Below, one piece after another: positions 1-64,000 of a DNA stretch of 64,000 nucleotides. The DNA is taken from contig DASXMH010000087.1 in the NCBI GenBank assembly GCA_036495785.1, positions 176 to 64,175 of the forward strand, read 5' to 3'. The number at the start of each line of letters is the position of its first letter. The first letter of the stretch is position 1. The position numbers and the translations under genes are program-made. A model generated the notes under the pieces. It was not told the origin of the DNA. It saw only the letters and a program-made list of their open reading frames with translations, and searched no databases. Origin of the DNA: Solirubrobacterales bacterium (GTDB lineage Bacteria > Actinomycetota > Thermoleophilia > Solirubrobacterales > 70-9).

Positions 1-2
1 TC

Positions 3-995
3 TTCGCCCTCTGGCTGGCGGTCACGAACACCGCACACGGCGGCATCGCCTTCTTCTACGCGGTGCCGGTCGGGCTGGTGACCTGGTGGTTCGGCTGGAA
101 GGCCGGCGCCTTCGCCGCCGTCGCCGCGGTCGGCCTCTACGCGATCGGCGCCGCGATCGAGCCGGTCGAAGAATTCTGGTTCGCGGCGATGGTGCGGGCG
201 ATCCTCTTCGGCCTCATCGTCGTCCTGGTCGACGGGGCGCGCCGCCGGGTCCTCGTGCTCGAGCACTCGGCCGAAGACCTCGAGGTGATCCGCAGCGCCC
301 TGACCCCGGCCGCCCTTCCCGCCGCCGAGGGCCTCGACGTCGCCGCGGCCTTCGTCCCCTCCCGCCACGGCGTCTCCGGCGACTTCTACCTGATCGCCCA
401 CCCGCCCGACGGATCGACGGTGGCGGTCGTCGGCGACGTCGTCGGGCGCGGGCCGGTCGCGGCGCGCCTGGCGACCTTCGTCCGCGCCCAGCTGGCCTCC
501 TTCGCCGCCAACACCGGCGACCCGATCGAGATCCTCCAGATGGCCAACGCGGCCCTGATCGAGCGCTCCGCCGACGGCAAGGAACTGGTCAGCGCCGTCT
601 GCATGCACTTCGACCGCGAGGGCGCCGAGATGACCTGCGCGATCGCCGGGCACCCGCCGCCGCTGCTGCTGCCGGACCTCACCGAGGTCGTGCCGGCCGG
701 GCACACCACCCTGCTCGGCGTGCAGAGCTCGCTGTCGGTCTCGACCGCCGAGCTCCGCCTGACCGGCCGGGCCGGCGTCCTCGCCTACACCGACGGCGCC
801 ACCGACCTCCGCCGCGGCGGCTCCCTGCTCGGCCTCGACGGGCTGACACGGGCACTCGCGCCACTGGTCGACCTACCCGCCGCCCCCTTCGCGACCGACG
901 CCAAAAGCTGCCTGCTCGAGCTGGGCGACAAACCACTCCCGGACGACGTCTGCCTGCTCATCCTGCGCCCCACCGACGCCACCGCGACGGTCTGA
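3..995 (+). CDS. PP2C/SpoIIE-family protein phosphatase with N-terminal membrane segments; 5' end open to the window edge
   Basis: The ORF 63..995 translation has a hydrophobic N-terminus followed by SpoIIE/PP2C hallmarks (GVSGDFY, GDVVGRGPVAA, AYTDGATD). There is no stop in frame between nt 3 and 63. Confidence 0.75.
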   Translation, partial: FALWLAVTNTAHGGIAFFYAVPVGLVTWWFGWKAGAFAAVAAVGLYAIGAAIEPVEEFWFAAMVRAILFGLIVVLVDGARRRVLVLEHSAEDLEVIRSALTPAALPAAEGLDVAAAFVPSRHGVSGDFYLIAHPPDGSTVAVVGDVVGRGPVAARLATFVRAQLASFAANTGDPIEILQMANAALIERSADGKELVSAVCMHFDREGAEMTCAIAGHPPPLLLPDLTEVVPAGHTTLLGVQSSLSVSTAELRLTGRAGVLAYTDGATDLRRGGSLLGLDGLTRALAPLVDLPAAPFATDAKSCLLELGDKPLPDDVCLLILRPTDATATV

Positions 996-1028
996 GCCGG
1001 CGGGCGCCCGATCCCGGGAATGGGGGGG

Positions 1029-1199
1029 CTCGCCGCCGTGCGCGTTCAGGTCGCCCTGCTTGTCGCCGTCGATATTCAGCCGGCGCACCATCCGCGGTTC
1101 GTCGACCGGGTCCTTCCAGATCGCCGTGTGGACGGTCCGCCCCTGCCAGGCGACGTCGCGGGGCAGCCCGACGTTGACCGAGAGGAGCTTGCCGACCGC
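1029..1199 (-). pseudogene. MOSC-domain (YiiM-like) gene, N-terminal ~57-codon fragment only
   Basis: The segment VGKLLSVNVGLPRDVAWQGRTVHTAIWKDPVDEPRMVRRLNIDGDKQGDLNAHGGE inside ORF 873..1424(-) matches the start of MOSC proteins. The similarity stops where the ORF runs antisense into the phosphatase gene. Confidence 0.45.
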
Positions 1200-1296
1200 C
1201 CGCCCTCCTTCGAACCGGAACTGGTGACGGTGACGATCGACGGCGAGCGGCTGGAGCCCGAGCGCAGCCCGGTCACCCCACCCGGCTCGGCTTGAT

Positions 1297-1397
1297 CCGT
1301 CGCCGACTACGCGACCTTCGCCGAGTTCGCCGACCCTGACGGGCACTGCTGGGTGCTGCAGAAGATCGGCTCTCGGAGCGGTCCCCAGGCTGCCTGA
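1297..1397 (+). pseudogene. VOC/glyoxalase-family gene, C-terminal fragment only
   Basis: A 33-codon open frame ends ...ATFAEFADPDGHCWVLQKIGSRSGPQAA*, which is the typical VOC C-terminal strand (F.DPDG..W.LQ). It has no start codon and no upstream domain. Confidence 0.4.
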
Positions 1398-1538
1398 CCG
1401 GTGGCCGGGCGCCGCCGCTACCAACTATTCGAAACGAAGTAGGCCGGGGGTGGCCGGCCCCGATCACCGCTGGTACGTTCGGTTTACCAGGGTGCTACGG
1501 GCAGGGTCTCGGCAACTGAAAGCCACTGAAAGGCCCGC

Positions 1539-2849
1539 ATGACTCGCAATCGTCTCGTTCTTCTGATCGCCGCTGCCGCGGCGCTGTCTCTGCTGCTGTC
1601 GTCGCAGGCTTCGGCAGCTGTCACCCCGCTGCCGCCGAGCCCCGAATCGGCGAAAAAAGCCGGCGAAGCGATCCTCGAGGTGCCGGAACAGCTGATCAGC
1701 GCCGAACTCCCCGAATATGCCTTCGGCGGCGTCGAACCGGGAGCCTCACCGCTCGGCGTCGGCGACAGCAGCACGCCGCTGACCGGCTTCCCGACCTTCG
1801 GCAGCACCTGGGCGATCCTCTCCAGCGGCAACATGGAATCGGTTGCCACCGACCATGAACAGAGCGCTCCGGAACCGGAAGTCTCGTATGCCTACGGCAG
1901 CGAGGCCAGTCCAAACCCGGCGGCCCGCGGCGACGCGCGCGACTGGACCGTCCTCAAGCTCAACGTGAACGTCCCGGGCGGGGACAACTGCGCCGCGCTC
2001 GACTATCGCTTCCTCTCCGAGGAGTTCCCGAACTTCGTCGGTTCGGAGTTCAACGACGCGTTCATCGCCGAAGTCGACGCCAATAGCTGGAGCGTCAATG
2101 AAGACGGTTCCCTGGTCCGTCCGTCCGACTTCGCCGCCTCTCCCGAAGGCGAGCCGATCTCGGTCGACGGCGTCGGGCCGACCGCGATGAGCCCGGCCGA
2201 GGCCGAAGGCACCTACTTCAACGCGGCGACCGGCCTGATCACGACCAAGACGCCGGTCGCCGAAGGGCCGAACTCGATCTACCTCTCGATCTTCGACGCC
2301 TCCGACGAAATCCTCGACTCGGCCGTCTTCCTCGACAACCTGCGCTTCATCAACGAGAGCCCGGCGACCTGCAAGCCGCCGGTCGGAGCGCAGCTGGCGA
2401 TCCCGGTGAGTCAGCCGGGTTCTCCGCCGCCCCCGCCGAGCAACGCCTTCACGCTCGGCTCGCACGTGAAATTCAAGGGCGGCTTCGAGGCGACCCTCTC
2501 GGTCACCGTCCCGGGGCCGGGAACGGTCTCGGCGAGCTCGACCTCGACCGCCACCGGGTCGGCCCTCTCACTGGCCACCGGCACCGCCCGGGCGAGCGCC
2601 GTCAAAGGCAAAGGCAAAGCGAAAGGCAAGAAGAAGCCGGTTCTGCTCCCGGCCAGCGTCCAGGCAACCGCGGCCGGCACCGTGCAGATCACCGTCAAGC
2701 TGAGCTCCACCGGCAAGAAGCTGCTGCTGAAACAGCACAAGCTGACCGTACCGGTGACGGTGAGCTTCACGCCGACCGGCGGCACCGCCTCGAGTCAGCA
2801 GGTGAAGGTGACCTTCAAGACGAAGGCCAAGAAACACAAGAAGAAATAG
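1539..2849 (+). CDS. secreted protein of unknown function with a Lys-rich C-terminal tail
   Basis: Signal-peptide-like N-terminus (MTRNRLVLLIAAAAALSLLLSSQASAAV), 436 codons, and KGKGKAKGKKK / KTKAKKHKKK tails. The motif DYRFLSEEFPNFVGSEFNDAFIAEVD is reminiscent of choice-of-anchor-type domains, but this is unverified. Confidence 0.65.
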   Translation: MTRNRLVLLIAAAAALSLLLSSQASAAVTPLPPSPESAKKAGEAILEVPEQLISAELPEYAFGGVEPGASPLGVGDSSTPLTGFPTFGSTWAILSSGNMESVATDHEQSAPEPEVSYAYGSEASPNPAARGDARDWTVLKLNVNVPGGDNCAALDYRFLSEEFPNFVGSEFNDAFIAEVDANSWSVNEDGSLVRPSDFAASPEGEPISVDGVGPTAMSPAEAEGTYFNAATGLITTKTPVAEGPNSIYLSIFDASDEILDSAVFLDNLRFINESPATCKPPVGAQLAIPVSQPGSPPPPPSNAFTLGSHVKFKGGFEATLSVTVPGPGTVSASSTSTATGSALSLATGTARASAVKGKGKAKGKKKPVLLPASVQATAAGTVQITVKLSSTGKKLLLKQHKLTVPVTVSFTPTGGTASSQQVKVTFKTKAKKHKKK

Positions 2850-2881
2850 GGATCAGCCGGCGGAGGGCCGGCGATAGGATG

Positions 2882-2921
2882 GGCCCGCCGCTCAAAGGGT
2901 GGAAGAGCGACGGGCCTTTTT
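2882..2921 (+). terminator. Rho-independent terminator-like hairpin between convergent genes
   Basis: ggcccgccgctc / gagcgacgggcc forms a 12-bp stem with one mismatch and an 11-nt loop, followed by ttttt. Confidence 0.6.
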
Positions 2922-2986
2922 CTGGAATCGCGGCCTACCTGCGGTAGGTCGCCTCGACGGCCGACGTCTCGTTTCGGCCGCCAAGC

Positions 2987-4435
2987 TCATTCGCCGTGGG
3001 TGATCTTTCCGACCACGTAGGCGGCCACGTTGGTGATTTCATCTTCGGAGAGGACGCCTTTGAACGGGGGCATCCCGCCGCCGCCGTTGGTCACCTGTTT
3101 GACCACACCGGCTTCGGTTTTGGCGAGCGGCATCGTCCGCAGGTCCGGACCGCCGTTGCCGCCGTGACCGGTGGCGCCGTGGCAGGTCGAGCAGTTTTCG
3201 GCGAAGGCTTCGCCTCCGGCGGTCACGTCGCCCGCGCCGCCGGCCGCGGCTTCTTCACCGCCTTCGGCTTCTTCGGCTTCTTTCTCGCCTGCGTGTTTGG
3301 TGCCTTCGGCCTCCTCTTCGGTGCCTTTCAGCTCGCCCATCGTGCCGTTCAGCGAGAAGACCCAGAAGTTTTCACCGTGCGGGGTCGCCGCCAGCGAGTT
3401 GCCGCCCGAGTAGATGGCGACCTTCTCTTCGCCTTCGTCTTCGAAGACGGTGACCGTGGTGTTGGCGCCGGCGCCGGTCTGGAAGTGCCAGAGCTTTTCA
3501 CCGGTTTCCGAGTTGAACGCCTGCAGTTCGCCGTTGTCCTGGCCGACGAAGACGAGCCCGCCGGCGGTGGTCACGGCTCCGGAGTAACACGATTCCGGGA
3601 ATTTGTCCTGCCAGGCGATCTTGCCCGTGCTCATGTCATAGGCGGTGAGGAAGCCGGGCGTGTTGGACCCGGAGGCGGTGATGCTGTCGGAGCCGATGTA
3701 CGTTTCGCCTTCTTTGTACTTCTGTTCGTTCGGGGGGACGATCAACCCGAGGACGCCGCTCTGCGAACAGACGTAGTACATGTCCTTTTCGGGGTCGAAG
3801 GACGAGGGCGGCCAGTTGTCGCCGCCGACCGCGGCGTTGGCGACCACGTTCATCACGTTCGGGTCGCTGCTCATCGGGGTGAAGTCCGGGACGCCGACCA
3901 CCTTCGGCTTCGGGTGGTCGCCGGAGACGCCTTCGGCCGATTTCTTGACCGCCGAGGGGAGCGGCTTCCCGACCGGGCTGAACGGTTCCATCGTCGGCTC
4001 GGGCTGGGTCGGGAAGGTCTTCTGCGACGGGTCCTGGGGGACCTTCACCTCGGGGATCGGATAGATCGGCTTGCAGGTCTTCTGGTCGACCAGGTAGACC
4101 CAACCGGTCTTCTCCGGCTCGCCGACCGCTTCGACCATTTCGCCGTTCATTTCCCCGTTGAAGAGGACGGTCGGGCTCGGTGCGTCGTAGTCCCAGAGGT
4201 CGTGGTGGACCATCTGGAAGTGACACTGGTATTCGCCGGTTTCGGCGTTCAGCGCCACGATCGAGGCGGTGAAGAGGTTTTCCCCTTCGCGCTTCGCCCC
4301 GACCCACGGCGCCGCGTTCGAGGTGGAGAAGAAGAGCTCGCCCGTCTTCGGGTTGACGGTCGGCGTGTTCCAGATCGAGGCGCCACGGTGTTTGTAGGAG
4401 CCGTTGTCCGGCCAGGTGTCGCCGCCCGTTTCACT
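2987..4435 (-). CDS. PQQ-dependent dehydrogenase (quinohaemoprotein type, C-terminal cytochrome c domain), apparently 5'-truncated
   Basis: Beta-propeller motifs are present (GASIWNTPTVNPKTGELFFSTSNAAPW, HHDLWDYD, repeated W-blades) with a C-terminal CSTCHG haem site. Similarity starts at about aa 109 of ORF 2987..4759, and the upstream part of the ORF is not protein-like. The nearest in-frame GTG is at 4507. Confidence 0.7.
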   Translation of the reverse strand, partial: SETGGDTWPDNGSYKHRGASIWNTPTVNPKTGELFFSTSNAAPWVGAKREGENLFTASIVALNAETGEYQCHFQMVHHDLWDYDAPSPTVLFNGEMNGEMVEAVGEPEKTGWVYLVDQKTCKPIYPIPEVKVPQDPSQKTFPTQPEPTMEPFSPVGKPLPSAVKKSAEGVSGDHPKPKVVGVPDFTPMSSDPNVMNVVANAAVGGDNWPPSSFDPEKDMYYVCSQSGVLGLIVPPNEQKYKEGETYIGSDSITASGSNTPGFLTAYDMSTGKIAWQDKFPESCYSGAVTTAGGLVFVGQDNGELQAFNSETGEKLWHFQTGAGANTTVTVFEDEGEEKVAIYSGGNSLAATPHGENFWVFSLNGTMGELKGTEEEAEGTKHAGEKEAEEAEGGEEAAAGGAGDVTAGGEAFAENCSTCHGATGHGGNGGPDLRTMPLAKTEAGVVKQVTNGGGGMPPFKGVLSEDEITNVAAYVVGKITHGE

Positions 4436-4741
4436 CGGCGACGGCGTGGTCCAGAAGCACCGCGAAGCCGGTAGCTCCCCATTGAGACGAAACCTCCCTG
4501 CGCCCACGCACGCGGCGGGCGTGACTAATTTTCCCGATCCAAGCCCTCGAATACTGGACGCCGGAGAATATACAGGAGGGCACGGACCTGGACGCCTGTC
4601 CCAGATGAAACGTCGCCTGCGCGCTGGATGGTTGCTTCCATGGCCGGCCCGGCACGTCCTGCAGCAGGACATCGTCGTCCGGCCCGCGAGCGCGCCCTGG
4701 GCGCCTGCGGCGTTCCGGCCCGGGCCCGGCCCCCGAAGTGC

Positions 4742-4966
4742 GTTCGCACTTAACGCCACATATTGTCGTTAAGTGCGAACGCGCCGGCCGGGCCCTCTGA
4801 AGAGTTCGCAGCTAGCGCCACATATTGTCGTCAAGTGCGAACGCACCGGCCGGGCCCTCTGAAGAGTTCGCAGTTGGCGACGTCATTTGTCGTCAACTGC
4901 GAACGCACCGGCCGGGGCCCCCTGTGAGTTCGCAGTTATCTGCGCTATGCGACGAGAACTGCGAAC
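4742..4966. repeat. tandem array of 4 units (62, 62, 63 nt periods), each a GTTCGCA...TGCGAAC hairpin plus a conserved GC-rich spacer
   Basis: Units start at 4742, 4804, 4866 and 4929. Unit 1 has a perfect 14-bp inverted repeat (gttcgcacttaacg / cgttaagtgcgaac). The conserved spacer is gc(g/a)ccggccgggccctctgaaga. Confidence 0.85.
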
Positions 4967-5032
4967 TCATCGCGGGGGGGCGTGACGGAAGCGGCCCCGG
5001 ACCGTCCCGGGATACGCGCAAGGCCGCGCAGG

Positions 5033-6433
5033 CTACTTCTTCTTCGTCTGTACCGGGCACTGCTTTGGGTGCCCGCTGTGGAAGTAGCAGTGGTCGTTGA
5101 CCCAGTGGACGGCGTAGTGGACGCCGGCGAGGACGACGTTGTGGCGGATCGCGTAGAAGACGGTGATCCGGCCGAAGTAGTCGTTGGGGCCCTGGAACCA
5201 GGTGACGCCGCACTTGAGGCGGGCCTTGGCGAGGCGGCTGCAGCGAATCGTCCGTTCCTGGCCGTGCTGGAAGCGCGGGCCGAAGGCTTCTTCCATCACC
5301 AGGGCGCTCAGTTCTTCGGAGCGTTCGCGGGTCAGGGTCGGGATGTGGGCCTTGGGGACCTCGATCTTCGGCATCGGCCCGCCCGCTTCGACCGCGTCGA
5401 TCCAGCTCTGCACCCATGAGGAGATCTGGTCGACCCGGGTGAATACCGCCGGGCTGGTCGGATTGCAGGAGCCGTCGCCGAGGCTGGTGACGCCGACCTC
5501 GACCATGCTGCCGTCGGGGCGGGTGGCGAACGCCGGGCCGCCCGAGTCGCCGTGGCAGGTGGTGATGTGGAAGTGCGGCGCGTCGAGGGCGCAGACCTGG
5601 CGGGTCGGTTGGAAGAAGGGGTAGAAGCGGCGCGTGCCTTCCTTGCAGCGCGAAGCTTCCTCGACCGGCACGGTCGCCGCCTGCAGCTGGTTGGGGGCGT
5701 GGCCGGTGGCACGGTCGTCGATTCCCCAGCCGGCCACCGTGAGCTGGTCGCCCGCTTCGTAGAGCGCCGCGTCGGCGGCCGTGGCGAGCGGGGTCGGCGG
5801 CGCGCTCACCGGCGCCGAGAGGATCAGCAGGCCCGCATCCCCCTGCAGCTTGCTCGGGTCGAAGCCTGGGTAGGCGAGCACCTGTTCGACTTCGCTGACG
5901 TTCGCGGTCGCGATCTTCTGCAGGTTGGAGACGCCGGTGGCGACGGCGATCAGGCCCGGCTCGACGATCGAGCTCGATTCGATGTCCTCGACGCAGTGGC
6001 CGGCGGTGAGGACGACGCGAGGCGCGACGACGGTGCCGGTGCAGGCGTAGCCGGCCGTCGCCTGGACGCCTTCGATGAAGGCCAGTGAGGGATATTTTTC
6101 GATCGTCGCGTTGTGGCCGCCGATCACCGAGGCGGTCGCCTTCGGGGTCGCGGACGCGGCGCCGTGCGCGGACGCGGCGCCGTGCGCGGACGCGGCGCCG
6201 TCCCCGGCTCCGGGCGCGGCGGCCGCGGTCGCCGCCACGACCAGCGAGGCGAGCAGCGCGAGGGCCGCGAGGAGTGGCCATCTGGCCCATATGCGGTTTG
6301 CCGATTGCTCCACCCGCGGACGCCGGACGTTAGCGGAATCAATGGCGGGCGCCGGCTCGCCGCCGTGCTTGCAACTACGGGCGGGCGGTGCGGAAGGTTC
6401 GGCGACCCTCCGCAAGATCTGTTCGCTCAACAT
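5033..6433 (-). CDS. secreted trypsin-like (S1) serine protease with a ~150-aa C-terminal extension; exact start uncertain
   Basis: The translation contains VIGGHNA, TAGHCV (His), DAGLLIL (Asp) and CHGDSGGP (Ser), with a signal-like WPLLAALALLASLVVAATAAAAP. Confidence 0.85.
   Translation of the reverse strand: MLSEQILRRVAEPSAPPARSCKHGGEPAPAIDSANVRRPRVEQSANRIWARWPLLAALALLASLVVAATAAAAPGAGDGAASAHGAASAHGAASATPKATASVIGGHNATIEKYPSLAFIEGVQATAGYACTGTVVAPRVVLTAGHCVEDIESSSIVEPGLIAVATGVSNLQKIATANVSEVEQVLAYPGFDPSKLQGDAGLLILSAPVSAPPTPLATAADAALYEAGDQLTVAGWGIDDRATGHAPNQLQAATVPVEEASRCKEGTRRFYPFFQPTRQVCALDAPHFHITTCHGDSGGPAFATRPDGSMVEVGVTSLGDGSCNPTSPAVFTRVDQISSWVQSWIDAVEAGGPMPKIEVPKAHIPTLTRERSEELSALVMEEAFGPRFQHGQERTIRCSRLAKARLKCGVTWFQGPNDYFGRITVFYAIRHNVVLAGVHYAVHWVNDHCYFHSGHPKQCPVQTKKK
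6151..6202 (-). repeat. 18-bp in-frame tandem repeat (about 2.9 copies) inside the protease gene
   Basis: The unit cggacgcggcgccgtgcg occurs at 6151, 6169 and 6187. It encodes GAASAH GAASAH GAASA just after the signal peptide. Confidence 0.8.
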
Positions 6434-6479
6434 CGTTTACTAAGCATCCCGGGAACTTCCAAGCCCTGGAGCCAAGCCG

Positions 6480-7073
6480 ATGTTGAAAAGCGATCTCTCA
6501 CGCGTCCAAGCCGTCCGAGCGAAACTGCGCCACCGGGACGCCGAAGTCATCCCATTCCGCAAGTCGCAGGTCAGGATCGACGGCGAAATCGACGGCGGTG
6601 GGCGCCTCGAAATCGGGTTCCGCTGGCCCGGCAACTTCTTCGAACCCACCAGCTTCATCGTCGACGATGGCGGCAGATGCACGGTCAACGGGAACTTCAA
6701 GATCGCCGGCGGCGGCTCGATCGTGGTCGGCCCCGACGGCCACCTCGACCTCAAAGGCGGCATCGGCATCAACAACCGGGGCACGCTCTCCTGCTTCGAG
6801 CGCGTCACGATCGGCGTCGACGCCCACATCGGCCCCGAAGTCCTGATCCGCGACAGCGACTCCCACACCACCGGCGAAGGCCATACCCCGACCAAGCCGA
6901 TCACGATCGGCGATCACGTCTGGATCGGCGCCCGCGCGATCATCCTCAAAGGCGTGACGATCGGCGAGGGAGCCGTCGTCGCCGCAGGCTCTATCGTCAC
7001 CAAGGACGTCGAGCCCCGCACCCTCGTCGCCGGCAATCCCGCCCGCTTCATCCGCGCCGCCGACTGGTCCTGA
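6480..7073 (+). CDS. hexapeptide-repeat (LbH) acyl/acetyltransferase, LacA/NodL/CysE-like
   Basis: ITIGDHVWIGARAIILKGVTIGEGAVVAAGSIVTKDVEPRTLVAGNPARFIR is a typical left-handed beta-helix transferase C-terminus. Confidence 0.8.
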   Translation: MLKSDLSRVQAVRAKLRHRDAEVIPFRKSQVRIDGEIDGGGRLEIGFRWPGNFFEPTSFIVDDGGRCTVNGNFKIAGGGSIVVGPDGHLDLKGGIGINNRGTLSCFERVTIGVDAHIGPEVLIRDSDSHTTGEGHTPTKPITIGDHVWIGARAIILKGVTIGEGAVVAAGSIVTKDVEPRTLVAGNPARFIRAADWS

Positions 7074-7101
7074 CGGGCGGACCACGCCCTGAGCCTGTCC
7101 G

Positions 7102-7431
7102 CTACAGGCAGGCGGATATGGGTTCCGGGTCCGCGATCGGAATCCGGTTATGCAGGGTGAACCGCACCCGCTCGCTCGAAACGTCCGCGTCGAGAAGCTT
7201 CTCCTCCAGCGCCTCGACCGCTTCGGCTTCGACGAAGACCGGCGCCTGCGTCAGCACCGCGTCTCCTTCCTGCGGCCCCAGGGCAAGGTCCATGACCACC
7301 GCGGGACCCCGCATCCCGTCCCCGAACCGCTCGACCCCTGTGGTCAGTCGCACGCCTGCCTCGCGTGGCATCCGTCGCGTGGCGAGCATCTCACCGATCG
7401 CGACCGCCGCCACCTTGCTGATCGCCAACAT
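7102..7431 (-). CDS. HesB/IscA-like small protein
   Basis: 109 aa. AGVRL..., VFVEAEAVEALEEKLLDADV and RVRFTL resemble the actinobacterial HesB/IscA-like family. The canonical Cys triad is not evident. Confidence 0.5.
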   Translation of the reverse strand: MLAISKVAAVAIGEMLATRRMPREAGVRLTTGVERFGDGMRGPAVVMDLALGPQEGDAVLTQAPVFVEAEAVEALEEKLLDADVSSERVRFTLHNRIPIADPEPISACL

Positions 7432-7542
7432 GACAGCCCCCTTCCTCGAATCGCCGCTGTCCGTCGGCTGATCTGCCCGAAGGGCGCCTTCTCCAAACCT
7501 AAAAAGATCCTTGGAAGTCGCGCCTCGATCGGGCGGAAGAAA

Positions 7543-7644
7543 GGAAAACGGCTCTGCATTGTGGATGCAGAGCCGTCGCCCTTCATGCGGCTGAATGGAG
7601 TCGAACCATCACGGGTGTTTCCACCCACAAGGCCCTCAATTGCG
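7543..7644 (-). repeat. left direct repeat: displaced 3' half of tRNA-Leu(GAG) (7586..7639) plus its 3'-flanking hairpin; att-like
   Basis: Positions 7586..7639 are identical to 22588..22641 (54 nt, from the tRNA 3' end to the anticodon loop). The flank 7543..7585 matches 22545..22587 with a few mismatches, and includes the hairpin ggctctgcat/atgcagagcc. There is no 5' half of a tRNA. Confidence 0.85.
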
Positions 7645-7721
7645 TGGGTGGGACTGATCTCCGTTCCATTCAGTGATCTGAGGCGATCCTAGCTGTCCTC
7701 AGTTACGGAAGATCGCGGGAA

Positions 7722-7743
7722 ATTGGCCACCAGATTGGCCACC
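7722..7743 (+). repeat. tandem ATTGGCCACC x2 (arm-type-site candidate, left end of the 2 kb remnant)
   Basis: The sequence is attggccacc ag attggccacc, about 82 bp inside the left core copy. Its partner is at 9538..9558. Confidence 0.7.
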
Positions 7744-7794
7744 TTGCGTGTGTCTCATCCCGGTCGGTTCATGCGCAGAGCGCCTAGCACCGAC

Positions 7795-8643
7795 CTAATG
7801 CCGACTGTCCCACGGGGGAGGGTCCCCCTCTGTTAGAACCTCCTCGGCTGCGGCCAGGGAGTCGACCAGAAGCTCGGTGTGCTCATCGAGGCCGAGGCTG
7901 TCCTCGACCAGGTCGAGTAGCCGCGACTTCAACTCGGGGTAGTCGTCCTCGCCGAGCATCCAGCGTGAGCCCCAGATGACCACTTCGCCAAGGACGGTGG
8001 TCGGCATCTCATCGAGGTCTTCGTGGGCGGGGAGCCAGACGAAGAGTTCGCGCATTGCCGCAGCGATCGCCAGTGCCTGCATTTCCAATGCCTCCTTGCG
8101 TCGGTTGGCATCGAAGAGCAGTATCGCGCCTTGGCATAGCTGCCTGGCGCAGGGCGAGTCCCAGCCGAGGACGCCGCTCATGTCCACCAATCGTTGGATC
8201 AGATCCTCATCGCTCTTGCCGCGTGCGGCCATCGCCAAGACGCAGCCGGAGAGATCCTCGGCGAGATTGATCGACGGCTCCTCGCCGCCCTGGCGGATCG
8301 CCTGTCGGTAGCGGCGCTCGGCCTCGCCGTAGCGGCCGGCGCGGTAGGCGAGGCCCGCTAGGCCACCGAGCGCACTCTGCTGCAGGGCCGTGTCACGATG
8401 CTCCCGACCGATCTCAAGCGCTTGGCGATAGTGGCGATCGGCGTCATCGCTACGTCCTTCGTCGACCCGGACCAGCGCCAAGATCGCGGTGGCTGCTCCT
8501 TCGCCTGCGCGATCCGCACGCGCGTGCGCCATACTCAGAGCTATCTGGAGACGCCTTCCAGCCTCCGTGAAGCGACCCCCCTGGCGCTCCACCTCTCCGA
8601 GGTTCATCTGGGCCTGGAACTCAAGCGCGCGGTCCCCGAGCAT
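7795..8643 (-). CDS. TPR-repeat protein
   Basis: 282 aa with repeated A..Y..AL.....G motifs (GRYGEAERRYRQAI, DDADRHYRQALEI, FTEAGRRLQIAL). Confidence 0.65.
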   Translation of the reverse strand: MLGDRALEFQAQMNLGEVERQGGRFTEAGRRLQIALSMAHARADRAGEGAATAILALVRVDEGRSDDADRHYRQALEIGREHRDTALQQSALGGLAGLAYRAGRYGEAERRYRQAIRQGGEEPSINLAEDLSGCVLAMAARGKSDEDLIQRLVDMSGVLGWDSPCARQLCQGAILLFDANRRKEALEMQALAIAAAMRELFVWLPAHEDLDEMPTTVLGEVVIWGSRWMLGEDDYPELKSRLLDLVEDSLGLDEHTELLVDSLAAAEEVLTEGDPPPWDSRH

Positions 8644-8749
8644 CGATGCAAGCGCGCAGATCAGCTGCCGCGGCGGGCAGCTGGTCGGTTCTGCTGAGGG
8701 CCGCTTGGCGCGATACAGAACAGGCTTGTGTAGCTGCTAGGCTGTTCAT

Positions 8750-9022
8750 ATGACGCTACATCAACCCGAGAGCGAAGTCGGAGTCCGTAAGCTGCACGAT
8801 CGCCTCAGCGAGTACCTGGAGCGAGTGGAGGGGGGCGGCGAGATCGTCGTTACCCGGCGCGGTCGGCCCGTGGCTCGTCTAAGCGGAATCGGTGAGCGGC
8901 CGCTCGACGCTCTCGCGCGCCGTGGGTTGGTGAGGATGCCGCAGGGGGAGCGCTCGTCTCGCTCCGCGCAAGTGAAGGGCGCTGGTTCGGTCTCCGATCT
9001 CGTCTCCGAGCAGCGCGCCTGA
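8750..9022 (+). CDS. Phd/YefM-family type II antitoxin
   Basis: VGVRKLHDRLSEYLERVEGGGEIVVTRRGRPVARL is a typical Phd/YefM N-terminal fold. It lies immediately upstream of a PIN gene. Confidence 0.75.
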   Translation: MTLHQPESEVGVRKLHDRLSEYLERVEGGGEIVVTRRGRPVARLSGIGERPLDALARRGLVRMPQGERSSRSAQVKGAGSVSDLVSEQRA

Positions 9023-9453
9023 CCTTCTACTTCGACACCTCGGCACTGGTCAAGCTCGTTGTTGTCGAGGATGGATCCGAGTTGGCGGCCGAGCTCTGGA
9101 ATAGCGCCCATCCAGCGGCGTCGAGCATCCTTGTCTATCCCGAGGGCCGAGCGGCCCTCGGGGCTGCCCGTCGACTGGATCGGCTCGGGGCGGATGAGCA
9201 CCGCAAGGCACTTGCAGACTTTGAGGAGCTGTATGCGGAGCTGGCTACGGTCGGCGTCGATCAGGAGCTTGCGATTCGGGCTGGCGAGTACGCCGAAGAT
9301 CTAAGCCTCCGCGGCTATGACTCGGTCCACTTGGCGACCGCGCTCGAACTAGGGGATGACGAAGTCGTCCTGGTGACCTGGGACCGAGATCTCGCGCGGG
9401 CGGCGGAAGAAGTTGGCTTGGGTGTCGCCGGCTCCGACGGCGACCCGAATTAG
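9019..9453 (+). CDS. vapC: PIN-domain VapC toxin; start inferred at CTG 9019 overlapping the antitoxin stop (no canonical start lies upstream of the catalytic Asp)
   Basis: The frame is open from 8896. It encodes ...TFYFDTSALVKLVV... (PIN motif 1 Asp at 9034-9036) and ...GYDSVHLATA... The first ATG/GTG/TTG in frame is TTG 9082, which would delete the YFDTS motif. Confidence 0.65.
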   Translation: MTFYFDTSALVKLVVVEDGSELAAELWNSAHPAASSILVYPEGRAALGAARRLDRLGADEHRKALADFEELYAELATVGVDQELAIRAGEYAEDLSLRGYDSVHLATALELGDDEVVLVTWDRDLARAAEEVGLGVAGSDGDPN

Positions 9454-9537
9454 TGGTTTCGCGCTCCCTCTATAGGTCGACAAGTCACAAGTGCGGAAGC
9501 CTTGCGTGGGCCGTGAAAGAGCGCAATTTGCGGCGAC

Positions 9538-9558
9538 GTTGGCCACCAATTGGCCACC
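9538..9558 (+). repeat. tandem (G/A)TTGGCCACC x2 (arm-type-site candidate, right end of the 2 kb remnant)
   Basis: The sequence is gttggccacc a attggccacc, about 73 bp to the left of the internal core copy and in the same orientation as 7722..7743. Confidence 0.7.
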
Positions 9559-9628
9559 GGACACACGGTGCGATGACGTCGCCGACGAACGCCTGAACGA
9601 AGAAACCCCCGATTTCCGGGGGTTTCTG

Positions 9629-9651
9629 ATGCGGCTGAATGGAGTCGAACC
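9629..9651 (-). repeat. internal 23-nt copy of the tRNA-Leu 3' end (att core), fused to unrelated class-II-tRNA-like sequence; not a functional tRNA
   Basis: atgcggctgaatggagtcgaacc is identical to 7585..7607 and 22587..22609. It is preceded by the hairpin gaaaccccc/gggggtttc (9602..9626). The downstream sequence gives a mismatched T-stem, and there is no 5' acceptor strand. Confidence 0.75.
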
Positions 9652-9735
9652 CCAACGACCAAGGCCGCTCCGCTCTCTAGAGCGGATTCCGTGTCCCCCG
9701 AAGTCCCCAGGGGACCCCATGTGTCCCTGGGTGTC

Positions 9736-9754
9736 GGGGGGAATTTGGGGGGAA
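9736..9754 (+). repeat. tandem GGGGGGAA x2, 11-bp period (arm-type-site candidate, left end of the 13 kb element)
   Basis: The sequence is ggggggaa ttt ggggggaa, about 84 bp to the right of the internal core. Its partner is at 22508..22525. Confidence 0.7.
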
Positions 9755-9853
9755 GAAGCTGGTTGCGTCGGTTCCCGTCACCGAGGCAGTTCGATGCGGA
9801 CAACGTAGCCGAGGCCGCTTCTAGGGTCACGGACCGTGAATCCCTTTCCTTCG

Positions 9854-10069
9854 ATGAAGGCGAAGCGGCTCCTGGCGGTGCTGGAAAGGCAGCCGCTCAA
9901 TTACGAGGTCGTTCGACGTTCCGGCTCGCATCGCCGGATGGAGTCGCCGGGCCACCCGCCGCTGACCTTCGCCTTTCACGACAAAGCGACGGTCCCGGCA
10001 GGCCTCGTGCGCAAGATCCTCGTCAGGGACGTTGGACTTGATGAGGAAGATGCGCGGAAGCTACTCTGA
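9854..10069 (+). CDS. hicA: HicA-family toxin (mRNA interferase)
   Basis: MKAKRLLAVLERQPLNYEVVRRSGSHRRM... shows the YcfA/HicA pattern (K..L...L......GSH). An alternative GTG start is at 9836. Confidence 0.7.
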   Translation: MKAKRLLAVLERQPLNYEVVRRSGSHRRMESPGHPPLTFAFHDKATVPAGLVRKILVRDVGLDEEDARKLL

Positions 10070-10082
10070 CGTGGAGGATCGA

Positions 10083-10283
10083 ATGGAAACCGTGCGCGTC
10101 ATCTATCACCACGAAGGGGACGGCTGGTGGGCCGAGTCTCCCGATGTCGAGGGCTGGTCCGCCGCTGGCGGCACCTACGCCGAGGTCGCCAAGCTCGCCG
10201 AGGAGGGCATCCCGTTTGCCCTCGGGCGCGACGACGCTGTCCTGGAGCATTTCGTTCCTGTTGGCGAGCGGGTCGCCGCCTAG
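10083..10283 (+). CDS. hicB: HicB-family antitoxin
   Basis: METVRVIYHHEGDGWWAESPDVEGWSAAGGTYAEVAKLAEEGI is HicB/UPF0150-like. It starts 13 nt after the hicA stop. Confidence 0.65.
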   Translation: METVRVIYHHEGDGWWAESPDVEGWSAAGGTYAEVAKLAEEGIPFALGRDDAVLEHFVPVGERVAA

Positions 10284-10403
10284 TCGGGATGACAGCGCCA
10301 TCACGCCGGTGCTCGATCATCCAACGGAGCCCGAACCACTCTGGTCGGCTCGGCCCTCGACTTGGTAAGTAGGCGCCTAGGCGACTGTTAGCTTCGCCGA
10401 GCG

Positions 10404-11789
10404 ATGGACACCCAAGAGTATTGGCACGTCGCGATCAGTCCGTCCTCGCAGAAGCGCGAGGCAGGCGGCTCCGCGGCAATCGCATTAGACCGCGCTCGTG
10501 ACTGGATAGAGGAGCGCATTCTCGATCCACGTCGCCGAGGGGAACCGATCGCAATTGATGGGCAGACCTTCTCTTGGGAGCAGGTCGCAAGCATCAGAAT
10601 TTCGACCTCATCAGCTCCTTCGGAGCGACTTATCGCCCAGATTAAGCGAGAAGACCAAGATTCGGATTTTGTGTTTATTGGCGGTTCCGGTTATCGCGAG
10701 CAGGCGGTCTACGCTGCCAGTGACAAGACCGACGATCTCATATCGGGGCCTCCCGGAAGCCTTTCTTCAGATGGCGACGATTTACCTGGCGCCAAGGTCG
10801 ATCCGCGCGCTGTGATGGTCGTGCATGGTCGAGACGAGGCAGCGAGAAGGGCCTGCTTCGACTTCCTCCGTGCCATCGGATTGAGACCCCTTGAGTGGGG
10901 CGCGCTTGTCTCAGGCACCGGGAAGGCCGCGCCTTATGTGGGCGAGGTGCTCGATCATGCCTTTAGCGTCGCGGCAGCCGTCCTCGTTCTTTTTACGCCC
11001 GATGACGAAGGCCGGCTCCGTGATCCGTTCCACCACGACGACGATCCGTCGCACGAGACGCACCTGACTCCTCAACCACGGCCAAATGTTCTCTTCGAGG
11101 CAGGCATGGCGCTTGGAGTGCATCCCAACCGGACCGTCCTGGTAGAGCATGGGTCAATCCGCCCGTTTAGCGATGTCTACGGCCGGCACGTAGTCCGGGT
11201 AAATGGAACGGACGGACCGTTACGGGATATTGCGAGACGGTTGAAGCAGGCCGGTTGTGCGGTCGATCTCTCCGGGGATGATTGGGCATCGCCGGATCGG
11301 TTCCCGGCCGTTGAAAAGATCGCGCCAACCGCAAGCTCTCCGAAAGCGCTGACCGATTTGGCGGTCTCCAGTCGAGTCGCCGACCTGAATGAGGACACTC
11401 GACGCTGGCTTCAAGACCGAGATCGCGAATTCGAGGCCGAGTCACGCGCCCGTACGGTGGAATTGAGTTCGAACGGGCTGCTCTATAGCGGCGCGCGGTT
11501 GAACGCGGTAGTAATTCTGCGACAGCAGGCGCTTCAGCAGTATCGGGATGAGATCAGCGGTAAGCGCCGGCTCTATCGGGAAATCTGGGAGCAGCTACCG
11601 GACGGCGTCGAAATCCCTCGGTTTGAATTGAGCGATGCCGATCGAGCGATCTTGGGTAAATGGCGCGGACGGGTCGAGGTGGACGGCGTCGGTGAGGCCG
11701 AAGTTGACGACCCGACCGATGCCTCGCGCGAGCCCGACCTTCGACGCTTTGAGATAGAGGGCGACGGGCCAAAGGTAGATCCCGCGTAA
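10404..11789 (+). CDS. TIR-like nucleotide-binding domain protein (Cap12/PycTIR-type, PF10137-like) with unrecognised N- and C-terminal domains
   Basis: The central region reads AVMVVHGRDEAARRACFDFLRAIGLRPLEW...AAVLVLFTPDDEG...PRPNVLFEAGMALG...RTVLV. This follows the family pattern (VF.VHG.D, .TPDD.G, RQNV.FE.G), with the Glu codon at 11097-11099. Confidence 0.7.
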   Translation: MDTQEYWHVAISPSSQKREAGGSAAIALDRARDWIEERILDPRRRGEPIAIDGQTFSWEQVASIRISTSSAPSERLIAQIKREDQDSDFVFIGGSGYREQAVYAASDKTDDLISGPPGSLSSDGDDLPGAKVDPRAVMVVHGRDEAARRACFDFLRAIGLRPLEWGALVSGTGKAAPYVGEVLDHAFSVAAAVLVLFTPDDEGRLRDPFHHDDDPSHETHLTPQPRPNVLFEAGMALGVHPNRTVLVEHGSIRPFSDVYGRHVVRVNGTDGPLRDIARRLKQAGCAVDLSGDDWASPDRFPAVEKIAPTASSPKALTDLAVSSRVADLNEDTRRWLQDRDREFEAESRARTVELSSNGLLYSGARLNAVVILRQQALQQYRDEISGKRRLYREIWEQLPDGVEIPRFELSDADRAILGKWRGRVEVDGVGEAEVDDPTDASREPDLRRFEIEGDGPKVDPA

Positions 11790-12075
11790 GGCGTATGGCC
11801 CGCCTCCGCGGCATCTTTCATTTTCGAGTCCGTGACCTGCTGGTGGCCAACGACCTTCTGGGTGGGAATACCGGGTCTCCGAAGATGGCCTCGACGTTGC
11901 AATCCGCCTTCCCTCACAGGCGTCAGCAAGCGCCACTACGAACCGCGACGAACAGCCGTCAGTCGAGGAGATCGAACGACTGTTTCCGGGATGGCTACCG
12001 GCCGAATTAATAGGCGTCGGAGCCGCCACGAGTCTCGCCCTCGGTTTTGGCCCCCACGATCCGGGCTTTTCAGCG

Positions 12076-12918
12076 GTGCGGCTGCTAAGGATCGAGGTCG
12101 ACTTCGACGGTGACATTCAGGCTGTCGACTACGTAGATCGGCCTCATGAGGGCCCCTTTGTTGACGATCCGGCCGAGATCATGCTTGAAGCGGCGCGGCA
12201 AAAGGGCGAAGGGGTCGTCAACGCATTTATTTCCCTAGTTCGCACCCAGGTCAGACAGTCTTGGTTGGGTCTGGAGGGCGAGCTGATCGAGGGGGTCGGG
12301 GCTGGAACCCTTATCGACCTCGACGCATTCACGTCGATACCGAGATCGATTTCGATAGGTCCGCCGAGTCTGGTGATCCAGAAAATCGGAGCGGACCAGG
12401 TCCTCGACTCTGCCGGCGCCGAAGAGCTGATCGCGAGAGTGCGCTCGGGACAAGGCCCCGATCTTGCCGAGTCCTTACTTCGCGACGCCCTCTTTGTTGC
12501 GCAACATTCGGAGCCAAGCGCCAGCTTGAGCGCTGTGCTGCTCGCGGCAACCGCGGTTGAGTTCAGGATTAAGGAAGTCCTGCGCCGCGCCGCCAATGGT
12601 TCGACTCTGGAGATGTTGGAACTCCTGCTGACGAACCCTCGCGACTGGTCCTTGGCGGCTGCGGCACTCTGGGACCGTCCCAGCGAGATAATCCTGGGAT
12701 CGTCGCTCCGGGACGCGGGCCATCAACTGTGGAAACGCCTGGAGAAACTGATCAAGCGAAGGAACGGACTGGCGCACAAAGGTCGGATTCCATCATCGGA
12801 CGAGATCACGGAAGACGTGAAGACGGCGGTCCGTCTCTTCAAATGGCTCGACCGAGTAGACGGCGCTGGCGGTCTGACGGATGCGGACGCAAAGACTGTC
12901 CCTAGCCCGGGCGAATAG
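12076..12918 (+). CDS. HEPN-motif protein (putative RNase) with unknown N-terminal domain; start uncertain
   Basis: The C-terminal helical region has KLIKRRNGLAHKG, an R-N-x3-H motif at 12760-12777. The frame stays open upstream to 11833 without a canonical start. Confidence 0.55.
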   Translation: MRLLRIEVDFDGDIQAVDYVDRPHEGPFVDDPAEIMLEAARQKGEGVVNAFISLVRTQVRQSWLGLEGELIEGVGAGTLIDLDAFTSIPRSISIGPPSLVIQKIGADQVLDSAGAEELIARVRSGQGPDLAESLLRDALFVAQHSEPSASLSAVLLAATAVEFRIKEVLRRAANGSTLEMLELLLTNPRDWSLAAAALWDRPSEIILGSSLRDAGHQLWKRLEKLIKRRNGLAHKGRIPSSDEITEDVKTAVRLFKWLDRVDGAGGLTDADAKTVPSPGE

Positions 12919-12927
12919 GCTGCCGCG

Positions 12928-13128
12928 ATGCCGACCCACCCCAAGGCCGCGCTCCGCGCATCCGTCCGCGCCGCCCAGGAGCGCTACGAGGCCGAAGCAG
13001 AGGCGGCGCGTCAGGTTCGGCGGGATGCCTTCGCGGAGGCACGCGAGAGCGGCCTGACCCTCAGGGAGATCGGCGAGGCGGTCGGCCTGCATCACACGCG
13101 GGTCGGGCAGATCATCCGCGGTGAGTAG
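12928..13128 (+). CDS. small HTH DNA-binding protein (sigma-70 region-4-like helix-turn-helix)
   Basis: 66 aa ending LTLREIGEAVGLHHTRVGQIIRGE. It starts 9 nt after the HEPN-motif gene. Confidence 0.6.
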   Translation: MPTHPKAALRASVRAAQERYEAEAEAARQVRRDAFAEARESGLTLREIGEAVGLHHTRVGQIIRGE

Positions 13129-13151
13129 TTTGGAGAGTTTTTCTCTCCAAA
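13129..13151 (+). terminator. hairpin terminator after the HTH gene
   Basis: The sequence is tttggagag ttttt ctctccaaa, a 9-bp perfect stem starting 1 nt after the stop codon. Confidence 0.55.
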
Positions 13152-13322
13152 CCTGCTAGCTTCCTGTCCTACAGACAAAGCGTGCCCCCGCGCTGCGTGA
13201 ACAGCCGGGGGCCGGCACGGAAAGGAACCTTCCATGCACCCGCAAGATAGTCCGGGAGCGAGACCCGCGCGGCCTCATCGCCGCAGACCGTTCCCCTCGT
13301 CCTGCGCGACGACCAGAGCAAA

Positions 13323-13895
13323 GTGCTGCGAGAGCTTTGCCTCTCCGCCCTCCACGGCCTCCTCGGCGACCTCGCTCGGGCACCTGAGCGGCTCCGCGAC
13401 CCCGCCGCGACTGCGCGCGAGGGCGAGGTCTTCCGCCGACTCCTTGAGGCCCTCGACAAGAAGGAGATCGAGGTACCCGACGAGGAGATGCGGGCACGAC
13501 TGGACCGCCTCTCGGACAACTACGACGAGACCGAGGACTACGAGGAGGTCAGCACCAACCACGACGCCCACCGGGCGATCCTGCGGGTGCTGACCCGTCC
13601 GGAGGAGCAGGACGGCGACGAGGACGACGAGATGGGGGCGCTCGGTTCCGGTCGGCTCGGCGGCGACGACGCCGACCGCCGTGGGGAGGTTCTCAACCTC
13701 CTGCTGGCCGAAGCACCCCACTGCCTCACCTTCCCTGACATCACCGTGGCGCTGGCGGGTCTCCAGGAAACGAACGGTCTGAAGGACGCGATCACGATCT
13801 TGATCGGTGAAGGGTTGGCACGTCGCCAGGGCGGGGTGATGGCGCCGACGAGGCCGGCACGCCAGATGGCAGAGCTCGGGTTCTCGATCGGCTGA
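13323..13895 (+). CDS. hypothetical acidic protein with a possible C-terminal winged-helix domain
   Basis: 190-aa ORF whose stop overlaps the next ATG (TGATG at 13893-13897). The frame is open upstream to 13251 with protein-like translation. Confidence 0.5.
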   Translation: MLRELCLSALHGLLGDLARAPERLRDPAATAREGEVFRRLLEALDKKEIEVPDEEMRARLDRLSDNYDETEDYEEVSTNHDAHRAILRVLTRPEEQDGDEDDEMGALGSGRLGGDDADRRGEVLNLLLAEAPHCLTFPDITVALAGLQETNGLKDAITILIGEGLARRQGGVMAPTRPARQMAELGFSIG

Positions 13896-14215
13896 TGATG
13901 GACGACTTCGACAGACGCGTGGCCCTGCAGCTTGGGCGGCGCATCAAGCGACGGCGGAACTTCCTCGACCTCTCGCAGGAGGCCCTCGCCGAACGCGCTG
14001 GCATCCACCGGACCCAGATCAGCCTCTACGAGCACGGATAGCGGATGCCGCTCACGTCCTCGCTGGTCAAGCTGGCGGCGGCGCTCGTCGTCTCCGTCGA
14101 CCAACTCGTCGCCGGGATCGAATGGAAGGTCGCGGGCCCTCCGCTCCGCGCTCTCGGCGAAGACGATCCGTGGGACCCGGGGAAGGAGGGCGGCGATGCC
14201 ACAAAAGAAGCGTGA
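13895..14215 (+). pseudogene. XRE-family HTH regulator interrupted by an in-frame TAG (14039-14041)
   Basis: The translation reads MMDDFDRRVALQLGRRIKRRRNFLDLSQEALAERAGIHRTQISLYEHG*RMPLTSSLVKLAAALVVSVDQLVAGIEW. The HTH fold continues straight through the stop. Confidence 0.6.
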
Positions 14216-14543
14216 CGTCGGCGTCGCCGAACGGTTCGGCCAGAACCTGCGTCGCGAGCGTAGAAGGGGAGGTCTCACCCAGGAGGAGCTTGCGCACCGC
14301 GCCAGCCTGCACCGGACCGAGGTGGGCAGGTTGGAGACCGGCGAACGCGTCCCACGGATCGACACCTTGATCAGGCTTGCCGACTCGGCGGCGACGACGC
14401 CCGAGGCACTCCTCGACGGCATCCAATGGGTTCCGGCACTCCCGGCACCCGAGGTTCTCGGCGCATTCAGCTTCTCAAGCTGGCCTCATCGAGTAAGCAG
14501 AGTCAGCAACGACGAAAGCAAGCAGGCCAGAGAAGACAACTAA
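14196..14543 (+). CDS. XRE-family HTH transcriptional regulator
   Basis: ATG 14196 lies behind ggaaggaggg. The translation reads FGQNLRRERRRGGLTQEELAHRASLHRTEVGRLETGERVPRIDTLIRLADSAATTPEALL. Confidence 0.75.
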   Translation: MPQKKRDVGVAERFGQNLRRERRRGGLTQEELAHRASLHRTEVGRLETGERVPRIDTLIRLADSAATTPEALLDGIQWVPALPAPEVLGAFSFSSWPHRVSRVSNDESKQAREDN

Positions 14544-14833
14544 TCCGAACCAAGCAGGGCAACCCAGGCAATGCCAGATCGATCGAGTAGAGCAGCAGAA
14601 CTCTACGAACGGCAAGTCAAGACAAAGCGATCAGGCCAGGCACCACAGCAACAACAGCAACCACCCTCACGCACTATCACCAAGGGTGTCGACGACGAAC
14701 TTCGCTGCGAGGTCCACACCGCCCGAACCCGAAGGCAATCGTCAGCGCCAAGAGAATGTTTGAAAGCCGCTGAAAGGCAGTAATAGGGAACGTCTATGTC
14801 CCTGCCGACCGGCTTCTGCGCGACAATGCAGAA

Positions 14834-15400
14834 GTGCGAAGGGCTTTGAACTTCTATATCGACTCGTTGGCGAATGAGACAAGTGCTCGGTTTGGCGCGC
14901 TCACGGGCGCGTGGTGGGTCATCTCCTCCGGCATCTCGACCAGCCTCGTCATGGGCGCGGAGGGGGGAGCGGGGACGCGCCCGGCCTTTTACGTGCTAGC
15001 TGCATCTCTTATGCCCGTGCTCTTGTTTACCTACCTCAATGAGCACATGGCGATGATGGCCTCGATCGTCAGAAGGAATAAGCAGCCGAAAGCCTTGATT
15101 GCGCGCGCTGACCAACTGACCGGTGCCGACGCCATCCCCGAGGACCTATTAGCTCCGGTTCGCGCGGCCGTTTTCGGGGCAGATCACCTGTTGAAAACCG
15201 GCTACGCAACGGCCGCTCGCGTGGCAGCGATGTTCACCGTGGCGGAGATCGTGGCACTCGCCGTCGTCGCCAACGGAGCGAGCAGCACTTTCTCCCTCTC
15301 GGCGGTCTGCGTTGGATTCGTCGCGACCGGGTTGGCGGCTGTCCAGTTCAAAGTGGCTCGGTTTCGCTGGCCACACGCGGAATTTGACAGCGCTCGATAG
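14834..15400 (+). CDS. hypothetical integral membrane protein (about 4 TM)
   Basis: 188 aa with hydrophobic segments (WWVISSGISTSLVMG, FYVLAASLMPVLLFTYL, VAAMFTVAEIVALAVVA, LSAVCVGFVATGLAAV). No recognisable motif. Confidence 0.5.
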   Translation: MRRALNFYIDSLANETSARFGALTGAWWVISSGISTSLVMGAEGGAGTRPAFYVLAASLMPVLLFTYLNEHMAMMASIVRRNKQPKALIARADQLTGADAIPEDLLAPVRAAVFGADHLLKTGYATAARVAAMFTVAEIVALAVVANGASSTFSLSAVCVGFVATGLAAVQFKVARFRWPHAEFDSAR

Positions 15401-15411
15401 GACTCCCTGGG

Positions 15412-15810
15412 ATGCCTGACGTGCCCAGCTTTTTCATTCCCGGGGCATCCGATTCGCAGGTTGCTTGGGACTGGTATCTCCAATCTGAAGGTCTGAAAGC
15501 TGAAGAGGCCCAGGCGCTATTTGAAATTGCCTACCTCCACGAGGGGGATCGCCATGAGGTGCGGGTAGGTGAGCCACGTCGTGTCTTCAGACGACAGACC
15601 GGACCGCGCGGCGGCTATCGATCCGATGCCTGCCACCGGCGTTGGTCCTCCGATACCGGCACTGTGGTCACCGCAATCATGCAGACCCCGACCGTAATCC
15701 TTGTCTGGAGTGCTCCGCCGTATGCGCCCTGGGGAAACCCGTCGATGGTCGGGTTGGGTGAGGTCGAGTTCGCGGTCCCATTTGTAAAAGAAGATTCCGC
15801 CAACTCGTAG
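15412..15810 (+). CDS. hypothetical protein
   Basis: 132-aa ORF starting 11 nt after the preceding gene. No recognisable motif. Confidence 0.45.
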   Translation: MPDVPSFFIPGASDSQVAWDWYLQSEGLKAEEAQALFEIAYLHEGDRHEVRVGEPRRVFRRQTGPRGGYRSDACHRRWSSDTGTVVTAIMQTPTVILVWSAPPYAPWGNPSMVGLGEVEFAVPFVKEDSANS

Positions 15811-15837
15811 CTTGCGGCGGATGCGCGGCACCGGGCA

Positions 15838-16947
15838 GTGAAGTCAATACCGCTGGCATTCGTCATTCGCCTGGTGCACCGTGGCTACGTCGTTCTCTTC
15901 GGCGTCGCGCTGGGAGTGATCGGAGGCTTAAACGAATTCTTCAACGGAGCGATCAAGCTCGCGCCTTGGATGTCTTTCGGGATCGTCGGCATCTCACTTG
16001 TGGTGGCGGCGCTGTGGGCGGGCTTCGATCTAGTCCGCGAGCGAGACAGGACCATCGCGATTCTGAGAAGCACTGCGCCGGGGACTGCCGATCCACGCTA
16101 CGCGCCTCTGGGTGACATGCTCGGCGAGTCGACGACCATTGGCGTCGAATTGTCCGACGAACACGCCTTGACTGCGTTGGATGCCTGGGAGGACATCACC
16201 AGGGCGATCGTGGCCGCTGCCTACGGCGAAGGCCAGGCCGCGCACGTTTTCACCCGTGAGCTGAAACGCGGCAAGGTCTACAGCGGCATGGACATTTTCA
16301 AGGCGTCAGTGGAGAGGCCGCCCCCCAAGGCAGAGGTGATCAACAACGTCAACGCGCTGATCGGTCGTATGCCCAGTCTCGTAATCCGGGCCGACTTCGA
16401 TCCCCAGCAGTGGCAGGCGTTCGATGCCGTCGCATACCGAGAATCCAACGCTCGACAGATCATTCACAAGGGTGACCACGCGCAATGGACCTGTCCCTGG
16501 TGCTTCCACGAGCATCAATATTGGGAGGGGCATTGCCAGGGCTGCCATGGGGAACGAGCAGGCGATTTCGTCTATCCAAACGCGATACGTCAAGAACGCC
16601 CCACTGGGGTCCAGGCCTCACCTTTGGAGGAGTGGTTGGAAGGCCGCATCGCCGAGGTGAAGCAGATTCAAAGCCAGCGTGGGGCGCGATCCGACGCTTG
16701 GTTCTACGAGAAGATGGATGCTTGGGACTTTGAGAACGTCTCGCAGATGTACGAAGGCCCGGACGCCCTCGCTCCCGACCTGGTGGATCACTATCGGGAA
16801 GATCCGCGGACTGGCAGCCCGGATGGTCTCAAGGTCGCCCGCGATGGTCGATCTTTGTTGGACGGCGAGCGGGACCGCTACTACGGGCAGCGCATCGGTT
16901 GGATGTACGCCACGCTGAACAAGCTAGTTGACGGCCGCTCTTTCTAG
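15838..16947 (+). CDS. hypothetical membrane-anchored protein with a CxxC...CxxC zinc-ribbon-like motif
   Basis: The N-terminus has 2 TM segments (VVLFGVALGVIGGL, FGIVGISLVVAALWAGF). The Cys/His cluster CPWCFHEHQYWEGHCQGCHG follows. Confidence 0.5.
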   Translation: MKSIPLAFVIRLVHRGYVVLFGVALGVIGGLNEFFNGAIKLAPWMSFGIVGISLVVAALWAGFDLVRERDRTIAILRSTAPGTADPRYAPLGDMLGESTTIGVELSDEHALTALDAWEDITRAIVAAAYGEGQAAHVFTRELKRGKVYSGMDIFKASVERPPPKAEVINNVNALIGRMPSLVIRADFDPQQWQAFDAVAYRESNARQIIHKGDHAQWTCPWCFHEHQYWEGHCQGCHGERAGDFVYPNAIRQERPTGVQASPLEEWLEGRIAEVKQIQSQRGARSDAWFYEKMDAWDFENVSQMYEGPDALAPDLVDHYREDPRTGSPDGLKVARDGRSLLDGERDRYYGQRIGWMYATLNKLVDGRSF

Positions 16948-17134
16948 AGCGTTCATCCGATTCATCGAGTCCCCGGCGCCCGCTGGACAGAGCTAGGCCG
17001 ATACACCCGGCCCGCTAGCCGGACAACAGGGTCATGGAATTTGACCTCGACCCGGTGCAAACGCCTCGCTCGCGGGCCGTAGGGGGTATGACCACAGCTC
17101 GCGACGGATCGACCCGGCCGCACGGACGTTCCCG

Positions 17135-20100
17135 GTGATGTTGTCGATCGGGAAGCTTGGTGCCGGCCAGGAGCACTACTACACCGAGAAGGTCGCCGAA
17201 GGCGCCGAGGACTACTACTCGGGTCGCGGCGAGGCGGAGGGCTACTGGCTCGGTGACGCGGCTCGCGACCTGGGGCTCGACGGCAAGGTCGACGCCGATG
17301 CTCTGAGCGCGATGCTGACCGGCCGCCACCCGGCGAGCGGCGAGCCGCTCGGCCTCCGCCATGTCGCCGGGCGCGGTCCGGTCCCGGGCTTCGATCTCAC
17401 CTTCTCGGCGCCGAAGTCGGTGTCGCTGGCCTGGGCGCTCGGAGAGCATCCGATCTCCGGCGAGGTGATGGAGGCCGTCCGCGTCGCGACCGGCGAGGCC
17501 TTCTCCTACATGGAGCGGGAGGCTTGCTGGACGCGGCGGGGTCACGGCGGCCACGAATTCGTCCACGGCAACGGCTTCATCGGCGCCGCCTATGTCCACC
17601 GCTCCTCGCGCGCCGGCGATCCCCAGCTCCATATACACGCGCTGATCGCCAACGCGACCCGCGGGCCGGACGGCCGCTGGACGCGGCTCTACCACCCCGC
17701 GATCTACGACCACGCGAAGACCGCCGGCTACATCTTCGGGGCGCACCTCCGCTGGGAGCTGACCTGTCGCCTCGGCGCGCGCTGGCGGGAGGTCGTCAAC
17801 GGCATCGCCGAGATCGAGGGCTTCGATCCCGATCACCTCCGGGCCTTCTCGACGCGGCGGGCCGAGATCCTGGCCGCCGCCGCGCCCGATGCTTCCGCCC
17901 GCTCCCGCCAGATCGCCACCCTGGAGACGCGGAAGGCGAAGGACCGCGACCTGGCCGACGAGAGCCTGCGTGAGCGGTGGCGCGTCAAGGCCGAGGAGAT
18001 CGGCCTCTCCCGCGAGGCGATCCGCGATGCCTTCGGCCGCGAACGGGAGATTCCGGCACCGAAGCTGGACGCCTCGGCGGTCGCCGACGCGCTGACCGCC
18101 CGCGCCTCCCACTTCGACCGCCGCGACGTGGTGCAGGCCGTCGCCGGGCAATTGCGCCAAGGCGCCCCGGCCGCCGACGTCGAGGCGCTCGCAGACTCGT
18201 TCCTCGCGCTCGACTCCGTCATCGCGGTGGGCGAGACGGCGAAGGGACCGCGCTTCACCACGGAGCGGATCTGGGAGATCGAGCGGCAGGACCTCGCAGC
18301 CGCTCGGGAGATGGCGGCGGACGGCGGCCACGCCGTCGTCGGCGAGGTCGCCGTCTCCCGCGCCCTCTCGACGCGCGCGACCATCAAGGTCGACCAGCGC
18401 GCGATGGTCGAGCGACTGACGAGCGGCGGCGAGCAGCTCGTCGTAGTGGTCGGCGAGGCCGGCACCGGCAAGACCTTCGCCACCGTCGCCGCGGCCGAGG
18501 CGTGGGGCGGGTCCGACGTCCCCCTCCGGGTCGCGGCTCCGACCTGGCGCGCCGCGAACGTCCTGCGCTCCGAGGGACTCGACGCGACCAGCATCGCGCG
18601 GCTTCTCGCCGAGCTGGACGGTGGGCGCCGACCACTCCCTCGCAGATCCGTCCTGCTGGTCGACGAGGCCGGGATGGTCGATTCGGCGGCGCTCGCCCGG
18701 CTGGTCGACCATGCCCGCGCCGCCGACGCGAAGCTGGTGCTGGTCGGTGACCCGGCGCAGCTCGGCGAGATCGAGGCGGGCGGCCTCTTCGCCTCGATCG
18801 TCGCCCGCACCGAGCCGGTCGTCCTCGACGAGGTGATCCGCCACGAGCACGATCTCGATCGCGAGGGCGCCCGACGCATCCGCGAGGGCCGCGGCGCCGA
18901 GGCGATCGAGGTCTACCGCTCCGCCGAGCGCGTGGTCGTCTCGGCCGACCCTGAGGCGCGCCGGGAGGAGATGACGCGGGACTGGTGCCGCTCCTTCGCC
19001 CAGGGCGAGGACGCGCTGATGATCGCCAAGCGCAACGTCGAGGTAGAGCGGTTGAACGCGCTGGCTCGGGAGGTGATGGAGGCCGAGGGCAGGCTCGGCG
19101 CAGACGAGATCCAGGTCGGCGAGGCCGCGTTCGCCGCCGGCGACCAGGTCATCACCCGCGTCAACGACCACGCCGCCCGGATCTACAACCGCGAACGCTG
19201 GCTGGTCGAGTCCGTCGACCCGGAGGCTCGGGGCCTCGTCCTTGTCGGCGTCGACGCCTCCGGGCGGCGCGCCGTCGTCGACGCCGACTACCTGGGACGC
19301 GCCAACCCCTCGGATGGATCGCCCGCGCTCCAACATGCCTACGCGGCCACCACCTACCAGGCGCAGGGCTCGACGGTCGACCGCGCCTACGTCATGGCCG
19401 ATCCCTCGATGGATCGGCAGGAGCTACACGTCGCCGCCTCGCGGAGTCGGGAGGAGACGTGGTTCTACGCGACGCCGGAGGTCGACCTCGAGCGTGAGGA
19501 GTACGCGCCGCGCTCGACGGGTCGCGAGGGCCTCGCCCACATCGCCGCGGCGGCCGAACGCGACGGCGCCCAGGTCTCCGCCCACGACCAGGTGCTCCGC
19601 TCTCGGCTCGACGGGCTCTCCTCGCCCGACCTGATCCGCCTGCGCGACGAGCTGCGCTCGGAGGCCGGCGCCGAGGCGAGCGCCGAGGACCGGAGAAGGG
19701 CACTCGACGAGCGGATCGCACAAGCTGAGAAGCATCTCGCGGAACTCGACGCCGAGCGTCTGGCGCTCGGCACCGAACCGCGACGACGACGGGCGAGGCA
19801 GGAGTACCGCGAGGCGCTTCGTCCCATCGAGACCCACCAACGCCAGGCATCCAGCCAGTTGGAGCGCATCGAGGATCTTCGGACGGAACTGCCCTCCGTC
19901 AGCCACGATGCCCGCGCCGAGGTGGCGGCGATCGACCGCATCCTCGACCGGCGCGTCGACCTTGCGGTGACCGCTGCCCGGGTCTCTCCCGCCGACTACC
20001 TCGTCGCCGAGCTGGGGGAGAGGCCCGAGGGATCGGCGCGCGTAGCCTGGGACCGGGCGGTGCGGGAGGTCGAGGGCTACCGACAACGGCATGGGCTCCT

Positions 20101-20257
20101 GGACAGAGACACTGCGCTCGGGCCGGAGGCGAAGGATCGGGCGGAGCGGCGCGAGCAGGAGCAGGCGAGGGAGTCGATCCGGCGGGCGCAGCGTGAGTTG
20201 GGGATCGAGCCGGTGCAGACGATCGCGCGTACGCAGTCCTTGGAGATCGGACTGTGA
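17135..20257 (+). CDS. MobF-family relaxase / conjugative helicase (TrwC/TraA-like)
   Basis: The N-terminus reads LSIGKLGAGQEHYYTEKVAEGAEDYYSGRGEAEGYWLG, and the His triad is HRSSRAGDPQLHIHALI. Walker A is VVVGEAGTGKTF, with LLVDEAGMVD, LVLVGDPAQLGEIEAGGLF and AYAATTYQAQGSTVD also present. Confidence 0.85.
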   Translation: MMLSIGKLGAGQEHYYTEKVAEGAEDYYSGRGEAEGYWLGDAARDLGLDGKVDADALSAMLTGRHPASGEPLGLRHVAGRGPVPGFDLTFSAPKSVSLAWALGEHPISGEVMEAVRVATGEAFSYMEREACWTRRGHGGHEFVHGNGFIGAAYVHRSSRAGDPQLHIHALIANATRGPDGRWTRLYHPAIYDHAKTAGYIFGAHLRWELTCRLGARWREVVNGIAEIEGFDPDHLRAFSTRRAEILAAAAPDASARSRQIATLETRKAKDRDLADESLRERWRVKAEEIGLSREAIRDAFGREREIPAPKLDASAVADALTARASHFDRRDVVQAVAGQLRQGAPAADVEALADSFLALDSVIAVGETAKGPRFTTERIWEIERQDLAAAREMAADGGHAVVGEVAVSRALSTRATIKVDQRAMVERLTSGGEQLVVVVGEAGTGKTFATVAAAEAWGGSDVPLRVAAPTWRAANVLRSEGLDATSIARLLAELDGGRRPLPRRSVLLVDEAGMVDSAALARLVDHARAADAKLVLVGDPAQLGEIEAGGLFASIVARTEPVVLDEVIRHEHDLDREGARRIREGRGAEAIEVYRSAERVVVSADPEARREEMTRDWCRSFAQGEDALMIAKRNVEVERLNALAREVMEAEGRLGADEIQVGEAAFAAGDQVITRVNDHAARIYNRERWLVESVDPEARGLVLVGVDASGRRAVVDADYLGRANPSDGSPALQHAYAATTYQAQGSTVDRAYVMADPSMDRQELHVAASRSREETWFYATPEVDLEREEYAPRSTGREGLAHIAAAAERDGAQVSAHDQVLRSRLDGLSSPDLIRLRDELRSEAGAEASAEDRRRALDERIAQAEKHLAELDAERLALGTEPRRRRARQEYREALRPIETHQRQASSQLERIEDLRTELPSVSHDARAEVAAIDRILDRRVDLAVTAARVSPADYLVAELGERPEGSARVAWDRAVREVEGYRQRHGLLDRDTALGPEAKDRAERREQEQARESIRRAQRELGIEPVQTIARTQSLEIGL

Positions 20258-20589
20258 GGCGAGGCGAGATGGCGCCGGACACCACCGACGAGATCGCCCT
20301 GACGGTCGGCGGCATCCGCATCCAGCTCACCGATGAGCAGGCGGAGGATCTTCGGCGCCAGCTCGGGGAGTCCCGCTCGGATGCCCCCGTCCGCCTTCGC
20401 GACGAAATCCTCACCCCGGACGAGGCCGCGCCGCTGATGCGACATTCGGCGAAGACGGTCCGCAGCCTGTGTCGTCTGCGCAAGGACGACCCGCGCTACC
20501 TCAAGCACCTGCGCAAAGGGCCCAAGATCCTCATCAGGCGGGCCGACGTGGCGGAGTGGATCGCCAGTCAGATCGGGGAGGCCGGGTAG
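20254..20589 (+). CDS. excisionase-type/MerR-like HTH protein
   Basis: GTGA overlap with the relaxase stop. LTPDEAAPLMRHSAKTVRSLCR...ILIRRADVAEWIASQ resembles the excisionase-family HTH_17 pattern. Confidence 0.55.
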   Translation: MRRGEMAPDTTDEIALTVGGIRIQLTDEQAEDLRRQLGESRSDAPVRLRDEILTPDEAAPLMRHSAKTVRSLCRLRKDDPRYLKHLRKGPKILIRRADVAEWIASQIGEAG

Positions 20590-20687
20590 AATGGCCTTAA
20601 AGCAGTCGCGCAATGTTGCGCACTCGGCGCCGAGTTTGCAGACCCGGCGCCGAGCGCGACTTCATCAGCTACGCAGGAGGTAGCCAG

Positions 20688-21890
20688 ATGCCAACCGAGG
20701 GTAGAGCTCGGCGTCCGCACAAGTCCGGGTCCGTCCGTCCGATGGGCCGCCAATGGGAAGGTCGGTTCTATCCCGACACCGGCCCGCGCGTCGAGAAGCT
20801 GCTCGGCGTTCGCAAGGAAGTCGACCCCGACAAGGGGATCAGCGAAACCGAGGCGTTCGCCAAGCTCGTGAAGATCATGGGGACCTACGAGGCCCCTAAG
20901 ACCAGAGGCAAGGTCACGTTCTCCGAGGTCGTTCCGAGGTTCAAGGCGCACAAAGAAGCGAAGAACCGGGAGGACACGACGATGGCGGCGATCGACGTGG
21001 CGATCCGTTGTCATCTTGAGCCGGAGTTCGGCCCGCGGTACCTGGACGAGATCGACTCCGACGACTTCGAGGCCTGGATGGCGAAGGAGTTGAAGAAGTA
21101 CAGCCCCAAGAGCGTCAAGAACTGGCGCTCGGTGGCCAACTCGCTCTGGGAGTTCGCGGTGAAGAAAAAGATGGTGTCGGTGAACGTCGTCGCCCAGACC
21201 GAGGCGCCCTACCGTCCCGAGGAAGGAAAAGATCGACGTGATGACGTGGGCGGACATCGTCGCCGTCCGCGACGCCTTTCCCGACACTCCGATGGGGCGG
21301 CTGAATTCGTTGGCCACGCTCGTCGCCTGCCGCTGCGGTCTTCGCGAGTCGGAAATCATCGCCCTGAAGTGGTCGGAGGTCATGTGGGACACGGGCTGGC
21401 TTAGGGTGATCGAGGGCCACGTCCGTGGAAAGACGAAACTGCCGAAGGGCAAAAAGGGTCGGATCACCCCGATGCCGGACATCGTGAAGACCGCGCTCCT
21501 GGCCCATGCAAGACAACGAAATTCGACAAGCCCGACGATCTCGTCTTCGCGCATCCGGTGGACGGGACCGAGCTGAATGCCTCCGCGCTGAACGAAAGGT
21601 TCAAGGAGGCCGTCGTCCGGGCCGGGATCAGGCCGACCGAGCTACGCGAATACAAAAAGCGCCACGGCGGCCACGAAATGCGGGACTACGTCGGGCTTTC
21701 ATTTCACGACTGCCGCCACGCCTGGGCCTCCTGGTGTCTGTCCAATGGCCAGGCGCCGGCAAACGTCCAGAAGTGGGGCGGGTGGGAGGACGCGAAGACG
21801 ATGGCGATCTACGACCACTTCATCCCGAGCGGCTTTGAGGTCGACCAGTTGAACGCGGCCGTCGAGCGGGAAACAGCCGTGACGCTCTAG
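20688..21890 (+). pseudogene. tyrosine recombinase (integrase) broken by two compensating frameshifts
   Basis: ATG 20688 lies behind gcaggagg. The N-terminal domain is in frame 0 to about 21220. The segment EKIDVMTWADIVAV...CGLRESEIIALKWSEV...PMPDIVKTALLAH is in frame +1. KFDKPDDLVFAHP...SFHDCRHAWAS...TMAIYDH is back in frame 0. The catalytic R, HxxR and Y are all present. Confidence 0.8.
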
Positions 21891-21921
21891 GCGTTCTCCG
21901 CGATGCACCAGGAAAGTTCCG

Positions 21922-22434
21922 GTGACCGACCGGCTTCATACCCTCCGCGACATGGTCGTGGCAGCTTTCGATTCCTCGTACTACTCGACTGCCGCACAAA
22001 TCATCCCTGTCGTCTTCTTGGTCGCCGTCGTGACCGACCGTTGGCCCAGGTCGACGGACGACGAGGAGGTCGCGCTTCATAGCTACATACTGGCCGTCGT
22101 CCTGGCGGCGATCGCTGGGGAGATAACCGCCCTCTGGGCATTGAGTTTCGAACATGCGCCCAGTCGGGTCGAAGATTGGATTGTGGCTGCCGGGATGATC
22201 CTGCCGGGACTATTCGTGGTCGCCAACTTTGCGATGGCCCCGATCGAAGCGCTTGCCGACCGGCTCAGTCCCGGCTGGAAGCGATTCGCGGGATGGATCG
22301 CCCAGGCGGTGGTCTACGGGACGATCTACGTCGCGGTGACCGAATCCTTCAACCCGGGGATCATCTTCGCCATTCTCGCCCTGCCCTTCTTCGTCGGACC
22401 GACGCTCGCCCCCCTGTTCAACCGGATGGACTGA
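21922..22434 (+). CDS. hypothetical membrane protein
   Basis: 170 aa with several hydrophobic segments, lying between the integrase and the att/tRNA end of the island. Confidence 0.5.
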   Translation: MTDRLHTLRDMVVAAFDSSYYSTAAQIIPVVFLVAVVTDRWPRSTDDEEVALHSYILAVVLAAIAGEITALWALSFEHAPSRVEDWIVAAGMILPGLFVVANFAMAPIEALADRLSPGWKRFAGWIAQAVVYGTIYVAVTESFNPGIIFAILALPFFVGPTLAPLFNRMD

Positions 22435-22507
22435 ACCCGACTGCCCTTCATCTAACGCGGCTGAGAATCATTGAACTTGGCCGAATGCGGCTGGTCATTG
22501 GAAGTTA

Positions 22508-22525
22508 GGGGGAAATCAGGGGGAA
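22508..22525 (+). repeat. tandem GGGGGAA x2, 11-bp period (arm-type-site candidate, right end of the 13 kb element)
   Basis: The sequence is gggggaa atca gggggaa, about 63 bp to the left of the tRNA 3' end and in the same orientation as 9736..9754. Confidence 0.7.
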
Positions 22526-22587
22526 GTCTCTTGGCTTCCTAAACGGAAAACGGCTCCACATCAGGGATGCAGAGCCGTCGTCCTTCA

Positions 22588-22673
<86 letters not shown>

Positions 22674-22751
22674 TCGTGGGACCGGGATTCTAGGGGTTCG
22701 GCGCCCAGGTGCCCTCGTGGCTTGCGAGCGTCCGGAGGAAGGGATACTCTG

Positions 22752-22765
22752 CGAACAGGTGTTCG
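22752..22765. promoter_or_regulatory. LexA operator (SOS box, Gram-positive/actinobacterial type)
   Basis: The perfect palindrome CGAACAGGTGTTCG (CGAAC-N4-GTTCG) lies 43 nt upstream of the lexA ATG. Confidence 0.75.
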
Positions 22766-22807
22766 TCTCTATTCGCACCCGGCAATCGGAGGAAAACGGA
22801 GCCCACC

Positions 22808-23419
22808 ATGGACCTTGACCTGACCAAGCGGCAGAAGGAGATCTTCGACTTCATCCGCAAGTACGCGGCCAAGACCGGCTACCCGCCGACGGTGCGGGAG
22901 ATCGGCAAAGCGGTGGGTCTGCACTCTTCCTCCACGGTCCACGCGCATCTGGCGAATCTGGAGAAGATCGGGCTGCTGAAACGCGACCCGTCGAAGCCGC
23001 GGGCGATCGAGCTGCTCTTCGACAAGGCGGTCGGCGTGGTGAAGCCGGCGAACGGCATCCCGCTGGTCGGCTCGGTCGCCGCGGGCGCCCCGATCCTCGC
23101 GGAAGAGAACATCGAGGAGTACCTCGAAGTCCCCGACGTGATCGGCGGCGAGGACGGCGACTACATCCTCCAGATTCGCGGCGAATCGATGAAGAACGCA
23201 GGCATCCTCGAAGCCGACTACGTGATCGTGCGCCCCGCCGACGATGCCGCCGATGGCGAGATCGTCGTCGCCCTGATCGGCGAGGAGGCGACGGTGAAGC
23301 GCTTCTTCCGCGAGCCCGACCACATCCGCCTCCAGCCCGAGAACGAGGAAATGGACCCGATCATCACCACCGAGGCGCGAGTCCTCGGCAAGGTGGTCGG
23401 GGTCTTCCGCAAGGTCTGA
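22808..23419 (+). CDS. lexA: LexA repressor
   Basis: MDLDLTKRQKEIFDFIRKYAAKTGYPPTVREIGKAVGL is followed by the cleavage-site region VAAGAP, then the S24 peptidase motifs RGESM and VKRF. Confidence 0.9.
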   Translation: MDLDLTKRQKEIFDFIRKYAAKTGYPPTVREIGKAVGLHSSSTVHAHLANLEKIGLLKRDPSKPRAIELLFDKAVGVVKPANGIPLVGSVAAGAPILAEENIEEYLEVPDVIGGEDGDYILQIRGESMKNAGILEADYVIVRPADDAADGEIVVALIGEEATVKRFFREPDHIRLQPENEEMDPIITTEARVLGKVVGVFRKV

Positions 23420-23560
23420 GCGGCGCCTGCAAACCGGCGCCTGCCGGTGTCCTCGGTCGCTCGCCTTCGGGTCACGCATTTTTAATGCGCTCCCCTCGGC
23501 TCGCTCCCCGCGTCCTTGGCAGGCTTGGTTTTCGGCGCCGCTGCGCCTAATCTTTTCCTT

Positions 23561-23922
23561 GCGAGCCAAGCGGACGCGGGGGGAGAGACAACCCCTCGAG
23601 GAAAGTCCGGACACCAAAGGGCAGGGCGGTGGGTAACGCCCACCCGGCGAAAGCCGCGGGAAAGTGCCACAGAAACACACGGCCGATGGCGCGGCCACAC
23701 GTGAGCCGCGTACAGGCAAAGGTGAAAAGGTGCGGTAAGAGCGCACCGGCGTCGTGGTGACACGACGGCCAGGCAAACCCCGCCCGGTGCAAGGCCAAGC
23801 AGGACCGTCGACCCGGCTCGGCGAGGTCCAGGTAGGTCGCAGGGCGCCTCGGCGCTCCGCCAGGGCTCCGGCCCCGGCGAGATAGATGTCCGCTCGCGAC
23901 AGGATCCGGCTTACAGGCTCGC
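23561..23922 (+). ncRNA. rnpB: RNase P RNA, bacterial type A
   Basis: Conserved blocks are present: GAGGAAAGTCCGGAC, GGGTAACGCC, CCACAGAAA, GGTGAAAAGGTGCGGTAAGAGCGCACC, CAAACCCCGCCCGGTGCAAGG and ACAGGATCCGGCTTAC. P1 pairs gcgagcc with ggctcgc. Confidence 0.9.
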
Positions 23923-23926
23923 TGTC

Positions 23927-23954
23927 GGAAGGCCCCGCTTCGGCGGGGCCTTCC
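23927..23954 (+). terminator. 12-bp perfect GC-rich hairpin with TTCG loop immediately 3' of rnpB
   Basis: The sequence is ggaaggccccgc ttcg gcggggccttcc. No T-tract follows. Confidence 0.55.
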
Positions 23955-24011
23955 CATGTTGATGGGCCGAAAACCTGTCGATATGTCCGGTTTTCGGCCC
24001 ATCAACATGGG
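23953..24011. repeat. 23-bp perfect inverted repeat with a 13-nt spacer
   Basis: The sequence is cccatgttgatgggccgaaaacc tgtcgatatgtcc ggttttcggcccatcaacatggg. Confidence 0.85.
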
Positions 24012-24139
24012 AGCGGCGGGTTGCGCACGGGGGGTTGCAGGAATCGGGGGATCGGCGTCGACGTCCGATGAAGCCCGCAACTTGCGGGTGCCACGCTCGG
24101 CGGGCGCAATTTTTCTGTCTTAGCGTTTGCTAACCTGCC

Positions 24140-24270
24140 GCCAACTTCCGCTGAATCTTTGCCACATATCGCAAAGAGCGGGGGACCCAATTGTTGGGGC
24201 GAATCGCGGTTTTGCCGCGTAGCGCAGCTCTTTCAGCGCGAGCCCGTCAGCTAACCCCGTAAGCGCCGGA
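24140..24270 (+). promoter_or_regulatory. cyclic-di-AMP riboswitch (ydaO/yuaA motif) in the 5' leader of the RlpA-like gene
   Basis: The conserved ydaO blocks occur in order: CCGCTGAATC, AGCGGGGGACCCA, GGGGCGAATC and GCCCGTCAGCTAACCCCGTAAGCG. They end 10 nt before ATG 24278. Confidence 0.75.
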
Positions 24271-24277
24271 AAGAGAC

Positions 24278-24865
24278 ATGAACGCAACCCCCCACCGCCG
24301 CGAGCGGACAAACGACTTCAGGGTAGCCCCCGTCGGCGAATCCCCCGTTCCTGGGGCTTCCAACGTCGGGCGCTCCGCTCTCTGGCTGCGCGCCGCGCTC
24401 CTGGCCGGCGCTCTCGCCGTGCTCGCGCTCGCCGTCGCGCCCGGCGCCCACGCCTCCACCGGCGGCGCCGCCGTCCCGGCCCCGGTCGAATCCGAAGAAG
24501 AAGCCACGACCGAAGACACCGCGACCGCCGCGAGCTTCGACGAAGCCGAACTCTCCTTCACGCCCTTCCGCTTCGCCGGCGCCAGCTGGTACGGCGGCAA
24601 AACGATGTGGGGCCGCTCGACCGCCTGCGGGCAGGTGCTGCGCCCGACCACGATCGGGGTCGCCAACAAGACGCTTCCTTGCGGCACGCCGGTCAAGTTC
24701 GTCTGGCGCGGCCGCGCGATCGTCGCCCCGGTGATCGACCGCGGCCCCTACGTCAAAGGCCGTGCCTGGGACCTCACCGAAGCGGCGGCCGCGGACCTCG
24801 GCTTCGAAGGGGTCGGTCGGATCCGCTACGCGGTCGCGATCGAATACGCCTCCAAGGGCCTCTAG
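24278..24865 (+). CDS. secreted RlpA-like double-psi beta-barrel (DPBB) protein, cell-wall lytic-transglycosylase-like
   Basis: A signal-like segment is followed by ASWYGGKTMWGRSTACGQVL...VANKTLPCGTPVKF...APVIDRGPYVKGRAWDLTEAAAADLGF. Confidence 0.75.
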   Translation: MNATPHRRERTNDFRVAPVGESPVPGASNVGRSALWLRAALLAGALAVLALAVAPGAHASTGGAAVPAPVESEEEATTEDTATAASFDEAELSFTPFRFAGASWYGGKTMWGRSTACGQVLRPTTIGVANKTLPCGTPVKFVWRGRAIVAPVIDRGPYVKGRAWDLTEAAAADLGFEGVGRIRYAVAIEYASKGL

Positions 24866-24980
24866 CCGCGATTCGCGGCCGCCCTGCCGCCACCTCGGGC
24901 GCCTCCCGCGCCGCATCGTCCTCTCGTCGCGCGGGTTAAAGTTCCCTGCTCAGTAGCCCTTTCAGAGAGGAGCCGTACCG

Positions 24981-25703
24981 ATGTCGAGGACTTCCCGCCG
25001 TGCTTTCACCGCTCCGAAGCGGAGGGGACGCCGGGCCGTCGTCGCGCTCGGCGCGGCCGCCGTCGCCCTGATCGCGCTCGCCGCGATGGCGACCGCCGCC
25101 GAAGTCGAACAGACGACCGTGACGCTCGGCGCCACCTCCTCGACCCCCGACCCGTCCTGCCCGAACCTGCCCTGCCAGGCGGTCGGCAGCGTCACCGGCT
25201 TCCAGATCTCCAACGGCCAGACCCAGAACCCCTTCCTGGTCAAGACCGACGGCTCGATCAAGTCCTGGACCCTGACCCTTGCCCAGCCGACCAACGGCCA
25301 GCGCAGCTTCTTCAACGGCTTCTTCGGCACGCCGCCCGAGGCGCGCCTGGCGATCCTCCGCCGCGTCCCCGGCACCAATCCTCCGCGCTACAGTCTGCGC
25401 CGCCAGGGGGCGGTCAAGGTCCTCTCGCCATACCTCGGCCAGACGGTCAAGTTCGGCTCCTCGCTGAAGGTCGAAAAGGGCGACATCGTCGGGATCACGG
25501 TGCCGACCTGGGCACCCTTCTTCTCCCAGGGCCTCGCCACCAACAACGTCTGGCGGGCGAGCCGCGAACCGGGCGCCTGCACCAACTCGACCGACATCCG
25601 CCAGGGCCGGCCGCAGGAAGTGGTCGGCAAACGCGCCACTTACGGCTGCAAGTACAGCACGGCGCGGCTGCTCTACACGGCGACTTTAGTGGAGGAACAT
25701 TGA
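24981..25703 (+). CDS. secreted hypothetical protein
   Basis: ATG lies behind gagaggag. The N-terminus is basic and then hydrophobic (SRRAFTAPKRRGRRAVVALGAAAVALIALAAMATA). No recognised domain. Confidence 0.55.
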   Translation: MSRTSRRAFTAPKRRGRRAVVALGAAAVALIALAAMATAAEVEQTTVTLGATSSTPDPSCPNLPCQAVGSVTGFQISNGQTQNPFLVKTDGSIKSWTLTLAQPTNGQRSFFNGFFGTPPEARLAILRRVPGTNPPRYSLRRQGAVKVLSPYLGQTVKFGSSLKVEKGDIVGITVPTWAPFFSQGLATNNVWRASREPGACTNSTDIRQGRPQEVVGKRATYGCKYSTARLLYTATLVEEH

Positions 25704-25828
25704 CCGGCGCTTTTCGCGCGGGTGGCTCCGTCGTAAGTGTCGAGCACGTAAACCGCGCGCGCCTGTGACGGGAGACAGGACCCGCGCGCCGCAGCCGCGT
25801 GGTCCTGTGTCCGTCCGTTTGTCAGCTC

Positions 25829-26395
25829 TTAGGCGGCCGAGGGGAGGATCCGCGGCGTCGCCTGGTCCTGCGGGAGCGCCGCGGCGCTCGCGATCAGGGA
25901 CTGGAACTCGTTGAGGGCGAGGTGGCCGACCGCCTCGAGGATCTCCTCGTCGGTCCAGCCGATTTCACGTGCCTCCTCGTGCAGGTGGAGGGGCGGCGGG
26001 CCGTCGGCGTCGAGCGCCTCCTTCAGGTAGAGGAGGAGCGCCGCCTCCTTCGGGTCGGCGGAGGTGAAGGAGCGGGCGCGGGAGACCTCGTCGAGGCCGA
26101 GCCCGGCGCGACGCGCCGACTTGGCGTGCTGGGCGATGCTGTAGCTGTCCTCGCGGTGCTCGGCGACGGCAAGGGCGATCCGCTCCCGGGTGGCCTGGGG
26201 GAGGACGCCGCCGCGGAGCTCGGAGCGCATGCGGGTGTACGCGCGAAGGACGGCAGGGGCGCCGGCGAGGACGCCGACGAACTTGGTGACCGCACCACCG
26301 GCCGCCTGGATGGACTTGATCAGCGGGGCGCTCTCGTCAGGCGCCGTCAACTCATCATGGATTTGGAATCTGCTTACTGCCGTTTTTACCGTCAA
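25829..26395 (-). CDS. carboxymuconolactone decarboxylase (AhpD-like) family protein
   Basis: LPQATRERIALAVAEHREDSYSIAQHAKSARRAGL... is the typical CMD-family helix pattern. Confidence 0.65.
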   Translation of the reverse strand: MTVKTAVSRFQIHDELTAPDESAPLIKSIQAAGGAVTKFVGVLAGAPAVLRAYTRMRSELRGGVLPQATRERIALAVAEHREDSYSIAQHAKSARRAGLGLDEVSRARSFTSADPKEAALLLYLKEALDADGPPPLHLHEEAREIGWTDEEILEAVGHLALNEFQSLIASAAALPQDQATPRILPSAA

Positions 26396-26643
26396 CTTGC
26401 TTCTCGTCTCTGGCCTGCTGGCCGGATCGGTGGGGGAATCCGCTTTACAGAGCCTTTACGTGGCCTTTACTTTACTTTGAGCCGCTTACTTACGTGTCGT
26501 AAGTTATACCGACATTTGTGAGGCGTTTCAAGCGTGTTGAAACGGCCTCTCACTACCCGGAATACGCCGATCTGCACCTCCGCGGTTCATTCGCCTATCG
26601 TTGCCCGCTTACCGCGCCCAGAGCCAAGGAGGCAAGTTCACGA

Positions 26644-27996
26644 ATGGCAGACCGACCGCAGACCGCCGAGGATGTCATCCAGCTCGTCAAGGACCATCAC
26701 GTCCGCTTCGTCCGTCTTTGGTTCACCGACGTCCTCGGGCAGCTGAAGAGCTTCTCGGTCAACGCCTCCGAGCTCGACGACGCCTTCGAAGGAGGAATGG
26801 GGTTCGACGGCTCCTCGATCACCGGTTTCAACCCGATCGAGGAGTCCGACATGCTCGCCGTGCCGGACCCGACCACCTTTGACCTGCTCCCCTGGCGACC
26901 GGAGAAAGAGGACGCGGTTGCGCGCATGTTCTGCGACATCCGCGTGCCGGGCGGCGGCCCCTATGAGGGCGACCCGCGCTGGATCATGCGCCGGGCGCTC
27001 AAACGGGCCGAGGAGATGGGTTTCGACGCCTACAACATCGGCCCCGAGCTCGAGTACTTCTACTTCCGCTCGGCGAAACCGGAGTCGGGGGTGCCCGAGG
27101 TGCTCGACGAGGGCGGCTACTTCGACCTGACGACGCTCGACGCGGGATCCGATCTGCGCCGCGAGACCGTCCTCGCCCTGGAGAAGATGGGCATCCACGT
27201 CGAGTACACCCACCACGAGGTCGGCCCGTCCCAGCACGAGGTCGACATGCGCTACAAGAACGCGCTCGAGATGGCCGACGACTGCATGACGTACCGGATC
27301 GTCGTCAAGGAGTACGCGCTCAAGTACGGCTATCACGCGACTTTCATGCCGAAGCCGCTCTTCGGCGAGAACGGCTCCGGGATGCACGTCCACCAGAGCC
27401 TCTCCAAAGGCGGCAAGAACGCCTTCTACGACGCCGACGATCCGTACTTCCTCTCGCCGACGGCGAAGTCGTTCATCGCCGGTCAGCTGAAGCACGCGCG
27501 CGAGATCTCGCCGCTCTTCGCCCAGTGGGTCAACTCCTACAAGCGCCTCGTGCCCGGCTTCGAGGCGCCGGTCTACCTGGCCTGGTCGCGCCGCAACCGC
27601 TCGGCGCTGATCCGGGTGCCGCTCTACCACCCGGGCAAGGAGGCGGCGACCCGCGCCGAGCTCCGTTGCCCGGACCCGGCCGCCAACCCCTACCTCTGCT
27701 TCGCCGGGATGCTGCAGGCGGGCCTCGAAGGGGTCGAGAAGGGCTACGAGCTGCCCGAGCCGATGGAGCAGAACCTCTACCACCTCTCCCAGGAGGAGCT
27801 GGCGCACCAGGGGATCGAGCAACTGCCGGCGATGCTCGGCGAGGCGATCGAGGTCGCCGCCGAGTCGGAGCTGGTCCTGCGCACCCTCGGCGAGCACACC
27901 TTCCGCCGCTTCGTCGAGATCAAGCGGCAGGAATGGGACGACTACCGGATCCAGGTCACTCCCTACGAGATCGAAAACTTCCTGCCGATCCTGTGA
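26644..27996 (+). CDS. glnA: glutamine synthetase, type I
   Basis: ATG 26644 lies behind caaggagg. Motifs include VRFVRLWFTDVLGQLKSF, FDGSSI, GPELEYF, NGSGMHVHQSL and RVP...ELRCPD. Confidence 0.9.
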   Translation: MADRPQTAEDVIQLVKDHHVRFVRLWFTDVLGQLKSFSVNASELDDAFEGGMGFDGSSITGFNPIEESDMLAVPDPTTFDLLPWRPEKEDAVARMFCDIRVPGGGPYEGDPRWIMRRALKRAEEMGFDAYNIGPELEYFYFRSAKPESGVPEVLDEGGYFDLTTLDAGSDLRRETVLALEKMGIHVEYTHHEVGPSQHEVDMRYKNALEMADDCMTYRIVVKEYALKYGYHATFMPKPLFGENGSGMHVHQSLSKGGKNAFYDADDPYFLSPTAKSFIAGQLKHAREISPLFAQWVNSYKRLVPGFEAPVYLAWSRRNRSALIRVPLYHPGKEAATRAELRCPDPAANPYLCFAGMLQAGLEGVEKGYELPEPMEQNLYHLSQEELAHQGIEQLPAMLGEAIEVAAESELVLRTLGEHTFRRFVEIKRQEWDDYRIQVTPYEIENFLPIL

Positions 27997-28030
27997 TGGG
28001 GCGGAGCGACACGGAGGGAGGGCGGTAGGC

Positions 28031-28705
28031 GTGCCGGAGCTTCACATCCTGCGCGTGTTCTGCGACGCCGAGTGGGATTTCGGCAACAAGCTCGGGGTGT
28101 TTCTCGACGGCGCCGAGGTGCCGGAGGAGCGTCGCCAGGGCGTCGCCACCGAGCTCGGCTTCTCCGAGACGGTCTTCGTCGACGACGCGGCCGCGGGACG
28201 GATGCGCATCTTCACGCCGGGGTACGAGCTCGGCTTCGCCGGGCACCCGAGCGTCGGCACCGCCTGGCTGCTCGGCAAAGAGCGCGCGCCGGTGAGCATG
28301 CTGCGCCCGCCCGCCGGTGAGGTCGCGGTGCGGGTCGAGGACGGCAAGACCTTCGTCGCCGCCCGCCCCGAGTGGGGGCCGCCCTGGAAGCTCTTCCAGC
28401 TCAAGGACGCGGAGGCGGTCGAAGAGGCTTCCGGCCTGCCAGATGGCGCTGAAGAGGGCTACCTCTGGGCCTGGGTCGACGAGGCGGAGGGCACGGTGCG
28501 CTCGCGCTGCTTCTCCTTCACCGACGGGATCGGCGAGGACGAGGCGACCGGCTCGGCGGCGATCGTCCTGGCCGCGGCGGTCGATCGCCGGATCGAGATC
28601 CTGCAAGGCCGCGGCTCGCGGCTCGACGCCCGCCCGCTCGGCGACGGCCGCGCCGAGGTCGGCGGCCGCGTCACGCTAGACGAGGTCCGGGAGTTCTCCG
28701 TCTAG
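28031..28705 (+). CDS. PhzF-family isomerase-like protein
   Basis: [31 protein letters not shown] and [10 protein letters not shown] are PhzF-family hallmarks. Confidence 0.7.
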
Positions 28706-30718
28706 CTCGCGGCGCAACTCGTCGGGATCGGTCACGGGCAGGTTGCAAACGAAGCCCTCGCAGACGTAGGCGGCGGGCTCGCCGCCGACTTCGGTGCGGG
28801 CGTCGAGCAGCGGCGGTTCGACCGCTCCCGCCGGGCCGCCCGCGACGACCACGTTGGGACGGAAGGCGCCGCGGACGACCTCTTCGAGGGCGCCCAGGTC
28901 GCCGCCGACCAGGGCGACCTCGCGGGTCCGGGCGAGGTGGAAGTCGAGCGCTCGCAGCAGGTGGGCGAAGGAGTCGGGATGGGTGACCGCGGGCTCGCCG
29001 AAGAGGGCAAAGACGCCGAGCGCCCGGTCCTCGAAAGCCTTTTCGCCGCTCAGCGCGGCGAGGCGCAGCAGGCCGAGCGCGGCGGAGCTCTGGCCGGCCG
29101 GGATCGGGTGGTCGCCGACCTCCTTGCGGCGCGCGATCAGCTCATCGTGGTCGGCGGAGGTGGAGAAGAAGCCGCCGCGCTCGGCGTCGCCGAAGCGCTC
29201 GATCATCGTTTCGGCGAGCTCTCGCGCCGCCGTGAACCAGCGCGGGTCGAAGCCCGCTTCGTAGAGGACGAGGAGCGCCTCGACCATGAAGGCGTGGTCC
29301 TCGAGGTAGGCATTCAGGTGGGCGCGGCCGTCCTTGTAGCTGCGCAGGAGGTTGCCGTTTCCGTCGCGCATCGTGCCGAGCACGAATTCGGCGCAGGTGG
29401 CCGCCGCCTCCAGGTAGTCGGGGCGGCCGAGCACCGCGCCCGCCTCGGCGAGAGCGGCGATCGCCAGCGCGTTCCAGGAGCAGAGGCGCTTGTCGTCGAG
29501 GCCGGGCGGGACGCGTTCGGCGCGGGCGGCGAGCAGGGCGGAGCGAGCCGCGTCGAGGCCCGCCGGCGGGGCCGCGGCGGCGCCGTCGGCGAGGTGGAGG
29601 ATGTTCTTGCCCTCGAAGTTGCCCGCCTCGGTGACGCCGTAATAGGCGAGGATCTCGTCGGGGTCGGGGCGCCCGCCCGTCGCGGCGGGGCCCGCCGAGT
29701 CCTCCGCCAGCACCGCGCGGATCTCGCCCGGCGTCCAGACGTAGTACCTGCCCTCCTCGCCCTCGGAGTCGGCGTCGTAGGCGGAGTAGAAGCCGCCCTC
29801 CGGGCCGCGCATCTCGCGCAGCAGCCAGTCGAGCGTCTCCTCGCAGACCCGCCGGTAGCGCGGGTGTCCCAGCACCTGGTAGCCGTGCAGGTAGGCGCGG
29901 GCGAGCAGGCCGTTGTCGTAGAGCATCTTCTCGAAGTGGGGGACGAGCCAGGCCGAGTCGACCGCGTAGCGGGCGAAGCCGCCGGCGAGCTGGTCGTAGA
30001 TGCCGCCCGCGAGCATCGCGTCGAGGGTGCGTTCGACATGCTCGAGGCCGCTCCCTTGGGACCCGGCATCCCGCGACATGATCAGCTCCAAGGACGAGGC
30101 GGGCGGGAACTTCGGCGCGCTGCCGAACCCGCCGTTCGCCGGATCGGCATGCGAGAGCAGCGTCGTCATCGCCGCGCCGAGCTGCTCGGCGCTCGGCACG
30201 TCCGCCGGCTCGACCTTCGCCAGCGCCTCCAGCCGTCCCACGGTCATCGCCACCCGCTCGCGGATCTCCTCGCGCCGGTCGCGGTAGGCCTCCAGCACCG
30301 CTTCCATCACCATGCGGAAGCTCGGCATGCCGCGGGCCGTGTCGGGCGGGAAGTAGGTGCCGCCGTAGAAGGGGACGCCGTCGGGGTCGAGGAAGACGGT
30401 CATCGGCCAGCCACCGTGTCCGGTGAAGCCCTGCACCGCCTCCATGTAGATCGCGTCGACGTCGGGGCGCTCCTCGCGGTCCACCTTCACGCAGACGAAA
30501 TTGGCGTTCATGAAGGCCGCCGTGTCGCGGTCCTCGAAGGACTCGCGCTCCATCACATGGCACCAGTGGCAGGCGGAGTAGCCGACCGAGAGCAGGATCG
30601 GCATGTCCTCGGCCCGCGCCCGGGCCAGCGCCTCCTCACCCCACGGATACCAGTCGACCGGGTTCTCCGCATGCTGGAGCAGGTACGGACTGGTCTCCGC
30701 GGCGAGCCGATTGGCCAT
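28676..30718 (-). CDS. thioredoxin-domain protein of the DUF255/YyaL family (N-terminal Trx-like domain plus six-hairpin glycosidase-like domain)
   Basis: The N-terminus reads [61 protein letters not shown]. Confidence 0.85.
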
Positions 30719-30775
30719 CGATTTCAGGGTAATTCATCGTTCCGTCCAGCAAGTTCGGCTACCGTCGTACGTTGA

Positions 30776-32188
30776 GTGAGTGTGGATAGCAGTGGCAGGC
30801 GGGACGCCGCCCTCCAGGCAGTGCTGGCCAAATTGGGGCCCGCGGACCGTCAGGTCGTCCTTGACGCGCTCGATGCTGCCCACAAGACCGAGACGGAGCT
30901 GCGCTATCTCGCCGATCACGATCCGCTCACCGCGCTGCTGAATCGGCGCGCCTTCCGCGCCCGGCTCGACACCTACGCGAACTTCTCCGCGCGCTACGGC
31001 GGGCGCGGGGCGGTCATGGTCATCGACGTCGACGGCCTCAAGGAGTTCAACGACCGGCTCGGGCACCAACAGGGCGACAACCTGATCCGGCGGATCGCCG
31101 CCTCCTTGCGCGAGCGGGTCCGCGCCACCGACATCGTCGCGCGGCTCTCCGGCGACGAGTTCGCCGTCCTGGTGCCGCAGTCCGACGTCGAGGGGGCACT
31201 GCAGCTAGGTGAAGACCTGCGCGCCGAGGTGGCCGACAGCTTCGCCGGCGACCCGGACCTGGCGGGGGCGACGATCAGCGTCGGGATCACCATGTTCGGC
31301 GCCGAATCCGACGGCGGCGCCGAGGCGGTGCTGGCCGCGGCCGACGAGGCGATGTACCGGGCGAAGGCCGAGGGGCGCAACCGAATCTCGCTGTTCGAGA
31401 CGCCGGTCGAGGCGACGCTGACCGACGCCCGCCGCCTCACGACCAGCGCGAAGATCCGCAACGCCCTCACCCAGAATCGTCTCAGCCTCGCGGCGCAGCC
31501 GATCACCGGCCTCGTCAGCGGCACGGTCGAGCGCTTCGAGCTGCTGCTGCGGATGCGCGGCGAGGCGGGGGAACTGCTGCCCGCCTCGGCCTTCATCGGC
31601 GTGGCCGAGCGCTCCGGGATGATCCAGGAGCTCGACCGCTGGGTGGTCGGCCAGGCGCTCGACCTGCTCGGCCAACACGAGCGGGCGGGCGACCCGGTCT
31701 CCCTTCACGTCAACCTCTCGGGCGCCTCGCTGACCGACATCTCGGTGCTCGAATACATCGAGCGCCGACTCGACGAAGGCGACGCCGACCCGGCCCGCTG
31801 CACCTTTGAGATCACCCAGACGGCGCGGGTCGAGGACATCGACACCGCGGCTGGCTTCGCCGACCGCCTCACCGAACTCGGCTGCGAAGTCGCGATCGAC
31901 GACTACGGAGCCGGCTTCGGCCCCTTCGAGTACCTGAAGCGCTTCCCCTTCGACGTGATCAAGATCGACGGCGCCTTCGTCCGCGAGCTCGTCCACAACG
32001 ACGCCGACCAGCTGACCGTGAAAGCGATCGTCGGGATCGCCCAGGGGCTCGGCAAGCGCACGATCGCCGAGTACGTCGAGAACCAGGAGACCGCCGAACT
32101 GCTGCGCTCCTACGGCGTCGACATGGCCCAGGGCTACCTTCTCGGCGCGCCGGTCGGACTCGAGGAAGGCCTGCTGGAATCGACTTGA
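30776..32188 (+). CDS. GGDEF/EAL dual-domain c-di-GMP signalling protein
   Basis: The GGDEF domain shows DPLTALLNRRAF, the SGDEF variant and RAKAEGRN. The EAL domain shows FELLLR, NLSG, EITQ, DDYGAGFG and IKIDG. Confidence 0.85.
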   Translation: MSVDSSGRRDAALQAVLAKLGPADRQVVLDALDAAHKTETELRYLADHDPLTALLNRRAFRARLDTYANFSARYGGRGAVMVIDVDGLKEFNDRLGHQQGDNLIRRIAASLRERVRATDIVARLSGDEFAVLVPQSDVEGALQLGEDLRAEVADSFAGDPDLAGATISVGITMFGAESDGGAEAVLAAADEAMYRAKAEGRNRISLFETPVEATLTDARRLTTSAKIRNALTQNRLSLAAQPITGLVSGTVERFELLLRMRGEAGELLPASAFIGVAERSGMIQELDRWVVGQALDLLGQHERAGDPVSLHVNLSGASLTDISVLEYIERRLDEGDADPARCTFEITQTARVEDIDTAAGFADRLTELGCEVAIDDYGAGFGPFEYLKRFPFDVIKIDGAFVRELVHNDADQLTVKAIVGIAQGLGKRTIAEYVENQETAELLRSYGVDMAQGYLLGAPVGLEEGLLEST

Positions 32189-32198
32189 GCGAACGCGC

Positions 32199-33641
32199 TC
32201 AGCGTTCGGCGCGCAGCTGGGCGCGCTTGACCTTGCCGCTGGTGGTCTTCGGCAGCTCCTCGACGAAGTCGACGATGCGGGGGGCCTTGTAGGGGGCGGT
32301 CTGCGCCTTGCAGTGATCCTGTAGGTCGCGGACGAGGGCGTCGCTGGGGTCGGCATCGCGGAGGACGACGATCGCGCGGACGACGCTGCCGCGCTCGGGG
32401 TCGGGAGAGGCGACCGCGGCCGCGTCGGCGACCGCGGGGTGGGAGAGGAGCGCCGCCTCGACCTCGGTCGGGCCGATCCGGTAGCCGGAGGAGCTGATGA
32501 TGTCGTCGCCCCGGCCCTCGAAGAAGAGGAAGCCGTCCTCGTCCTCGGAGACCAGGTCGCCGGTCGGCCACCACTCGCCCTCGAAGCGCTCGCCGTCGAG
32601 GTAGCTGGAGAAGAAGGTGGGGGAGGAGGCGGCACGCAGCTGCAGCTCGCCGTCCTCGATGCGCACCTCCATGCCGGGCAGCGGCCTGCCCATCGAGCCG
32701 CGCCGGACCGGCTCGCCCGCGAGGTTGGCGGTCACCTGGCCGGTCTCGGTCTGGCCATAGCCGTCGGCGGGCTCGAGGCCGGTCGCCTCCTGCCAGGCGG
32801 CGATCGTCTCCGGGTCGAGCGGCTCCCCGGCGGAGACCATGCGGCGCAGGGCAGGGAGGGGGCGCAGGGCGGTGCGGCGGGCCAGCATCCGGTACTCGGT
32901 CGGCGCCTGGCAGAGGACGTTGACGCCGAGCGCCTCGGCGAAGTCGAGCCGTTCGGCCGGGTCGAAGCGGCCGTCGTGGATGACCGCGGCGGCGCCGGTC
33001 AGCCACGGGGCGAGGAAGACGTTGCGGGCCGACTTCGACCAGCCGGTCGCGGTCGTGCACCAGGCGAGGTCGCCGCGCCGCGAACCGAACCAGTGCTCGG
33101 CCTGGACCTGCTGGCCGAACAGGTAGCGGTAGGCGTGGACGACGCCGCGCGGATCGCCGGTGGTGCCGGAGGTGAAGACGATCAGCGCCGGGTCCTCGGG
33201 GTCCATGTCAGCGATCGAGGCGGGCGTCTCCTGCGGCCGGTCCTCGTCGAGCACCTCGGCGATCTCGGTCATCGTCATCGTCGGCACCCCGGCCGGAAAC
33301 TCGCCCAGCAGCCGCTCCTCGCCGACGCAGAGCGCCGGGTTGGCGGCGGCGATCCGCAGCTCCAGGTCCTTGTGCCGGAGCTGCGTGTTGCAGGGCAGCG
33401 CCACCGCTCCCATCCGCCAACAGGCGAGCAGCGAGAGCACCCACTCGATCCGGTTGCCGACCAGCGTCATCACCACGTCGCCGCGCTTGACCCCGCGCGC
33501 CGCGAACGCGCCGGAGAGCCCGGCCGAGGTGGCGATCAGTTCGCCGAAGTACCAGTCCCGCCGCCGCGCCTCCGGATCGACCGCGACGATCCCCAGCCGC
33601 GACGCCGGCGACCGCTCCATCAGGTCGTCGATGATGTTCAC
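32199..33641 (-). CDS. AMP-dependent acyl-CoA synthetase/ligase
   Basis: Motifs include IVFTSGTTGDPRGVVH, YGQTE, WWPTGDL, GYRIGPTEVE and LPKTTSGKVKR. Confidence 0.85.
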   Translation of the reverse strand: MNIIDDLMERSPASRLGIVAVDPEARRRDWYFGELIATSAGLSGAFAARGVKRGDVVMTLVGNRIEWVLSLLACWRMGAVALPCNTQLRHKDLELRIAAANPALCVGEERLLGEFPAGVPTMTMTEIAEVLDEDRPQETPASIADMDPEDPALIVFTSGTTGDPRGVVHAYRYLFGQQVQAEHWFGSRRGDLAWCTTATGWSKSARNVFLAPWLTGAAAVIHDGRFDPAERLDFAEALGVNVLCQAPTEYRMLARRTALRPLPALRRMVSAGEPLDPETIAAWQEATGLEPADGYGQTETGQVTANLAGEPVRRGSMGRPLPGMEVRIEDGELQLRAASSPTFFSSYLDGERFEGEWWPTGDLVSEDEDGFLFFEGRGDDIISSSGYRIGPTEVEAALLSHPAVADAAAVASPDPERGSVVRAIVVLRDADPSDALVRDLQDHCKAQTAPYKAPRIVDFVEELPKTTSGKVKRAQLRAER

Positions 33642-34062
33642 GCGCGGCAGTCTGCCGGACCGCCGCCTCGCGCGTCGGGCTAGATGGCTGATTCGACGCA
33701 GCTGGCGCCCGGGAAAGGGACGCGGCCGTCTCGGCCACGACCCCGGCAGGTGTGGCCGTGGCCGAGACGGCCGGGGGGTGCGGAGAGGCGTGGCTTGAAC
33801 GGTCAGGAATCTGCCGGGTTACTTATGCGTGTATAGCGCCCATAAGCAACCACGCAGATTTCTGACCGTTCTGTTCTCCGCCTATCGCAAGAGGAACCGG
33901 GACGGAAGTCGGGAGTTCCTCCCGTCTCTGTGTCACTTCCCAAGAGACCCTCACGTCCCGGGAGTCTGGTGGCGGCCACACCCTGCCGCGGTCGCCACGA
34001 GACGCCCGGGACGACCTCGGACGGCCGCGCCGGCCGCGAACAACGCCGTCGAAATAAACCGC

Positions 34063-35274
34063 CTACCGCAGTTCGCTCGAGTTCTTCCCGAGCAACTGGC
34101 GGGCGACGATCAGCAGCTGGATCTGTTGGGTGCCCTCGAAGATGTCGAGGATCTTCGCGTCGCGGGCCCACTTCTCGAGCAGCTCGGTCTCGCCGAGGCC
34201 GACCGCGCCGCAGAGCTCGACGCAACCGAGCGTCACGTCGACGCAGGTGCGGCCCGCCTTCGCCTTCGCCATCGAGGCCTGCAGCGAGTTGGGCTTCGAG
34301 TTGTCGGCCATCCAGGCCGCCTGCAGCGTGAGCAGCCAGGCCGCCTCGTAGTCCGCCTCCATCTCGAGGAAACGGGCCGCGGCGGCGGGCTGGGAGAGGG
34401 CGGGGGTGTCGTAGTCGATCTCGACCCCCGCCGAGGCCAGTTGCCGGCGCGTCTCCTCGAGCGCCGCCCGGGTCACCCCGACGGCCATCGCGGCGACCAG
34501 CGGCCGCGTGTTGTCGAAGGTCTGCATCGCCCCCGCGAAGCCCTTCTCGACGTTGACGTCGGGGCTGCCGAGCAGCGCCTCCTTCGGCACCCGGCAGTCC
34601 TGCAGGGTGAAGTTGGCGGTGTCGGAGGCGCGGATGCCGAGCTTGTGCTCGAGCCGGTCGAGCTTCAGCCCCGGGTTGTCACGCTCGACGATGAACGACT
34701 TGATCGCGGCGCGGCCGACGCTGCGGTCGAGCGTTGCCCAGACGACGATCAGGTCGGCGCGGTCGCCCGAGGTGACGAAGATCTTCTCGCCGTTGAGGAC
34801 GTATTCGTCGCCGTCGAGCTCGGCGGTGGTGCGGATCGCCGCCGAGTCGGAGCCCGCTTCGGGCTCGGTGATCGCCATCGCCGCCCACTTGCCGCCGTAG
34901 CGCTCGAGCTGCTCCTCGGTCGCCACCGAGGCGATCGCCGAGTTGCCGAGCCCCTGGCGCGGCATCGAGAGCAGCAGGCCGACGTCGCCCCAGCAGAGCT
35001 CGATGATGCCGAGCACGGTGGAGAGGTTGGAGCCGTTGCGGTTCTCCCCCAGGTCGGCGCCGTTGGAGCGGCGCACGCCCGCGGCGCCGGCGCCGCCGAG
35101 GTCGGAGCCCTCGTTCATGCCGTCGATCAGCGACGCCAGCATGTCGAGCTCTTTCGGGTAGGCGTGCTCGGCCTCGTCGTACTTGCGCGAGATCGGGCGG
35201 AACACCTCGGTCGCGACCTGGTTGGCCTGGGTCGCCAGCGGCTTGAACTTCTTCGGAATCTCAAGGTTGATCAT
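34063..35274 (-). CDS. acyl-CoA dehydrogenase
   Basis: 403 aa with AMAITEPEAGSDSAA, GEKIFVTSG, TFDNTRPLVAA and IFEGTQQIQ. Confidence 0.85.
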   Translation of the reverse strand: MINLEIPKKFKPLATQANQVATEVFRPISRKYDEAEHAYPKELDMLASLIDGMNEGSDLGGAGAAGVRRSNGADLGENRNGSNLSTVLGIIELCWGDVGLLLSMPRQGLGNSAIASVATEEQLERYGGKWAAMAITEPEAGSDSAAIRTTAELDGDEYVLNGEKIFVTSGDRADLIVVWATLDRSVGRAAIKSFIVERDNPGLKLDRLEHKLGIRASDTANFTLQDCRVPKEALLGSPDVNVEKGFAGAMQTFDNTRPLVAAMAVGVTRAALEETRRQLASAGVEIDYDTPALSQPAAAARFLEMEADYEAAWLLTLQAAWMADNSKPNSLQASMAKAKAGRTCVDVTLGCVELCGAVGLGETELLEKWARDAKILDIFEGTQQIQLLIVARQLLGKNSSELR

Positions 35275-35301
35275 GGTTTCTCCTTCGCTCGTGCCGGTCG
35301 G

Positions 35302-36645
35302 CTAGACGAGCAGGGCGCCCTCCATCACGCCCGCGGATCGCAGGTCGCGGTACCAGCGCTCGACCGGGTGCTCCTTGACGAAGCCGTGGCCGCCGAGCAG
35401 CTGGACGCCGTCGGAGCCGATCTTCATCCCCTTCTGGGCGGCGAGCCGGCGGGCGATCGCCGCCTCGCGGGCGAAGTCGTCGCGCTGGTCGGCGCGGCTG
35501 GCCGCGCGGTAGGTGGCGAGGCGCATGCCGCTCGACTCGATGCCGATGTCGGAGACCGCGAAGGCGACGCCCTGGCGGTTGGAGACCGGTTCGCCGAAGG
35601 CCTGGCGGTCGTTGACGTAGGGGATGACGTAGTCGAGGACCGCCTGCGCGGTGCCGACCGAGAGCGAGGCCCAGGCGATCCGCGCCCGGTTGACGCAATC
35701 GACGTAGTCGGCGCGCTTGCCCTCGCCGAGGATCGCCGTCGCCGGAACCTTGACGCCCTCGAGGATCAGCCTGCCGGTAGCGGCGGGGCGGAGGCCCATC
35801 GCCGGCTCGTCCTCGACCGAGAGGCCGTCGGTGCCGGACTCGACGACGAAGAGCGCCGGGCCGACCCCCTCCGCCTCGGCGGCGACGAGGAAGAGCTCGC
35901 ATTCGCTCGCGCGGGCGATCAGCGACTTGGCGCCGTCGAGCACCCAGTCCGACCCGGCGCGGCGCGCTCTCGTGTCGAGCCTCAGCGGATCGAACAGGGG
36001 CCGCGGCTCGAGGATCGCCAGCGCCGCGGCGGGCACGTCCTCACCGGTGAAGGCGGGCAGGTAGGTCGCCTCCTGCTCGGCCGAGCCCCAGAGCCCGATC
36101 GCGGTGGCGACGGCTCCAGGCGCGAGCGCCGCGTAGGCGATTCCCATGTCGCCGTGGGCGAGCGTCTCGCCGATCAGCGCGGTGGTCGTCGCCGCGCCTT
36201 CTTCCATCACCCCGCCGAGCTCGGCCGGTACGCCGAGCATCGCGACGCCCAGCTCGGTCGCCTGGGCGAGGACCTCCGGCGGCGTCTTGCGCTCGTCGTC
36301 GGCGGCTTTCGCCGCCGGGCGGATCTTCTCCTCGGCGAACGCGCGGCCCGCCTCCTGGAACATCGACTGCTCGTCGTCGGGGGTGATGTCGAAGAGGCCC
36401 TTGGACTTGGAGCGCGGCTGGCGCGCCGGTTTGCCGAGCTGCTGGGCGGCCTTGAAGGTGCGCCCGGCGACCGTCGCCGTGCGGAAGCCCGATTTGGTGC
36501 CCTGGAAGAGGGCCCGCTCGACCCCTTTGCGGATGCGGATGCGGTCGAGCAGATCGGAGCCGGCGAGCCAGTTCAGCCCCCGCAGGCCGATGCCCATCGC
36601 GCGCTCGGCCACGCCCCTGTCGGTGTCGGTCGTCGTCGTGCTCAC
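35302..36645 (-). CDS. acyl-CoA dehydrogenase (second, FadE-like)
   Basis: GTG 36645 overlaps the MaoC stop (GTGA). An alternative ATG is at 36597. Motifs include DDERKTPPEVLAQATELG, GAKSLI, RQAFGEPV and LGGHGF. Confidence 0.8.
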   Translation of the reverse strand: MSTTTTDTDRGVAERAMGIGLRGLNWLAGSDLLDRIRIRKGVERALFQGTKSGFRTATVAGRTFKAAQQLGKPARQPRSKSKGLFDITPDDEQSMFQEAGRAFAEEKIRPAAKAADDERKTPPEVLAQATELGVAMLGVPAELGGVMEEGAATTTALIGETLAHGDMGIAYAALAPGAVATAIGLWGSAEQEATYLPAFTGEDVPAAALAILEPRPLFDPLRLDTRARRAGSDWVLDGAKSLIARASECELFLVAAEAEGVGPALFVVESGTDGLSVEDEPAMGLRPAATGRLILEGVKVPATAILGEGKRADYVDCVNRARIAWASLSVGTAQAVLDYVIPYVNDRQAFGEPVSNRQGVAFAVSDIGIESSGMRLATYRAASRADQRDDFAREAAIARRLAAQKGMKIGSDGVQLLGGHGFVKEHPVERWYRDLRSAGVMEGALLV

Positions 36646-37595
36646 TTTGCCTTTCCTTTGGTTCTGGTCTTGGTCGCGACCGGGCTGACCCGGCCGTCGA
36701 GGTGCCGGGCGCCGCGCTTCTCGCCGCGGCCCCGCACCGTGAAGTCGATCTCCTCGCCGTCCGCTCCTGCGCCCCCGGCGTGCACCTGGTCCTGGGTCGC
36801 GAACTCGACCCGCGACGGCAGCAAGATCGGCCGGCGGAAGCGGACGTCGACGGCGAAGGCGTCGGGAAGGCGCGGCTCGAGCGCCGCCAGCGCCCGCGCC
36901 TTCGTCCACATTCCGTGCGCAATCGCCGCCGGGAAGCCGAGCGGCTTCGCAGTCAGCGAGTGCATGTGGATCGGGTTGCGGTCGCCGGAGACGGCGCCGT
37001 AGCGCCGGCCGAGGTCGCCGGGGAGCCGCCACTCGGCGCTCGCCGCGACCTCCTCGCCGACGATCGGGAACGCCTCCCCCGATGCCGCGCCCGGGTCGCC
37101 CTTGCCGCGCCGCAGGATGGTGGTGGTGCTCTCCCAGGCGATCTGCCGGCCGACCCGAACCTCGGTCACCAGGTCGAACGTCCTCCCTTTCGGGTGGGCG
37201 ACGAGCTTGGTGGCCCGCACCCGCAGATCGAGTTCCTCGTCGATCCCGAGCCGCCGGTGCTGGGTGATCCGGTTGGCGACGTGGACGAGGCCGACCGAGC
37301 CGAACGGGAACGACCCGTCCGACATCAGGGCCATGTGCAGGGGGAAGGCGAGCACGTGCGGGTAGGTCGGCGGCAGGTGGTCGCGCAGGACGAAGGCGCA
37401 GACCTTGGCGTAGGCGGCGACCGCGTCGGGGTCGGCGACGACGCCGTCGAGCTCCAGCCGCACGTCGGGGACCTCCCCGCCGCCGCCCGGGATGAACGGC
37501 AGCAGCGAGGCGCCCGGCACCAGCGGCGCCGCGGCGCGCGCGTAGAGCGGCAGGATCGACGGCGCGCCGGGCAGCTTCTTCGTTTCGGTCGGCAC
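36642..37595 (-). CDS. MaoC-like (R)-specific enoyl-CoA hydratase, double hot-dog
   Basis: YGAVSGDRNPIHMHSLTAKPLGFPAAIAHGMW is present. GTG 37595 lies 4 nt after the upstream stop. Confidence 0.75.
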   Translation of the reverse strand: MPTETKKLPGAPSILPLYARAAAPLVPGASLLPFIPGGGGEVPDVRLELDGVVADPDAVAAYAKVCAFVLRDHLPPTYPHVLAFPLHMALMSDGSFPFGSVGLVHVANRITQHRRLGIDEELDLRVRATKLVAHPKGRTFDLVTEVRVGRQIAWESTTTILRRGKGDPGAASGEAFPIVGEEVAASAEWRLPGDLGRRYGAVSGDRNPIHMHSLTAKPLGFPAAIAHGMWTKARALAALEPRLPDAFAVDVRFRRPILLPSRVEFATQDQVHAGGAGADGEEIDFTVRGRGEKRGARHLDGRVSPVATKTRTKGKAK

Positions 37596-37599
37596 GTCC

Positions 37600-38925
37600 C
37601 TACGCCCCCAGGAGGCTCTGGCCGCAGACGCGGACGACGTTGCCGTTGACCCCGGTGGTGGCGGGGGAGGCGAACCAGGCGATCGTCTCGGCGACGTCGA
37701 CCGGCAGCCCACCTTGGGAGAGCGAGGAGAGTCGGCGGCCGGCTTCGCGTGGGCCGATCGGCATCGCCGCGGTCATCTGGGTCTCGATGAAGCCCGGCGC
37801 GACGGCGTTGATAGTCGCATTGCGCTTCGCCAGCTCCGGCGCCAGCGATTCGACCATCCCGATCACGCCCGCCTTCGAGGCGGCGTAGTTGGTCTGGCCC
37901 GAGTTGCCCGCGATCCCCGACATCGAGGAGACGCAGACGATGCGGCCGTTGGCGTTCAGGCGTTTCGAGTCAAGCAGCGCGTCGTTGATCCGCTCCTCGG
38001 AGGAGAGGTTGATCTCCATCAGCTGCGCCCAGCGGTCTTCGGGCATCTTCGCGATCGTGCGGTCGCGGGTGACGCCGGCGTTGTGGACGACGACGTCGAC
38101 GCCCTCGGCGAAGTGCGCGGCGATCTGCTCGGGCGCGTCGTCGGCGGTGATGTCGAGGGCGAGGGCCTCGCCGCCGAGCGCCTCGACCACGGCGCCCAGG
38201 TCGGCCTCGGCCTGCGGCACGTCGAGGCCGACGACCTTGGCGCCGTCGCGGCCGAGCGTCGCCGCGATCGCAGCGCCGATCCCGCGCGAGGCGCCGGTCA
38301 CCAGCGCCGTCTTGCCGGCGAGCGGCTGGTCCCAGTCGATCTCCGGGGTCGGTGCGACGCCCTTGGCGATCCGGATCACCTGGCCGTCCACGTAAGCCGA
38401 GCGCGGCGAGAGCAGGAAGCGCAGGGTCGAATCGAGCTGATCCTCGGCGCCCGGCTCGACGTAGACGAGCTGCGCGGTGGCGCCCTTGCCGCCGATCTCC
38501 TTGGCGAGCGAGCGGGTGAAGCCCTCGAGCGCCCGCTGTGCGGTGTGGGCGCGGGCGGAGCCTGCCAGCGCCGGGGTGGTGCCGAGGACGACGACGCGGC
38601 CGCTGCGCCGCAGTCGCGGCACCGCCGGGTAGAAGAAGCGCTGGAGCTCGACCAGCTCGGTCGAGTCGGCGATCCCGGAGGCGTCGAAGACGAGCGCCTT
38701 GGCCTTGCCCTCGGCGCCCGCGCGTTCGGCGCCGATGCCGTCGAGCACCTTCTTCAGCGGGCGCTCCAGGGTGCCGCCCGGGGCGGCGCCGCTAAGCACC
38801 GGCCCCGCGACCACCGGCTTGCCCGGGTGAAAGCGGTCGAGGTCGACCGGCTGGGGGAGCCCGAACTGGCGGGCGACCGTCGAGACGACCGGCGCGTTGA
38901 CGATCTGCGAGTACCTGTCACTCAT
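37600..38925 (-). CDS. two-domain SDR oxidoreductase (FabG4-like 3-oxoacyl/3-hydroxyacyl reductase)
   Basis: ATGA overlap with the thiolase stop. The C-terminal SDR domain has TGASRGIG, NAG and YAASKAG. Confidence 0.8.
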   Translation of the reverse strand: MSDRYSQIVNAPVVSTVARQFGLPQPVDLDRFHPGKPVVAGPVLSGAAPGGTLERPLKKVLDGIGAERAGAEGKAKALVFDASGIADSTELVELQRFFYPAVPRLRRSGRVVVLGTTPALAGSARAHTAQRALEGFTRSLAKEIGGKGATAQLVYVEPGAEDQLDSTLRFLLSPRSAYVDGQVIRIAKGVAPTPEIDWDQPLAGKTALVTGASRGIGAAIAATLGRDGAKVVGLDVPQAEADLGAVVEALGGEALALDITADDAPEQIAAHFAEGVDVVVHNAGVTRDRTIAKMPEDRWAQLMEINLSSEERINDALLDSKRLNANGRIVCVSSMSGIAGNSGQTNYAASKAGVIGMVESLAPELAKRNATINAVAPGFIETQMTAAMPIGPREAGRRLSSLSQGGLPVDVAETIAWFASPATTGVNGNVVRVCGQSLLGA

Positions 38926-40217
38926 TTGGCGGCTCCTTCCGGGCCCTCGAGGATCGCGACGACGCCCTGGCCGCCGGCGGCGCAGATCGAGATCAGGCCG
39001 CGTCCCTTTCCGTCTCCGTGCAGCTGTTTGGCGAGGCCGGCGACGATCCGCCCGCCGGTCGCCGCGAACGGGTGGGCGGCGGCGAGCGAGCCGCCGTTGA
39101 CGTTCAGCTTCGCCCGGTCGATCGCCCCGAGCGGGGCGTCGCGGCCGAGCTTCTCCCTGCAGAAGGCCGCGTCTTCCCAGGCCTTCAGCGTGCAGAGGAC
39201 CTGGGCGGCGAAGGCCTCGTGGATCTCGTAGTAGTCGAAGTCCTGCAGGCTGAGGCCGGCGCGGTCGAGCATCCGCGGCATCGCGTAGGCGGGCGCCATC
39301 AGGAGCCCTTCGCGCTTGTGGACGTGGTCGACGGCGGCGGTCTGCGCCTCTGAGAAGTAGGCCAGCACCGGCAGGTCGTGTTCCTTCGCCCACTCCTCGG
39401 AGGCGAGCAGCACGGCCGAGGCGCCGTCGGAGAGCGGCGTCGAGTTGGCCGCGGTCATCGTCCCCTCGGGGCCGCCGAAGACCGGCTTCAGCTTCGCCAG
39501 CTTCTCGACGCTCGAGTCGGGGCGCAGGTTGCCGTCGCGCTCGAGGCCGAGGTAGGGGGTGATCAGGTCGGCCTGGAAGCCGCGCTCGTAGGCGGCCGCG
39601 AGGTTCTTGTGGGAGGTGACCGCGAGCTCGTCCTGCTCGGCGCGGCCGATGTCCCATTCGGTGGCCATGATCGCGCAGTGCTCGCCCATCGAGAGGCCGG
39701 TGCGCGGCTCCTCGTTGCGGGGGATGCGGGGGACGACGTGGCCGGGGCGGAAGCGCGTCAGCGTCTTCAGTTTGCCGCCGGTCGAGCGCTGGCGGTTGGC
39801 GTCGAGCAGCGTCGCGCGGAGCTCTTCGTTCAACTCGATCGGCGCGTCGGAGGTGGTGTCGGCGCCGCAGGCGATGCCCACGTCGATCTGCCCGAGGGCG
39901 ATCTTGTTGGCGACCAGGATCGCCGTCTCCAGGCCGGTGCCGCAGGCCTGCTGGACGTCGTAGGCGGGGGTCTCGGGGGCGAGGCGGGTGCTCAGCACGC
40001 TCTCGCGGGTAAGGTCGCGGTCGTGGGAGTGCTTCAGCACCGCGCCGCCCGCGACCTCGCCGAGCCGCTCGCCCTCGAGGCCGTAGCGGTCGATCAGCCC
40101 GTCGAGCGCCGCGGTGAGCATGTCCTGGTTGGTCGCGTGCGCGTACTTGGTGTCGGAGCGCGCGAAGGGGATCCGGTTGCCGCCGATCACGGCGACCCGG
40201 CGGGTCTCTGGGTTCAT
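38922..40217 (-). CDS. acetyl-CoA C-acyltransferase (thiolase)
   Basis: ATGA overlap with the TetR stop. Motifs include VAVIGGNRIPFARS, QQACGTGLE, NVNGGSLAAAHPFAATG and ICAAGGQG. Confidence 0.85.
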   Translation of the reverse strand: MNPETRRVAVIGGNRIPFARSDTKYAHATNQDMLTAALDGLIDRYGLEGERLGEVAGGAVLKHSHDRDLTRESVLSTRLAPETPAYDVQQACGTGLETAILVANKIALGQIDVGIACGADTTSDAPIELNEELRATLLDANRQRSTGGKLKTLTRFRPGHVVPRIPRNEEPRTGLSMGEHCAIMATEWDIGRAEQDELAVTSHKNLAAAYERGFQADLITPYLGLERDGNLRPDSSVEKLAKLKPVFGGPEGTMTAANSTPLSDGASAVLLASEEWAKEHDLPVLAYFSEAQTAAVDHVHKREGLLMAPAYAMPRMLDRAGLSLQDFDYYEIHEAFAAQVLCTLKAWEDAAFCREKLGRDAPLGAIDRAKLNVNGGSLAAAHPFAATGGRIVAGLAKQLHGDGKGRGLISICAAGGQGVVAILEGPEGAAK

Positions 40218-40873
40218 GCCTTGGGGGTTCCTTTCCCGGGTTTGGAAGTGGGGGAGATGGCGGCCTGCGAGCGGGCGCGGATGCCCGGCTCGACCGTCGA
40301 GATCAGGAGCTCGGCCGCCTCGCCGGCGGAGATCGCCTCGGTGCGCAGCCACCAGCGGGCGAGCTCCTCGGCGGCGCCGAGGAGGGCGGCGGAGAGGGCC
40401 TCGATTTCGACCCGGTGGGCGTCGCGGAGGCCTTCGGGCAGTTGGGCGAGCAGCGAGCCGGAGACCAACTCGATGATCTGGCCGCGGTAGGCGGCGACGC
40501 GGTCGGCGACCTCACCGCTCACCGGCAGCGTCTCGTCGAAGAGCACCGCCCAGGCGGCCCGGTCGGAGTCGAGGAAGGCGAAGAAGGCCCGCACCCCGGC
40601 GCCGAGAGCGTCGCCGGGGCTGTCGGTCCCGCCGATCGCCTCGCCGACCGTCCGGGTCAGCGCGTCACCGGCCTGCTCCATGCAGGCGATGTAGAGCCGC
40701 TCCTTGTTGCCGAAGTAGTTGTAGAGCAGCGGCTTCGTCACCCCGACCGCGGCCGCGATCTCGTCCATGGTCACGTCGGCGTAGCCCCGCTCCGCGAAGA
40801 GCCCGTGGGCGACCCCGAGCGTCTGCTCCATCCGGTCGCTCCGCGACAGCCGTGATCTGACCGCTGCATCCAT
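40214..40873 (-). CDS. TetR-family transcriptional regulator, first gene of the beta-oxidation operon
   Basis: LFAERGYADVTMDEIAAAVGVTKPLLYNYFGNKERLY is the canonical TetR HTH. Confidence 0.85.
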   Translation of the reverse strand: MDAAVRSRLSRSDRMEQTLGVAHGLFAERGYADVTMDEIAAAVGVTKPLLYNYFGNKERLYIACMEQAGDALTRTVGEAIGGTDSPGDALGAGVRAFFAFLDSDRAAWAVLFDETLPVSGEVADRVAAYRGQIIELVSGSLLAQLPEGLRDAHRVEIEALSAALLGAAEELARWWLRTEAISAGEAAELLISTVEPGIRARSQAAISPTSKPGKGTPKA

Positions 40874-40881
40874 CGATGCAT

Positions 40882-40917
40882 ACGTTACCCGACTATAAAT
40901 TTATATCCACGTAACGT
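40882..40917. promoter_or_regulatory. nested palindromes in the AT-rich tetR promoter region (operator candidate)
   Basis: ACGTTAC (40882-88) pairs with GTAACGT (40911-17), flanking the perfect 12-bp palindrome TATAAATTTATA (40894-40905). Confidence 0.5.
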
Positions 40918-41013
40918 GACGGACCTCACTCAGGTCCCGATGCGGCCTCGTCCTTTATGCGGCGGCGCATAAGGCGGCGCCGTATAAGAGGTGGAAGTGG
41001 GTAGGAAGGAGCC

Positions 41014-41580
41014 ATGAGGAGGGTCGGGACCGGGTTGGCGATGCTCTGGGCGCTGGCGGCGCTCTGCGCCGGCCTGGGATCGGGGTCGGCCGAAGCGGCC
41101 GGGAACAAGAAGCTGGTCGAAGGGACGGTCTACGACACGACCTGTTCGGCGACCTGCATGCCGGAATGCCCGCCGCCGCCTTGCGGGCCGGTGACCCAGG
41201 CGCGCGCCGACATCATCTGCGCGCAGCGGCGGCGGATCATCGCCTGCCCGCTGAACGGCCAGGCCGGGCCGGAAACCTCCCCGCCGATCTGCCTGCCGAC
41301 GAGCGGCTGCGTCTTCTACCCGGTGTACACGGGCGAAGGGGCGGTGATCAACGTGCGCAGGCGCGGGTCGGCGACCCTGCTGGCGACGCTCCCGGTCACC
41401 GAAGGGCACTTCCAGATCCGCCTCGGCCCGGGGGAATACATCCTCCATCCCTACCTGCCCGAAGAACCGTGCTGGCCGGGCGTGCCTTCGACGGTACACG
41501 TCATAGCCCGCTGGAAGGGGCCGGTCTCGGCCTCGGTGGACGTCGGCAACAGCTGCGTCATGCACCCGGCCGCGAAGTAG
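41014..41580 (+). CDS. secreted Cys-rich hypothetical protein
   Basis: Signal peptide MRRVGTGLAMLWALAALCAGLGSGSAEA, with about 12 Cys in the mature part. Confidence 0.55.
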   Translation: MRRVGTGLAMLWALAALCAGLGSGSAEAAGNKKLVEGTVYDTTCSATCMPECPPPPCGPVTQARADIICAQRRRIIACPLNGQAGPETSPPICLPTSGCVFYPVYTGEGAVINVRRRGSATLLATLPVTEGHFQIRLGPGEYILHPYLPEEPCWPGVPSTVHVIARWKGPVSASVDVGNSCVMHPAAK

Positions 41581-41599
41581 CGCCTCCCGGCGCGACGAG

Positions 41600-41842
41600 C
41601 TAAAGCTCGGTGCCGTCGTAGAGCTTGCGCACGTGGACGGTGCCGGCGGGCGCCGCTTCGAGGCAGAGCTTGCAGAGGACGCACTCGTCGACGTTCTCGT
41701 CGACGATCTCGACATGGCCGTCGGCGTTCTTGAAGATGTCGACGGGGCAGACTTCTTCGAGTTTGGCGGCGACGGCCGCGTCGCCCGCGACCGAGGCGTC
41801 GACCTCGACGTCGATGAAGACCTTGTTCAGCTGCTCGGCCAT
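41600..41842 (-). CDS. small ferredoxin-like protein (4Fe-4S-type Cys motif)
   Basis: 80 aa with EEVCPVDIF...ECVLCKLCLE. Its ATG shares one nt with the SucD-like stop (TGATG). Confidence 0.5.
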   Translation of the reverse strand: MAEQLNKVFIDVEVDASVAGDAAVAAKLEEVCPVDIFKNADGHVEIVDENVDECVLCKLCLEAAPAGTVHVRKLYDGTEL

Positions 41843-42759
41843 CAGGCGAGCACCCCGAGCTTCTCCTTGACCACGGTGGGGATCTCGTCGATCCGCTCGA
41901 CGACGCGGATGCCGGCGGCTTCGAGGCGGGCGATCTTCTCGGTCGCCGTGTCGTCTACGCCCTCGACAATGGTTCCTGCGTGGCCGAAGCTCATCCCCTT
42001 CATCTCCTCGTCGTCCATGAATTTGCCCGCCATGAAGGCGACGATCGGCAGCCGCGAGTTGTTGTCGGCGACCCATTCGGCAAGCTGGGCCTCCATGCGG
42101 CCGCCCGGCTCGGTGTAGATGACGATCGCCTTGGTCTGCTCGTCGGCCTCGAAGAGCGGCATCAGTTCGGCGTAGGTCGAGCCGATGATCGCGTCGCCGC
42201 CGATCGAGACGGCGGTTGAGACGCCGAGCCCGGCCTGGGTGAGAGAAGAGGAGATCTCGGTGGTCATCCCGCCGGAGCGGCTCATCACGCCGACCGGCCC
42301 CGGCGCGTATGCCTTCGCGGCGTCTTTCGCCGGGCCGCCGATGCCGCCCATCTTGCAAACTTCCGGCACGATCAGGCCGAGACAGTTGGGGCCGATGATG
42401 CGGGCGCCATTCATCTCGGCGAGCTCGACCATCTGGGCGACATCGCCGCGCGGGATGCGCTCGGTGACGACGACGATCAGCTTGATCCCGTTCAGGATCG
42501 CCTCGAAGACGGCATCTTTGGTGAAGGCGGGGGGGACCGTGACGACCGAGCCGTCGATCGGCCCGCCGTGGTGCTCGACCGCCTGGGCGACGGTGTCGAA
42601 GACCGGCACGCCGTGCACCTCGCGGCCCTTGCGGCCGGGGGTGACGCCGCCGACCACCTTGGAGCCGTAGTCGAGGCACTCGCGGGTCAGGTTCACGGCC
42701 TCGCGGCCGGTGATCCCTTGGACGATGAAGGTCGTCTCCTTGGTCAGCAGGATGCTCAT
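41842..42759 (-). CDS. sucD: succinate--CoA ligase alpha subunit-like
   Basis: Motifs include FIVQGITGREA, GGVTPGRKG, GPNCLGLI and SFGHAGTIVEG (phospho-His loop). Confidence 0.75.
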   Translation of the reverse strand: MSILLTKETTFIVQGITGREAVNLTRECLDYGSKVVGGVTPGRKGREVHGVPVFDTVAQAVEHHGGPIDGSVVTVPPAFTKDAVFEAILNGIKLIVVVTERIPRGDVAQMVELAEMNGARIIGPNCLGLIVPEVCKMGGIGGPAKDAAKAYAPGPVGVMSRSGGMTTEISSSLTQAGLGVSTAVSIGGDAIIGSTYAELMPLFEADEQTKAIVIYTEPGGRMEAQLAEWVADNNSRLPIVAFMAGKFMDDEEMKGMSFGHAGTIVEGVDDTATEKIARLEAAGIRVVERIDEIPTVVKEKLGVLA

Positions 42760-43988
42760 CAGGCGGCCGCTCCCTCGGGCGAGCCCTGGATCTTGGCGAC
42801 GGCGCGTCCCGCCGCCTCCCACATCGAGACCGAGCGGTCGCAGTACTCCACCCCGTAGCGCTCGAGGATGCGGAAGCCCTCGTCCTCCCAGGCGCCGGGG
42901 ATGCGGAAGATCGCGATCGTCTCGCCGGGGTCCTTGCCGAGCTCGAGGCAGGCCTTGATCACGCCGCGGGCGACGATGTCGACGCGCGTGTTGGAGACGA
43001 TCGACATCATCACCGCGATCTTCTCGACGCCGTCCTTTTCGAGCACCTGCTTGGCGAGCCCGCAGGCCTTGGCGACCGACGGATTGCCGCCGATCTCCGA
43101 GTAGTTGGCCGGCTTGCCGCCCTGGTTGCGGACCGCGTCGGTGAGCGTCAGCGAGCCGCCCCCGGCGCCGATCACGAGGCCGAGGTTGCCGGTGAAGCCA
43201 TGGTCTTTGCCCTGGATCACGCCGCGGTGGTCGGCGGCGTCGATCGCGGCGACCGCCTCTTCGAACTTGGAGTGCTCATACGGCTCGCGGTCGTCGTCCT
43301 CGGCGATCTGAAGCTCGGTGCGCAGCAGCTTCTTCTGCCGGCCGACCGCCTCGTTCTCCATCTCCATGTGGGCATCGAGGGCGACGAAGCTGCCGTCGGT
43401 CAGCTCGGCCAGCGGGTTGATCTCGGCCAACGTCATGTCGTGCTCGCGGAAGAGGCGGGCCAGGCGGGCGAGGATCGGCGTCGCCCGGTTCAGCCGCGAG
43501 CCGGTCACCCCGGTCGCGGCGATCGTCTGCTTCGCCTCGAAGTCGGGGATCGGGAAGAGGTTCGACACGTGGCCGCGGCCGACGTGGTCGGGATGCGTGC
43601 GGGCGACCTCCTCGATGTCGATCCCGCCCATGTCCGAGAACAGCATCAGCGGTTTCTTCGCGGTGCCGTCCCAGACGACCCCCGCGTAGTACTCCTGCTT
43701 GACCTCGGCTTTCGGGTCGACGAGGACGCCGCGCGGCATGTGGCCGTTGATCTCCAGCCTGAGGATCGCCTCGGCGTGCTCGGCCGCCTCGTCCGGCGTG
43801 TCGGCGAATTTGACGCCGCCCGCCTTCATCCGCCCGCCGGTCAGCACCTGCGACTTGATCACGACCGGGCCGCCGATCTCCTCGGCCGCCGCGCGTGCCT
43901 CCTCCGGCGTCGTGCAGAAGCCGTACCTGGTGACGGGGATTCCCGCCAGCTCGACGATCTTGCGCGCCTCGAACTCGAAGAACCTCAT
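42759..43988 (-). CDS. sucC: succinate--CoA ligase beta subunit-like (ATP-grasp)
   Basis: MRFFEFEARKIVELAGIPV... and VVIKSQVLTGGRMKAGGVKF are present. An alternative GTG start is at 44000. Confidence 0.7.
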   Translation of the reverse strand: MRFFEFEARKIVELAGIPVTRYGFCTTPEEARAAAEEIGGPVVIKSQVLTGGRMKAGGVKFADTPDEAAEHAEAILRLEINGHMPRGVLVDPKAEVKQEYYAGVVWDGTAKKPLMLFSDMGGIDIEEVARTHPDHVGRGHVSNLFPIPDFEAKQTIAATGVTGSRLNRATPILARLARLFREHDMTLAEINPLAELTDGSFVALDAHMEMENEAVGRQKKLLRTELQIAEDDDREPYEHSKFEEAVAAIDAADHRGVIQGKDHGFTGNLGLVIGAGGGSLTLTDAVRNQGGKPANYSEIGGNPSVAKACGLAKQVLEKDGVEKIAVMMSIVSNTRVDIVARGVIKACLELGKDPGETIAIFRIPGAWEDEGFRILERYGVEYCDRSVSMWEAAGRAVAKIQGSPEGAAA

Positions 43989-44021
43989 CCGGCGGCGCAC
44001 CCTACACAGCTACACGGAACA

Positions 44022-44357
44022 ATGCGAGGAACTGTGCCTTTCTCCCGCGCCATCGCCGCCCTCGCCCTGCTCGGGGCGTTGGCCCTGCTCGCCGCCGGCT
44101 GCGGCGGCGGCACCGATGTCGACTACCAGAAGGCCTCGGAAACGGTCCGTGCCAGCCTCGAATCGAAGCGCGAAGGCTTCGGCACCAGGGTCGAAAACGT
44201 CGACTGCCCGAAGGACGTCAAGGTCGAACCGGGGACCGAGTTCGAATGCACGGTCCGCTACCCCGACGGCAAGGTCGCCTACGCGCTGCTGAAGATCCGC
44301 ACCAACGAAGCCGACCTCAACCTGGAAACGCTCTCGCCCCACCCGCTGCTGCGCTGA
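44022..44357 (+). CDS. DUF4333-like lipoprotein
   Basis: Lipobox LLAAGCGG, then VDCPKDVKVEPGTEFECTVRYPDGKVAYALLKI. Confidence 0.6.
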   Translation: MRGTVPFSRAIAALALLGALALLAAGCGGGTDVDYQKASETVRASLESKREGFGTRVENVDCPKDVKVEPGTEFECTVRYPDGKVAYALLKIRTNEADLNLETLSPHPLLR

Positions 44358-44598
44358 GCCGCGCAAGGGTGGCGGATTCCGCGACGTTGGTTAAAAACCA
44401 ATGTCCTCCAACCATCCGCTGCGGTTCATGCCATGATTCACCCCCCGACCGTCTGATCCTCCGCCTTGGTGGAGTGCGAGGTCGGGCCAGACCCGGACCC
44501 TGCCGGGAAAGCCATGCGATCCACAGCGCTGAAGATCCTGAAGAAGGGCGCCGACGCCATCGTCGTCGGCCGCAAAGCGACCAAATAGAGAGAGGCGA

Positions 44599-46416
44599 AT
44601 GAGCGACTCGACCACTGCCGCCCCCGCTGAGTTGACGATGAACCAGAAGCTGCTGGATTGGGTGGAGGAGATCGCCGCCCTGACCCAGCCCGACGCCGTC
44701 CAATGGTGTGACGGCTCCGCCGAGGAGTACGACCGGCTGGCCCAGGTCCTGATCGATGCAGGGACCTTCGAGCGCCTCTCCGACGCGAAGCGGCCGAACA
44801 GCTATCTCGCTCTCTCCGACCCCGACGACGTGGCCCGCGTCGAAGACCTCACCTTCATCTGCTCCGCCGAGGAGGAGGACGCTGGCCCGACCAACAACTG
44901 GCGCGAGCCGGCCGAGATGCGCGAGACGCTGAACGAACTCTTCAAGGGCAGCATGAAGGGCCGCACCATGTACGTGGTGCCGTTCTCGATGGGCCCGCTC
45001 GGCTCCGAGATCTCCGAAATCGGCGTGCAGCTGACCGACTCCGCCTACGTCGCGGTCTCGATGCGGATCATGACCCGGATGGGCAAGGCCGCCCTCGACC
45101 AGCTCGGCGACGCCGGCGAGTTCGTGCCCTGCGTCCACTCGGTCGGGATGCCGCTCGACGAGGGCGTCGAGGACGTCTCCTGGCCCCGCAACGAGGCCAA
45201 CAAGTACATCGTCCACTACCCCGAGGACCGCGAAATCTGGTCCTTCGGCTCGGGCTACGGCGGCAACGCGCTGCTCGGCAAGAAGTGCTTCGCGCTGCGG
45301 ATCGCCTCGGCGATGGCGCGCGACGAGGGCTGGCTCGCCGAGCACATGCTGATCCTCAAACTCACCTCGCCCGAGGGCGAGGTCAAGTACGTGACCGGCG
45401 CCTTCCCGTCGGCCTGTGGCACGACCAACCTGGCGATGCTGGTCCCGACCCTGCCCGACTGGAAGGTCGAGACGGTCGGCGACGACATCGCCTGGATGAA
45501 GATCGGCGAAGACGGCCGCCTCTACGCCGTCAACCCCGAGGCCGGCTTCTTCGGCGTCGCGCCGAACACGTCGCACAAGACGAACCCGAACGCGATGGAC
45601 ACGATCGAGCGGAACACCATCTTCACCAACTGCGCCAAGACCGACGACGGCGACATCTGGTGGGAGGGGATGACCGGCGAGCCGCCGGCGCACGCGATCG
45701 ACTGGCACGGCAACGAGTGGACGCCGGACTCCGACACGCCCGCCGCCCACCCGAACGCCCGCTTCACGACGCCCGCCGGACAGTGCCCGTCGATCGCTCC
45801 GGAGTGGGAGGACCCGGCCGGCGTGCCGATCGACGCCTTCCTCTTCGGTGGCCGCCGCGCCACCGCGGTGCCACTGGTCGGCGAAGCGTTCGACTGGGAG
45901 CACGCCGTATTCATGGGGGCGACGATGTCCTCGGAGAAGACCGCGGCGGCGGCCGGCAACGTCGGCGAACTGCGCTTCGACCCGATGGCGATGCTGCCCT
46001 TCTGCGGCTACAACATGGCCGACTACTTCGCCCACTGGCTGAAGATCGGCAAGACGGACGGCGTCAAGCTGCCGCGTGTCTTCTACGTCAACTGGTTCCG
46101 CAAAGACGCCGACGGCAAGTTCCTCTGGCCCGGCTTCGGCGAGAACAGCCGCGTGCTCGAGTGGGTCTTCCGCCGTTGCCAGGGCGAGGGCGAGGCGGTC
46201 GAGACGGCGATCGGCAACCTGCCGACCCCGGCCGACATCAACACCGACGGCCTCGACATCTCGGCCGAGGCGATGCAGGAGCTGCTCACCGTCGACGAGG
46301 ACCTCTACCGCGAGCAGCTCCCCCAGGTGAAGGAGCACCTCGCCAAATTCGGCGACAAGCTGCCTGCCGAGGTGAGCGCCCAGCTCGACGCGCTCGAAGC
46401 GCGCCTCGGAGCCTGA
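44599..46416 (+). CDS. pckG: phosphoenolpyruvate carboxykinase (GTP)
   Basis: Motifs include [44 protein letters not shown] and TNLAML. Confidence 0.9.
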
Positions 46417-46446
46417 GGCTTTCCGGTCCGACCCGCGGCTGAGGCC

Positions 46447-46473
46447 TCTTCGCTGCCTCAGCCGCCGGTCGTC
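46447..46473. terminator. hairpin between convergent pckG and the sigma-factor gene
   Basis: The sequence is ggctgaggc ctcttcgct gcctcagcc, a 9-bp perfect stem. Confidence 0.45.
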
Positions 46474-46505
46474 CGGCGCGGCTCCGTTGTCATCCTCGGC
46501 GGCCC

Positions 46506-47093
46506 TCAGGCAGCCGAGGCGACGACCGGAACCGCGCCGAGCTCGGTCAGCGCGCCGCGCAGGGCGCGGCGGCCACGGTGGTGGAGGCCGTGGATCGAGC
46601 TCTCGGTCTTGTCGAGCGTGCCCGCGATCTCGGTCGGTGAGAGGCCGACGATGTGGCGGAGCACGAGGACCTCACGCTGGTCCTCGGGCAGCGATTCCAG
46701 CGCGATTTTGATGTCGCGCCCCATCTCGCCGCCATCGTGGAGGGGCTCGGTGTCGGTGACGCGGACCTCCTCGGTGGGAATCGTCCGCTTGGCCCGAAGG
46801 TAGTCGAGGGAAGCGTTGCGCGCCACCCGCAGGATCCAGGCGACGAAGGGGACGCTCCGTTCTTCGTATTTGGTGATCGCGGTCATCAGCTTCGCGAAAA
46901 CGTTGTGGGTGATGTCCTCGGCCTCGTACTGATCCTTGACGAAGGTGGCCACATACCTGCGCACGTCATCGGCGTAGCGGACGTACAGGTAGTGGATGCC
47001 GTCAGGGTCACCGGCCTTGGCCTTGGCGACAGCCAGCTGAGTAAGGCGGCTGTCGCCCGAGACACTGCTTGCGCCGTTGAGCGGCGTACTCAT
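46506..47093 (-). CDS. ECF-type sigma-70 family RNA polymerase sigma factor
   Basis: ATG 47093 lies behind gcaggag. Region 2 reads LYVRYADDVRRYVATFVKDQYEAEDITHNVF. Region 4 reads LPEDQREVLVLRHIVGLSPTEIAGTLDKTESSIHGLHHRGRRAL. Confidence 0.85.
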   Translation of the reverse strand: MSTPLNGASSVSGDSRLTQLAVAKAKAGDPDGIHYLYVRYADDVRRYVATFVKDQYEAEDITHNVFAKLMTAITKYEERSVPFVAWILRVARNASLDYLRAKRTIPTEEVRVTDTEPLHDGGEMGRDIKIALESLPEDQREVLVLRHIVGLSPTEIAGTLDKTESSIHGLHHRGRRALRGALTELGAVPVVASAA

Positions 47094-47388
47094 GGTTTTC
47101 TCCTGCATGCTCACCGCATGCGGATACTGGGGGTTTGCACTTCCAATTGCCCGAGAACCTGGAAGGGAGCCCGTGGCGCCGACGTCCGAACCGGCGTCGA
47201 TGGCGAAGAGAATGAGTCCGTTTGTCCTACTTGTCAATGCGGAATATTCGTCCAACGCCCCTGCGCAGGGGCGGATCTGATGCCGCAATAAGGAACCCTC
47301 ATATAGGGCTAGAATGCTTCTAGGTTGAATTAAGTAGGTGTTCGCAGCGAGGGCGTGAAAAAGCCGATGGACGGGGAGTTGGTTGGGC

Positions 47389-47736
47389 ATGCAGGTCGGA
47401 CTTGGCCCATTCGTGCGGCAAGGAATTGAAGACCGTCTCGGGCCCGATCTACCGGCCGGGGTGGAGATCGCGCTGCTCTTCTACGTCGGCAAATTGAACT
47501 CCGGACGGGGTGCCCCTAGCTACCCATCTTTCCTGCAAAACGCGGGATTCGAAGATCCGGTCGCGGAGGTCGAGCTGAACGTCGGGCCGGAGGTCGAGGC
47601 GATGCTCTCGGGCGAGGCGGAGCGGCAGCACACCACCGTCGACCGCCTTGCCGCGCACTCCGTCTTCCTCTACCTCGCCGAGCTCGATCGGCTCGAGGCG
47701 GAAGCCGCCGCCAAGCACGGCGCGGCGACCAGCTAG
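47389..47736 (+). CDS. hypothetical protein, divergent from the sigma-factor gene
   Basis: About 115-aa ORF with no recognised motif. An alternative TTG start is at 47383. Confidence 0.4.
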   Translation: MQVGLGPFVRQGIEDRLGPDLPAGVEIALLFYVGKLNSGRGAPSYPSFLQNAGFEDPVAEVELNVGPEVEAMLSGEAERQHTTVDRLAAHSVFLYLAELDRLEAEAAAKHGAATS

Positions 47737-47913
47737 CGCGAAATCAGCGCGAAATCGGCTCTCACCACTAGCGGGTAATTCGGGGCCCGTTGTGCTGTAT
47801 GTCATCCATTGGTGACGGATTCGACTCGACTTTGGGCGAATCGCCTCTTCCTCCGAATCTCATCCGCCGGGACCGCGAAAGAACCGCCCCCGAGGTTTAC
47901 GTTGGTTTCTCGG

Positions 47914-50900
47914 ATGGGTTCCCTGCCACCAACCCCCCTTTCGCGTCGCGATGCTCGGCTGCGGTCGCTGCCGGGCCTCACGGCCGTTGCCGCGCTCGCG
48001 GTCGTCGCGATCCTGCTGGTGCACTTCAGTGGGTCGGCCGCCGCGGCCGAAGCGAACCCCTGCGCAGCACCGGTGACCAACCCGATCGCCTGCGAGAACT
48101 CAAAAGAAGGTGACCCGCCGGGCGATTGGGAAATCAAAGGCATCGGCGACGAAAGCATCCAGGGCTTCGCCACCGCGGTCAGCGTCAACCCCGGTGAAAC
48201 CGAGTCCTTCAAGATCAAGACCAACGCGAGCAAATACAACATCCGGATCCTGCGCCTCGGCTACTACGAAGGCGACGGCGCGCGGGTGATCGAACCGGCC
48301 TTCAAACCGAGCGCGAAACTGCCGCAGACCCAGCCCGAATGCATGCACGAAAAAGCGACCGGGCTGATCGACTGCGGCAACTGGGCTGTCTCAGCGTCCT
48401 GGAAAGTGCCCAGCGAAGCCGTCTCCGGTCTTTATATGGCGGAGCTCGAACGCGAAGACACCGGTGGCGAGTCGCAGATCTTCTTCGTGGTCAAAAACGA
48501 AGCAAGTCACGCGCCGATCGTGCTGAAGACCTCCGATGCGACCTGGCAGGCCTATAACGCCTACGGCGGCAACAGCCTCTACTCCTGCACGGTCGAATGT
48601 CCGGAAGGGAAACCGGAAGCGTATAAGGCCGCCTACGCCGTCTCCTACAACCGGCCCTTCGACGGCACCCTCGAAACGGACGCCGGCCAGTCGGACCCGT
48701 TCTACGCCGAATACCAGATGATGCGCTTCCTGGAAAAGCAGGGCTACAACATGACTTACCTGGCCCAGCCCGACATCCAGGCGCATCCGGAACTGCTGAA
48801 AAACCACAAAGTCTTCATCTCCAGCGGCCACGACGAGTACTGGTCGGCCGGCGAACGCGAAGCGGTCGAAGCGGCGCGCGAAGCCGGGGTCAACCTCGCT
48901 TTCTTCAGCGGCAACGAGGTCTTCTGGAAGACGCGCTACGGGCCCAGCATCGACGGCTCGGGCACCCAGAACCGGACGCTGATCACCTACAAGGAGACGC
49001 ACTTCAACGAACCCGTCGACCCGCAGGAGCCGAAAGTCGCGACCTCGAGCTGGAGCGATCCGCGCTTCAAGTCCGGCGGGGCGGGCAAACCGGCCAACAG
49101 CCTCACCGGCCAGTACTTCACCGTCAACTCCGGCAGCGCCGATATCAAGGTGCCCGGCACCTTCGCCAAACTGCGCTTCTGGCGGAACACCGCCGTCAGC
49201 CAGCTGAAATCGACGGAAACGCTGACCCTCAGCCCGGGCACCGAAACGCTCGGCTATGAGTGGGACAGCGACGTCGACAACGGCTTCCGGCCGACGGGGC
49301 GCATCTCGCTCTCCTCGACCACCGTCAACGGGCTGCAGACCTTCACCGACTACGGCACCACGGTCGAAGACGAAACGCTCGCCACCCACAGCCTCTCGCT
49401 GTACCGGGCGCCGAGCGGGGCCCTGGTGTTCGGGGCCGGGACCGTCGAGTGGTCCTGGGGCCTCGACAACACCAACGCCTGGAACGTCTACACGACCGAT
49501 CCGTCCGAAAACCCGCCCGACCCGACGATGGAGCAGGCGACGGTCAACCTGCTCGCCGACATGGGGGCCCAGCCCTCGACCCTGCAGGGTGGCCTCGTGC
49601 AGCAGACGGCATCGGCCGACATCACGCCGCCGACCGCGACGATCACCTCGCCGACCGCGGGCAAAACCGTGAACGGCGGCGAAATGATCACGGTCTCCGG
49701 GACGGCCGCCGACGTCGGCGGCGTCGTCGCCGGGGTCGAAGTTTCCACCGACGGCGGCAAAACCTGGCACCCGGCCACGGGCACCACCTCGTGGACCTTC
49801 AGCTGGAACGTCGACGGGGCGAACTCGGCGACGATCAAGGCGCGGGCGATCGACGATTCAGCCAACATCGGCGCGCCGACCGCCGGGGTGACGGTGGCGA
49901 TCAACTGCCCCTGCTCGATGCTCGGCTCGTTGACGCCTGCGGTCCCCGATGCGGGGGACGGCGGCTCGATCAACGTCGGCGTCAAATTCCAGAGCGAAGT
50001 CGCCGGCGTGGTCAACGGGATCCGCTTCTTCAAATCGGCGGCCAACACCGGAACCCACGTCGGCAGCCTCTGGAGCGCGAGCGGCGAACTGCTCGCCCAG
50101 GCGACCTTCAGCGGCGAAAGCTCTTCCGGTTGGCAGCAGGTGACCTTCTCGACGCCGGTGAAAATCCAGGCGAACACGACCTACGTGGCGAGCTACTTCG
50201 CGCCGAAAGGCCACTACGCCGACACGGCCTGGCAGCTGAACGAACCACCGGCCAACGGGGGGACGATCCTCAACCACCCGCCGATGCACATTCTCGTCGA
50301 TACCGAAGGCGGTGACGGCGTCTACGCGTATGCCGCCGCGTCCGCGTTCCCGAGCAAAAGCTTCCACGCCGATAACTACTGGGTCGACGTGCTCTACACG
50401 CCGAGCACGCCGCCGCTGCCACCCGGCCAGGCGAGCGGCCTGAGCGCGACGGCGGGTCACGGCCAGGCGACCGTCAAATGGACCGCGCCGACCAGCGGCG
50501 GCGCCCCCACGAGCTACCGGATCACTCCCTACATCGGCAGCACCGCGCAGACCCCGGTGACCGCGGCGGCGAGCGAAACGAGCAAGACGATCAGCGGTCT
50601 CACCGCCGGCACCCCCTACACCTTCACGGTGACCGCGGTGAACGAAGGCGGCAGCGGCCCCGAGTCGGCGAAATCGAACGCGGTGACGCCGACCGCGATC
50701 ACCGCCCCGGGAGCGCCGACCGGCGTCAGCGCGACCGCCGGTGGCGCCTCGGCGACCGTCAACTGGACCGCGCCCGCCGACAACGGCGGCAGCCCGATCA
50801 CCGGTTACAAGGTGACGCCGTACCTGGCGGGCAGCGCGAAAACGCCGGTCAACGTCGAAGCCGGCGCGACCTCGGCGACGATCGGCGGTCTCACCGCCGG

Positions 50901-53847
50901 CTCGAGCTACACCTTCACGGTGATCGCGGTCAACGCGATCGGCCAGAGCGTCGAGTCCTCGCCCTCCAACGCGGTGATCCCGAAAGCGGCCACCGCACCG
51001 GGCGCGCCGACCGCGGTCAATGCGACCGCGAAGAGCTCCGGCGCCGTCGTCACCTGGACCGCTCCGACCGAAAACGGTGGCAGCACGATCTCGGGCTACA
51101 GGATCACGCCCTACCTCGGAAGTGTCGCGCAGACCCCGACGGCCACGACGAATACGGCGACGACCAGCGCCACGATCGGCGGGCTCACCAACGGCAGCTC
51201 CTACACCTTCAAGGTGGCGGCGATCAACGGCGTCGGCACCGGGGCCGAATCGGCGGCCTCCGCCGCGGTCACTCCGTACGACACGATCTTCGACCTGGCG
51301 ACGCCGGGCACCGTCGACTCCGGTGATGGCGGCGCGGTCAACGTCGGCGTCAAGTTCCGCAGCGACGTTCCGGGCCAGGTCACCGGCATCCGCTTCTACA
51401 AAGCGGCCGCCAACACCGGCACTCACGTCGGCACACTGTGGAGCGCCACCGGCACGCCGCTCGCCCAGGTGACCTTCACCAGCGAAACCGAAACGGGCTG
51501 GCAGCAGGCGAGCTTCTCGACGCCGGTCCAGATCCAGCCGAACACCACCTACGTGGCCAGCTACCTGGCGCCGAAAGGCCACTACTCGGCGAACGGCCCC
51601 AGCCTGCTCACCTCGATCGACAACGCGCCCCTGCACGCCGAAGGTGGCACCGGGAGCGGCGGCGTCTACGCCTATGGCTCGGGCACCAACTTCCCGACCT
51701 CCACCTTCCAGTCCTCCAACTACTGGGTCGACGTGCTGTTCGTGCCGGAAGCGCCGGCGACCCCGCCCTCGGCGCCGACCGGCGTGAGCGCGACGGCCGG
51801 GGCGGTTTCCGCGAGCGTCAGCTGGACCGCGCCGAGCGAAAACGGCCGCGCCGCGATCACCGGGTACAAGGTGACGCCGTACCTGGCGGGCAGCGCGCAG
51901 ACGCCGGTCAACGTCGAAGGGGGCGCCACCTCGACCACGGTCAACGGCCTCACCGCCGGCTCGAGCTACACCTTCACCGTGATCGCGGTCAACCCCGTCG
52001 GTCCGAGTCCGGAGTCCTCGCCCTCGAACGCGGTGACGCCGGTGCCGCTCAGCGCGCCGTCCGCGCCCACGGGGGTCAACGCGACCGCCAAGAGCTCGGG
52101 CGTGGGCCTCAACTGGACCGCCCCCAGCAACAACGGCGGCAAGCCGATCACCGGCTACAAGATCACGCCCTACCTCGAAGGGGCCGCGCAGACGCCGACG
52201 ACGACCAACTCGGTTGCCACGAGCGGCACGGTCAGCGGCCTCACCAACAACCGGTCCTACACCTTCAAGGTGGCGGCGATCAACGAAATCGGCACCGGCC
52301 CCGAATCCGAAGCCTCCGCTGCGGTGACGCCCGAGGACACGATCTTCGACCTGGCGACGCCGGGCACGCTCGACTCCGCCGAGACCCACGCGGTCAACGT
52401 CGGAGTCAAGTTCCGCAGCGACGTTCCCGGCGAAGTCACCGGCATCCGCTTCTACAAGGCCGCCACCAACACCGGCACCCACATCGGCAGTCTCTGGACC
52501 GCGGGCGGCGAACTGATCTCGCAGGCGACGTTCAGCAATGAGACCGCCTCCGGCTGGCAGCAGGTGAGCTTTGCGACGCCGGTGAAAATCCAGCCGAACA
52601 CGACTTACGTGGCCAGCTACCTGGCGCCTGCGGGCCACTACTCGGCGAACGGGCCGAGCCTGGCCTCCGCCGTCGACAACGCGCCGCTGCACGCCGAAGC
52701 GAGCGGTGGGGTCTACACCTACGGCCAGACCCTGAAATTCCCGACCACCACCTTCGAATCCTCGAACTACTGGGTCGACGTCCTCTTCAACCCCGAATTG
52801 GCACCGGGCACGCCCGCCGCTCCGATCGCGACCGCCGGCTTCGGCGGGGCCACGGTCAACTGGGCGACGCCGGCGACCGGCGGCCCGCCGAAGAGCTACG
52901 TGGTGACGCCTTACATCGGCTCGACCGCGCAGACCCCGAAGACGATCACCGGCACGCCATTGGGGACCTCGACGAACTTCAGCGGTCTCACGCCCGGAAC
53001 CGCCTACAGCTTCACCGTCAAGGCGACCAACGAAGCCGGCACCAGCTCAGAGTCTTCGCCGTCCAACACGGTGACGGTGCAAGGCGGGTCGGTGCCGAGC
53101 GCGCCGACCACCGTCACCGCCTCGCCGCGGAACGGCAGCGCGGTCGTCAGCTGGGGTCCGCCGAATGAAGACGGCGGCACCCCGATCACCGGCTACAAAG
53201 TGACGCCGTACCTCGGCTCCGAAGCGCTGGCTTCGACCAGCGTCGGTGGTGAAGTCAACTCGACGACGATCGGCTCGCTGACCAACGGCACCAGCTACAC
53301 CTTCAGGGTGAGCGCCTCCAACGCGAACGGCGCGGGTGCGGAATCGGCGGCCTCCGCGGCGATCTTCCCGCGAGTGACCCTCTTCGAACAGACGGCGCCG
53401 ACCACGGCCGAAGCCACCGACGCGGCCTCCGTGATGCTCGGCATCAAGTTCGGCAGCACGGTGGCCGGCAAAGTTTGGGGCGTCCGCTTCTACAAGGCGC
53501 CGGGCAACACCGGCACCCACGTGGTCGGGCTGTGGACCTCCTCCGGCACGCTCCTGGCGCAGGCGACCGCGGCGAACGAGACCGCCTCCGGTTGGCAAGA
53601 AGTGCTGTTCGCGTCGCCGGTCAGCATCGCCGCCAACACCATGTACGTGGCGGCCTACCTGGCTCCGAAAGGCCATTACTCGACGACGCCGCAAGGTTTC
53701 GCCACCGCGATCAACAGCACGCCGCTGGTCGGCCTGGCCAACGGCACCAGCGCCAACGGCCTCTACTCCTACAAGACCACGTTGACCTTCCCGACCAGCT
53801 CCTTCAACGCGACCAACTACTGGGTCGACGTCATCTACTCGCCATGA
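47914..53847 (+). CDS. giant secreted protein: N,N-dimethylformamidase-beta-like domain, Ig-like domain, then 4 DUF4082 modules interleaved with 7 fibronectin type III repeats
   Basis: The signal/TM segment is LPGLTAVAALAVVAILLV. SDATWQAYNAYGGNSLY and GHDEYWS...NLAFFSGNEVFWKTRY are DMFase-beta-like. Four modules follow the pattern NVGVKF.S.V.G.V.GIRFYK...NTGTH.G.LW...SGWQ...NTTYVASY.AP.GHY...NYWVDV. The FN3 units have WTAP...GG.PITGYK.TPY...YTF.V.A.N. Confidence 0.85.
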   Translation: MGSLPPTPLSRRDARLRSLPGLTAVAALAVVAILLVHFSGSAAAAEANPCAAPVTNPIACENSKEGDPPGDWEIKGIGDESIQGFATAVSVNPGETESFKIKTNASKYNIRILRLGYYEGDGARVIEPAFKPSAKLPQTQPECMHEKATGLIDCGNWAVSASWKVPSEAVSGLYMAELEREDTGGESQIFFVVKNEASHAPIVLKTSDATWQAYNAYGGNSLYSCTVECPEGKPEAYKAAYAVSYNRPFDGTLETDAGQSDPFYAEYQMMRFLEKQGYNMTYLAQPDIQAHPELLKNHKVFISSGHDEYWSAGEREAVEAAREAGVNLAFFSGNEVFWKTRYGPSIDGSGTQNRTLITYKETHFNEPVDPQEPKVATSSWSDPRFKSGGAGKPANSLTGQYFTVNSGSADIKVPGTFAKLRFWRNTAVSQLKSTETLTLSPGTETLGYEWDSDVDNGFRPTGRISLSSTTVNGLQTFTDYGTTVEDETLATHSLSLYRAPSGALVFGAGTVEWSWGLDNTNAWNVYTTDPSENPPDPTMEQATVNLLADMGAQPSTLQGGLVQQTASADITPPTATITSPTAGKTVNGGEMITVSGTAADVGGVVAGVEVSTDGGKTWHPATGTTSWTFSWNVDGANSATIKARAIDDSANIGAPTAGVTVAINCPCSMLGSLTPAVPDAGDGGSINVGVKFQSEVAGVVNGIRFFKSAANTGTHVGSLWSASGELLAQATFSGESSSGWQQVTFSTPVKIQANTTYVASYFAPKGHYADTAWQLNEPPANGGTILNHPPMHILVDTEGGDGVYAYAAASAFPSKSFHADNYWVDVLYTPSTPPLPPGQASGLSATAGHGQATVKWTAPTSGGAPTSYRITPYIGSTAQTPVTAAASETSKTISGLTAGTPYTFTVTAVNEGGSGPESAKSNAVTPTAITAPGAPTGVSATAGGASATVNWTAPADNGGSPITGYKVTPYLAGSAKTPVNVEAGATSATIGGLTAGSSYTFTVIAVNAIGQSVESSPSNAVIPKAATAPGAPTAVNATAKSSGAVVTWTAPTENGGSTISGYRITPYLGSVAQTPTATTNTATTSATIGGLTNGSSYTFKVAAINGVGTGAESAASAAVTPYDTIFDLATPGTVDSGDGGAVNVGVKFRSDVPGQVTGIRFYKAAANTGTHVGTLWSATGTPLAQVTFTSETETGWQQASFSTPVQIQPNTTYVASYLAPKGHYSANGPSLLTSIDNAPLHAEGGTGSGGVYAYGSGTNFPTSTFQSSNYWVDVLFVPEAPATPPSAPTGVSATAGAVSASVSWTAPSENGRAAITGYKVTPYLAGSAQTPVNVEGGATSTTVNGLTAGSSYTFTVIAVNPVGPSPESSPSNAVTPVPLSAPSAPTGVNATAKSSGVGLNWTAPSNNGGKPITGYKITPYLEGAAQTPTTTNSVATSGTVSGLTNNRSYTFKVAAINEIGTGPESEASAAVTPEDTIFDLATPGTLDSAETHAVNVGVKFRSDVPGEVTGIRFYKAATNTGTHIGSLWTAGGELISQATFSNETASGWQQVSFATPVKIQPNTTYVASYLAPAGHYSANGPSLASAVDNAPLHAEASGGVYTYGQTLKFPTTTFESSNYWVDVLFNPELAPGTPAAPIATAGFGGATVNWATPATGGPPKSYVVTPYIGSTAQTPKTITGTPLGTSTNFSGLTPGTAYSFTVKATNEAGTSSESSPSNTVTVQGGSVPSAPTTVTASPRNGSAVVSWGPPNEDGGTPITGYKVTPYLGSEALASTSVGGEVNSTTIGSLTNGTSYTFRVSASNANGAGAESAASAAIFPRVTLFEQTAPTTAEATDAASVMLGIKFGSTVAGKVWGVRFYKAPGNTGTHVVGLWTSSGTLLAQATAANETASGWQEVLFASPVSIAANTMYVAAYLAPKGHYSTTPQGFATAINSTPLVGLANGTSANGLYSYKTTLTFPTSSFNATNYWVDVIYSP

Positions 53848-54446
53848 GCGGGATGCGTTCACCGGTCGGCCTGCGCGGCTTCCTCGCCGCGCTCGCCCTC
53901 GCCGCGCTCGGCGCGCTGCTGATCGCCGGCTGCGGCAGTTCGGGTGGGGGGCAGGCGACCGGCACGGAGGCGAGCTCGACCAGCTCCTCCGGCTACATCG
54001 TCAAGTCACGCGACGAAGTGACCAACAGCGAAGGCTCCACCGAAATCCAGACCGCCAATTTCCCCCACGGCCAGGACACCGACGAGGTGAGCGTCACCGG
54101 CGCCAAGCCGATCAAGCCCTGCGCCCTGGTCACCAAGGCCGAGGCCAACGGCATCCTCGGCGGCAACGTCAAGATCTCAGAACACCCCCAGGGCCCCACC
54201 TGCGTCTTCAGCGGCTCGGGCCGCGAAGTCACGCTGGTGGTCATGGAAGTTCCCTTGAAACCGCTCATCGCCGCCGCCCGCCAGGCCCAGCGCATCACGA
54301 TCGCGGGCCACCGCGCCTGGTGCCTGCGCTACGAATCGACCTCCGTGGTAGTCGCCGCGGGCAAGGGCCGCGTCCTCCAAGTGACCGGCCCTTGCCCCGC
54401 CGGCGCCCGCTTCGCCGGCGCCGCCCTGCCGCGGATTCCTTCTTAG
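53844..54446 (+). CDS. lipoprotein, translationally coupled to the giant gene
   Basis: ATGA overlap at 53844-53847. The lipobox is LLIAGCGSSGG. Confidence 0.65.
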   Translation: MSGMRSPVGLRGFLAALALAALGALLIAGCGSSGGGQATGTEASSTSSSGYIVKSRDEVTNSEGSTEIQTANFPHGQDTDEVSVTGAKPIKPCALVTKAEANGILGGNVKISEHPQGPTCVFSGSGREVTLVVMEVPLKPLIAAARQAQRITIAGHRAWCLRYESTSVVVAAGKGRVLQVTGPCPAGARFAGAALPRIPS

Positions 54447-54468
54447 CTGGGCGCCTGGCCGTGTGGCA

Positions 54469-54974
54469 TCAGGTCGCCGTTTCGGCGTCCCCGTCGCAGC
54501 CCTCTTGTTTCCAGATCGTTTCTTCTCCAAAGGAGAATCGTTTGACGTCGAGGTCCCGGCGGTGCGCGAAGAGGTCGGCGTGTCCGGCGAATGCCAGGTA
54601 ACTGGACCCGGTGACGGAGTCACAGTCGGCTTTGGGAGGGAGGTGGAAATCACCTTCGATCCTGGGCCCCGGGTGCCGGTCACTCCTACTCGGCCGGCGA
54701 CCGAGAGGCCGACCTGGATGCCAAGATCGGTGGCTACCGTTCCGCTGCCTTTGATCTCGGGCTTATTCAGTTTCGAGGGTTTGAATTCATGGATGGATTT
54801 CGGCGATTCTTCGCCGATGCGTTCCGCCCCGAGGGTAATTTCGAGGGTCCAGGAGACGGAAACTTTGAACTTTCCGTCGACTTCCCCCACCGCAGCGGTC
54901 TCGATCGTCAGGAAGAGAGGCATCCATGGGTGGGAAGCGGGATTCGTATCCGTTTTAGGTGTCGCGGCCGACAC
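54469..54974 (-). pseudogene. small unknown gene with an apparent frameshift near 54665-54680
   Basis: Good GC3 coding signal runs in one frame from 54974/54923 (MPLFLTIETAAVGEVDGKFKVSVSWTLEITLG...GVTGT). It then switches to another frame (RIEGDFHLPPKADCDSVTGSSYLAFAGHADLFAHRRDLDVKRFSFGEETIWKQEGCDGDAETAT*) ending at TGA 54471-54469. The switch is at a cccggggccc run. Confidence 0.4.
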
Positions 54975-55106
54975 GTCGCTTCTCCGCGTGCCGCGAATTC
55001 GGCGCCGAATTCGGGTTTGCCTTCTTCGAGGCGCGGCGCATCTGCGGCCATGCCTGGCTCGTCTCGGTCCAAAGGTAACCGCAGGCCAAGTTGCGCCTGA
55101 GGCTTG

Positions 55107-56252
55107 TCAGCGAGGCGCGATCGCCGGGATGGCGGTCTCGATGACGCCACCGGTCTCGTCGGCACGCCACCACTGGATGTGGGCGCGGGAGGCGGCGGGG
55201 CCCTCGATGCGGATGCCGTCGACGTCGTCGACCAGGCGGAGGTCGCGGCGCTCGCGCCACCAGGCGGCGACTTCCATCGGGAGGGGGTGCCAGCAGGTGG
55301 TTTGGGAGGCGAGGTATTCGAGGAATTCCTCGTACATGCGGAGGCGGGCCGGGGTGTCGAGGTAGTCGGGGTGGATGATCGGGTTGATCAGGCCGCCCTT
55401 GGCGGCGAGCCAGTCGGACTTCTGGGTCCAGAGGTCGATGGTGTCCTGGCGGAGGATCTCCCAGAGGGTGTGGTCCTGGACGAGGGTGATCGGGAGCTCG
55501 ACCATGTCGCCGAGGAAGAAGGGGAGGATCGAGCAGCAGCCGCCGGCCAGGGGCTCGAAGGGGTCGGTGTCCGGGAAGGAGGAGTCGTAGGCCGCGCCCA
55601 GCTCCTCCTGCCAGAGGGGGTTTCGGTGGGTGGCGGGGGCGCGGAAGCCGACCGCTTCCCAATCGGCGAGGCGGCGGTGGATCTCGGGCAGCTCGGCCTC
55701 GAAGTTGGCGCGGCTCTCGAAGAGCTTGCAGTCGTGCTTGATCCCGTGGAGGCCGATCTCGAAGCCCTCCGCCCGGATGTGATCGAAGAGGCCGTCTTCG
55801 ATCAGGTACCAGTCGCCGACGAAGTTCCAGCTGGAGCGGAGGCCGTGGCGCTTCTCCAGCTCCATGATCTGCCGGACCCTGGCAACACCGGCCGGGCCCT
55901 CGACGTCGTGGGTGAGGATCGCGGCGGACTGGTGCCCTTCGGGCCAGGGGGCGATGGTGGGGATCGCGTCGGCGCCGCTTCGCTCGAGCTCGGCGCGCAG
56001 CGCGGCCGCCTGGCGCTCGACCAGGATCGGCTCGATCGGCCAGCGCGGGAACTCGACCCGCGCCTGGCGCTTCGCGTAGCGCCGCCGCAGCGCCAGCTGC
56101 ATTGACCGCGGCATCAGCGGCTTGGCGCCGTAGTAGGCCCGCATCGGCAGGGAGCGACGCTCGGCGCGCGGGCGATAGCGTTCTTCGCGCAGGCCCTGGT
56201 CGTCGAGCGCCGCGAAGCCCTCCTCCGGCGACAGGCCGACCTCAGCCGACAT
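55107..56252 (-). CDS. polysaccharide deacetylase-like protein (EPS-locus type)
   Basis: AILTHDVEGPAG..., EIGLHGIKHD and GFRAPATHRN follow the NodB-like/DVE-type deacetylase pattern. It overlaps the FemAB-like gene by 11 nt. Confidence 0.55.
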   Translation of the reverse strand: MSAEVGLSPEEGFAALDDQGLREERYRPRAERRSLPMRAYYGAKPLMPRSMQLALRRRYAKRQARVEFPRWPIEPILVERQAAALRAELERSGADAIPTIAPWPEGHQSAAILTHDVEGPAGVARVRQIMELEKRHGLRSSWNFVGDWYLIEDGLFDHIRAEGFEIGLHGIKHDCKLFESRANFEAELPEIHRRLADWEAVGFRAPATHRNPLWQEELGAAYDSSFPDTDPFEPLAGGCCSILPFFLGDMVELPITLVQDHTLWEILRQDTIDLWTQKSDWLAAKGGLINPIIHPDYLDTPARLRMYEEFLEYLASQTTCWHPLPMEVAAWWRERRDLRLVDDVDGIRIEGPAASRAHIQWWRADETGGVIETAIPAIAPR

Positions 56253-57282
56253 GGCGGTAGAGCATCTCCCCGGCCAGCCGGCCGACCACGGCGGGAGAGC
56301 GCTGGATCGTCTTCGTCATCACCCGCTCGCGCAGCGACGGCTCGCCCGCGGCGGCGGGCTCGTGCCGGGTCAGGTAGGTGTAGGAGAGCGGCAGCTCCTC
56401 GGCTCCCCAGGAGCACTTGAACCGCCGCAGGCCCTCGTTGTCGAGGTCGGTCCGCCCGAAGTCGAACTTGCGGAAGCCGTTCTCGCACGACCAGCGGATC
56501 GCTTCCAGCATCAGCAGGTTGTTGGGACGCTTCGGCAGCGCCTCCTCGGCGGACGCCCCGTACTTATAGGTGACGGTCTCGTTGTGGGACAGGAAGACGG
56601 CGGCGGCGACAGGCTCCTCGCCGTCGAGGATCAGCCAGACGGCGCCGAGGCCGGCGGCGAAGAGCTCCTCGAAGCGGGCGATGAAGCGTTTCGGCTGGGT
56701 CGGGACGCCGAGCCGCCGGCGGGTCCGCAGGTGGAGGCGGTAGAAGGCGTCGAGGGCGCCGGCGTCGGTACGGCGCTCGGCGCGAAGCCCCTCGCGGCGC
56801 GCCTTGGAGACCCCGCGGCGCAGCGACTTCGAGGCTCCCCGTTCGGCCGCGTCGGGATCGTCCGGCAGGGCCAGCTCGTGGGTGACGAAGCGCTCGCTGA
56901 CGAAGCCGCCCGGGATGCTCGGCATCGCGCCGTGGACGGTCAGCTCAAGGTTCCGCTCGGCGGCATGGGCGGCGACCGCGTCGCCCAGCGTGCCGAGCGC
57001 CTCGAGGCCGGCGCCGGCCGAGAGGACGGGGGAGCAGACGTCGGAGAAGGGGAGGGAGACGAGCCGGTTGCCGGTCAGCCGGCTGGTCACATGGGCCAGC
57101 GGCAGTCCCGCTTCGATGCCGCCCGCGCCACGCACACAGCAGGCGCTGATCTCGTAGCCGTACTGGGCTCGCAGCAGCTCCAGCCAGCGCGGGTCGTGGA
57201 AGATTTCGGAGGTCGGTGCGGCAGCGACGAACTCCGCCCAGGACGGGCTCTCAAGCGGGTTGATGAATTCGACTGATCCCAC
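56242..57282 (-). CDS. FemAB-like GNAT acyltransferase (EPS-locus type)
   Basis: Motifs include IFHDPRWLELLRAQYGYE, LVSLPFSD, KSLRRGVSKARREGL, TYKYGASAEEALPKRPNNLLMLEAIRW and FDFGRTD. Confidence 0.6.
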   Translation of the reverse strand: MGSVEFINPLESPSWAEFVAAAPTSEIFHDPRWLELLRAQYGYEISACCVRGAGGIEAGLPLAHVTSRLTGNRLVSLPFSDVCSPVLSAGAGLEALGTLGDAVAAHAAERNLELTVHGAMPSIPGGFVSERFVTHELALPDDPDAAERGASKSLRRGVSKARREGLRAERRTDAGALDAFYRLHLRTRRRLGVPTQPKRFIARFEELFAAGLGAVWLILDGEEPVAAAVFLSHNETVTYKYGASAEEALPKRPNNLLMLEAIRWSCENGFRKFDFGRTDLDNEGLRRFKCSWGAEELPLSYTYLTRHEPAAAGEPSLRERVMTKTIQRSPAVVGRLAGEMLYRHVG

Positions 57283-57319
57283 GCCCAAACAACGGCTCGC
57301 CGGCGGGCCTTCTTGCATG

Positions 57320-57352
57320 AAAAAGGCCCGTCGCCATGCCGGCCGACGGGCC
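57320..57352 (-). terminator. Rho-independent terminator after the oxidoreductase gene
   Basis: On the minus strand, ggcccgtcg / cgacgggcc forms a 9-bp stem followed by TTTTT (plus-strand aaaaa at 57320-57324). Confidence 0.6.
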
Positions 57353-57400
57353 CTCTTCAGTCGCCTGCTTCCTTCCCCGGAGGAGCAGGCCACGGCGGGG

Positions 57401-58483
57401 TCAGGAGGCCACCAGCTGTCGGCGGGTCCGCGAACGGACGTCGTCGGCAGACCGGACCTTGACCGGTTCGCCGCGAGCGTGCAGCGAGCGCTCAAGCGCC
57501 TGCAGGGCGAAGACGACTTCGAGGCCGAGCCGGGGGCTCGAAACCGGCGTGGAGCCCTCGCGGATCGCCGAGGCGAAGTCCCTGAGCTCGAGGCCCAGGG
57601 GCTCGGCCGCCTGGATCTGCGGGGCGACGATGTCGCCGGTGCGGTAGGTGAGGCGGTACTCGCCGAAGTTGGCCGGCGGCTCGGAAAAGTCGAGGCCGCG
57701 GTCGTAGATCCGCACCGCTTCGTCGGCCGAGGTGTCCTCGTACTGGACCATCCGCTGGCTGCCGACGACGACCATCTGGCGCATCTTGCGTGGCGCCAGC
57801 CAGGAGACCTGGACGTTGGCCTGCGCACCGTCCTCGAAGCACAGCGTCATGAAGGCGGTCTCGTGGACGCCGTCCTGGAAGACGCTGCGGCCGTTGGCGG
57901 TGACCTCGACCAGCGGCTTGCCGATCCAGTAGAGGAGGATCGAGAGGTCGTGCGGGGCGAGGTCGAGGATGACCCCGTCGCGCTGGTAGAGCCCGAGGTT
58001 CATGCGCGAGGAGGTGGCGAAGTAGATCTCGCCGAGCACGCCGTCGTCGATCAGGTCTTTGACCTTGTTGACGGAGGGGCTGTAGAGGAAGGTGTGACCG
58101 GGCATCAGCACCGAGCCGACCTCCTCGGCGAGCGCCACCAGCTCGGCCGCCTCGCCGGCGGTGCGGGCCAGCGGCTTCTCGACCAGCACCTGCTTGCCGG
58201 CTTCCAGGGCCTGGCGGACCAGCGAGTAATGAGTGTGGGGAGGGGTCGCGATCGCGACCGCCTCGACGTCGGGGTCGGCCAGCGCCTCGTCGAAGTTCTT
58301 GATGCTGCGGATGCCGGGCGTGCGCTTTTCGAACTCGGCGATCCTTTTTTCGTCGCGCTCACATAGAGCGACGAGCTCGAACTCGGGTCGCTCGACGATG
58401 TTGCGGACGATGTTCGGTCCCCAGTAGCCGTAACCCACGACCACGGTGCCGATCGGTGCGTTGTTTCCCTGTGGGTTGGTCAT
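57401..58483 (-). CDS. Gfo/Idh/MocA-family NAD-dependent sugar(-nucleotide) oxidoreductase
   Basis: The N-terminal Rossmann segment is VVVGYGYWGPNIVRNI. EKPLA is also present. Confidence 0.8.
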   Translation of the reverse strand: MTNPQGNNAPIGTVVVGYGYWGPNIVRNIVERPEFELVALCERDEKRIAEFEKRTPGIRSIKNFDEALADPDVEAVAIATPPHTHYSLVRQALEAGKQVLVEKPLARTAGEAAELVALAEEVGSVLMPGHTFLYSPSVNKVKDLIDDGVLGEIYFATSSRMNLGLYQRDGVILDLAPHDLSILLYWIGKPLVEVTANGRSVFQDGVHETAFMTLCFEDGAQANVQVSWLAPRKMRQMVVVGSQRMVQYEDTSADEAVRIYDRGLDFSEPPANFGEYRLTYRTGDIVAPQIQAAEPLGLELRDFASAIREGSTPVSSPRLGLEVVFALQALERSLHARGEPVKVRSADDVRSRTRRQLVAS

Positions 58484-58659
58484 ATCGGAGCAACGGACGG
58501 ACGGGCCGCAGACTTTCGAGCCCTCCTCACGACTTGGATGAAAAAAGGATGAGAGTGCTCGGCGCGGTGGATCGCGTGCGGCATGGAAGTAATGGCGTCG
58601 TCACGCGTTTTTTCAGCGAAAGCCGCCCCAATCGGCCCCTCGAGGAAAGACGAAGCCCC

Positions 58660-59481
58660 GTGACTGTCATTTCTGTCCTAAAGGAACTTTGGAAGCGTCG
58701 ACTGCTCGTCGCGCTGGCGATCGTGGTGGCCGCCGTGGCCGCGGTGGTCGCCGTTTACCAGGTGAGTCTCAACCCGCCCGGGCTCAGCAAACATTCGACG
58801 CCGAGCGCACAGGGGTCGAGCGAAGTCCTGATCGACTCGGCACGCTCGCCGATCGCCGGGTCGAAACGGAACGTCGAAGGGCTGGCCACCCGGGCCGCGG
58901 TCTTCGCCCGGTTGATGGCGAGCGGGGACATCGTCAAGGAAATCGCCAAAGAGGTCGGTGTGCCGCCGTGGGAGATCCAGGTTGCCGGGCCGCAGCCGTT
59001 CCCCGGCGAGGCCCCCGGCATCTCCGAAGCTCCGGAAACGCTTCCCTACGGCCTGACCTTCACCCAGGTGGGCGAACTGCCGATCGTCTCGATCACCAGT
59101 CGCGCACCGACCGTCCCCGAGGCGCGGGCACTTGCCGCCGCGGCGCCGCGGTCGCTGGGCGAAATGGTCAGGGAGGTCCAGAAACGGCAGAAAACCCCGG
59201 CGACCGAAAAGGTCGAGATCCGGGTGCTCGGGCCGGCGCAGGTCAGCGCGGTCGACAACGCCCCCGGCGGCAAAATTGCGCTGGTGATCTTCTTCGGGGT
59301 GCTGTTGGTCGGGATCGGGCTGATCCTCGGCGTCCCGCGGCTCGTCGCCGCCTGGCGCCGCGTCGACGACGACGAGGACGACCAGGCCGATGTCGCCGAC
59401 ATCAGCGAGCCGACCCCGACCCTGGTGATCCCACATGCCGACCCACGCGCCGAGCACCACGGCCGGGTCAGGCAGGGGTAG
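58660..59481 (+). CDS. chain-length-determinant (Wzz/PCP)-like membrane protein, paralog 1
   Basis: The N-terminal TM is LLVALAIVVAAVAAVVAV and the C-terminal TM is IALVIFFGVLLVGIGLILGV, with a soluble loop between. It is paralogous to the next gene. Confidence 0.4.
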   Translation: MTVISVLKELWKRRLLVALAIVVAAVAAVVAVYQVSLNPPGLSKHSTPSAQGSSEVLIDSARSPIAGSKRNVEGLATRAAVFARLMASGDIVKEIAKEVGVPPWEIQVAGPQPFPGEAPGISEAPETLPYGLTFTQVGELPIVSITSRAPTVPEARALAAAAPRSLGEMVREVQKRQKTPATEKVEIRVLGPAQVSAVDNAPGGKIALVIFFGVLLVGIGLILGVPRLVAAWRRVDDDEDDQADVADISEPTPTLVIPHADPRAEHHGRVRQG

Positions 59482-59487
59482 CCGATC

Positions 59488-60327
59488 ATGGAATTCTCGC
59501 GCACCCTCAAGGCCCTCTGGCATCACCGCCGGCTGGTCGGGGTCGGCATCGTCATCGCCGCGGTGGCGGCCACGCTCAGCGTCTTCCAGGTCGGGCTCTT
59601 CCCGCCCAAGCTGGCCAGCCGCACCAACGAATTCGGGACCGCCTCGACCCAGATCCTGGTCGACACGCCGGACTCCTCGTTCGCCAACCTCGCCGAGGAA
59701 GTCGACCCGCTGAACTACCGGGCCGGCGTCTTCGCTCGCTTCCTGGCGAGCCCCGAGGCGATCAACCTGATCGCCCGCGAAGCGGACCTGCCGGCCAACG
59801 CGATCGAGGCCCAGGGGCCCTACGAACAGGGCCAGCCGCTGTTCGCGATCGAACCGACCGCGGAAAAGCGGAGCACCCAGATCATCGGCGAGCGCTCCCT
59901 CTACCGGCTGCGGTTCGAGAACAACCCGAACATGCCGCTGATCACCGTCTACGCCCAGGCGCCGACCGACGAAGAGGCGCTGCGGCTCGCCGACGCCGCC
60001 CCCACGGCGCTCAAATCCTACGTACAGTCGATCCAGAACTCGCAGAACACGCCGGCGAAACGGCGGGTGACCCTGCGCGAGCTGGGCGACGCGACCGGCG
60101 GCACCGTCAATGCCGGCGCGAACGTGCAGATCGCCGTCCTCGTCTTCTTCGTCGTGCTGATCCTCTGGTGCCTGCTGCTGATCCCGGCCCACACGATCGC
60201 CCAGGGCTGGCGATCGGGGCCGGACCGCGACGACGACCGGCCGAACCGTTCGAACGGCCACAGCAACGGGGACGGCGAAGAAGCGAAACGGGCCCTGCGT
60301 CCGTACCTCGAACGCGGCACGTTCTGA
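59488..60327 (+). CDS. chain-length-determinant (Wzz/PCP)-like membrane protein, paralog 2
   Basis: It has the same architecture and alignable blocks (LWxxRRLV, VFQV.L.PP.L, AGVFARFLAS) as 58660..59481. Confidence 0.4.
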   Translation: MEFSRTLKALWHHRRLVGVGIVIAAVAATLSVFQVGLFPPKLASRTNEFGTASTQILVDTPDSSFANLAEEVDPLNYRAGVFARFLASPEAINLIAREADLPANAIEAQGPYEQGQPLFAIEPTAEKRSTQIIGERSLYRLRFENNPNMPLITVYAQAPTDEEALRLADAAPTALKSYVQSIQNSQNTPAKRRVTLRELGDATGGTVNAGANVQIAVLVFFVVLILWCLLLIPAHTIAQGWRSGPDRDDDRPNRSNGHSNGDGEEAKRALRPYLERGTF

Positions 60328-60331
60328 GCCG

Positions 60332-61714
60332 ATGAACGCGCTACAGCGCATCGACTCCTGGCCGCGCACGCGGCGCCCGCTCCCCTGGCTCTTCGCCGGC
60401 TTCCTGGCGTCGGTCTTCCTGATCCCGGTCGACGGCGTGCACATGAAGGTCAACCTGCCGTTCAGCTCCGACTACGGCCGCTTCCTGATCGCGCTGATCG
60501 TCATGGTCTGGCTCGCGGGCGTGGTGCTCAACCGGCGCACCGGGCGGATCCGGCTGCGACCGAGCGGCTGGGCGGTCGGGATCATCGTTTTCCTGGCGAT
60601 CGCGATCGCCAGCATCGTCTTCAACTATCCCCGGATCACCAACCTCGGCGAATTCTCGGTGGCGGAGAAAAAACTCTTCGTGCTGTTCGGCCTGCTCGCC
60701 GTCTTCGCGATCTTCGCGGTCTCGCTGCGGGTGACCGAGCTGCGCGCCTTCGGCGCCCTGATCGTGGTGCTGGCGACGCTGACCTCGCTCGGCACGATCT
60801 ACGAGCAGAAATCAGGCAACAACATCTTCTACTCGACCGCCTCCTCGGTCCTCTCGCCGATCGCCAACGTCGAAGCGGCGCCGACCGAAGGCGAAAAGAC
60901 CGGCCGGCCGATGATCGCCGGGCCGACCCGGCACGCGCTCTCGCTCGCCTCGCTGCTCGGCATGGCCGCCCCCTTCGCGGTCGCCTTCGCCGCCTTCTCG
61001 CCGAGCCTCAAGCGCCGTCTCCTCTGGGGGCTGCTGGCCTGCATCATCGTCAGCGGCGCGCTGGTGACCCAACGCAGGTCGGGGGTGGTGGTGCCCGCCG
61101 TGGCGGTCCTTGCCGTCTTCGCCATGCGGCCGCGGAAAATGATGCCGCTGATCCCTTACGCTCTTGTCGCGGTTGCGTTCGCGCTCGTCTTCTCAGGCGG
61201 CTCGATCAGCGCGATCGAACAGCTCACCGGCGGGGGAGACAAGGCCTCGACCGACGGCCGCACCGCCGACTACGAAGCCATGGTGCCCGAAGTGCTGTCG
61301 CATCCGGCGATCGGTCGCGGCTTCGGCACGCACAACTCGATCCTCCACGACACCTATCGGATCTTCGACAACGGCTACCTCGACCTGATCGCCGAAGTGG
61401 GCCTGCTCGGCCTCCTGGCCTGGCTGTTCATGGTCTTCCTGCCGATCTACCAGGCTCGCTACGCGGCGCGGTCCGACAATCTCCTGCGGGGGCCGCCCGC
61501 GCTTGCCGCGTCGGCTGCCCTGATCGCCTTCGCGGTGGCGTCGGCCCTCTACGACGTGCTCAGCTTCCCCCAGGCGCCGTACCTGTTCGTCTTCCTCGCG
61601 GCGATGTGCATCTCTGCCGCCTCGGTCGAACGGGTCGCCCCGGCGATCGTGGTGAGGCGGGCGGCGAACCTGGCGCGGCGGCGTCGGGCGCGGCCGGTGC
61701 CGACGACGACCTGA
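60332..61714 (+). CDS. O-antigen ligase/polymerase (Wzy_C)-family membrane protein
   Basis: About 10-12 TM segments. The loop is HPAIGRGFGTHNSILHDTYRIFDNGYLDLIAEVGLLGLL. Confidence 0.6.
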   Translation: MNALQRIDSWPRTRRPLPWLFAGFLASVFLIPVDGVHMKVNLPFSSDYGRFLIALIVMVWLAGVVLNRRTGRIRLRPSGWAVGIIVFLAIAIASIVFNYPRITNLGEFSVAEKKLFVLFGLLAVFAIFAVSLRVTELRAFGALIVVLATLTSLGTIYEQKSGNNIFYSTASSVLSPIANVEAAPTEGEKTGRPMIAGPTRHALSLASLLGMAAPFAVAFAAFSPSLKRRLLWGLLACIIVSGALVTQRRSGVVVPAVAVLAVFAMRPRKMMPLIPYALVAVAFALVFSGGSISAIEQLTGGGDKASTDGRTADYEAMVPEVLSHPAIGRGFGTHNSILHDTYRIFDNGYLDLIAEVGLLGLLAWLFMVFLPIYQARYAARSDNLLRGPPALAASAALIAFAVASALYDVLSFPQAPYLFVFLAAMCISAASVERVAPAIVVRRAANLARRRRARPVPTTT

Positions 61715-61723
61715 GCGGTCGGG

Positions 61724-62743
61724 CTAGCGGCCGCAGCCGTTCCGCGGGCTGCCGCCGTCGATGCAGATCCTCGCCAGGTTGTTGTCCCAGACGTTGCCGC
61801 GCCAGGTGCCGAACCCGGGGTAGTAGTCGGTGGCGATCCCGTAGGAGCCGGAGTTCGGGTAGTAGCCGCTCGAGTCGGGACCGCCGGCGCACGGGTGGTT
61901 GCCGCCGTCGGGTTCGAGGCCTTCCTTGGTCACGCAGCGGGCGAAGTGGTTGCCCTGGACGTTCAGGTAGCTCGAGCCCGGCTCCGAGGAGTGGGCGCAG
62001 GGGTAGAGCGTGTAGCCGCCGCCGGCCAAAAGGCTCCCCAGCACGGTGAGGCGGTTGGAGCAGTTGCTGACGTCGCTGCCACCACCGGAGTTGCCGAAGA
62101 TCACCGCCGTCTGCTCGACCGGGTTCAGCAGGGTGTCGTGGATCGCCTTGAAGTTGGTCCCTTCGAAGTAGACGTTCTCGATGTGGTCGCTGGCGATGTC
62201 GACCTTGGCGATTCCGTAGGAGTCCTTCACCGTGGTCGGGCCGACCGTGTAGAGGTTGCCGTCGCAGGCGTGCATGTAGGCCGCCACGATCCTCAGCTGG
62301 GCGCCGGTGTTGCGGATGTCCTGCTCGCAGGTCTGGCCGGGGGCGCTGCGGGTCTCGACGTGGCTGATCTTGATCCCGGTCAGTTCGGGGGCGATCCCGA
62401 TCGCGTAGTTGCCGCAGCTGCTGGTCGTGCCGCAGGTCGAGTTCTGGGTGACCCGCGTGTTTTCGATCGTGACGTCGCTGGCGCCGATTTTGATCGTGCC
62501 GGTCACGTCGAGGCCGGAGACGACGGTTCCCGGGTCGGTGATGGTGATCGAGCCGCTCGGCTTCAGCTCGACGCCGGGTTCGACGCCGGTGGTGCTCGGC
62601 GCCGGGAAGCCGCACTCACGCGGCGATTCGAAGCAGTGGGGCTGCTTGACGGGCGGGCGGTAGGGGATCTGCGGCCCCTGCGCGAAGCCGGTGGCGACGC
62701 CGATCAGCGCGACGAGCGCTGAGATGAGGATCGAGAAGGCCAT
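61724..62743 (-). CDS. secreted Cys-rich protein, probable right-handed beta-helix (glycan-active?), paralog A
   Basis: Signal peptide MAFSILISALVALIGVATGFAQG. Repeated short beta-strand motifs are present (VTGTIKIGASDVTIENTRVTQ...GNYAIGIAP...). It is highly similar to 62790..63815. Confidence 0.5.
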   Translation of the reverse strand: MAFSILISALVALIGVATGFAQGPQIPYRPPVKQPHCFESPRECGFPAPSTTGVEPGVELKPSGSITITDPGTVVSGLDVTGTIKIGASDVTIENTRVTQNSTCGTTSSCGNYAIGIAPELTGIKISHVETRSAPGQTCEQDIRNTGAQLRIVAAYMHACDGNLYTVGPTTVKDSYGIAKVDIASDHIENVYFEGTNFKAIHDTLLNPVEQTAVIFGNSGGGSDVSNCSNRLTVLGSLLAGGGYTLYPCAHSSEPGSSYLNVQGNHFARCVTKEGLEPDGGNHPCAGGPDSSGYYPNSGSYGIATDYYPGFGTWRGNVWDNNLARICIDGGSPRNGCGR

Positions 62744-62789
62744 CGGACGCAGGACGGAGTGAGCATACGCGCTCCATCCCGCGCCCGCA

Positions 62790-63815
62790 TCATTCGCAGC
62801 CGCTGCTTGCGCCGGTGATGCAGACCTTGCTCAGGTCGTCGTCCCAGACGTTGCCCCGCCAGATCCCGGTCCCTTGGTAGTAGTGGGTAGCGATGCCGTA
62901 GGAGCCGGAATTGGGGTAGTAACCGTGCGAGTCGAAGCCGCCCGAGCAGGGATGGTGGCCGCCGCTAGGTTCGTAGGCTTCGGTGGAGAGGCAGCGGGCA
63001 AAGTGGTTGCCCTGGACGTTCAGGGTGCTGGAGCCCGGCTGCGAGGAGTGGGCGCACGGGTAGAGCGAGTAGCCGCCCCCGGCCAGCAGGCTTTCCTGGA
63101 TCGTGAGCTGGTTCGAGCAGTTGGTGACGTCGGTGCCGCCGCCGGAGTTACCGAAGATCACCGCGGTCTGGTTGACCGGGTTGAAGAGCGTGTCGTGGAT
63201 CGCCGTGAAGGTGGTTTCGTTGAAGTAGACGTTCTCGATGTGGTCCGTCGATATTTCGATCTTGGCGACCCCGTAGGAATCCTTGAGCGTGGTCGGGCCG
63301 ACTGCGTAGATGTTGCCGTCGCAGGCGTGCAGGTAGGTCGCTTCGATCGTGACTTCGCCGCCGGTGTTGCGGATGTCCTGCTCGCAGGTGGCGCCCGCGG
63401 TGGTGGCGGTCTCGACGTGGGCGATCTTCACTCCGGTGACGCCGGGGGCGATCTTGATCGCGTAGTTGCCGCAGGTGCTGCTGGTGCCGCAGGTCGAGGT
63501 CTGGGTGACCCGCGTGTTTTCGATCGTGACGTCGCTGGCGCCGATTTCGATCGTGCCGGTCACGTCTTTGCCGGAGATGACGGTGCCCGCCTGGCGCACG
63601 GAGATCGAGCCGCTCGGGGTGAGGAGGACGCCGGCCTGGACTCCGGTGTTGGTCGGGTCGGGGAATTCGCAGACGTGGGGGGAGGCGAAGCAGTTCGAGC
63701 TCCTGGTCGGTTCGATCGGGGGCGGGCCGGGCGCTTCCGGTTCGGCCGGAGGCGGCGTCGACGTCGACGGCGTTTCGACGGGCGGGGCGGGCGCGGGGCC
63801 GGAGTCCTTGTGCAC
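62790..63815 (-). CDS. Cys-rich probable beta-helix protein, paralog B; reading frame open upstream to the window end
   Basis: It is collinear with paralog A. The first canonical start is GTG 63815, but no stop occurs in frame up to nt 63998, so the true start may lie outside the window. Confidence 0.5.
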   Translation of the reverse strand: MHKDSGPAPAPPVETPSTSTPPPAEPEAPGPPPIEPTRSSNCFASPHVCEFPDPTNTGVQAGVLLTPSGSISVRQAGTVISGKDVTGTIEIGASDVTIENTRVTQTSTCGTSSTCGNYAIKIAPGVTGVKIAHVETATTAGATCEQDIRNTGGEVTIEATYLHACDGNIYAVGPTTLKDSYGVAKIEISTDHIENVYFNETTFTAIHDTLFNPVNQTAVIFGNSGGGTDVTNCSNQLTIQESLLAGGGYSLYPCAHSSQPGSSTLNVQGNHFARCLSTEAYEPSGGHHPCSGGFDSHGYYPNSGSYGIATHYYQGTGIWRGNVWDDDLSKVCITGASSGCE

Positions 63816-64000
63816 GCCGCCGGTCGAGGCCTCGCCGCGGGAGGGCGGCTGCGTCGGAGCGGCGACCGCGTCATCGAGCTTCGGGGTGGCGGCTTCGGGG
63901 GCGCCGTTCGGGGCGCCACGGTGATGCCTACGGTGGTGGCGCTTGCGACGGTGGTGCCGGTGGTGGCGCCGGCGGTCGCTGCGGGACTGACCGGCGGCGA

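Follow-up and report, generated by a model that had tools for sequence, protein, structure and literature searches.

A TIR-like gene and a frameshifted HEPN gene, most likely unrelated stand-alone candidate phage-defence genes stacked as cargo of a tRNA-Leu integrative element

Results and discussion

The cargo region of a genomic island in a Solirubrobacterales bacterium carries, in succession, a gene for a TIR-like protein (A), a gene for a HEPN-motif protein (B) and a small HTH gene (C), which were originally predicted to form a single, hitherto undescribed defence cassette. Our analysis of the window (the whole stretch of 64,000 nucleotides) indicates that A and B are most likely two unrelated stand-alone candidate phage-defence genes stacked as cargo. 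We assign a joint probability of about 0.7 to the whole of this explanation, namely that A and B are two independent single-gene modules in the cargo slot of a tRNA-Leu integrative element, and that the locus forms the variable, cargo-bearing end of this integrative, mobilisable element. The three genes do not make up one system, because the co-occurrence of A and B fails elsewhere and C belongs to the backbone of the element. The adjacency of two genes with toxic domains in an island does not amount to a system unless the pairing recurs, which it does not do here, and the co-occurrence result removes a tempting false lead. The main interest of the locus lies in the uncatalogued HEPN family represented by B. 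Coordinates are those of the window and refer to its plus strand unless stated otherwise.

Gene A encodes a Cap12/PycTIR-type TIR protein

Gene A (10404..11789) is an intact ORF of 461 aa, in which a Cap12/PycTIR-type TIR domain had been proposed from a few short motifs; the coordinates and motifs quoted for it are exact, and an HMM search bears the proposal out. Residues 137-267 match the Pfam family PF10137 with E=3e-23 and 82.5 bits (cut-off 24.7), covering positions 2-118 of the 119 positions of the HMM; no other Pfam match was obtained at E<=0.1, and the protein contains no STING, SAVED or cNMP-binding domain. The TIR-like domain, as delineated by PF10137, Foldseek and conserved residues, spans residues 133-300 (10800..11303) and includes the active-site pattern formed by R226 (11079-11081), N228 (11085-11087) and E232 (11097-11099, the conserved Glu of the original prediction), with D257 at 11172-11174. 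R226, N228 and E232 are invariant among 120 homologues, and the spacing of this R-x-N-x3-E pattern is identical to that of the active-site residues R78/N80/E84 of SfSTING (PMC9402430). Sequence searches of the PDB with profiles of A and of its TIR domain retrieved nothing significant, so the catalytic equivalence with SfSTING is one of motif pattern and not of residue-level structural alignment. The AF2 model of A has a pLDDT of 92, and in a Foldseek search of the PDB the four best matches are TIR-STING structures (9lmq/9lmr, probability 1.00, E=1.5e-3 to 6e-3). A is a genuine TIR protein of the Cap12/PycTIR type. Comparison with its counterpart in a related locus (L001) gives a dN/dS of 0.14, i.e. 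purifying selection. The DUF4062 'Swarozyc' TIR-like NADases form a separate family.

The TIR domain is flanked by an α/β domain at the N-terminus (residues 1-112; 10404..10739), which lacks a Pfam match and is a candidate sensor, and by a coiled-coil domain at the C-terminus (residues 318-461; 11355..11786), in which AF2 predicts a long helical hairpin (helices 318-356 and 363-396) followed by a small α/β unit. For neither of these regions were recognisable relatives found with Pfam or Foldseek. Some relatives of A carry a different N-terminal domain, and the C-terminal domain of about 145 aa, which is confined to a subset of the family (P0002-P0010, P0019, P0026, P0037 and P0092), pairs with N-terminal domains of either type. 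The N-terminal domain and the TIR domain together fall within the architecture of PDC-S35, a single-gene defence candidate of the PADLOC library. Five PDC-S35 models match A, the best with E=5.1e-16 (residues 9-289 on positions 5-274 of 278), a match for which the library holds no curated cut-off. Because of this match, the TIR-like part of the locus can no longer be called undescribed. PDC-S35 itself is a computational candidate for a defence gene; we found in the literature no mention of the name 'PDC-S35' and no experimental work on it.

The homologues of A number more than 1000 and are mainly proteins of about 300 aa composed of the N-terminal domain and the TIR domain. The TIR domain occurs also on actinobacterial plasmids, where it is annotated merely as a 'nucleotide-binding protein'. 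When the gene neighbourhoods of A homologues were compared, as had been suggested, no conserved neighbour emerged, and no neighbour family was common to more than 5 of 80 loci; type I R-M, PDC-S02, PDC-S11, Schlafen and DUF4238 genes are among the neighbours. The swappable N- and C-terminal domains of the PDC-S35 TIR family offer handles for finding what triggers such predicted stand-alone NADases.

Gene B belongs to an uncatalogued HEPN family and is frameshifted in the window

Gene B had been described as an ORF of at least 280 aa starting at 12076, with a suspicion that it might be decayed. The suspicion was justified, while the start was misplaced. In a tblastn search of the window with intact homologues (P0122-P0125), B appears as two segments in two frames, and its true start is an ATG at 11795, 5 nt past the stop codon of A. 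The gene thus extends over 11795..12918, with codons 1-24 in one frame and the remainder, from 11860, in another. The apparent gap of 287 nt between A and B is the 5' part of B itself, given this true start. In the DNA alignment the window has GGG at 11864..11866, where the L001 relative has GGGG and another related locus, L003, has GCGG; a 1-nt deletion in this G-run shifts the frame after codon 24, and the longest B ORF in the window lacks approximately the first 98 residues of the intact homologues, which are 329-366 aa long. Programmed frameshifting was considered and rejected, since GGT-GGG-A is no slippery heptamer and the relatives carry one extra base.

It might be argued that the frameshift arose as an artefact of assembly or consensus calling, or represents a minority variant, and that the living population has an intact, active B. 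The lesion is single and lies in a short G-run, the 335 codons past it are open and 83% identical to those of intact homologues, and the dN/dS of B is 0.22-0.24. On the other hand, the sequence is identical in three public assemblies, though these probably derive from the same reads, and the integrase of the same element is broken at two further points, whereas its TrwC gene (1040 aa) and gene A (461 aa) are intact. A broken integrase beside intact TrwC and A genes is more readily explained by genuine decay than by random indel errors, and we consider the artefact unlikely, albeit with an appreciable chance of being right.

B combines a β-rich N-terminal domain with a C-terminal HEPN domain (12406..12918). 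The peptide RNGLAH, encoded at 12760-12777 and originally singled out as a HEPN RNase signature, holds up as such: in an alignment of 100 family members, R323 and N324 of the R-N-x3-H motif and E256 of an upstream E-x3-K motif (12559-12573) are invariant, and K260 and H328 are conserved in at least 90%. The hallmarks of HEPN domains include an Rx4-6H motif in which a polar residue follows R, located at the end of the penultimate core helix, ahead of the loop that leads to the last helix, and a conserved acidic residue further upstream, in an E-x3-[KR] motif on an earlier helix (PMC3710099). R323-N324-x3-H328 agrees with the Rx4-6H pattern, with the polar N following R, and in the AF2 model (pLDDT 86) it ends the helix 310-329, which is followed by a loop and the helix 335-357, while E256 and K260 lie on an earlier helix, 241-266. 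Profile and structure matches are faint. The best Pfam match of B, HEPN_RiboL-PSP, reaches 20.9 bits, below the cut-off of 28.4; weak matches to this family were found in 15 of the 100 members, and nearly all other weak matches are to HEPN-type families as well. The structural check proposed for the single proteins, which recovered the TIR-STING fold for A, gave no significant Foldseek match for B in the PDB and BFVD, those to Csm6, HepT and 1wwp having E ~1, and no structural relative of its N-terminal domain; a sequence search of the PDB with the B profile was likewise without significant results.

The family of B comprises at least 886 clusters at 50% identity, from Actinomycetota, Acidobacteriota and Chloroflexota, and has no entry in Pfam, NCBIfam or PADLOC. 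A scan of the genome collection with an alignment of close homologues (A2) returned no relatives of B, one with a 10-sequence B alignment returned 17 loci, and B was not found in the phage and plasmid collections. Among 23 loci of the family there is no conserved neighbour, and the window has no MNT nucleotidyltransferase; the neighbourhoods are only partly defence-like, with IS elements and PIN genes mixed with housekeeping genes.

The integrative element and its cargo

The island is bounded by an att-type direct repeat. A 77-nt copy of the 3' part of tRNA-Leu at its outer left end (7563..7639, no strand assigned) is 98.7% identical to 22565-22641, within and beside the tRNA-Leu(GAG) gene (22588..22673, minus strand; ARAGORN and Rfam) that serves as the integration site. 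A second, 23-nt copy of a tRNA-Leu segment (9629..9651, no strand assigned), 100% identical to 22587-22609, is probably the left end of an inner element that holds HicAB, A, B and C. The element encodes an intact TrwC-type relaxase/helicase (17135..20257), identified from the ORF and the Pfam annotation of an identical public gene, and a tyrosine integrase pseudogene (20613..21890) split across three reading frames, with the SAM-like domain in ORF 20613-21404 and, according to Pfam mapping, HMM positions 19-76 of the catalytic domain in ORF 21238-21576 and positions 103-167 in ORF 21558-21890. The integrase of a related element, L108, was tried as a guide to the break and proved too divergent; the split was revealed by the Pfam mapping instead.

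The GC content at the cassette is 0.61-0.62 against about 0.70 outside, in keeping with its description as more AT-rich cargo, and the location directly after HicAB is likewise correct. The HicA toxin gene (9836..10069; Pfam PF07927, E=3.7e-10) is overlapped by a HicB-like partner ORF (10032..10283), for which the public assemblies call a 66-aa gene at 10083-10283; this ORF has no profile match and is assigned by position only. As foreseen, no cyclase, SLOG, SIR2 or ThsA gene is annotated in the island by Pfam, PADLOC or the public annotation, and no sigma-70-type promoter was called.

The A-B cargo block (10370..12890) is the sole stretch common to the window and L001 (positions 254-2775), with 84.7% DNA identity; homology stops at the block limits, and no flanking repeats or RNA genes delimiting the block were found. 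Homology of the backbone DNA begins at 12907-12912, i.e. upstream of gene C, a 66-aa gene (12928..13128) that begins 9 nt past B, as originally described. Its HTH identity is probable (HTH_3, E=0.003, below the cut-off). Homologues of C, of 65-69 aa, form more than 100 clusters, and C is found at the equivalent place in two related elements with other cargo, L108 and L109. As judged from these sequence comparisons, C is a backbone gene of the element, outside the A-B block, and not a member of the cassette; a role as antitoxin or regulator of B is ruled out by the block boundaries and by the conservation of C without B. A hairpin past C (13124..13157, with a 9-bp core stem at 13131-13153), which had been regarded as a terminator, is real as a structure (-18.8 kcal/mol, z=-4.6); no T-run lies behind it and the terminator scan made no call.

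A context of defence-type or mobile-element cargo is plausible for the locus. Two toxin-antitoxin pairs, VapBC and HicAB, directly adjoin A and B in the cargo region, and HEPN and TIR are frequent toxin domains (PMC3710099). With the mixture of IS elements, PIN genes and housekeeping genes around members of the B family, this could suggest that A, B or both are addiction or toxin modules which, like VapBC and HicAB, stabilise the element and have no antiviral function. We regard this as improbable. Neither family has an antitoxin-like conserved partner, A matches a candidate model derived from defence islands (PDC-S35), and the neighbours of the A family include R-M and other defence candidates.

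A and B do not recur together

The idea of a single TIR, HEPN and HTH cassette does not survive comparison with other genomes. Two of the outcomes that had been named in advance as speaking against it apply here, the lack of co-occurrence of A and B homologues elsewhere and the frameshift in B. A and B are adjacent in the window and in one 85%-identical relative, L001, only; an A-type gene was found in none of 23 other B loci, and a B-type gene in none of 85 other A loci. In L003, B is kept beside a 37-codon remnant of A, in L110 a B gene of 71% identity is preceded by an unrelated gene, and in L002 and L112-L114 an A gene with the same C-terminal domain occurs without B. Profile-profile comparison of A and B showed no relation between the two families.

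Alternatively, A and B might work together as a genuine two-gene system within this Solirubrobacterales lineage. In one version, A would sense infection, and an ADPR-derived signal or the drop in NAD+ would activate the B RNase through its N-terminal domain, in a Thoeris-like manner; in another, B would be the sensor and A the executor. The two genes are spaced by 5 nt both in the window and in L001, which gives them an operon-like look in that clade, the 2.5-kb block is shared as a unit, with about 85% identity, between two different contexts, dN/dS values of 0.14 for A and 0.22-0.27 for B indicate purifying selection on both genes, and RNase effectors have been predicted beside signalling TIRs in a recent survey (10.64898/2025.12.03.692087). 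However, all instances of the adjacency go back to one clade of at least 84% identity, and no co-occurrence was seen in the 23 other B loci and the 85 other A loci. B persists with A deleted, A persists in the window with B frameshifted, and A homologues sharing the C-terminal domain do without B. Moreover, TIRs of the PF10137 type are known to act as effectors that deplete NAD+, and the same survey leaves out stand-alone TIRs and makes no mention of HEPN. A two-gene system in this lineage is therefore very improbable in our view, and the stricter form of it, in which A and B have been welded into a coupled TIR-to-HEPN defence pair by a signal or a complex, we hold to be the least probable of all the alternatives. 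If it were true, the pairing would lie outside the named systems, with the window as a recently inactivated copy and L001 as the intact one.

Comparison with known systems and proposed mode of action

By the PF10137 profile and by fold, A falls into the same TIR subfamily as Cap12 (TIR-STING), an effector of CBASS, and PycTIR, an effector of Pycsar, and by analogy with them its predicted chemistry is hydrolysis of NAD+ switched on by oligomerisation. It differs from both in having unassigned N-terminal and coiled-coil C-terminal domains in place of a STING, SAVED or cNMP-binding domain. Neither a CD-NTase nor a pyrimidine cyclase gene was detected in the island with Pfam and PADLOC. With no nucleotide-sensing domain in the protein and no cyclase in the island, A cannot be triggered by a nucleotide of the CBASS or Pycsar kind produced next door. 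A spans the full model of PDC-S35, which is likewise stand-alone, with no conserved partner; the extra C-terminal domain sets A apart. The locus resembles Thoeris in having, immediately after a TIR gene, a gene for a putative effector that carries a toxic domain. However, the A/B pairing is not conserved across genomes, and the TIR of A is of the effector type PF10137, with neither a SLOG nor a Macro domain, nor any other domain known to bind signals, encoded alongside it (Pfam, PADLOC).

The B family resembles HepS (PMC13043305), ApeA and DARNA, single-protein nucleases of abortive infection, which are also stand-alone proteins with a non-catalytic N-terminal part and a C-terminal HEPN domain with the R-N-x3-H motif. 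A faint profile match connects B with the motif region of Ec2ApeA (E=1.5), but beyond the motif there is no significant similarity of sequence or structure to these proteins, and the window copy is frameshifted. The HEPN RNase motif is shared also with the HepT-MntA (HEPN-MNT) type VII toxin-antitoxin system, from which B differs in being three times larger, in having its own N-terminal domain and in lacking an MNT nucleotidyltransferase neighbour. The family can reasonably be put forward as a candidate single-gene sensor-RNase, new but comparable in kind to HepS and ApeA.

As regards enzymatic activities, triggers and defence role, we infer that A may be a self-contained sensor-effector of the PDC-S35 or Cap12-type TIR kind. 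Upon oligomerisation of the protein, hydrolysis of NAD+ by the TIR domain is predicted, and the trigger or the assembly interface would be supplied by the N-terminal domain, by the coiled-coil C-terminal domain or by both; the loss of NAD+ would halt phage replication by abortive infection, and a second-messenger partner would not be needed. In intact members of the B family, the β-rich N-terminal domain is the putative sensor, and the triggered HEPN RNase would, by analogy with HepS and ApeA, cut RNA or tRNA; in the window genome B has probably been inactivated through the recent 1-nt deletion. These trigger assignments are guesses, since recognisable relatives are missing for both terminal domains of A and for the N-terminal domain of B. 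Gene C would act as a small backbone regulator of the element, and the family of elements to which it belongs has a cargo slot with defined limits, the att site and gene C, that can be mined for further candidates.

Genes A and B as a putative system

The original prediction joined a TIR-type protein gene (A), a HEPN-type gene (B) and a 66-aa probable HTH gene (C, 12928-13128) into an undescribed three-gene defence cassette. These genes are not a unit, however: C belongs to the backbone of the integrative element that carries them, the pairing of A with B is limited to the window and one related locus (L001), and the apparent TIR + HEPN + HTH system arose by chance, through the stacking of cargo genes in a mobile element that is decaying. 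L001 is the only other A-B arrangement, with A 85% and B 84% identical, the same 5-nt spacing as in the window, and an intact B of 358 aa. The co-occurrence by which the cassette was to be judged was not found outside L001: in searches with the family HMMs against six-frame ORFs of each locus, no A-type gene was detected in any of 23 B loci (4 metagenomic, 17 from species-representative genomes of Actinomycetota, Acidobacteriota and Chloroflexota, L110, and L003, which falls within the clade), and no B-type gene in any of 85 A loci (80 metagenomic, plus L002, L111, L112, L113 and L114). Clustering of neighbouring ORFs revealed no conserved partner for either family, and the two families show no relationship to each other.

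Individual loci of the close clade present the same picture. L003 retains an intact B, preceded only by the final 37 codons of A, which is replaced by a 140-aa gene; in L110 B is 71% identical and the gene upstream is unrelated; L002 and L112-L114 carry A homologues that share the C-terminal domain and lack B; and in the window itself an intact A stands beside a broken B. A functional coupling of A and B peculiar to this lineage appears very improbable.

The mobile element and its cargo slot

A public Solirubrobacterales MAG contig has exactly the sequence of the window, as do two further public assemblies of this DNA. The island ends at tRNA-Leu (22588-22673), and its att sites are marked by copies of the 3' part of this gene, 77 nt (7563-7639) and 23 nt (9629-9651) long. 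It comprises VapBC, HicAB, A, B, C, XRE-type regulators, a TrwC relaxase, an HTH_17 protein and a tyrosine integrase. The integrase (20613-21890) is spread over three reading frames, with a SAM-like N-terminal part followed by segments matching positions 19-76 and then 103-167 of the catalytic-domain HMM, which together with the frameshifted B suggests that the island is immobilised and decaying. The low-GC character ascribed to the cargo was confirmed (0.61-0.62, against about 0.70 in the surroundings), as was the position of HicA directly upstream of A. Of the terminator proposed 3' of C, the hairpin is present (13124-13157, -18.8 kcal/mol, z=-4.6) and no T-run follows it.

Gene C has homologues in more than 100 clusters, 65-69 aa in length. 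In two related elements, L108 and L109, it occupies the same position, ahead of XRE genes, a relaxase and a recombinase, while the genes upstream of it are entirely different and both A and B are absent. DNA homology to these elements begins at 12907-12912, and that to L001 extends from 10370 to 12890; A and B thus constitute a 2.5-kb cargo block just upstream of the backbone gene C, and the final codons and stop of B derive from the block/backbone junction. The slot upstream of C looks like a hotspot for cargo and is worth mining. In L108 (7196-8927) and L109 (4233-8991) it is filled by wholly different, mostly unannotated genes, with a weak HipA-like match in one of them.

Several further features were observed. 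A TPR protein is encoded on the minus strand at 7795-8643; its gene and the VapBC pair (8750-9453) lie between the two att copies, within 7563-9651, as if a second, tandem element had left a remnant there. Three consecutive genes occupy the space from the XRE regulators to the relaxase (14834-16947); their products have 188 aa (with a membrane-like character), 132 aa and 369 aa (the last with Cys-rich motifs), and no Pfam, NCBIfam or PADLOC match was found for them. The L003 region (6965-9077) is syntenic with L001, directly after dnaG and tRNA-Asn, and its 140-aa replacement gene is unrelated to A.

The TIR protein

The predicted genes are real and their domains had been recognised correctly. 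Gene A is an uninterrupted ORF (10404-11789, 461 aa), in which the motifs VMVVHGRD, FLRAIGLRP, LVLFTPDDEG and RPNVLFEAGMALG are located as claimed, with E232 at 11097-11099. Its assignment to the Cap12/PycTIR-type TIR family is borne out by Pfam, where PF10137 (CAP12/Pycsar TIR) matches residues 137-267 with 82.5 bits (cut-off 24.7). Residues 9-289 cover in full the PADLOC model of the single-gene defence candidate PDC-S35, so the N-terminal domain plus TIR is a candidate architecture that has already been catalogued, and A belongs to PF10137 and PDC-S35, with one extra domain. It does not belong to CBASS, Pycsar or Thoeris, because it lacks a cyclase, a sensing domain and a conserved partner.

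The A family yields more than 1000 matches, the majority of them N-terminal domain + TIR proteins of some 300 aa. The C-terminal domain of A (residues 318-461), comprising two long helices and a small alpha/beta unit, occurs in a subset of this modular family, joined to either of two unrelated N-terminal domains. In the relatives P0006-P0010, P0026 and P0037 (alignment A3) the TIR and C-terminal domains are as in A and the N-terminal domain is wholly different; such domain swapping fits a variable sensor module. The N-terminal domain + TIR architecture also occurs in distant homologues (25-28% identity), on the 6.7-kb proteobacterial plasmid pAhaemAN59a of Acinetobacter haemolyticus (L111) and in OR850936.1, an unannotated 4.6-kb record filed as Salmonella phage.

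An AlphaFold2 model of A, built with 120 homologues as input, reached pLDDT 92, and its closest PDB folds are the cryo-EM structures of TIR-STING (probability 1.00). In SfSTING the NADase pocket relies on R78, N80 and E84, the last being catalytic, and is completed upon filament formation by D110 of the partner TIR (PMC9402430). R226, N228 and E232 of A have the same spacing, D257 is also present, and all four are invariant among the 120 homologues; the putative equivalence of the first three to the SfSTING pocket residues rests on the motif pattern. With its TIR active site intact, A most probably acts on its own as an abortive-infection NADase. By analogy with TIR-STING, it is predicted to switch on once TIR domains pack together, and sensing and assembly would be supplied by one or both of the flanking domains, the N-terminal and the coiled-coil C-terminal one.

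The HEPN protein

The chief interest of the locus lies in B, which represents an uncatalogued HEPN family. Intact homologues have 329-366 aa, and tblastn places their residues 1-24 in one frame of the window and residues 23-357 in another. The gene starts with the ATG at 11795, 5 nt past the stop of A, and DNA alignment shows that a single base is absent from the G-run at 11864-11866. The ORF taken for a gene of at least 280 aa is therefore the tail of a frameshifted B, without roughly the first 98 residues, the frameshift falling after residue 24. Since the remainder is undamaged (83% identity to intact relatives, dN/dS 0.22-0.24), the lesion either arose recently or, with lower probability, is an artefact; B is probably dead in this genome.

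RNGLAH was found where predicted (12760-12777). HEPN hallmarks, according to Anantharaman et al., are an Rx4-6H motif in which a polar residue follows R and which terminates the penultimate helix, and an upstream E-x3-[KR] (PMC3710099). In agreement with the HEPN assignment, E256, R323 and N324 are invariant among 100 family members, with at least 90% conservation of K260 and H328; in the AlphaFold2 model (pLDDT 86, pTM 0.87) R-N-x3-H closes the helix 310-329, and the loop leading to the last helix follows directly. Pfam matches are all sub-threshold, nearly all to HEPN-type families, and NCBIfam and PADLOC searches gave nothing useful. Foldseek returned weak Csm6 and HepT matches only, and none for the beta-rich N-terminal half. 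Judged by its motifs, B belongs to the HEPN superfamily, yet outside every described family. An exhaustive profile search collected 886 representatives at E<=1e-3 and 270 at E<=1e-30.

B presumably works like the known single-protein HEPN nucleases, and its family most likely comprises autonomous sensor-RNases of the kind of HepS (PMC13043305) and ApeA, whose N-terminal domain would keep the HEPN site inactive until a trigger appears.

HMM matches to the B genes of several species-representative genomes (L014, L017, L018, L022, L023 and L025) are split or partial, which suggests frequent frameshifts or truncations, or possibly sequencing error, several being long-read MAGs. A gene filter based on GC3, with its settings matched to the host contig, frequently discarded the B genes of L003-L027, which suggests that their codon composition is atypical and that they were acquired horizontally not long ago.

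Genomic neighbours

Genes near A-family members include type I R-M, PDC-S02, PDC-S11, Schlafen-like and DUF4238 genes, which supports a defence context. The neighbours of the B family are more mixed: IS110, PIN, RmrA, IetA and type IIG R-M, together with housekeeping genes. In L112 (3871-6329) the A homologue adjoins a DUF4238 protein, and on a second contig, carrying P0007, the homologue has ThiF and multi-ubiquitin genes in its vicinity; both cases add to the defence-type neighbours of the A family.
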